From positions 103,788,001-103,852,000 of the forward strand of contig NC_091473.1 in the NCBI RefSeq assembly GCF_036971445.1: a stretch of 64,000 nt of DNA, written 5' to 3'. Under the pieces are notes generated by a model. It saw only the letters and a program-made list of their open reading frames with translations, was not told the DNA's origin and did no database searches. The stretch comes from Narcine bancroftii. Lineage: Eukaryota. Positions 1 through 64,000 of this stretch are shown piece by piece (position 1 is the stretch's first letter; every line of letters begins with the position of its first letter). Made by a program: the position numbers and the translations under genes.

Positions 1-10
1 TTGTGCTTAC

Positions 11-178
11 TTAAACATAAATTTTCCGGCTAAATACTGATAATTCCTTGTGGGGCTATTGGGATTTTCCTCATCAACAGGAGAAATGTAGGACTCCCAT
101 GTGAATGAGGGCCCTCCTTTTTGGCGAGAGTTTCCTGTTGATTTGCTGATAAATGTATGCTCAGGTGACTCTTCGATG
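11..178 (-). CDS. Candidate internal coding exon of an unidentified host gene (168 bp, phase 2-2)
   Basis: Open minus frame IEESPEHTFISKSTGNSRQKGGPSFTWESYISPVDEENPNSPTRNYQYLAGKFMF. It ends at a strong donor AA|GTAAGC. The acceptor AAAG| is weak, and an in-frame stop lies just upstream of it. Non-repetitive sequence, phase-compatible with exon 44654-44932. Confidence 0.45.
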
Positions 179-478
179 CTTTTATTTTTTTAAAAATAAA
201 TAGTAGTTTAATTTTATTTTGAAGTGTTTATCAGCATCAGAGAAAGTTGAGTTTAGACAGGTGAAAAATCAGGTTAATCAGATATCTTGTTTTTTTTTAA
301 ATATTTTTTTATTTTTCACACTGTGAAGCTTATCAACCAAACATTTCTCATTAAATATACACAGTGGCATTTTCTCCCTTCCCCCTTTCTCTCCCTCCCC
401 TCTTCCCACCCCCCCCCCTCCAAAACCCATAAATATTCAACATATACAATACAAGAAAACCATAAAACAATATCTTCA

Positions 479-967
479 TGGGTACTTGAGCTGGCAGAGT
501 CCGCAAGCATCGAATCCATGCTGCTGAAGACCCAACTGCGCTGGGTGGGTCACGTCTCCAGAATGGAGGACCATCGCCTTCCCAAGATCGTGTACTATGG
601 CGAGCTCTCCACTGGCCACCAAGACAGAGGTGCACCAAAGAAGAGGTACAAGGACTGCTTAAAGAAATTTCTTGGTGCCTGCGACATTGACCACCGCCAG
701 TAGGCTGATATCGCCTCCAACCGTGCATCTTGGCGCCTCACAGTTCGGCGGGCAGCAACCTCCTTTGAAGAAGACCGCAGAGCCCACCTCACTGACAAAA
801 GGCAAAGGAGGAAAAACCCAACCCCAACCAACCAATTTTCCCCTGCAACCGCTGCAACCGTGTCTGCCTGTCCCACATCGGACTTGTCAGCCACCAACAA
901 GCCTGCAGCTGACGTGGACATTTACCCCCTCCATAAATCTTCATCCGCGAAGCCAAGCCAAAGAAGA
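479..967 (+). mobile_element. RTE LINE 3' fragment (copy a)
   Basis: QLRWVGHVSRMEDHRLPKI...GELSTG..RGAPKKRYKD, the C-terminal zinc finger region, and the 3' end gaagccaagccaaagaaga shared with the other RTE copies. Confidence 0.93.
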
Positions 968-1150
968 TTAACTCCTGTCCAAAATTATCCTTTAATAAAG
1001 CCTGTACTTGATAATAAGCAAATAATGAGTTTGCTGGTATTCCATATTTTTCTTGAAGACTAGTAAAAGGAAGAAACACTCCCCTCTCAAAACAATCTTC
1101 TATTGTTTTAATGCCCTTTAAGTACCTAATTTTTAAATATTGATTATTCA
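968..1150 (-). mobile_element. L1 ORF2 fragment of a different subfamily, between two RTE pieces
   Basis: Translates KGIKTIEDCFERGVFLPFTSLQEKYGI, homologous to but diverged from KGIKRIENCFLGNNLLTFEQLKDKYGI in the host L1 near 2500-2590. Confidence 0.75.
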
Positions 1151-1647
1151 TAGGTACTCGAGATGGCAGAGGCCGACAGTATCGAATCCACGCTGCTGAA
1201 GATCCAACTGCGCTGGGTAGGTCACATCTCCAGAATGGAGGACCATCGCCTTCCCAAGATCGTGTTATATGGCGAGCTCTCCACTGGCCACTGAGACAGA
1301 GGTGCACCAAAGAAGAGGTACAAGGACTGCCTAAAGAAATCTCTTGGTGCCTGCCACATTGACCACCGCCAGTGGGCTGATCTCGCCTTAACCCGTGCAT
1401 CTTGGCGCCTCACAGTTCGGTGGGCAGCAACCTCCTTTGAAGAAGACCGCAGAGCCCACCTCACTGACAAAAGACAAAGGAGTAAAAACCCAACACCCAA
1501 CCCCAACCAACCAATTTTCCCTTGCAACCGCTGCAACCGTGTCTGCCTGTCCCGCATCGGACTTGTCAGTCACCAACAAGCCTGCAGCAGACATGGACAT
1601 ACCTCTCCATAAATCTTCATCAGCGAAGCCAAGCCAAAGAAGAAAAG
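1151..1647 (+). mobile_element. RTE LINE 3' fragment (copy b)
   Basis: Same RTE segment as copy a, with a GAA-rich tail followed by the TSD aaaacaatatcttca (1648-1662; partner at 464-478). Confidence 0.93.
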
Positions 1648-1740
1648 AAAACAATATCTTCACACAAAGTAAAATGAACAAGAAAAATGTGTCATCTATT
1701 TGTTACACAGTGAATCAAGTCGTTTTGTCTTCTTATCATT

Positions 1741-4350
1741 TTAGGGGATGGAGGTCCGAGGCAGGCTCTCTCTGTTATGTTCCATGTATGGTTCCCAAAT
1801 TTGTTCAAACAATGTGACTTTATTTTTTAAATTATATGTTATTTTTTCCAATGGAATACATTTATTCATTTCCATGTACCATTGCTGTACTCTCATGTTC
1901 TCTTCCATTTTCCAAGTTGACATTATACATTTTTTTGCTACAGCTAAGGCTATCATAATGAATCTTTTTTGCACTTTATCCAATTTGAGGGCTAATTCTT
2001 TGCTTCTTATGTTACTTAAAAGAAAGATCTCTGGATTTTTTGGTATGTTATTTTTTGTGATTTTATTTAATATCTGATTTAGATCTTCCCAAAACATATT
2101 CACTTTCTCACATGGCCAAATTGCATGTATTGCTGTTCCCATTTTCTTCTTACAGCGAAAACATCTATCTGATAATGTTGGATCCCATTCTTTTAATTTT
2201 TGAGGAGTGATATACAACCTGTGTAACCAATTATACTGTATCATGCGTAACCTTATGTTTATTGTATTCTTCATAGTTCCAGAACATAACTTTTCCCATG
2301 CTTCATTTTTTATCTTTATGTTTAAATCCTTTTCCCACTTTTGTTTAGGTTTATAGTTTATTTCATCATTTTCCTTATCTTGCAGCTTAATGTACATGTT
2401 TGTTATAAATCTGTAATCACATATTCAAAGCTGCTTTCTTATGATAATCTCAGTCTGTTTCCCAATTTATCCTTTAAATAAGCTTTCAGTTGATGATATG
2501 TTATTCCATATTTGTCCTTCAACTGTTCAAATGTTAATAAATTATTTCCCAAAAAACAATTTTCTATTCTTTTGATTCCTTTTCTCTCCCATTCTCTAAA
2601 GGAAAGTTATCTATTGTAAAAGGGATTAGTGGATTTTGCATCAATATTAATTTTGGTATTTGGTAATTCATTTTTTTCATTTCTAAGTGGATCTTCTTCC
2701 ATATATTAAGTAAATGATGCAATACTGGTGAGCTTTTATATTGTACCAACTTTTCATCCCACTTATAACGTATATGTTCCGGTACCTTCTCCTCTATTTT
2801 ATCTAGCTCTATCTTGGTCCAGTCTGGTTTTTCCCTTGTCTGGTAAAAATCTGATAAATAACTTAATTGTGCAGCTCTATAATAATTTAAAGTTAAATAT
2901 AATAAAGTTTGGGAACTGCAAACCACCTTGGTTATACCTCTCTGTTAATTTATCTAATGCTACCCTTGGTTTCCTCCCTTTCCACAAGAATTTCCTTATT
3001 ACTCTCTTTAGTTCATTAAAGAATTTTGCTGTTAAGGGAATTGGTAACATTTGAAATATGTATTGTATCCTTGGAAACATGTTCATTTTAATGCAGTTTA
3101 CCCTCCCTATCAACATTAACGGTAATTCTTTCCAATGTTCTAAGTCTTCCTGTAATTTATTTATTAACGGTTGATAATTTAGTTTGTAAAAGTGGCTTAA
3201 GTTATTATCTAACCTGATCCCTAGGTATCGCATTGCTTGGGCTTGCCATTTAAATGGTGATTCTTTTTAAAATTCTGTATAATCCGCATTACTCATTGGC
3301 ATCACTTCACTTTTCTTTGCGTTGATCTTGTACCCAGATATTTCTCCATATTCCTTCTATTTCTTATGTAATTATTTTATTGATATCTCTGGTTCTGTTA
3401 GGTATACTATGATGTCATCTGCAAATAAGCTGATTTCATACTCCTCCTTTATTTTTATCCCTTTTATTTTATTTTCTATTCTTATCAGTTCTGCCAAAGG
3501 TTCTATTGCTAAGGCGAACAATGAGGGGACATCCCTGTCTAGTTGACCTACTTAATTTAAATTGGCTATATATATATCCATTTACTGTTACCTTCGCCAA
3601 TGGTCTATTATACAATGCTTTGATCCAATTAATATATTTTTCTGGTAGGTTGAACTTCTGTAATACTTTAAAATAGTAGTTCCACTCTACTCTGTCAAAG
3701 GCTTTTTCTGCATCTAAAGCAATAGCCACTGTTGGTTTCTTATTTCCTTGAACTGCATGAATTAGATTTATTAGTTTACAGACATTATCTGCTGTTCGTC
3801 TTTTCTTAATAAATCCAGTTTGATCTTGTTTTACCATTTTTGGTACACAATTGGCCAATCTGTTTGCTAATAATTTTGCTATTATTTATATTCTGAGTTA
3901 AGTAGAGATATTGGTCTATATGATGCTGGTGTTAATGGATCCTTCCCCGTCTTTGGTATTACTGTAATTATTGCTGTCTTACATGAATCTGGAAAATTTT
4001 ATGTTTCTTCTACTTGATTCATTACTTCGAGGAGAGGAGGAATTAATAACTCTTTAAATGTTTTATAAAATTCTATTGGAAATCCATCTATTATTTCCTC
4101 CTCTATTTTGATTGGTACATTTTTGTTAACTAATATGGCTACACCTCTAGCTTTTGAATTATATGATGCTGCAGCTACGTGTCCTACCCAGTCTCTCTTT
4201 AATTTGTTATGTTCCACTTCAGTTGGATGCGTTTCCTGCACAAATGCTATATCTATTTTTTCTTTCTTCAGTAAATTTAGTAGCCTCTTCCTTTTAATTT
4301 GTTTATGTATTCCATTAATGTTTATAATCATATAGTCAATGTGGCCATCT
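1741..4350 (-). pseudogene. L1 ORF2 (endonuclease-RT-zinc knuckle), frameshifted, with an endonuclease-to-RT deletion
   Basis: ORF pieces 3999-4331, 3469-3858, 2877-3233, 2564-2926 and 1741-2397 are collinear L1 ORF2 segments. Junction EEIID|GFPIEFY near 4086. Confidence 0.9.
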
Positions 4351-4799
4351 TATATCTTGCTTACGCCTCTTTTCTGCTTCCTCACCACCTCCATCCTCCT
4401 TTCTCCCATTTTCATCTTAGTTTTCCCTTTTTAATGTATGACAACACATTTAAAACATAAAATACCCCAACAGTTCCCACACCCAATAATACCTTAACCC
4501 CAAATGCTCCCCCCTCTCTGAGTTGCCCCTTATCCCTTGCCGGGCAACCACAACTCCCCTTTCCATTTGGATTGTGATCTTTCTCGCAAGTGTCAGCTGA
4601 TTTTGCAGTGATAGTTATTCCCTCTCCCCCAGCTCCCCACAGAAAACACTTATTTAATAGATATAACAAAGCTCTCTTTTTTCCTCTTACTTCCTTCCTT
4701 CCTTCCCTTCTCTTTTCCCTCTTTAGTTCTTTACATATACATTGTTTTTACATCTTTATATATATTTTATCACTGATTTTCATTCTTGTTACATCTCTT

Positions 4800-6163
4800 C
4801 ATCTCTTTTTCTGTCTTGCAAACATTCTGCGAATTCTTGTGCTTCTTCCGGATCCGAGAACAGTCTGTTTTGCTCCCCAGGTATAAATATTTTAAGCATG
4901 GCTAGATGTCTTAACATGAATTTATAACCTTTTTTCCATAAAATCGTTTTCGCTGTATTAAATTCCTTCCTCCTCTTTAAGAGTTCAAAACTTGTTTCTG
5001 GGTAAAAATGGCTTATTATCTTCTCTAACTTTGTTCCTTGTCCGTTCCAGTATATTTTCTCTTGTCGTGTATCTCAAAAATTTTACTAAGATGGATCTTG
5101 GTTTTTGATGTGTCTGTGGTTTCAGAGCTAATCCACTTTGTGCCCTTTCTATTTCCATTTATTCCTGTATTTCTGTCGTTCCCAGGACCTTCGAGATCCA
5201 TCCTTTTATAAATTCTTTCATGTCTGTGCCCTCTTCACCCTCCTTCAGGCCCACTATTTTTATATTGTTTCGCCTACTATAATTTTCCAAAATATCAGTT
5301 TTCTGAGATAACAACTCTTGTGTCTCTTTAATTTTTTTGTCACTTTCTTCCAATTTTTCTCAAGTCATTTACTTCCATTTCTACAGCCATTTCCCACTCT
5401 TCCACATACTCTACTCTTTTCCCTGTTTCTGTCATGACCAGCTCTAAACTTTGCGTTTTATCTTCTGCTCTTTTCATTTTTCTTTTAATTGGACTAAATT
5501 CTAATGACAACCATTCTTTTAATGCTCTCATTTGTTTTTCAAAAAAGGTTTTTTCTATATTCTGCCCATCTGTTTTACCTTCTATTTCTCAGTGAGATTT
5601 TGGACTTCTTCTGTGTCTGTACCTGTGTTTGTGTCTTCTTCCTTTTTTTTTCTGTGTCTCATCTATTTTTCCTGATGAGCTGCTTATATCTCTCTGCCGG
5701 GCCTCCTCTTGCTGGGCCTCTTGCTGTTGATCTTCCCCTCCTGGGCTGCCCGTCTGTCGGGCTTCCTGTTGTTGATCCTCGTCAGTTACTCTGCTGTCAT
5801 TCTCCCTCATCTGTTTCCTCGCTCCCTCCACTGCTGCCATCCTCATCCTCCTGTTGAGTGCCTGGTGTCAGGAGTCCTTCAGCTGGTCATGCTGTGGCTG
5901 CCCGCTCCACTGCTGAGACCCCCTCCCATCAGTGTTTTATTTTTCCTTTGATTGCGCACTTTTGTTTGGCTCTGAGAACCATTTTTGAAGTCCACCGGTT
6001 GTGAGGTCGCGACTCCGCAGGGCAGGCACCAACCTCAGGGATCGGGCGTTCCTCGCCACCTCAGCTCCCTATTCCTTCGTGCAGGTAAGGCCGCCTTCTT
6101 TCTTCTCTGGTGACTTTTCTTTTTTTTTCCAGTTGTTTTTACTTTCTCCTTCTTGGGTGCCAT
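4800..6163 (-). pseudogene. L1 ORF1 (transposase_22-type RNA-binding protein), disrupted
   Basis: ATG at 6163 (MAPKKEKVK), a Q/E-rich and coiled-coil-like stretch, SRRNNIKIVG, and a C-terminus LKIFIPGEQNRLFSDPEEA matching ORF 58394-58648. Confidence 0.8.
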
Positions 6164-6455
6164 CTTCTTTCTCTTCTCTGTAACTTTATCTTTTATTTCT
6201 TATATTTTTAATTTGTTGAGCTTTGTCTTTGCCTAACATTTTTTCCTTTTTTCTGGAGAGGGCTGGTTTTACCCGACCAGCCACTACTCCATCACGTGAC
6301 TCCCCCAATCAGATATCTTGTTATTTTTTTTTGTCCAATATTTTCATGAATGTGGTACATTCCAAAAAAAGGATATCAGGGATGAGTTTTATTTTCCTCT
6401 GGAGAGATGCTAGAATATTCCTAGACATCATAAATTTTCCTACAATCTTATAATG

Positions 6456-6630
6456 TAAACACTGCAATGATGGAAGAACTCAGTAGGTCTCTCAGCGTCC
6501 ATGGGGGGGTAAATATATATAACTGATGTTTCAGGCCTGAGACCTTTCTGTGCAGCCCCGCTGAGTTGCTCCAGCATTTCTGATTTTTCATAACAATCAC
6601 AGCATCTGCAGCCTTTCGTATTTCACTTGC
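6456..6630. repeat. Short Penelope-derived repeat with internal inverted arms
   Basis: Inverted motifs atgatggaagaactcag ... ctgagttgctccagcat. Related to the terminal part of the Penelope element at 34390-34540 and to pieces near 19600, 21670, 30310 and 60640. Confidence 0.55.
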
Positions 6631-7530
6631 AATCTTATAACCCTTAAATGACCTTTATTTATGATGAGTAGAGTGGATTTAAATAAAACTCAGAAAATGG
6701 AACCAATGATTGAATAAACAAATCAATTAAGGTACTAATGTCAACCTGAGACTGGAGAGAAGGGTGTGTAAGTATCTGGTAAAAGCAGAAAGAGGATATT
6801 GGCATACAGGAAATGGCTTTATTGGTTAATAGATGGGGAGTGATTTTATTTTTTTGCACTGTCTCGTCTGTATCTGGGTCATATAACCATATAACCATTT
6901 ACGGAGCGGAAACAGGCCATGTTGGCCTTTCGAGTCCGCACCGGTTCACTGATTTTGCGCGCCCTCTTCAGGCATTGGTGATTTTAAGTGTAGTGTATCT
7001 TTGAGAATTTTAACATCTATCCATAGGTACTCTGTACTTTGGATGTGAAATCTCATATTAAAATATTCAAAAACATTGGCTGTGTGGGAGAAGCCAGTGA
7101 GTGGCTGTGGACAATAGCTTCTCAGACTGGAGGCCTGTGACTAGTGGTGTGCTGCAGGGATCGGTGCTGGGTCCAGCGTAGCTTGTCATCTCGATCCACA
7201 ATCTGGACAACAATGTCATATGATGTTTATTTTGTTAACTGTTGAATAAATGGAGCTATGGCATTTCTCCTTGGTTTGCCAAGTGTACAACTTGTACTTT
7301 ATAAGATGTTTCTCATTTCTTGGACAATCACTCGTGCAAAACATAAGTTCAGCTGGAGAAGCTCATCCTTGGGCTCCAGGGAAAATCCAGGAACTAGCAG
7401 ATTAAATAGCCAGGGGGAGAGACAGCTATTTTTGTTGCCACAAATAATTTTTCAGAATGAAATGTCATCTCTCAGAAGACAGCATCAAGGATGTTGGCAA
7501 GCAGCTGAAATATATATATTTTTTGAGGGG

Positions 7531-7748
7531 TGATGCAACATCAATTACTCAAAGACTGTTGTTGAGAAACCAATAGGCATTTATTCACTAAAGAACAAAG
7601 GCACCTCCATACTACTCGACTGTCCTGCACTGAGGAGGGGTCTTTGGAATAGTCACCTTTATACAGGAGCCTGTGGGAGGGGCCACAGGTACAGCCGGCC
7701 AATATGTGTCCCCGACCAAACAAATACATGCAACAGTGATCTACCACA
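7531..7748 (-). repeat. 3' LTR of the Gypsy element
   Basis: Aligns by eye with 10875-11082 and has TG...CA ends. Confidence 0.9.
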
Positions 7749-10700
7749 TTCACTCTAGTGGGGTGAAGTGGTGCCTACAAAGTCATAAAAAAAGTCTCTC
7801 AGGTGGTCTGGTCAGTTGTTGGGACTGTCGTAGTACCGGTTGTGACTGCGCTGCAGTGATGGGGTCCTAGGTGTTCTTGGGTGCCTCTATGTGATCATAA
7901 GTACTGTGCTGTTGGGTACGCAACAATGAGACTGGTGTATTCTCTGTTGGGGAAGAGGCAGGGTTCCATGGTTCAGATGCATCTTGTGTGGTCAGGGGAG
8001 TGGGGTGATCAGTGGAGATCTCCAGGGCCCCTGGAGAAGCCAGATCCCTAATGGAGATGGTGTCTGTCAGGTTACGCCATGTAAACATATTGGGGATTGG
8101 CATGGAAGAGATGGATCTTTTTGATCAGATGGTTGGACTTGTGGCTTCTCACATGCTTCCAGAGTGGGACTGACCCTGGGGATGTCAGCCACACTGGCAG
8201 TGTGGTCCCTGTAGCAGATTTCCTTGGAAAAGAAAACACATGTTCTTGGGGTGTGGCATTCATGGCCGAACATATAAGGTACCTGATGGACTGGAGCACC
8301 TCCGGGAGGATTGCTTGCCAGCTGGTGACTGGAAGGCCCCTTGTCTGCAAGGTCAGGTGCCTTGACAATGGCTTGGGCCCCTTTCTATACCGAGGAGTGC
8401 CCTGTAAGGTATGGGAAAAGAAAGCAACTGGTTTGTCTGCCTGGTTAAGGGTGGCAGCCAGGGTGAAGTAAGATGGAACACTTTCCACCCAGAATGGGAC
8501 AGATTCATCTACAGTGTGCATTGTTGCCTTGGCAATGTCTGCCTTGATGTGCTTGAAGGCTGCATGAACCTCTGCCGTCAGCAGGAAGGATGTGGATTTG
8601 ATGAGAGGGTGGGCTTTGTCTATATTATTAGGGACCCATTGGGCATCAGAGAAGAACCTAAGACACCTCTACAGGGCCTTAAGGCAGTGGGAGAGTGGAA
8701 GTACCAAGAGCGGCCGCATGTGCTCAGGGGTCTGGGCCAATTAATTCATTCTCAATGACACAGCCGAGAATAGCAAAGTGGGTTATGGGAGATACGCACT
8801 TGGCCTTGTACGTAAGGTTGAGTAGCTTGGCAGTTTGGAGAAATTTCTGAAGCTCCTGTAGGTTGCAGCTGAATATGGAGACATTGTCAAGGTATGGGAA
8901 AGTGGCCTGTAGTTCGTACTGGTCCACCACACACATTCCATCTCCCATTGGAAGACCGAGATGTGATTTGTAATGCCAAAGGGAATAGTAGAGGCAGTCA
9001 TCCACCTTGAACCCAGTGTATTGGCAGTCGTCCAGGTGATGGGGAGCTGGAGAGCTAGACTCCAGGTCAAAGATAGAAAAGACCTGATACTGTGCAATTT
9101 GGTTCACAACGTCAGCTATGCGGGGGAATGGGGTACGTATCTAATTATGTGTGTTGATGGTCTGACTGTAGTCAATGACCATCCTGTTCTTCTCCTCATT
9201 CCTCACGACCATTACCTGTGCTCTTCAAGGGCTTGTACTGGCTTCAATGATACCCTCCTTAAGTAAACGCTGTACCTCTGCCCAAATGAAGGGCCTGTCC
9301 CCAGCACTGTACTGTCTACTTTTAGTGGCAATGGGTTTTTCAGTCAGGGGTGAGGTTGCTGAACAATGGTGGAGGGGTGATTTTAAGTGTGGAGAGCCTG
9401 CAGGTTGTGTCTGGTGACCGACTGGGTTGTTGGCCATGTATGATTGAGGGGGGGTGGGGGAGCATGGCAGTCAGTTTGAAAATTGACAGTTAGAGAGAGT
9501 GAAAGGTGGATGGGGCCCATCAAACTCCATCATCATGCTTTTAAAATGACATTGAAAATCAACTCCCAAAACCACAGCAACACAGAGCTATGACATTACC
9601 AGAAGTTTAAAGTCTTTATTCCACATGGTTAGAGTCACTACGTAGTAGACCTAAACATTTGCTGTATGCATTCTGGAGGCCAAGAAGACCTTCTTGTGCA
9701 CTGGCATTACTGCGAGGGAGAAGCATCTCATCGTGTCGGGGTGTATAAAGCTCTCTGTGCTCCCGCTGTTGAATAGGCAACTTGTCTCATGGCCGTTTAC
9801 CTTAATGTCCATCATCGACCTGGCAAGCTGCTGCAGGCAGTCCTTGTCAAATGTGATGGAGGTCAGTGTCGGATTGCTGCTTGTCACTGTTATGGAGGAT
9901 GGTGGTGTCCAAGATTGTGACCTCCAGGGCCCGCATGTGGCGCTGCTGGATCCCGAAGATGCCACCCTCCACGGTTTGCACATTGCGCTGCTGGCTCCCA
10001 GAGATGGCAATATCCAGGATGGCAGCCCCCATGATCCACACATGGTGCTGCGAGGAAGGAGATTAGACTTGCATACTTTGGTGTAGTGTCCTTTCTCCCG
10101 CAGCTGGAGCAAGTCGAATTCTTCGCTGGGCAACGTTTCCTCTGGTGCTTGCCCAGGCCACAGAAGTAGCACTTCTGGTGCTCCTGGAATACCGCGGCTG
10201 TAGTCAGGTCATTGACGGAACTGGGCGAAAGCGGTGGGAGGTGTTTGTGATGCACTGCTGCTGTGGTTGACTTGTTAGTGGAACAAGATGGCAGCATCTG
10301 GGTAACCATGAGGCGGCCATGTTATCTGAATAGGCCTCCACATTCTGGAGGGCCACCTCTAGCGTACCTGCCAGCTCAACTGCTCTCCGCAGACTGAGCT
10401 CCCCTTGTTCCAAAAGTCTCTGGCAGATGTAGTTCGACCTGATCCAAGCGACATAGGCATCCCTGATCAGGCCCTCAGTGTACTCGGCAGCAGTCATGGC
10501 TTTACATTCACAGGCTCTTCTGAGGGCTCACAGGGCCTGAAGGTACTTGGCGTTTGACTCATCAGATCGCTGTTTGCGGTTCTTGAAGGTGCCTGGCATA
10601 GACATTGTTGATCTTCCGCAAGTAATGGCCTTTAAGAATGACCATAGCTTCCTGGTATGATGTGGCATCCCTGATCATAGATCAGGGTGCTGATTCGAGA

Positions 10701-10874
10701 GTGCAGTACCTGTAATTTATTGGTCTCTGCACGATGGATGAAGATGCCCGCAGGAATGCTTCAAATCATTGTAGCCAGAATTCAGTTGATAGATGCCGCA
10801 GGTTATTGCGGGTCAATTTCCAGCTTTTAAGGCTTCAGGATCTGCTCCATTGCAAAAAAATTAGTGAACAAAAT

Positions 10875-11082
10875 TGATGCACCATCGATTATTCAAAGAC
10901 TGAGATTGAGAAACTAATAGGTTTTTATTCACTAAAGAACAAAGGCACCTCCATACTTCTCGACTGTCCTGCACTGAGGAGGGGGCTGTAGAACAGTCAC
11001 CTTTATACAGGAGCCTGTGGGAGGGGCCACACGTACAGCCAGCCAATGGGTGTGCCCGACTAGACAAATACATACAACAGTG
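10875..11082 (-). repeat. 5' LTR of the Gypsy element, outer ~10 bp missing
   Basis: TATAAA on minus at 11002-11007 and AATAAA near 10924-10929. Diverged copy of 7531-7748. Confidence 0.88.
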
Positions 11083-11249
11083 CAGGAGGGGTTGTTTGTG
11101 ATGAGGGAAGATGAACAGTTAGCAGTTGCTGTTTGCATCAGTACCAATAGCATGGATAAACACGTGGCTGGGAGATTAAAAAGCAGGACCCGCAGATGAA
11201 TTCAAGGCTGGTAAAAAGATAGTTAGAAGGGGTTTAAATTGCTGATGCA

Positions 11250-12480
11250 CTTTATTGTCATTATGCTGGTATACATGATTAGCATCGACATAGAATACAA
11301 TACAACAAATGCATACAATTTTTAAAAAAAACACACAATAAACCATATCCAATAAAACTGCAATATACCAAAATAAATGGTTTTAAAAAAATTATTGATT
11401 CTGAAATGTAAGTGCAGCACTGTTCAATGCCATGAATTATTATTTAATATTATCCCAGCTTCAGAAAAAAGCTCTTGTTAAGTCTGGTAGTTCTGGTAGC
11501 AAAGACACCTATAATGTCTGTCCGATGGTAGGAGAACAAATAGCTTATGGTTGGGGTGTGTTGTGTCTTTAATGATATCCCTCGCCCTGTCCAAACATCG
11601 TCCCCTATAGATAGATTCGATGGCAGGTAATAACATTCCAACAATCCATTGGGCAGTTTTCACTACCCATTGGAGTGCCTTCCTAACTTGTGCAGAACAA
11701 TTCCCGTAGCATGCAGAAATACTGTAAGTCAGCACGCTCTCAATAGTATATCTATAAAAATCCAATAGTATTTTAGGGCAGAGTTGTAACTTCTTTGTAC
11801 ATCTCAAAAATAAAGACATTGTTGTGCCTTTTTGATCAACATTGAATTCAAAGACCACGTGAGATCATCAGAGATATGACCCCCAGGAATTTAAAGCTCT
11901 GTAACTGCTCCACCACCGCTCCATTGCTGTAAATTGAGATGTGTGTGTGGTTTCCCGCCCTTATAAAATCCACAATGATCACTTTTGTCTTCTGGGTATT
12001 GAGTAACTCATTGTTCTCAGCGCACCAAAAGGCCAGGAGCTGACCCTCAACCCTATAGGCTGTTTCATTGTCCCCTGTGATCAGGCTTCTCACCACGGTG
12101 TTATCTGCAAACTTTATAATTAAGTTAGAGTTGTACATAGGAAAACAGTTGGAGGTGAAGATGGAATGCAAAAGGGGGCTCAGCACGCAACCCTAGGGCA
12201 TTCCTGTGGAAGAGAAAATATTGCCCAACCTAACAGACTGGGGTCTATTAGAAAGGAAACCCAGAATCCAATTACAAAAGCAAGAGGTGATACCATACAA
12301 ACAAAGCTTGGTCATTAGCTTTGATGGTTCAGCAGTGTAGAAAGCCGAACTATAATCAATAACCAGTTATTTTACATAAAAGTTCGGTCTATCCAGGTGA
12401 GTCATAGCAAAGTGTAGCACTGTTGAAATGGCATCCTCTGTCAACCTATTAGCATGGTAGGCAAATTGATATTGATTAAA
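11250..12480 (-). mobile_element. Rex1/Babar-like LINE 3' half
   Basis: LSPLLHSIFT..IIKFADNTVV.SLI..DNETAYR..WCAENN.LLNTQKTK.IIVDF, and FYRYTIESVLTYSISACYGNCS..RKALQWVVKTAQWI. Confidence 0.85.
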
Positions 12481-12799
12481 TTCCTGGCTTATTAATACGA
12501 GTTCTGGGGGAGATGGGACTTCTACATGCATGTATTTTGCTGCTCAGTAGGGCTGGTTTCTAATATTGTTGCAAGTCTTATTGAGAAAGTTTAAACTGAG
12601 TCAGGCAATATAAACCAGAGTGAAGATGTGAGAAGGAGAAAATCAAATCTAATTATCAGAAGCAGTGAATTAGTTTGAAAGATTGAGAAACCCCAAAAAA
12701 GTGTGTAAATACATAAATTTGAAAAATAAAGATTTTGGTACTTCATACTGGAACATGGTTTAATGTTTAATTTTGTGACATTGTTCATGACAATAAATC

Positions 12800-13480
12800 T
12801 GATTCTGTAGGGAGTCTGGGGAATAATGTATTTGAGGTGCAGACCAACATGTAAAATGAAATATGGTTTAAAAGGGGCAGGAAGTGTATTTCCATTTTCC
12901 TGGTTGAAGATTTAAAATTGAAATAGAAGGGAGTGAAAAGCAAATCTGCTGTCATGTTGGGTAAATAATCATTTGCAGCTTGAAATGGTTAATTTGCTAA
13001 AAGGATCATCAAATAAGGTTGTACACTTGAATAAACAGAATATAAAAACCGATTATAGAAGAGCAAATCAGAAGACACATTTCTAAGAAGTGCAGAGATA
13101 TAGTATTTAATTTCAACTCTAATATTAATTAGAATAGATTAAGAGAAGCAGAAATATTAAAAAACATTTTGGAGAACTTGGCTAGCTAATCAACAAGACA
13201 GTGGACTAATTCTTTTATTTAGAAAATTGATGTAGGAAGGGAGTTTCAATTGAGAAACATTTTGATGGAGTGATTTGCTTCAATTTAATAGTTCTGGGGG
13301 AAAAAATGAGCAGTTAAGAATTGTAATGTATTGCTAGAGAGGTTAATGATTGCACATATAGTTGAGGCTTCAATAGGGGATTAGTTAAGTATTTTAGGAA
13401 AAGTAACACAGAATAATGCCTGACTAGTGCTCCTACAATAATCTAGAACAGGCTTATGAGCTTATTGGCCTTTTTATATG
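12800..13480 (+). mobile_element. Very old CR1 3' remnant
   Basis: Weak resemblance to the younger CR1 copy at 54644-55730. No intact ORF. Confidence 0.4.
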
Positions 13481-14049
13481 CTGTAACTATACTATCTTTT
13501 CTACTTGTGATTCTATAAGGACACTAGTAGATGATGTATAAAAGTTCTCAAGCAGGGTGAAACCATTTTTATGCTGAGAGGTGATTGGTGTAATTACATT
13601 GAAAACATCTCTTTGAAAGTTAACCTATGTTGTGGAAAACTTTCAAGAGGAAGCTTGTGAAAGTTTGGAACTAATATAATTTCTCGCAGAAAAGGTTAGG
13701 ACTGTTAAACCCATGTAGTTCTCTCCATCTGGATATCAAGAAGCATGAAAGGGAACAGGATGAGGGAAGAAAAGGTATCATTGCCAGTCATAGGGAGTTC
13801 AGTACTGTAGAGTCTAGGTATATATTAACAGTGTAGATGGTTAAGAACAAATAAATTTGTGCAGCTCATAGTACAGTGGTATTAAAATGTTGCTGTAAAG
13901 TCGAAAGCTATCATAGGAGTGACTAGCTTGAGGTCTATACATTTCAGATGTACTATTTCTCCCAGTGTGAACAATGTCTGGAGACTGAGAATTCAAAAAA
14001 ATGTAGAAATGTTAGGGGGAAATATAAATTTAGACTTGTAAAAAGATTT

Positions 14050-15920
14050 TGAAATACAACACAGTAACAGGCTCTTTCGGCCCACGAGTCCGGGCCATCT
14101 AATTGACCTAAACCCTCTTCTTTCTTCTTTGGCTTGGCTTCGCGGACGAAGATTTATGGAGGGGGTAAAAAGTCCACGTCAGCTGCAGGCTCGTTTGTGG
14201 CTGACCAGTCCGATGCGGGACAGGCAGACACGATTGCAGCGGTTGCAGGGGAAAATTGGTGGGTTGGGGTTGGGTGTTGGGTGTTTCCTCCTTTGCCTTT
14301 TGTCAGTGAGGTGGGCTCTGCGGTCTTCTTCAAAGGAGGTTGCTGCCCGCCAAACTGTGAGGCGCCAAGATGCACGGTTTGAGGTGTTATCAGCCCACTG
14401 GCGGTGGTCAATGTGGCAGGCACCAAGAGATTTCTTTAGGCAGTCCTTGTACCTTTTCTTTGGTGCACCTCTGTCACGGTGGCCAGTGGAGAGCTCGCCA
14501 TATAACACGATCTTGGGAAGGCGATGGTCCTCCATTCTGGAGACGTGACCCATCCAGCGCAGCTGGATCTTCAGCAGCGTGGACTCGATGCTGTCGACCT
14601 CTGCCATCTCGAGTGCTTCGACGTTAGGGATGTAAGCGCTCCAATGGATGTTGAGGATGGAGCGGAGACAACGCTGGTGGAAGCGTTCTAGGAGCCCTAG
14701 GTGGTGCCGGTAGAGGACCCATGATTCGGAGCCGAACAGGAGTGTGGGTATGACAACGGCTCTGTATATACTTATCTTTGTGAGGTTTTTCAGTTGGTTG
14801 TTTTTCCAGACTCTTTTGTGTAGTCTTCCAAAGGCACTATTTGCCTTGGCGAGTCTGTTGTCTATCTCATTGTCGATCCTTGCATCTGATGAAATGTTGC
14901 AGCTGAGATAGGTAAACTGGTTGACCGTTTTGAGTTTTGGGTGCCCGATGGAGATGTGGGGGGGCTGGTAGTCATGGTGGGGAGCTGGCTGATGGAGGAC
15001 CTCAGTTTTCTTCAGGCTGACTTCCAGGCCAAACATTTTGGCAGTTTCCGCAAAGCAGGATGTCAAGCGCTGAAGAGCTGGCTCTGAATGGGCAACTAAA
15101 GCGGCATCGTCTGCAAAGAGTAGTTCATGGACAAGTTTCTCTTGTGTCTTGGTGTGAGCCAAACTGCATGAGTTTTTCAAGCTTTGTTGGGACCAAGGTA
15201 AACTGCCTCAGTATCTTCGTGATGCCACCATCATCACCCTGTACAAAAACAAAGGCGAGAAATCAGACTGCTCAAACTACAGGGGAATCACGTTGCTCTC
15301 CATTGCAGCCAAAATCTTCGCTAGGATTCTACTAAATAGAATAATACCTAGTGTCGCCGAGAATATTCTCCCAGAATCACAGTGCGGCTTTCGCGCAAAC
15401 AGAGGAACTACTGACATGGTCTTTGCCCTCAGACAGCTCCAAGAAAAGTGCAGAGAACAAAACAAAGGACTCTACATCACCTTTGTTGACCTCACCAAAG
15501 CCTTCGACACCGTGAGCAGGAAAGGGCTTTGGCAAATACTAGAGCACATCGGATGTCGCCCAAAGTTCCTCAACATGATTATCCAACTGCACGAAAACCA
15601 ACAAGGTCGGGTCAGATACAGCAATGAGCTCTCTGAACCCTTCTCCATTAACAAAGGCGTGAAGCAAGGCTGTGTTCTCGCACCAACCCTCTTTTCAATC
15701 TTCTTCAGCATGATGCTGAACCAAGCCATGAAAGACCCCAACAATGAAGACGCTGTTTACATCCGGTACCGCACGGATGGCAGTCTCTTCAATCTGAGGC
15801 ACCTAAACCCTAGTATGAGGGAAAACCCACACAGACACGGGGAGAGCATGTCAGACAGCATGGGATTTGAATCCTGATTGCTGGTACTGTACAGCATTGT
15901 GCTAACTCTACGCAAACCCA
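14050..15920 (-). mobile_element. tRNA-type SINE split by the RTE insertion (halves ~14050-14116 and 15801-15920)
   Basis: The rejoined halves match the SINE copies at 27670-27890, 33490-33735 and 50655-50910, including a box-B-like ggattcaaatcc on minus. Confidence 0.7.
14117..15800 (-). mobile_element. Young RTE LINE with 5' inversion (3' part on minus 14117-15160; inverted part on plus 15161-15800)
   Basis: ORF 14179-15180 (LLFADDAAL...FPCNRCNRVCLSRIGLVSHKRAC) and ORF 15293-15877 (ESQCGFR, FVDLTKAFD, GVKQGCVLAPTLF) lie on opposite strands. TSD acctaaaccct at 14106-14116 and 15801-15811. Confidence 0.95.
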
Positions 15921-16911
15921 GTGACTGGACTGGGGATAGATTCGTTGACAGCCTTTGTCTTCTCAACAATTAACATAAAGCATGTTTGTTAAGAGAAGTG
16001 GTCAACTGTTTGGAACTTGGCCTCTGTGCAAGTGGTACCTGCATACTCTAAAATGATAAATAAATGGTAGTGAGCTTGATTCTGGGTAGGAGGTGACAGA
16101 GATTGGATAGTTTCTTCTTCCACTGTGAACTCCAATTGGGATATATCTTTTAGTTCACTAGAAACAGTGATGTATAATGACAATATATAATGTTGCAAGA
16201 ATTTGATTTAGTGGAGCTTAAAGTTTTGCATATGATCCTTTGCAAAATGGATATGTATATATTGTGAACTGTGTCACCTTAATTTGTCAATTTGGATATT
16301 TTTTATATCAGGTCAAAATAACAAAGATGCTTTTATTTTGCCAACCTTGCATTTCTGCAGCCCCAAGCACATCTCCAATATCAGGATTCCAACATAATTT
16401 AAAAATTGACCTTCTAGTTTATCATCTAATAAAAATATTTGCAACATACAATGTATTTTACAATGTGGCCCAAATTCTGCAGATCAAGATGTTTCCAGAT
16501 TTAGTATCTGGTTTGGGAGTTGGCTGCTGGGGGCTCAGCCTCCAGTGTTTTAATCAGGAAACACTCACAGGCCCTCTTTCCTATACTCTTGTTGTGTTCA
16601 AAGTTTAAATTTATATTCAGGGTACATAGATCACATTACATACAACCATGTGATTCTTTTTTCCTGCAGGTCAGACAGACTTTCTACTTATCGATAACTG
16701 TACACAAGAATAAAAGATATGTTTAGAAAAAAGAGAAATTGCTCTTAAGGCGAAGGCAGTGTGTTCCTGGAACCTATGTTCCTAGATTAGGTGAGCTAGA
16801 AACAATCAGTAAATCTTGAAAATACCTATTTCTGCATTTGAACTGCAGTCATTTACACCAGCAGGAAAATGGGTTGGGTTGCCTCTGTTCCAGCAACCTG
16901 GTTTCAATCCT

Positions 16912-17203
16912 TGTGGTGGTACACCACCAGCCTACTGCAGGGGGCAACCTCTGTACCTGCAGGAGTGTAAGGGGACAGGACAAAACCTGGCCGGCTGCCA
17001 ATCAATCGGCCTGAATGGATCAAGCCCCACCCAGTCGGGTGTCAATCACCTTCCGGGATATAAGCCTGTGCCGGCCTCCCAAGGCCTCACACTGAGTTGC
17101 TGCAGCCACAGCCAGCCTAACTCCCTGGAGGTTTTTGTGGATTAAAACCTGTTGTTCAGTCTTTACCTTGTGTGTGTCTGATTCTGTCTAACAGTGCACC
17201 ACA
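16912..17203 (+). mobile_element. Solo LTR, 292 bp, probably Gypsy
   Basis: Termini tgtggtg...caccaca, 5-bp TSD atcct (16907-16911 and 17204-17208), internal TATAA and ATTAAA. Confidence 0.85.
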
Positions 17204-17252
17204 ATCCTGACCATGTACTGGAGCTTTATCCACAATTGTATAGGGTTCTGGT

Positions 17253-18655
17253 GCAGCCGAGATAGGTAAACTGGTTGACCGTTTTGAGTTTTGGGTGCCC
17301 GATGGAGATGTGGTAGTCATGGTGGGGAGCTGGCTGATGGAGGACCTCCGTTTTCTTCAGGCTGACTTCCAGGCCAAACATTTTGGCAGTTTCCGCAAAA
17401 CAGGACGTCAAGCGCTGAAGAGCTGGCTCTGAATGGGCAACTAAAGCGGCATCGTCTGCAAAGAGTAGTTCACGGACAAGTTTCTCTTGTGTCTTGGTGT
17501 GAGCTTGCAGGCGCCTCAGATTGAAGAGACTGCTATCCGTGCGGTACCGGATGTAAACCACGTCTTCATTGTTGAGGTCTTTCATGGCTTGGTTCAGCAT
17601 CATGCTGAAGAAGATTGAAAAGAGGGTTGGTGTGAGAACACAGCCTTGCTTCACGCCATTGTTAATGGAGAAGGGTTCAGGGAGCTCATTGCTGTATCTG
17701 ACCCGACCTTGTTGGTTTTCGTGCAGTTGGATAATCATGTTGAGGAACTTTGGTGGGTATCCGATGCGCTCTAGTATTTGCCAAAGCCCTTTCCTGCTCA
17801 CGGTGTCGAAGGCTTTGGTGAGGTCAACAAAGGTGATGTAGAGTCCTTTGTTTTGTTCTCTGCACTTTTCTTGGAGCTGCACCATTTCATCAGATGCAAG
17901 GATCGACAACGAGATAGACAACAGACTCGCCAAGGCAAATAGCGCCTTTGGAAGACAACACAAAAGAGTCTGGAAAAACAATCAACTGAAAAACCTCAAA
18001 GATACACAAGTATACAGAGCCGTTGTCATACCCACACTCCTGTTCAGCTCCGAATCATGGGTCCTCTACCGGCATCACCTACGGCTCCTAGAACGCTTCC
18101 ACCAGCGTTGTCTCCGCTCCATCCTCAACATTCATTGGAGCGCTTTCATCCCTAACATCGAAGTACTCGAGATGGCAGAGGTCGACAGCATCAAGTCCAC
18201 GCTGCTGAAGATCCAGCTGCGCTGGGTGGGTCATGTCTCCAGAATGGAGGACCATCGCCTTCCCAAGATCGTGTTATATGGCGAGCTCTCCACTGGCCAC
18301 CGTGACAGAGGTGCACCAAAGAAAAGGTACAAGGACTGCCTAAAGAAATCTCTTGGTGCCTGCCACATTGACCACCGCCAGTGGACTGATATCTCCTCAA
18401 ACCGTGCATCTTGGCGCCTCAGTTTGGCGGGCAGCAACCTCCTTTGAAGAAGACCGCAGAGCCCACCTCACTGACAAAAGGCAAAGGAGGAAAAACCCAA
18501 CACCCAACCCCAACCAACCATTTTTCCCCTGCAACCACTGCAACCGTGTCTGCCTGTCTCGCATCGGACTTGTCAGCCACAAACGAGCCTGCAGCTGACG
18601 TGGACATTTACCCCCTCCATAAATCTTCGTCCGCGAAGCCAAGCCAAAGAAGAAA
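17253..18655 (+). mobile_element. Young RTE LINE with 5' inversion (inverted part on minus ~17250-17879; 3' part on plus ~17876-18655)
   Basis: RT ORF 17226-17981 (minus) abuts the C-terminal ORF 17848-18447 (plus). TSD atagggttctggt at 17240-17252 and 18656-18668. Confidence 0.95.
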
Positions 18656-21600
18656 ATAGGGTTCTGGTTTCCTCCCACAAAACCCAGGGACCTGCTGGAA
18701 GGTTATTTGGCAACTGCAATTTACCCCTAGTGTAGGTCAGTGACAGGAGAATTGATGGACAAATTTACAGGGAAATAACTGGGAGGTGGTGGGATTGAGA
18801 GCTGGCATAAACTTGGTGAGTTGAATACCTTTGATATGCTGTGGCAAATATGATGCAAGATGTGGAGGGTAACTTTTTAGTCAATGTTTACAAAATGGGT
18901 TTCCATGCTGCAAACATCTTTGATTCTATAACATTCATTTTATTTTACCATTTCATTGATGAGTTTTGGAGAAGAACCATGCATTCACTTTACAATGGGA
19001 TTGATAAACTGACTGATTTGCACCTGGTTACATTAACTTTTCACACTTTTATTACAGGGCCACTACCATTAGCTGAACATTTTATTGTTCAACAATAAAA
19101 TCTCATTTTCATGGATTCTTGAGTTTCAAATGATGCAGGGGAAGACAAATGCTCTCTAATATATTTTCAAAGAAGATGCAAATGTGACCATTTTGACCCA
19201 TACCCTGAAATACTTGCATCTGCTGAATATTATTTTCATGCAACGATTTTTTGTTAATTTTATATGGTCAAGTACAAAGGATTTTGCATACTACCAAAAC
19301 TCATTAATTGCATTATCTTTCAGATATCATTGCAACACAAGTGGACTGCTATTATTGCTTAACAATGACCAAATTTGTAAAGGATTCTTTGGAATGTTGA
19401 CCTGTGAGAGATTTGGGTGGCTTGGTTCCATCAAGTGAATGAGGGAATACAGGATCCTGAAGAATGTACTGCCTGCAGAAACACGCAGTCAAGAAAAAGA
19501 GGTAGGATATTGTGCAGATTTTGGAATGCTGGCAAATATTTAGAATCTCTGGGGATGATTAGAAGGGAGTGCAGAGGCTGTGATTTGGTGGACTAACAAT
19601 CAAAGAAATGCAGATGCTAAAAATCTGAAATAAAACAGAAAATACTGGAATACGAAATGTAAAGTTGCAGACCTGCTTAATGTACTTCGAACATTTCCTG
19701 ACTCTAACAATTCAGTGGCCTCAGTTTGCAGTTGGAGTGTGGACATGTTTTCTGAAGCTGTTTGGAACTAAAGAATGATACTCATTGAGATACTTGACTA
19801 TTTGATCAACTTCATTGTTCTTGGGCACAAGTTACTCACATTCTAATCGGCAGAACTATTGAAAACTGATTTTCATCAAATTTCAATACTTGAGCTGGGG
19901 TGAATACCAATGTAAATGCCCTATTAGTGGGATGAACATGGCAACCGCAGGGTAAGTAAGTTGTTTGGTGGTAGCCGGGCGATGTGAAGCGGTGAAAAGG
20001 TAGCACATTAGTTTGTATGATGCAGAATGGGGTTGATGGCGAACAAGCGGACCTGTGAGGATACGGCAAGCAGACGTAAAGACGATAGAGATGTGATCAA
20101 GCGGACATGAAGGCATGGTCGTCCAGCGGACCTTGTAGGGCGAACCAGGAAGTGTGATGAAATAGAATGAGGGCAACTAAGCCAAGGGGTGCAGGCTGAA
20201 ACAGGGCGAGTCGGCTGTTTAGTACGTAGACCATGCAGGGAAAAGAGCCAACACACTAGTTATGATGAAGCAGATTTACAAGCTGCTAAAAATAAGAGAT
20301 AACATTGTGGAGTGCAAGCAGACCTGAAAAAGAGTTGACAGGCTGGAGATCGCGGATGTGAAAAGATGGTGGAGGGGGGGGGGTGTGGGGCGGGGGGAGG
20401 ACAGGAAACCGGTGGGCAGAGCGAACAGGCAACAAACCAAGCAGAGTGCAACGGTAATCGGTCTCAAGGAAAGCAGGGTTTTGGACAGTGGGCTGGGCAG
20501 TATGGAGAAGTTGCGGGGTATGGATCCAGCACATCAGAGTGACAAAGCACCGGCAAGTTCCGAGACGGTGGAGTGGAGCTTGAGCCGACCTGAAAAGGGG
20601 ACAGGCGGTAGGGTGGTGTGTGAGCCGCCCTGAAAGGGCAGCGGCAGCATGGGACCAGTGGTCCGGGAAAGGAGACGATCATCCTGGGACTCGAGCGAAA
20701 CGAGTCGGATGAATCGAGAGCAGGGGGCCACAGGCAGAAGCAGGGAGAGTCAACTGATTGGTAGCAGGCCATGCAAAGACGTCAAAGGAAGATGGCGGCC
20801 AAGCGAGGAACACAGCAGCAGGATGCTGTGAACCAAGCGGACAGGAGAGGGTGGTGGCCCAGCGGACCGTGTAGGGTGAACTAGGGCTGGAGATGAGTGA
20901 AGGGGCAACCGACCTCAACGTAAAGCAGGAAAAGTCATGTGCCTGTTGGTGGCTGGCCAATGAGAGGAGGTACAGGACGGAGAGCCAGCATCCCTCAAGC
21001 CAGCGACAGCATTCTAGTGCCTTGCTAATTTCTGTCAGCCTGCCATCCAACATTTGTATCAACATTGGAAGTTGAAAAGGGATTAATATAAATTGATGGT
21101 CAGTGGAGTCTGGGTGGGATGAAAGGTGTGTTTCTGTGCTGCATCGCTTTCTGACGAATGAGAAATGCAGGTGGTTGAAGTACAAAGAAGCAAGTAGGGC
21201 TACATTCCTTAAGGTGTGTGTAACAAATTGGTAAGTCCGCTTAAATAAACAACGCACCAATTGTTACACATGTTGCATAATTGTTAGAGCAAATCTTCCC
21301 TCGGGGTATTTTAATAATTTCAATGATTTTGAACTCTCTTGCTAATTGTTTACTTGAGTTGTGAGTATTAAAAAGCCCAAATGTTCAGCTGCTATTTACA
21401 AATCTTTTAAGACCAGATCTAAAATGGTTTGTCAGTGTGATCAACACTTTCTCGGTATTAGGTGGAATTTTGTAATTGAGGATACAAGGTTAATCTCTCA
21501 AGATCTTTTCCACAACATACAAGGAATTAAAGTGGAGGGATTTAAAACTTTTTATTGTACCGTCCTTTTATTGGAGTAAGTTTGGTTTTGAATTCAGCCC

Positions 21601-23919
21601 AAATCAATGGGTTTCTTTAAATCTACTGATTAGAGGATCTAGTACGTGATATTTTTTGCTTCCTGTTTAATTTGATGATGAACCCAAAATGTCGACCATT
21701 TCTTTACCACCACAGATATTACCTGAACTGTTTTCTTTTTCCAGCAGTTTGCTTTTTTTTGGTCTCCCTCTTGTTTTCACGTACTTACCTCTGAACAGCA
21801 GATGAGGATTCCATGTCGTAGTACAGAAAATAAAAATTGTATTCAAGATAAGCCACAACTGCAGGAATTTGAGAGCTTCAGTTTTTTTCAAGTTATGGGG
21901 TCATAGAGAGATTTGTTTTCCCTTTGGCCAGTCAATTATGGTACTTACAAATGCTAATATGACACTGAGTGCCAAAGACACTTTTTTCAGATATTTGTTT
22001 CACTTCTGATTTCCTTTCAAGATGATAATATTTGAGAGCTATCCATAATTGCAACTTAAAGAGCATTTGGAAAATCAAAGCAATGTAATGCCAAGGAAAC
22101 TGCTTCCTGCTTCTGTGGTCTTCATGTTTAACTCGTCTTTGTTGTCATTACTGTTTTCTGTCCCAAGATGGCAGCAAAAGATTCATTTAAGGCACTCCCT
22201 CAGTTAGTTGAGAATCTCAGGAGATATGAAATTATAATGATTTATTGACTCTTTATATTATCTATTTTTCCAAAATATTCACAATTTCGTGACAAGTGCA
22301 GTCACATGAAAATTGTAATCAAATAATTCTTGTTCAGGTTTGGTACGCTTCTACATTCATATGATTAATGCAAAAATGGCCTTATTTACATGAGTGTTAA
22401 TTTCAATCTATCCACATGGAGGGAGTCGTTCGGCCATCCCCAATAGTTTTGCACTGAATCCTACCAACAATGTCATTTTCAAACATTATAAAGTAAAAAC
22501 GTTGACATCAAATATTTCCACCTAAGTTTTGACTTTCTGAAAACAAAAAAAAAATGCAAAGTGGCTTCCGTGGGTGGAAATGTTAATGTTTTAGGCATGA
22601 TTTTTAGTATCAACTAATTTGATAACATATCAGTCAAATTAAGATTCATTTTACAAGACTCATTACTTTTTGAATCTTTCGTTGATGGCATTATTCTGAA
22701 ACTAGTGGTCTTCTGGCAACTGCCTTGAGGAAATATGCCTGAAGCCAACAAGTCACTACACTACACTTTCATGTAAGTAGGGCCATTGATAGATAGCTTA
22801 AAAATACTGAATGAGCTTCTGTGTGATTTTCTACTAGAATACAAAATGTTTAAATCAGTTATAATAGTTATTTATAAACATATTGAATCAAATTTATAAG
22901 ATCCTGCCTTTAACACCTTGCTATGGAGTCAATCCATTTCCTTTCACCTTCTTGACATTTTCTGCAAGAAATTGACTTGATTGATGCAATTACTCTAATA
23001 CCTTATTCTGATTTATTACAATATAGCATTACATTACACTAAAAAAATAATATTTCTTGCAAAATAACATTAATAGAATCTTTTACAACAGTGTGCTGAG
23101 AAAAGTGACAAGACGTTACAAGAATGGCAAAACAGATGGAAAAAAATACAATTTTGTTTCTGTAATAACTTAATGCATACCAATTAATTCTTAAGACTGC
23201 ACATATCATTCCTTTGCTTGATCTTTCAATGTTGGTTATAGTCCTTGTTAAATCTTCAAAGAATGACACCAAATGGAGGGAAAAGTGCAGTGACTTCTCA
23301 CTACAGAAGTCATTCAAATCAAAACATTTCAATGTCCCTTGCTGTACTAAGGGATCTTTTAGCTGAACTGGACATGCTGAAATAGGTAAAGTTTTCCACA
23401 TGGCTTCATCATTCACTTTCTTTCCTCTTGACAATTGTTTAACATTAAGTACTCAATTGGTGACAAAATGGTATGAATATCATCAACTTAAAGGTCTGTT
23501 AGGAACTTTCGGGGTCACCTCACAACCTTGATCATCTGACTCCCATAGCTAATTTTGCTTGGTCATGTGAAGAAGTTAGCAAAAGTTGTCAGACCAATTT
23601 TTGGTACTGACTTATCTTTGTTACAGACACTCAGGTGAATCTATGCTGCCCTTAATGACTCAAATGTTGATGATCATAGTCTGTGTCTTGGAAGCAAAAA
23701 AAAGGCACATGTGGTGTGAAATTGTACTTTGTTTTTGTAGTGAAATTCTCCTGTTATTCCAAAACATGCCAGGCCTTAGTTGAGTGGGATCCATTAGATG
23801 CAGAAACACTTTTGTACTTCACCCAAGTGGCCATTCATCGTGATTAAGGCATTACTTGTAGGCACAGTATGTAATTAGAAAAGTTCATGAATTCTTTTTT
23901 GGGAAAACTGAATACAAGA

Positions 23920-24170
23920 GGCAGCATGGATAGTGCAGTAGTTAAAGCAATGCTATTAGAGAGCTAGCGACTGGGGTTTAAATCCACTGCTTTTCGTAAG
24001 GAGTTTGTACGTTCTCCATGCGACCGTGTGCTCCACTTTTCTCCCATGTTCCAAAGATGCATGAGGTCAGTAGGTCAATTTGTGACATAGGTGTAATTGG
24101 TCAGAATGGGTTCATTGGCCAAAAGGGCCTGTTAGTGTGCTGCAGCTCTAAATCTTAATTTAAATTAAAA
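23920..24170 (+). mobile_element. tRNA-type SINE
   Basis: Box A/B-like head (tagtgcagtagtt; ggtttaaatcc), body gtaaggagtttgtacgttctcc, AT-rich tail. Confidence 0.75.
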
Positions 24171-24640
24171 AGCAAGGAGGCTTGCTTCAGTTATATAGGG
24201 TAATGGTGAGACCACATCGGGAGTACTCTGCATAATAATGACATCAGCAAAAGAATGATATCAACGCATTGGAAGCAGTACGAGGTTTAAATGGATGAAG
24301 TGGATGCGGTATTCACTGAGGAATGATTGGACAGGCTCGGCGTGTATCTGCTAGACTTTAGAGGTGTGGACTTCATTGAAAAAAAATAACATTCTCAACA
24401 GTATTGACAGGATAGATATGCATAGGAAGTTTCTTATGGGAAAAGAGTAGAGTTGTGACCATTTGAGTGGATTATTTTTTTCTCCGATGGTTATGAAGAA
24501 GTTATTCCTAAAGCAAAGTACAAGCAGAGTCTTTGAATAGTTTTTAAGGCAGAGGTAGATATATTCTTGATGATCAAGTGATCGATGGGAAAGCAGAGCT
24601 GAGGTTTTAATGAGGCCAGAATGCTCTATTCCTTCTCCTG
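24170..24640 (+). mobile_element. Old CR1 3' fragment
   Basis: Motifs tggtgagaccacatc and aaggcagaggtagatatattcttg match the CR1 at 55160-55600. Confidence 0.6.
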
Positions 24641-25600
24641 ATTTGAGTTAAATTGTGACCATGTGGAGGAATTTAGATCTGAATAAATTCTTGGGTCACC
24701 ATCTGCTCAATTTGTGGTGCAGGAAGAAACCAAATATAATTTTTAAATTTAATTTAGTTATGAGGACAAGAACATGTTCAACTGAAGCAAGGTGCCAGAC
24801 TGTAAGAACTCAATGTGGACCTGCCATTGTTCCAATGGGCATTCTAGTTCAGGAGGTTTCATGATGGTGAGCCTGCTCGGCCACCCAAACCTTCGCTCGA
24901 CTCGTTCCTGTCCCTGGTAACGCAGATCAGTGCTAGAAAAGCTTGCCCATCTACTTAGAGTACTGAAAAAGTATTAAAAAATGCATCTTAATCTCACTAA
25001 AACATTGGAAAACAAAATTACAAGATGAAAGATGAGGGGCACAGTGAGCAGAACAAGTGAATGTGAAACAGGAGAGAATAGCTGGGTTCCAGTTGGGTGC
25101 TGGCATGAAACCAGTGCACTCATTGACTTACAATGCTGAGAATTAAGGACATGTCCTGCTAATAGATAAGATTTGTCTGGTTGAGCACTGGGCTCTGAGG
25201 AAAAAGCCTACCCCAGCCCCATCCTGTGCACTTCTGCCCTTTGAATTTCTGATCTTCCCCAAGCCCAGTTAGTTAATCTGGCATCATTTAAACTGAACGC
25301 TGAACCATTATGTTGTGTGTAAGGATTTTCATTAAATAGTTATGCAATAAAACTGAAAACATTTTTAATACAAAATCTGTAAATCAATTTGAGGACTCAT
25401 TGAACTGGGAAAGAGGTCTCCCACTATTTCCTGTGTTAAATAGTGATGGAGCAGTTTGGGGCTCCTTATCGAAGGAAGGATGTGTTGGCATGCAGAGGGT
25501 TCAGGAAGTTCATGCCTAATTCCACTCCTCTCCCTTGTGGTCTTATGACTTGGTGGTGCCAGTTAACAAATGTACTCATCAGTTGAGAAATATTCTAGAG

Positions 25601-25894
25601 CAGTGGTTCTCAACCTTTTTCTTTCCACTCACATACCACTTTAAGTAATCCCTATACCATTGGTGCTCTGTGATTAGTAAGGAATTGCTTAAGGTGGCAT
25701 GTGAGTGGGAAGGGAAGGTTGAAAAGCTTGGTCTAGATCCAATTGTTATTAAATAATTGGCTTGAGAAAAATTGTCACTGGCCCATTTCCTTTGGAGTTA
25801 TGAAACCGTCCACCTAATGAGTAAATTAGGTACGATTAAAACAGTAGTTTCCAAATTTTTTCTTTTCACCCAGATAAAAGGATGAAAACCACTG
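25601..25894. mobile_element. hAT (Charlie-like) MITE
   Basis: TIR cagtggttctca / tgaaaaccactg and an imperfect 8-bp TSD ttctagag / ttctaaaa. Confidence 0.8.
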
Positions 25895-26429
25895 TTCTAA
25901 AAGAAAATTGCCACATAACAGAAAGGGGACAACCTGTGAACTTCGAAGCTGTGGAATTGTAATGACTAGTACAGTATGTACAGAATGAACAGTATGTTTA
26001 GAAAAGGACAGGTTTTCTGCTCGATCTGAGTATTTTATGTAGTACCATTTAAAAAGGATAGGGCATATTTTCAGACTCCATAGGAAGGCCTGCATTTTCT
26101 GGGGAGTTTCTAACATCTGCTGAAGATAGGACTTATTTGCTTTGCTGGGATTGGCCATTCCACTTAAAATTCTTCCAAGCATCAGTATTCCTATTGTCAA
26201 GGGATTGTACCATGGATCTCTGTAATATCAACCTTAGACTTTTGTAAGGCTTTAAGTATGTTGATTGAGGAAGAGATTGAATAACTGTTTCTGAAGGCAA
26301 AACTATTTCATTTGGAACAGGAATTAATTTCTTATCCTCCAGCTCACTTGGTACATAATCAGAATAGGTTTGAGCTGCTCTTGGTCAAGTGAGACAGATT
26401 GGACTCGCTGGTTAATGGAGATCTTGGGT

Positions 26430-27060
26430 GGGTAGACCTAATACTTTAGGGAGACCATTTCTCTTAAAGAGAGGCCAGAAGAATTCAAGCAGTATCCATG
26501 AAGAGAAATGGTTAGTCAATCCTTCATGTCAGGACTATGCATGGAGATTGAAGTGCGAGCAGGAGATATCAAGTATATAGAGGGGAGCGGGACCAAGAGG
26601 TTATGTGGTACTGTGCTGTAGAAGATAGGAGAGGTGGAGAGACAGGGGAAGAGTCCACTCGTAAGGGTAGAAGGTGGAAAAGTGAGAAGGGAGCAGGTAA
26701 AGGAGAGCTGGAAACAGCAGAACCAGATATAGGTGAGGTTTAACTAAGAATGGAGAATTCAATATTTATGTTATTAGTTTCCAAGCAGTCTTTGAAGAAT
26801 GACATGCTGTTCGTCAACTTTGTACTTGACTTCACCCTGGCAGAGGATAGATGTGACTAAATGATTAGCAACCAGGAGTTCCAGCAAGGACACATGGACA
26901 GAGTGCAGGTACTCGGCAAAGCAAATGTCCAAACTGTGTTTGGTCTCACCGATGTACAAGAGGTCACAATGAGTCACCAATGCAGGAGATTGGATTGGAC
27001 GAGGTGCCTCTCCTTAAAGGTTTCTTCACGGTCCTGGGTGGAGGTGAAGGGGGAGATAAA
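26430..27060 (-). mobile_element. Penelope-like element fragment (GIY-YIG)
   Basis: CDLLYIGETKHSLDICFAEYLH in ORF 26774-26980. Confidence 0.75.
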
Positions 27061-27669
27061 TAGACATTATTCATATGAATATATAAACTTTCAAGAATAA
27101 ATTTACAATGCCCCATAGCACCATGGGGAAAATATCCTTCTACAAAAAGAAGATGTTGTCACATTTTGGCTGCCCCAGGTTCAGAATCTCACTTTAGTCT
27201 CTTTATGTCATCACAGAGAACCATGATGCAATTGGGTGTTGATGGTCTACTGAGCAGAGGGCAAAGGCACTTCCTTTGTGTACTGCAAGAAGCTCCATCA
27301 GCTGACACCAGAAATGGCATTAAAATTTTTCTCTTCTTCAATTAAAAGAACAAGTTGTGATGCAAGAATATATATGTGCAGGGTGTCAGGAGGGCCACAA
27401 CAGATGCCAGATTAAGCAGGCCACCCCAGGGAGGAGTGTATTTGCTGATAGGACTGTGGTTGTTGCAGTCGAGTTGAGGTTGGGATGATGCTTCAGCTGA
27501 TCTGACTGTTCACGGGCAGGTTCCACCGTGATGTAGCCATTAATAATTCTGATGTTGGATGGCACAACAGTGGTACTGAAAGAAAAGAAAACAATTATAT
27601 ATGAAGAAAGAATTACAGAAAAAATGACATTCACTAAACCTGCACTGGATATAGTAGTGTGTGGCATAT

Positions 27670-27890
27670 TAAATTTAAATTTAGGCATACAGCACAGTAA
27701 CAGGCCCTTCTGGCCCAAATACACCAATTGACCTACAACCCCAGTATATTTTGAAGGGTGGGAGGAAACCAGAGAACCTGGAAGAAACCCTTTCAGACAT
27801 GGGGAGAATGTTATTGTGCTAGATTTGAACTTCCGTTGCTTGCACTGTAATAGCATTGTGCTAACCTCTACACTAACTGTACCACCCCTG
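27670..27890 (-). mobile_element. tRNA-type SINE
   Basis: Reverse complement of the family at 23920. Confidence 0.75.
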
Positions 27891-29073
27891 AGTTATACCA
27901 ACTGAATACCAAATTCAATGTAAAAATCATGAAATTTGTTGGAACAAATTTGGATGCAGCTTCTGGCAAATTATTGCATTCTGAACAGAGAAATACATTG
28001 TTGCAGGTGATATTTACAAAGGAGAATGGGTGTAATTATTAGCTGTTTCCTGTGTGGTGTTGACTACTTCCTGCCCCCCTCCCCCCCACCAGCTCTGTTG
28101 GGAAACGAGGATGCTGCTGCTGTTCTATCTAGGACTTTCCTTACACCCCCCCCCCCCCCTCCACTTCCCCACCCCTGCTGCTCTTGTTGCTGCATCTCAT
28201 GCACCTCAGAATCTGGGTTGGTATGCTTCCATCAAATCCCAGAGCCCAGTTGACACCTGCTTCTCACTGGAATTAGAGCTGAATTCATCTCTAGATGTAC
28301 ACAGGAGGCAGCAAATCAGGAGACAAAGCAGGGATTTGCTGTGGTTCTCATAAAGACCTGGCAACAAGAGCAAATCTTGACCTTCATGGAGAGAGAACAG
28401 GTCTAGGTGGGAGAGGGTGGCCATGGTCTTCTTACAGTTTCTCTCATGTCCCTGCAATGACAGCCTGGAAAAAACCTGAGCCTGAGGTGAATATTGTGGT
28501 GTCTGAATGCTTTCCAAGAGTGGGGCCCTTCAGTGATGGACGTCTTTGCTCCCAGTCCCTGACCTAGTTTGCTCACCCACTAATTGTCATAATGTATCAG
28601 GAATGGAATGGTACAAGTCACATCACCACTGATGCATCCAATGAATATGTATCTCTGCAGTGATAAAACACTTGTTAGCTTTGAAACATTCAGCAAGCTA
28701 TTTGAGAACACTGCTGCAATTCAGGAGCTATCCTGACAAGTCCCCCAATGACAACAGAATCTTCCTTTAAGTAGATATTAAATGCAAGAAAGAAGCATGA
28801 TGTGTTCCTTCTTGTAATGTGATGGTCATTTGAAAGACAGCATTTACATCCAATGTCTCCAATATCTTTAGCAAAGGTGCATTACTTAATTGATTCTAGA
28901 AAATTGTTAATCGCATTAAGGTGAATTATACGTAACAGTACTCAAACCCATTACCTGGAAATGGTAGTTTGTGCAATCCACCCTAGATTAAAATTTGCCT
29001 GTAATTTCTGGATTTATGTGCACGAAGTCAGCTAGCAGGATATGCAAGGTCTGAGATAGTGAACAACATAATA

Positions 29074-29374
29074 CAGTAAAAACTCGTTAGAATGCGGTAG
29101 TTGGAGTCCAAGATTTCATACCGTGTTACAGTCGAGTCGTGGAACAGATCCATAAATGTCAGAGTGCACACGGATAATCAAACCCAAATGTTACCAGTTT
29201 TCGAAGGATCCGCTATCTATAATTAACAATTTCTATGAAAGAAAGCAAGTGCATTCTTTTAATATTGGTATTCTGAATTTTAATCAACTTATTTGGAAAG
29301 TTTGGGGTCCACAGACACCCACGCTATAAGCGATTCCATGGATTAACGAACTGCGTTCTAATGAGATTTCACTG
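29074..29374. mobile_element. Tc1/mariner (pogo/Tigger-type) MITE
   Basis: TA duplication on both sides. TIR cagtaaaaactcgttagaatgcggt / actgcgttctaatgagatttcactg. Confidence 0.85.
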
Positions 29375-30609
29375 TATTTCCAAAGCACCCTCATTTTTTG
29401 TCACTGTTGGCTCAGTTCTGGTGGCTCAGCTGTCCACCAGAAGTGGAATTACAAGGGTAGACTACCCACTTGCTGCTGCAGCAGTTCCTGTGGTTTCAGT
29501 AAGCATGCACCAGTTTTGGCTACTCAAGTTGTGAAGTGCAGGGAGAAATGTACCTTAAAATAAAATGCATCCCAAGTGGCAACTTGAATGTTCCATGCAT
29601 TAACAGTCTTATTTAAATTATAAAAAGTTATTAAGTATTAGACATGATTGATTTCATGAGAAGCTTTGTGCCAGAAATTTTCAAAACAAAGCATTAATCT
29701 AGCTCAAAATGTTCCACTAAATTTAGTCTGCAATCTTTAAACAGAAATGCAATTTACTGCAACCATCAACAAACTTTGTATCCTTTAAAGGCTCTGTAGT
29801 GGAGTCTAGTTTAGGTCTTTATGGACATGTTGTCCCAAAGGGTAAAACTCCATGACTCCACTTGCAAATTTTTGGACATATAAATCATTTTGAAGTCAGC
29901 AATGCTAAAATTCTGCTGTCTTACTTGTTGCCATGAAAGTGGAGTGATTTCCCAAAAGAAATCAGGTTGCACACCAAATTATGTTTGTATAAACCTTTTC
30001 CTGATGTTTAGCTATGTACAGATATATTCTGATCACTTTCACACATGTACAGAATGGGGTGAGTTCCATGTCAATTAATGGAGTCAAAGTTGTACTATTT
30101 ATTCCTATTTATAAATGAAATCCCGTGATTGCGGATAAGCAAATGAAATTGCTCAGGTGAATTAAGACATCAGGAAAGAAATGGTCTGCACCTGCACCTG
30201 CAGCTAAAATTTTGGACTCCATTTCACTTTTGAGCCAGTGTTACTGCAGGGCATTGGCCTGAACATATTTAACCTAGGATCAGGTTAATTACAATCAGTT
30301 AAAATGCCTTTGAGAAATGCTGGAAGAACTCAGCTGGTGTCCCCTCCACAGGTATTGCTTGACTGAGTTCTTCCACCACTTCTGTTTATGTTTCAGATTC
30401 CAGAATATGGAATTTTATTTATTTTAAGCTTGGGATTGACTGAAACACAAAATAAGGGAGAAGAAATTTGGGAAATAGCATGCATAATTGGTGTTGAAAT
30501 TTCCTTGAGCTTTAAAACAACACTTGTATCTGCTTCCTATACCATGAAAATTTCACACTCTTTATATTTTGATCTGTTTGAAGTCCTGAAGTATTAAATA
30601 TAGAGATTG

Positions 30610-33000
30610 TTACATGACACATTCAGACCTTCTAGTCTATGCCAAAATTTTATTCCATAAGACCGATTGACCTGCACCCAATCCATAACCCTCCAGACCT
30701 CTCTCATCCATGTATCTATCCAATTTATTCTTAAAACTTGAGAGTGCGCTTGCATTTACCATGTCAGACGGCAGCTCGTTCCACACTCCCACCACTCTCT
30801 GAGTGAAGAAGTTCCCCATAATTTTCCATTTTCATCCTAAAGCTATGTTCTCTCATATTTATCTCTACTAATCTAAGTGAAAAGAGCCTACTCGCATTTA
30901 CTCTGTCTATTCCCCTCAAAATTTTTAAAACCTCCCCTCATTTCTTCTATGCTCCAAGGAATAAAGGCCTAACCTGTTTAATTTTTCCCGATAACTCAAC
31001 TCCTGAAGACCTGGCAACATTCTCTGCACTCTTTCAATCTTACTGATATCCTTCCTGTAGTTAGGCGACCAGAACTGCACACAATAATCTAAATTTAGCC
31101 TCACCAATGTCTTGTACAACCTCACCATAACATCCCAACTCCTATACTCAATACTTTGATTTTTGAAGGCCAAGATACCAAAAGCTCTCTTTTCAACCCT
31201 GTCTACCTGTGTCATGCCATTTTCAGGGAATTGTGTATCTGTATTTCCAGATTCCTTTGTTCCTCTGCACTCCTCAGTGTCCTACCAATTACTGTGTATG
31301 TCCTACCTTGGTTTGTCCTTTCAAAATGCAACACCTCACACCATCTACCCCTTTTATAGTTCATTCAGATCCCTTTGCAAGCTTTGAAAGCTTTTCTCAC
31401 TGTTCACAATGCCTCCAATTTTAATGTCATCAGCAAACTTGCTGATTTAATTTACCACATTATCATCCAGATCATTGATATAGACAACAAACATCAATGG
31501 TCCCAGCACCAGTCCCTGAAGCACACCACCTATCACAGGAAATAAAATGTAAAAGGTACTACAGCCAATTTTGAATCCAGTTTACAACCTCTTCATGGTT
31601 ACCTAGTGCCTGAACCTTCTGAACTAACCTCCAATGTGGGACCTTGTCAAAGGCCTTACTAATGTAGACAAAATCCACAGCCTTTCCTTCATCTACTTTC
31701 TTGGTAACCTCCTCTAAAAACTCTACAAGATTCGTTAAACGTGACCTACCATACACAAAGCCATACTGGCTGTTCTTAATCAGCTCATGGCTGTCTAAAT
31801 ACTTGTATATCTAAGGGAGGGGGGGGAAAAGGGGAGAAAATGACACTGTCTATATTCAAGTGGGAAAGGTTTATGTGTATTTTGGTCAATATGGTTCATA
31901 GTATGAAAATTAAAAAAAAAACATATATCTAATCTCTCAAAAGATCCTCCAATAATTTAACCACTACTGAAGCCAGGCTCACCAGCCTGGTTTACTTTTG
32001 GAGCCTTTTTTAAACAAAGGAACAACATTAGCTACCCTCCAATTCCTGGCATCTCACTCATGGCTAAGGACATATTAAATATTTCTGCCAGGGCCCCTGC
32101 AATTTCTATACTAATCTCCCTCAAAGTCTGAGGGAATATCATGTGAGGCCCAGGGGAATTATTTACCTTTTTTCACTGTAAGGCAGCAAGCACATACTCC
32201 TCTTTAATTCTATACATCCATGTCATTTCTGCTTGTTTCCCTTCCTTCCTTATACATTATACCAGTTCCCTGAGCAAAAAAAAAATGTTTAAGATCTCCC
32301 CCATTTCATGAGGCTCTACACATAGATAACCACTCTGATCTCCTAGGGGACCAATTTTGTCCCTTACTATCCTTTTACTCTTAGCTTACTTGTAGAAACC
32401 CTTTGGGTTTACCTTCACATTATCTGCCAAAGCAACTTCATGTCTTTTTGCCTCCTGATTTCCTTTCTTGGGTATTTTCTTATATTTCTATACACTTCTA
32501 GTACTTCATTTACTCTTTGTTGCCTATACACCTCTCTCCTCTTAATCAGATTACCAATATCCCTTGAAAACCAAGGTACACCATGCCAGCTAACTTTTTC
32601 CTTTATTCCTAACAGGAACAGGCACACTCTTCACTCTCAAAATTTTGCCTTTTAAGGCTTTCCACTCACTAAACACATCCTTCAAGGAAAACAACTTACC
32701 CCAATCCACTCTTCCTAGATCCTTTCTCATTTCCACAAATTGGCCTTTCATCAATTTAGAATCTCAACTCGAGGACCAGACCTATTCTTATCCATAATTA
32801 ACTTGAAACTAATGACATTATGGTCACTGGATCCAAAATGTTCACCTACACATATTTCTGTCACCTATCCTGTTTGGTTCCCAATAGTAGATCAAGTACT
32901 GCATTCTCTCTCATTGGTACCTCTATGTAGTGATTTAGAAAACTTTCCTGAACACATTTGACAAACTCCAAGCCATCCAGCCCTTTTACGGTATTCTTGT
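30610..33000 (-). mobile_element. CR1 LINE, decayed
   Basis: NFFTQRVVGVWNELP, LYKTLVRLNLDYCVQFWSP, RSRLTNLVEFLEEVTKKVDEGKAVD..SKAFDKVPH, and endonuclease CVQESFLNHYIEVP.RENAVLDLLL. Confidence 0.9.
31815..31923 (+). mobile_element. Very short L1 3' end inserted in CR1
   Basis: G-rich L1 3' UTR with poly(A), similar to 59630-59740. Apparent TSD tatatctaa at 31806-31814 and 31924-31932. Confidence 0.75.
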
Positions 33001-33071
33001 TGACTTCCAACACACAACTATATGACCTGATCCATTCCCAACACCTCATATATCATTGCCACCATTAAGCT

Positions 33072-33213
33072 ACCAACCAATTTTCCCCTGCAACCGCTGC
33101 AACCGTGTCTGCCTGTCCCGCATCGGACTTGTCAGCCACAAACGAGCCTGCAGCTGACGTGGACTTTTTACCCCCTCCATAAATCTTCGTCCGCGAAGCC
33201 AAGCCAAAGAAGA
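33072..33213 (+). mobile_element. RTE extreme 3' end
   Basis: Near-identical to 18511-18652. Confidence 0.9.
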
Positions 33214-33489
33214 TATATATATATGCACTGAAATTCTTACACTGCAGACAAACAGGTACTTAGTAAAAAAATAAGTATACATTCAATTAGAAAAATAAAA
33301 TACAAAAGTTGGATAATAAAAATCCGCAATTACCAAACTGCAAGAAAACAAATGGTGTTACTATAGTTCAGACAGTCTTTTTTATGGTCTAGGACTAACT
33401 TATGATTATTGTAGAACAAGACTTAACTCTTTACTTTCATTTCTATTTAATTTTTTTTTCTTAATCAGGTAATCCTATTTAATTTTTAA

Positions 33490-33735
33490 ACATTTAGATG
33501 TACAGCATGGTAACAAGCCATCTTGGTCACATTCTGCCCAATTTACACCCCATTAACTTACAAACCAGTATGTTTTGAACAGTGGGAGGAAACCAGTGCC
33601 CCTGGAGAAAACCCATGCAGACACAGGAAGAACATACAAATTCCTTAGAGACAACGTGGGACTCAAACCCTGGTCCGGTCCCGATTGCTGGCGCGGTAAA
33701 GGTGTTGTGCTAACTGCTACACCAACCATGCCACC
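33490..33735 (-). mobile_element. tRNA-type SINE
   Basis: Closely similar to 50655-50910. Confidence 0.8.
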
Positions 33736-34389
33736 CATTCATTTTGAAATATTTTTCTCTCTCTGTAACTCAAAGCCACATCAACTGTGAGTGTGACAAG
33801 AAATGTGAAATTTTTTCACAAAACACATTCTGTAAGAGTGTATTTTTAATTCCTGTCTCAGATGTTTTGGAGGTGATTTGTGAATTCTGTAAAGGCAAAT
33901 TCCCTTTACCTGAACTGCTGTAATGCAAGGTCATTTGATTTTAAAGTGGCTAATATTTTATCTGAACAGTGAATTGAAATATTGTAATATAACAAATATT
34001 TTAAATCCAACCTGAGGTTTTTGATTGAATTGTCAAAATGAACAAAATTGATTTGAAAATTTTGCAGTGATGTGGTATTAAGAGACTCTATCAATCAAAC
34101 ATAAAATATTTGTTATTAAGATGCAAATCTGACTTGAACACACATCTTTGAGTTGTGAGCAATTTTTTTTTTTACAATGAGTCTTCCCACAGCTCTTTAT
34201 AAAAGGAGTTTTTGCCAAAAGGGATCCTGCACTGTTAAGTTTGTTTATTCAGTCCAGTATTGCAAAAATGGGTTTGTTACTTTTTGCAGCTACCATCATA
34301 TAATAATGATGTTGGGCCTCTCTTGGAATGTGTAAACGTATCTCTGCTCTTAATATAGAAACTGATAGCCAGACACCAGAAAAGTTAAG

Positions 34390-35240
34390 TTAAACAAGAA
34401 ATTTGCAGATGCTATGATTGGTTTACACAAAAATGCTGGAGAAATTCAATAAGTCATGCAGCGTTCTTTATATAGCAAAGATAAAGTTACATCATCAATG
34501 TTTCAGGCCTAAGGACCTCATCAAGGTATGAGCAAAATGCAGGTAAGCACCTGAATAAAATGGTGGGGCAAAGAGAGGAACACAAGGCTACAGGCAAGAG
34601 GTGGATATGGGTGGAACAGCATGAGAAAAATGCCTGGGGAGGTGGGGGTGGGATAGCTCTCTGAATGGAGAGGGAAGTGGGTGGAGAGCTGGAGGAAAAG
34701 AGACAGGGGGATGGGGAAGAGAGAGAGACACACACAGAGGAGTGTCCTAACATAAGCCAGAGAAGTAGATTGTTGATGCCATCCAGTTGGATAATGGCCA
34801 GATGTAATATTAGGTGTTGCTCCTTCAATTTTCGGGTGGCCTTGGTTTGGCAGTACGAGGCCATGGACAGACATGTCATCGTGGGAGTGAAACGTGGCAA
34901 TGAAATTGTTGGCAACTGGGAGAATCCTGCCGCTGCTGTGGACAGAGTGAAGGTGCTCAATGAAAAATCTCCAAGTCTGTGACCTGTCTCTACGATGTAC
35001 AGAAGGCCACAACAGGAGCACCGAATGCAGCAGCTGATTCCTGCAGATTCACAAATGACCTGTTGCTTCATCTGGAAGGATTGTTTGCGGGCTGGTGTGG
35101 TGGAGAGGGAGGAAATGTGGGCACAAGTGTAGCACTTCCTGTGGTCACAGTGGTAGATACCAAAGTTAGTGGGAAGGGATAAGTGGATGCGGGAGTCATG
35201 GAGTGAGCTGTCCCTGCAGAAGGCAGAGAGGGGAAGATTT
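34390..35240 (-). mobile_element. Penelope-like element 3' part
   Basis: CIRCSCCGLLYIVETGHRLGD (GIY-YIG), RKLKEQHLI, and terminal motif DEVLRPET. Confidence 0.85.
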
Positions 35241-36353
35241 GTTTAGTGCTAGGGTCATGTTCCAGAAAATTTGAAGTCTAGTTTATGTGCATTATAAACA
35301 CACTTGATCCATTAACTAAACTTTGCTTGATGCATTTATTGGCATGGTGGTATGATTACATTACCAGACTCATAGTCCAGAAAGTATGTTCAAATATCCT
35401 ATCACCTCCTACCCCTCTCATAATAGTCTTCCTATCCTATGTGGTGACACATAATTTTTAATGTGGTTTGGTCTGCCAATCTTATCAATAAACTTTTAAC
35501 TAGATAGAAGGGCCAATAATAATTTTCTCTGACAAACCTGGATGTGCCTTGATTAAATATTTCAGTGAAAAGTCTAAAGGTTGTGTTGCCGAAAATTAGA
35601 ACCCATTCTACATGTTAACTGTACTGTGTGTGCTAAAAACTTTGTGCTGGTTTTAAACAATTAGAGGGCTGAAAAATTCAATAACATCACATGATTCAAA
35701 TTATAGCAACTTGAAGTTTCACTGCTGCCGGACTTTGATCAATCTATAATTGAGTTGAAACATTTTTAATACAAGGTTTAAAAATGATTGAATGCTTTAA
35801 TTCCAAATATGTTGTACAAATGGGATTTATCCCATGCCACCAATAACATCAGCCATCAATAACAACATTCAACTGCTGATGGTGTACTCATGCATAATCC
35901 AGCAATGACAATTTTCATTCCCTTCCCACTCCTGGTGCTGACCACCTACTAACCTTGGATCACATATCCACAATTCCATTTGCCTCTACCCTACGGCTTA
36001 CATCGTCACCTTATTTAATTCCAACTTTTGATGCTGAAGGTGATAAACAGGAACTCCATCTCACTCTCTGGTTCCCCTCCACCCACCTGCCCCTGTCTCC
36101 CAACACCACTCCTCCCTCTCCTCTACGTGACTCCATCCGTTTGTGATCTTTCACCCTGCCTTGATCCACCTATCACTCACTGGTCTCTGTCTTGCCTCTC
36201 CCCCTCTGCTCTTTAAATGGCTTCCTTTCTTCTCCTCTCAATCCTGAAGCAGGGACTTTACCCGAAATATCAGCAATTCCTTTCCTCCCACAGATGTTGC
36301 TTCCTGTTAGAAAGCCACTCTTTACCGGAGCATAAAACTATGTTTTGCAATTA

Positions 36354-36540
36354 CAGTAAAACTCCTGGTATTCGGCACTTATTGGGATTGGTACATGCCA
36401 GTTAATTTTTTTTTCAGTAGCTTGAAACTTACTAATATATCTGCATTAAGAATAAAGAGTTTAAAAGATAAAAAACACTATACTGTTCTTAAACTGAACA
36501 AACTTTGCTTGCATGAATATGTAAAGCTTAAAGCATTTTA
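36354..36540. mobile_element. Tigger-like MITE fragment
   Basis: Left terminus ta|cagtaaaactcctggtattcggcac. Right end not found. Confidence 0.4.
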
Positions 36541-37888
36541 CTTTTTTCCATTTTTGACTGTCGCTGCATCTGCAGGTTCTTCCCCTCCACGGAGCCACCC
36601 AAAAGATAGATAATTAACCCCGCACCCCTTCCCTAAGTTTACAGACAAAGCCCCTGACTGGGTGACTCTTACAGAGCAGGGAGAAGGATACACTTTGTGT
36701 CGCTGCCAATAGCATGTGGCATCAACCACCTTAGGAAATTTTATTCAAACTGCAAAGCTAGACCAAGGCTCTCCACTGGTTGAATATTTGCTCCAATCTT
36801 CACCAAACAGTTATGTTACTTCAGAGAACACTTACTTTTGCTATTTTAAATGTGTATTTTTTTACCTATTTATCCCTTCATTAATTTTTAAAATTTATTT
36901 TCCTCAATTTTTTTTTGCCAGTTGCCAGGGGTTTTTAGTGTATAAGGCACTCTATAAATGCATTTTGTGGTTGCCTTGATGATTTGGTCACAACATCCTT
37001 TGTCATTAATGGAGATCATATAGACCAATTAATTCACAGATCACATTAGGATTCAACAATGTTTCTCATTTTAAACCCTGCACCCATTCAGAGACTATTG
37101 CATGATAGAGACCGTTTTCTATTACTGGTAGACATTTCTTCAATCATTCTTTTGAATAAGCTTGAATTACTTATCTCCTCAATTATTACATTTTTATAGT
37201 TTTAATTTTTAATGTTATAAGTTGTCACTAGATTCTATGGAAGGTAACATTGTTCCAATAGTTCAAGCAATGCATTGTTCTTTAGTTGTAAATCCAGTAA
37301 TGGAATGAAACGGGCAGGTTTTAAAGCTGGGCTGGATTTTTTTTACTGGAATAATTTTGAATTAGATGAGCTGCTGAGAGGGAAATAATATAATGCTTGT
37401 TTTGTGTTATTACATGAAGAGAAATTATTCTGGATTTTGTGAATTTCTAAGAGGTATTAATTGAGTACAGGAGTGAGAGTCAACAGTTAAATATGAACCT
37501 TTCCTGAGCCAGAGAGCTTTACTGCCCTGCATTACTAATTAATGTAGAAATGCAGAGACATTTACCTTACTAATTAATGTGGAAATAGTGACATGTACTG
37601 TAACTAATTATGAATATAACTTTCTCTATTAAATTTAATTGGAAATTAATATCCAACAGCATTATGGGCAAACCACTCCTCAAGGGCTATAGCAGTTCAA
37701 GAAGGCCACTCACCACTGCCTAATCGAGGGCAATTAAATACTTACTCAGCCTGGGAAGCCACAGGCTTTTAAAAAAACTGCAGCTAGTTCTTGAAAGCGA
37801 TGTTATTAGTACAAGGCAGATGGTGGAGTAGTGTAAATCTACTAAGTTTCGAAGCTTCTTGAAGACTGACATGAGTTACAGCAAGTAG

Positions 37889-38320
37889 AACCGTAGAACG
37901 CTACAGCACAGAAAAACAGGCCAATCAACTCTTCAAGTCTGTGCCGCTAGTCCCAATGACCTGCTCCCATTTCATAACCCCCCAGACCTCTCCAATCCAC
38001 ATATCTATCCAACTTATTCTTAAAATTTAAGATTGAGCCCATATTCACCATGTCAGATGGCACACTCCCACCACTCCCTGAGTGAAGTTCCCCCCTCATG
38101 TTCCCCTAAAACCTTCCCCCTTACACACTAAAGCCATGTCCTCTCGTACTTGTCTCCCCCAATCGAAGTGGAAAAAGCCTACTAACATCCAGTCTGTCTT
38201 ATACCTCTCACAATCTTCTAAAACTCTACAAATCTCCCCTCATTTTTCTTTGTTTCAAGGAATGAAGTCCTAGCCTGTTTAATCCTTCCCTGTAGCTCAA
38301 CACCCGAAGACCTGGTAAAC
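37889..38320 (-). mobile_element. CR1 3' end
   Basis: Similar to 30640-31020. Confidence 0.8.
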
Positions 38321-63214: not shown

Positions 63215-64000
63215 TTCTTTTTTTTAAGCTTTATTTAAGATTTTATAACATGAATAACATATAGGATTACATTAAAAAAAATTAAGAATAAAATAATAAA
63301 ATTACAATACAATATCAGTAATCTAAATAAACTATACCCTCCTCAATAATTATTACACATTAATAACCCAACTCAAATGAGTCCAACCCCACCTTCCCCC
63401 CAAAATAAAGACTGAAGAATTAATAAAGTTAATAATATATGTGAGAAAAAAAACCCACTTACAAAAAAAACAAAAACATAACCGATTAAAATACTAACAA
63501 AAAGAAATTAATACTAAGATATCAGACTTAAAAAACATATTTAAATCAAACTTAAATGCATATATTTAACAGAGTTAAGATGAAACATATATTTAACTCT
63601 TACCACTCCTTTCACCTTAAAGTTAAAGAAAAAATATAAAAAAAACTTATCCATCCCATTCACATTTAAATTTCAGATATTCCTTATCTACTGAATAAAC
63701 TTTACAAAAAAAACCACATCAATTTTTAGTTTTTTAAACAATCAAATACTTTCTTATGCTTTTTTTTAATATTTAAACAAAAAAAACCCCTTCACTCTTT
63801 AATCTAATAATACAAAAAAAAGGAAAAAAAAGGGTAGGAGGTTAAAAATACCCCCTCCCATCTAAACCACGCAATGCGGTAACTCCCAAAAAAAAATGGG
63901 TGTGAGATAACTCACACGTAGCAGATGACTTTCAGGAAATAGTGCCTATCCAGTTCTCTCCCCCAACTCTCACTTCATCTTAAACTAACATCATCATTAT
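63215..64000 (-). mobile_element. L1-related element 3' portion without ORF2; continues past the window end
   Basis: T-rich run at ~63215 followed by a low-complexity UTR, and an L1 inter-ORF-like motif at 63860-63945 with no ORF2 between motif and tail. Confidence 0.55.

Follow-up and report, generated by a model that had tools for sequence, protein, structure and literature searches.

The window, that is, the whole stretch of 64,000 nucleotides from Narcine bancroftii that was analysed, holds two copies of one L1 lineage, each carrying the conserved block recorded in the initial annotation, whose positions (4518-4612 on the minus strand and 58984-59078 on the plus strand) and letters agree with ours. 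Both blocks sit in spacers that separate ORF1 from an endonuclease-bearing ORF2 in this lineage. Within the block lies an AUG opening a further frame, hereafter the hidden ORF. The main features, except for the hairpins, are as follows.

292..6306, minus strand: copy A, a full-length, decayed L1 of the older A-type subfamily, with a target-site duplication on its flanks
4789..4791, minus strand: ORF1 stop of copy A; the hidden AUG follows 225 nt downstream
4564..4566, minus strand: AUG of the hidden ORF, copy A
4336..4566, minus strand: hidden spacer ORF of copy A, with its TGA end 10 nt past the ORF2 AUG
4346..4348, minus strand: ORF2 AUG of copy A
58349..59740, plus strand: copy B, 5'-truncated, of a non-autonomous, ORF1-only (ORF2-deleted) L1 family
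58646..58648, plus strand: ORF1 stop of copy B; the hidden AUG follows 384 nt downstream
59030..59260, plus strand: hidden spacer ORF of copy B, with its AUG at 59030-59032 and its normal stop at 59258-59260
59105..59107, plus strand: premature stop at codon 26 of the hidden ORF of copy B, common to most of the ORF2-deleted family
59248..59250, plus strand: relic of the ORF2 start in copy B, no longer an AUG in the ORF2-deleted family
59330..59345, plus strand: deletion junction, where the endonuclease region breaks off after its start and the 3' end of ORF2 follows, found in 3,312 exact copies

An intact relative encodes an ORF1 with a weak PF02994 match and an ORF2 with PF03372 and PF14529. 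In copy A itself, the hidden frame is disrupted by post-insertion indels, ORF2 carries an apparent internal deletion near 4100, and the 3' region (about 470-960 and 1170-1640, minus strand) has received two similar insertions of another retroelement's 3' end, also present in locus L031. With regard to the lineage as a whole, the end codon of ORF1 differs among subfamilies, and a tandem duplication of about 74 nt directly follows the ORF1 stop in young subfamilies (58650-58790 in the window).

A pattern search of the 3.33-Gb genome with the first 28 bases of the block returned 7,630 matches, and the older A-type pattern returned 1,132. We read 30 loci from each pattern search (n=60), together with 24 copies found through their endonuclease protein irrespective of the motif. 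All 24 protein-selected copies carry the motif, 22 by pattern and 2 by eye with single changes. When the majority sequences of 10 autonomous subfamily groups (our own grouping, 3-14 copies each) are compared, 18 of 94 columns vary in the motif, vs 59 of 100 upstream and 109 of 179 downstream, in agreement with the earlier claim that the block is more conserved than its surroundings. The spacers had been described as diverged, which holds for about 60% of the flank columns, but the flanks are alignable and not unrelated.

The block is confined to its own lineage: its sequence has no match in other L1 families, and its role is thus not cross-checkable there. A covariance model (R1) searched against 53 sources recovered the two window copies as sole matches, and the protein scan gave no match in viral contigs and two distant ones in genome contigs. 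The literature we covered, which leaves aside Repbase, subscription papers and supplements, yielded no report of the hidden ORF or the motif; among the supplements are those of PMC5381506, which list spacer sequences and could bear on novelty. In Rfam, ribozyme and IRES families included, no match reached the gathering score in the window and none lay over the motif at E<=10 at three loci, which accords with the by-eye statement that no hammerhead or HDV core is present. Other non-LTR elements carry ribozymes, and self-cleavage had been named as one function of the block. Against this, folding is weak (see below), the 5' half is kept throughout the 30 copies selected by the 3' half, 60 copies show no fixed truncation point, and cleavage here would sever the template between the ORFs. 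We find no support for this function and regard a self-cleaving ribozyme as extremely improbable.

The hidden AUG opens a third frame of 75-79 codons (the A and B forms differ by 9 nt), with its stop 10 nt downstream of the A in the ORF2 AUG. It is open over 75-76 codons in 14 of the 19 ORF2-bearing copies selected by motif, and over 76-79 codons in 17 of the 21 scored protein-selected copies (4 are broken, and 3 of the 24 were not scored); all nine protein-selected copies with an intact 1,269-aa ORF2 keep it open. Old A-type copies, which are decayed throughout, retain a long open frame in 3 of 29 cases, and the A-type relatives L057 and L064 have 79 open codons with the same end. In 11 copies picked for their open frame, the other two frames contain 5-8 stops over the same span, and the odds of such a frame arising by composition alone are about 1 in 500 by our own estimate. 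Taken as sequence evidence, these observations argue strongly for an open frame under selection.

The encoded peptide behaves differently from the frame. Its dN/dS is 0.6-1.4 in the 13 pairs with synonymous changes, vs about 0.1 for ORF2 (unshifted pairs), from which it follows that the frame is kept and the peptide is not. Such drift tells against the block being the start region of a functional small protein, possibly membrane-associated. This alternative draws on the many fish-type peptides (the loci are defined below) with a 19-residue stretch of mean hydropathy near 2, and on A-type peptides that reach 1.6-1.8; the hydrophobic stretch is nevertheless gone in the young B subfamilies (maximum 0.3), U-rich DNA yields such residues unaided, and Pfam and Atlas searches with the hidden peptide found no match. 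We consider it improbable.

Upstream, the ORF1 stop and the block are separated by 203-385 nt in unrearranged copies, of variable sequence and with 4-14 AUGs, and the hidden AUG itself has a weak context, with C at -3. A conserved chain of ORFs leading from the ORF1 stop to the block was sought and rejected, as no frame is conserved over this distance. The final 200 nt of the spacer also contain several AUGs. A conserved short ORF with its end 1 nt short of the ORF2 AUG was likewise considered and discarded, its length ranging from 5 to 36 codons.

Three hairpins can be drawn in the block.

4592..4612, minus strand: hairpin 1 of copy A, 7 bp with a 1-nt bulge and a 6-nt loop
4572..4589, minus strand: hairpin 2 of copy A, 6 bp with a variable 6-nt loop and one C.A mismatch at a CpG
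4522..4548, minus strand: hairpin 3 of copy A, with a 7-bp core in the C-G state, beginning 18 nt after the A of the hidden AUG
58983..59003, plus strand: hairpin 1 of copy B
59006..59024, plus strand: hairpin 2 of copy B
59048..59074, plus strand: hairpin 3 of copy B, in the U-A state

Hairpin 1, formed by the 5' segment, had been overlooked; its changes at subfamily level fall in the loop and the bulge. The ttgcga-N6-tc(g/a)caa hairpin proposed earlier corresponds to hairpin 2, whose loops do differ (5 of 6 loop positions vary, against 0 of 12 stem positions), although its pairing in copy A includes the C.A mismatch. The tcca-aa-tgga hairpin does not survive scrutiny, since it would need a 2-nt loop, would reach 3 bp at most and contains the AUG of the hidden ORF. 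Hairpin 3 varies at one pair among subfamilies, and the compensatory C-G to U-A change is real: this pair is maintained in all 38 distinct rows (29 C-G, 6 U-A and 3 U.G), drawn, like the covariation test, from 44 of the 85 grouped copies. One subfamily has a T>C change in the caagggataa loop, which is therefore not invariant. Covariation over the whole structure is not significant, as 45 of 500 shuffles reach the score and the signal comes from the one pair. RNAalifold recovers hairpins 1 and 3 and misses hairpin 2, and sense-strand folding z-scores of +0.2 to -1.5 in six copies are no better than shuffles. Three modest hairpins thus fit the block plausibly but remain unproven; the evidence for RNA structure is moderate and comes from variation located in loops and bulge and from one pair in three pairing states, not from significant covariation.

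Three possible partners exist for the 5' arm of hairpin 3 (59048-59074), two of them inside the loop. Each of these three sites differs between subfamilies, and the arrangement may represent a conformational switch or a DNA palindrome.

Folding is better on the antisense strand, with z-scores of -1.7 and -4.0 in the two copies tested, which would suit a block with a role in RNP assembly, in the handling of RNA or in the minus-strand cDNA, and with an incidental AUG. The intact state of the block in the ORF2-deleted family (see below) points the same way. The U.G state, however, which marks the youngest intact subfamily, pairs on the sense strand only and is a mismatch on the antisense strand. 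Moreover, such a role would not explain why the frame is open, why it stops at the ORF2 start and why it is lost together with ORF2. We consider this role improbable.

Copy B had been read as a two-ORF L1. It belongs instead to a family in which the ORF2 start is joined to the 3' end, along with 11 of the first 30 loci (L003, L004, L016, L017, L019, L021, L024, L025 and L028-L030); the ORF2 AUG is gone in these members, which are young, very abundant and have an intact ORF1. We take this ORF1-only deletion family to resemble HAL1-type elements. The codon-26 stop is found in 10 of 12 ORF2-deleted copies, whereas none of 19 others has it, and its pattern occurs in 2,847 copies genome-wide. According to a comparison of lists by eye, 36 of the 40 first-listed stop copies have an exact deletion junction at a distance of about 218 nt. 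Five stop copies with no exact junction nearby were read individually: all five lack the ORF2 AUG, and four have a mismatched junction. The premature stop thus appears to have spread only in the 3,300-copy ORF2-less family, which offers a natural control within the same genome. This pattern is consistent with a link between the hidden frame and ORF2 and is not proof of one, because it goes back to one mutation in a master element. The block itself is unchanged in this family, where it is predicted to be dispensable, but only about two changes would be expected on a rough count, the family being young.

We propose that the block is probably a start-site element acting in the sense RNA to load ribosomes at the hidden AUG, and that the hidden ORF serves as a relay, feeding ORF2 by termination-reinitiation. 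Of the functions put forward in the initial annotation, a cis-acting element for ORF2 translation is thereby the best supported, by a route, the hidden ORF, that had gone unseen. The mechanism is inferential and is built from sequence features. Hairpins would form with two ending 5-6 nt before the hidden AUG and one beginning 14-18 nt after it, and elements so placed could hold the 40S subunit on an AUG of weak context. Downstream hairpins are known to aid AUG recognition, and hairpin 3, at +14 to +18, is proposed to act alike. Translation of the hidden frame would carry elongating ribosomes beyond the several AUGs that occupy the final 200 nt of the spacer; on terminating across the ORF2 start, they would move back about 10 nt and begin again at ORF2.

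The arrival of ribosomes at the block is the least certain step. As no conserved frame joins the block to the ORF1 stop, internal entry or hopping reinitiation may apply; the other route would be a subgenomic RNA, and this leads to the main rival, in which the block is an internal promoter at the DNA level, its spaced palindromes being factor sites, and the hidden AUG is the first of the resulting transcript, the ORF still acting as a relay. Invariant palindromes with variable spacers would also suit dimeric DNA-binding sites, and the block contains what we presume to be resemblances to CRE-half, MYB, RFX, SOX and initiator sites. CpGs are kept, a G-rich tract lies upstream, the 45 nt of motif before the hidden start are free of AUGs, and scanning to the block is made difficult by the 4-14 AUGs that follow the ORF1 stop; a YY1-like spacer motif (as described in the available text of PMC5381506) is also present in another L1 family of this genome. 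The C-G/U.G/U-A series is, on the other hand, simplest as RNA pairing, and among 60 copies no 5' end falls in the 70 nt ahead of the block, no subgenomic copy class being seen, which is weak evidence against this route. The sequencing runs, contigs of uncertain type, show no splice-type joint or end pile-up and are uninformative either way. On balance, we judge the internal promoter unlikely.

The relay arrangement was looked for in other L1 spacers. A protein-based scan of metagenome contigs gave 65 loci, of which 36 had enough upstream sequence, near-duplicates and short or distant loci being left out; removal of three lacking a recognisable endonuclease start, two lacking an AUG and one duplicate left 30 loci, labelled fish-type from their 33-55% endonuclease identity and named homologues (one pair among them is 84% alike). 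An AUG-started ORF of at least 40 codons, in another frame and with its stop within -6..+30 of the ORF2 AUG, is present in 19 of these 30. This interval was set after the data had been seen, and the same rule applied to dinucleotide shuffles, made over the whole sequence or within windows of 15-60 nt, yields 1.7-2.9 loci, with maxima of 5-8, and anchors shifted 45-240 nt upstream give 0-4. Many of the fish-type stop/start overlaps lie at -2 to +8. One decayed copy (L032) of a distant L1 family in the genome that holds the window carries an ORF of 108 codons that finishes in an AUGA overlap.

In other respects, several spacers show features of their own. A second L1 family in this genome (L031-L033, L065-L068, L140, L143 and L144) has its own conserved spacer blocks, with a UYGGG-loop hairpin, a second hairpin with a wobble variant and the YY1-like motif AAGATGGC. 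By eye, GC-rich hairpin islands are seen about 120-200 nt upstream of ORF2 in L071, L075, L082, L098, L101, L106, L112 and L117, and in these fish-type islands the loop often ends in UGGG and is followed by a G-run and a U-rich tract resembling a 3' splice site. A recurring hairpin with UG(A/C)UCC and GGAUCA arms is found in L071, L084, L088, L102 and L112, fish-type loci with otherwise unalignable spacers. L134 is an L1-like endonuclease contig of high coverage inside a bacterial MAG, and is probably eukaryotic contamination.

In its available text, PMC5381506 offers two options for ORF2 translation over an AUG-rich spacer of several hundred bases, namely, an IRES beside ORF2 or inefficient scanning. 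We advance, more tentatively and at somewhat less than even confidence, that long-spacer vertebrate L1s are tricistronic, with a peptide-indifferent relay ORF behind a structured entry site, that ORF2 is reached only by ribosomes finishing this ORF, and that mammalian ORF1-ORF2 coupling is a derived short form. A conserved relay ORF would explain the persistence of long spacers, reconcile them with the human need to complete any upstream ORF, and give exact mutations to test.

With regard to known systems, the published statements below are taken from the available parts of the reports cited. RNA elements of viruses and the ribosomal RNA itself provide several partial likenesses. Calicivirus and influenza B TURBS (PMC11921876) share the overlapping stop and start and the independence from the peptide; this candidate was rejected, as RUGGGA, which in TURBS is complementary to 18S ES7, is not in the block and UGGGA occurs in the last 100 nt of the ORF in 1 of 12 subfamily groups, stem P1 should lie 12-24 nt from the stop/start while about 170 nt separate the end of hairpin 3 from the ORF2 AUG, and the reported stop/start range is -8 to +6 while the overlap here is -10. 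The alphavirus DLP (PMC4872096) is also a hairpin downstream of an AUG, but its stem lies 27-31 nt after the AUG, vs 14-18 nt here, and the structure here is far less stable, with z near 0. The dicistrovirus IGR IRES, with pseudoknots directly before a non-AUG second-ORF start, was set aside because Rfam gave no match and the block is remote from ORF2. An HCV-like (type IV) IRES would have a GGG loop that pairs with ES7 and a pseudoknot immediately ahead of the AUG; the loop of hairpin 3 has the GGG, but downstream of the AUG, and no pseudoknot was seen. Extended pairing of this loop with 18S ES7 is weakened by the T>C subfamily and is not top-ranked, ES7 falling outside the eight best 18S duplex sites in a run on a variant rDNA copy. 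That copy (L136:2565-2589) has a C>T change in the ES7 loop and had suggested host-specific co-evolution, which was rejected because the two other rDNA copies among the three read have the standard loop.

The spacers of fish, frog and lizard L1s carry a predicted cripavirus-like IRES within 10 nt of the ORF2 AUG, for which PMC5381506, in its available text, found no shared structure. The block resembles this prediction in its region and its three stem-loops; it differs in ending about 170 nt upstream of the ORF2 AUG and in surrounding another AUG. The megabat L1 likewise has a long spacer, in which AUG removal cut retrotransposition about 3.3-fold and small ORFs were suggested to aid reinitiation; no single conserved frame or structured start is reported in the available text, whose authors state that the spacer need not keep a reading frame (PMC4072516).

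In human L1, ORF2 depends on the completion of an ORF ahead of it, whatever that ORF may be (PMC4091050; Alisch 2006, as reported in PMC4091050, PMC5972666 and PMC5381506), and in mouse L1, ORF1 overlaps ORF2 (PMC5381506). The relay model fits the human rule, the mouse overlap and the effect of AUG removal in the megabat element. L1 termination-reinitiation entails an upstream ORF with its stop close to the ORF2 start, and the hidden ORF provides one. As in human and mouse L1, ORF2 starts at the end of an upstream ORF, translated there and putatively here, whose identity is indifferent; unlike in these elements, the part would fall here to a frame other than ORF1, a short one lying in a 400-650 nt spacer and provided with a conserved start block of its own. 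SART1, another non-LTR element, couples ORF1 directly to ORF2 at UAAUG and has an RNA structure downstream of the restart site (PMC5972666, PMC10275272); a structure is predicted downstream of the start here too, but at the start of the intermediate ORF. By analogy, the block would work like the translational coupling of L1 and SART1 with an extra, disposable ORF added.
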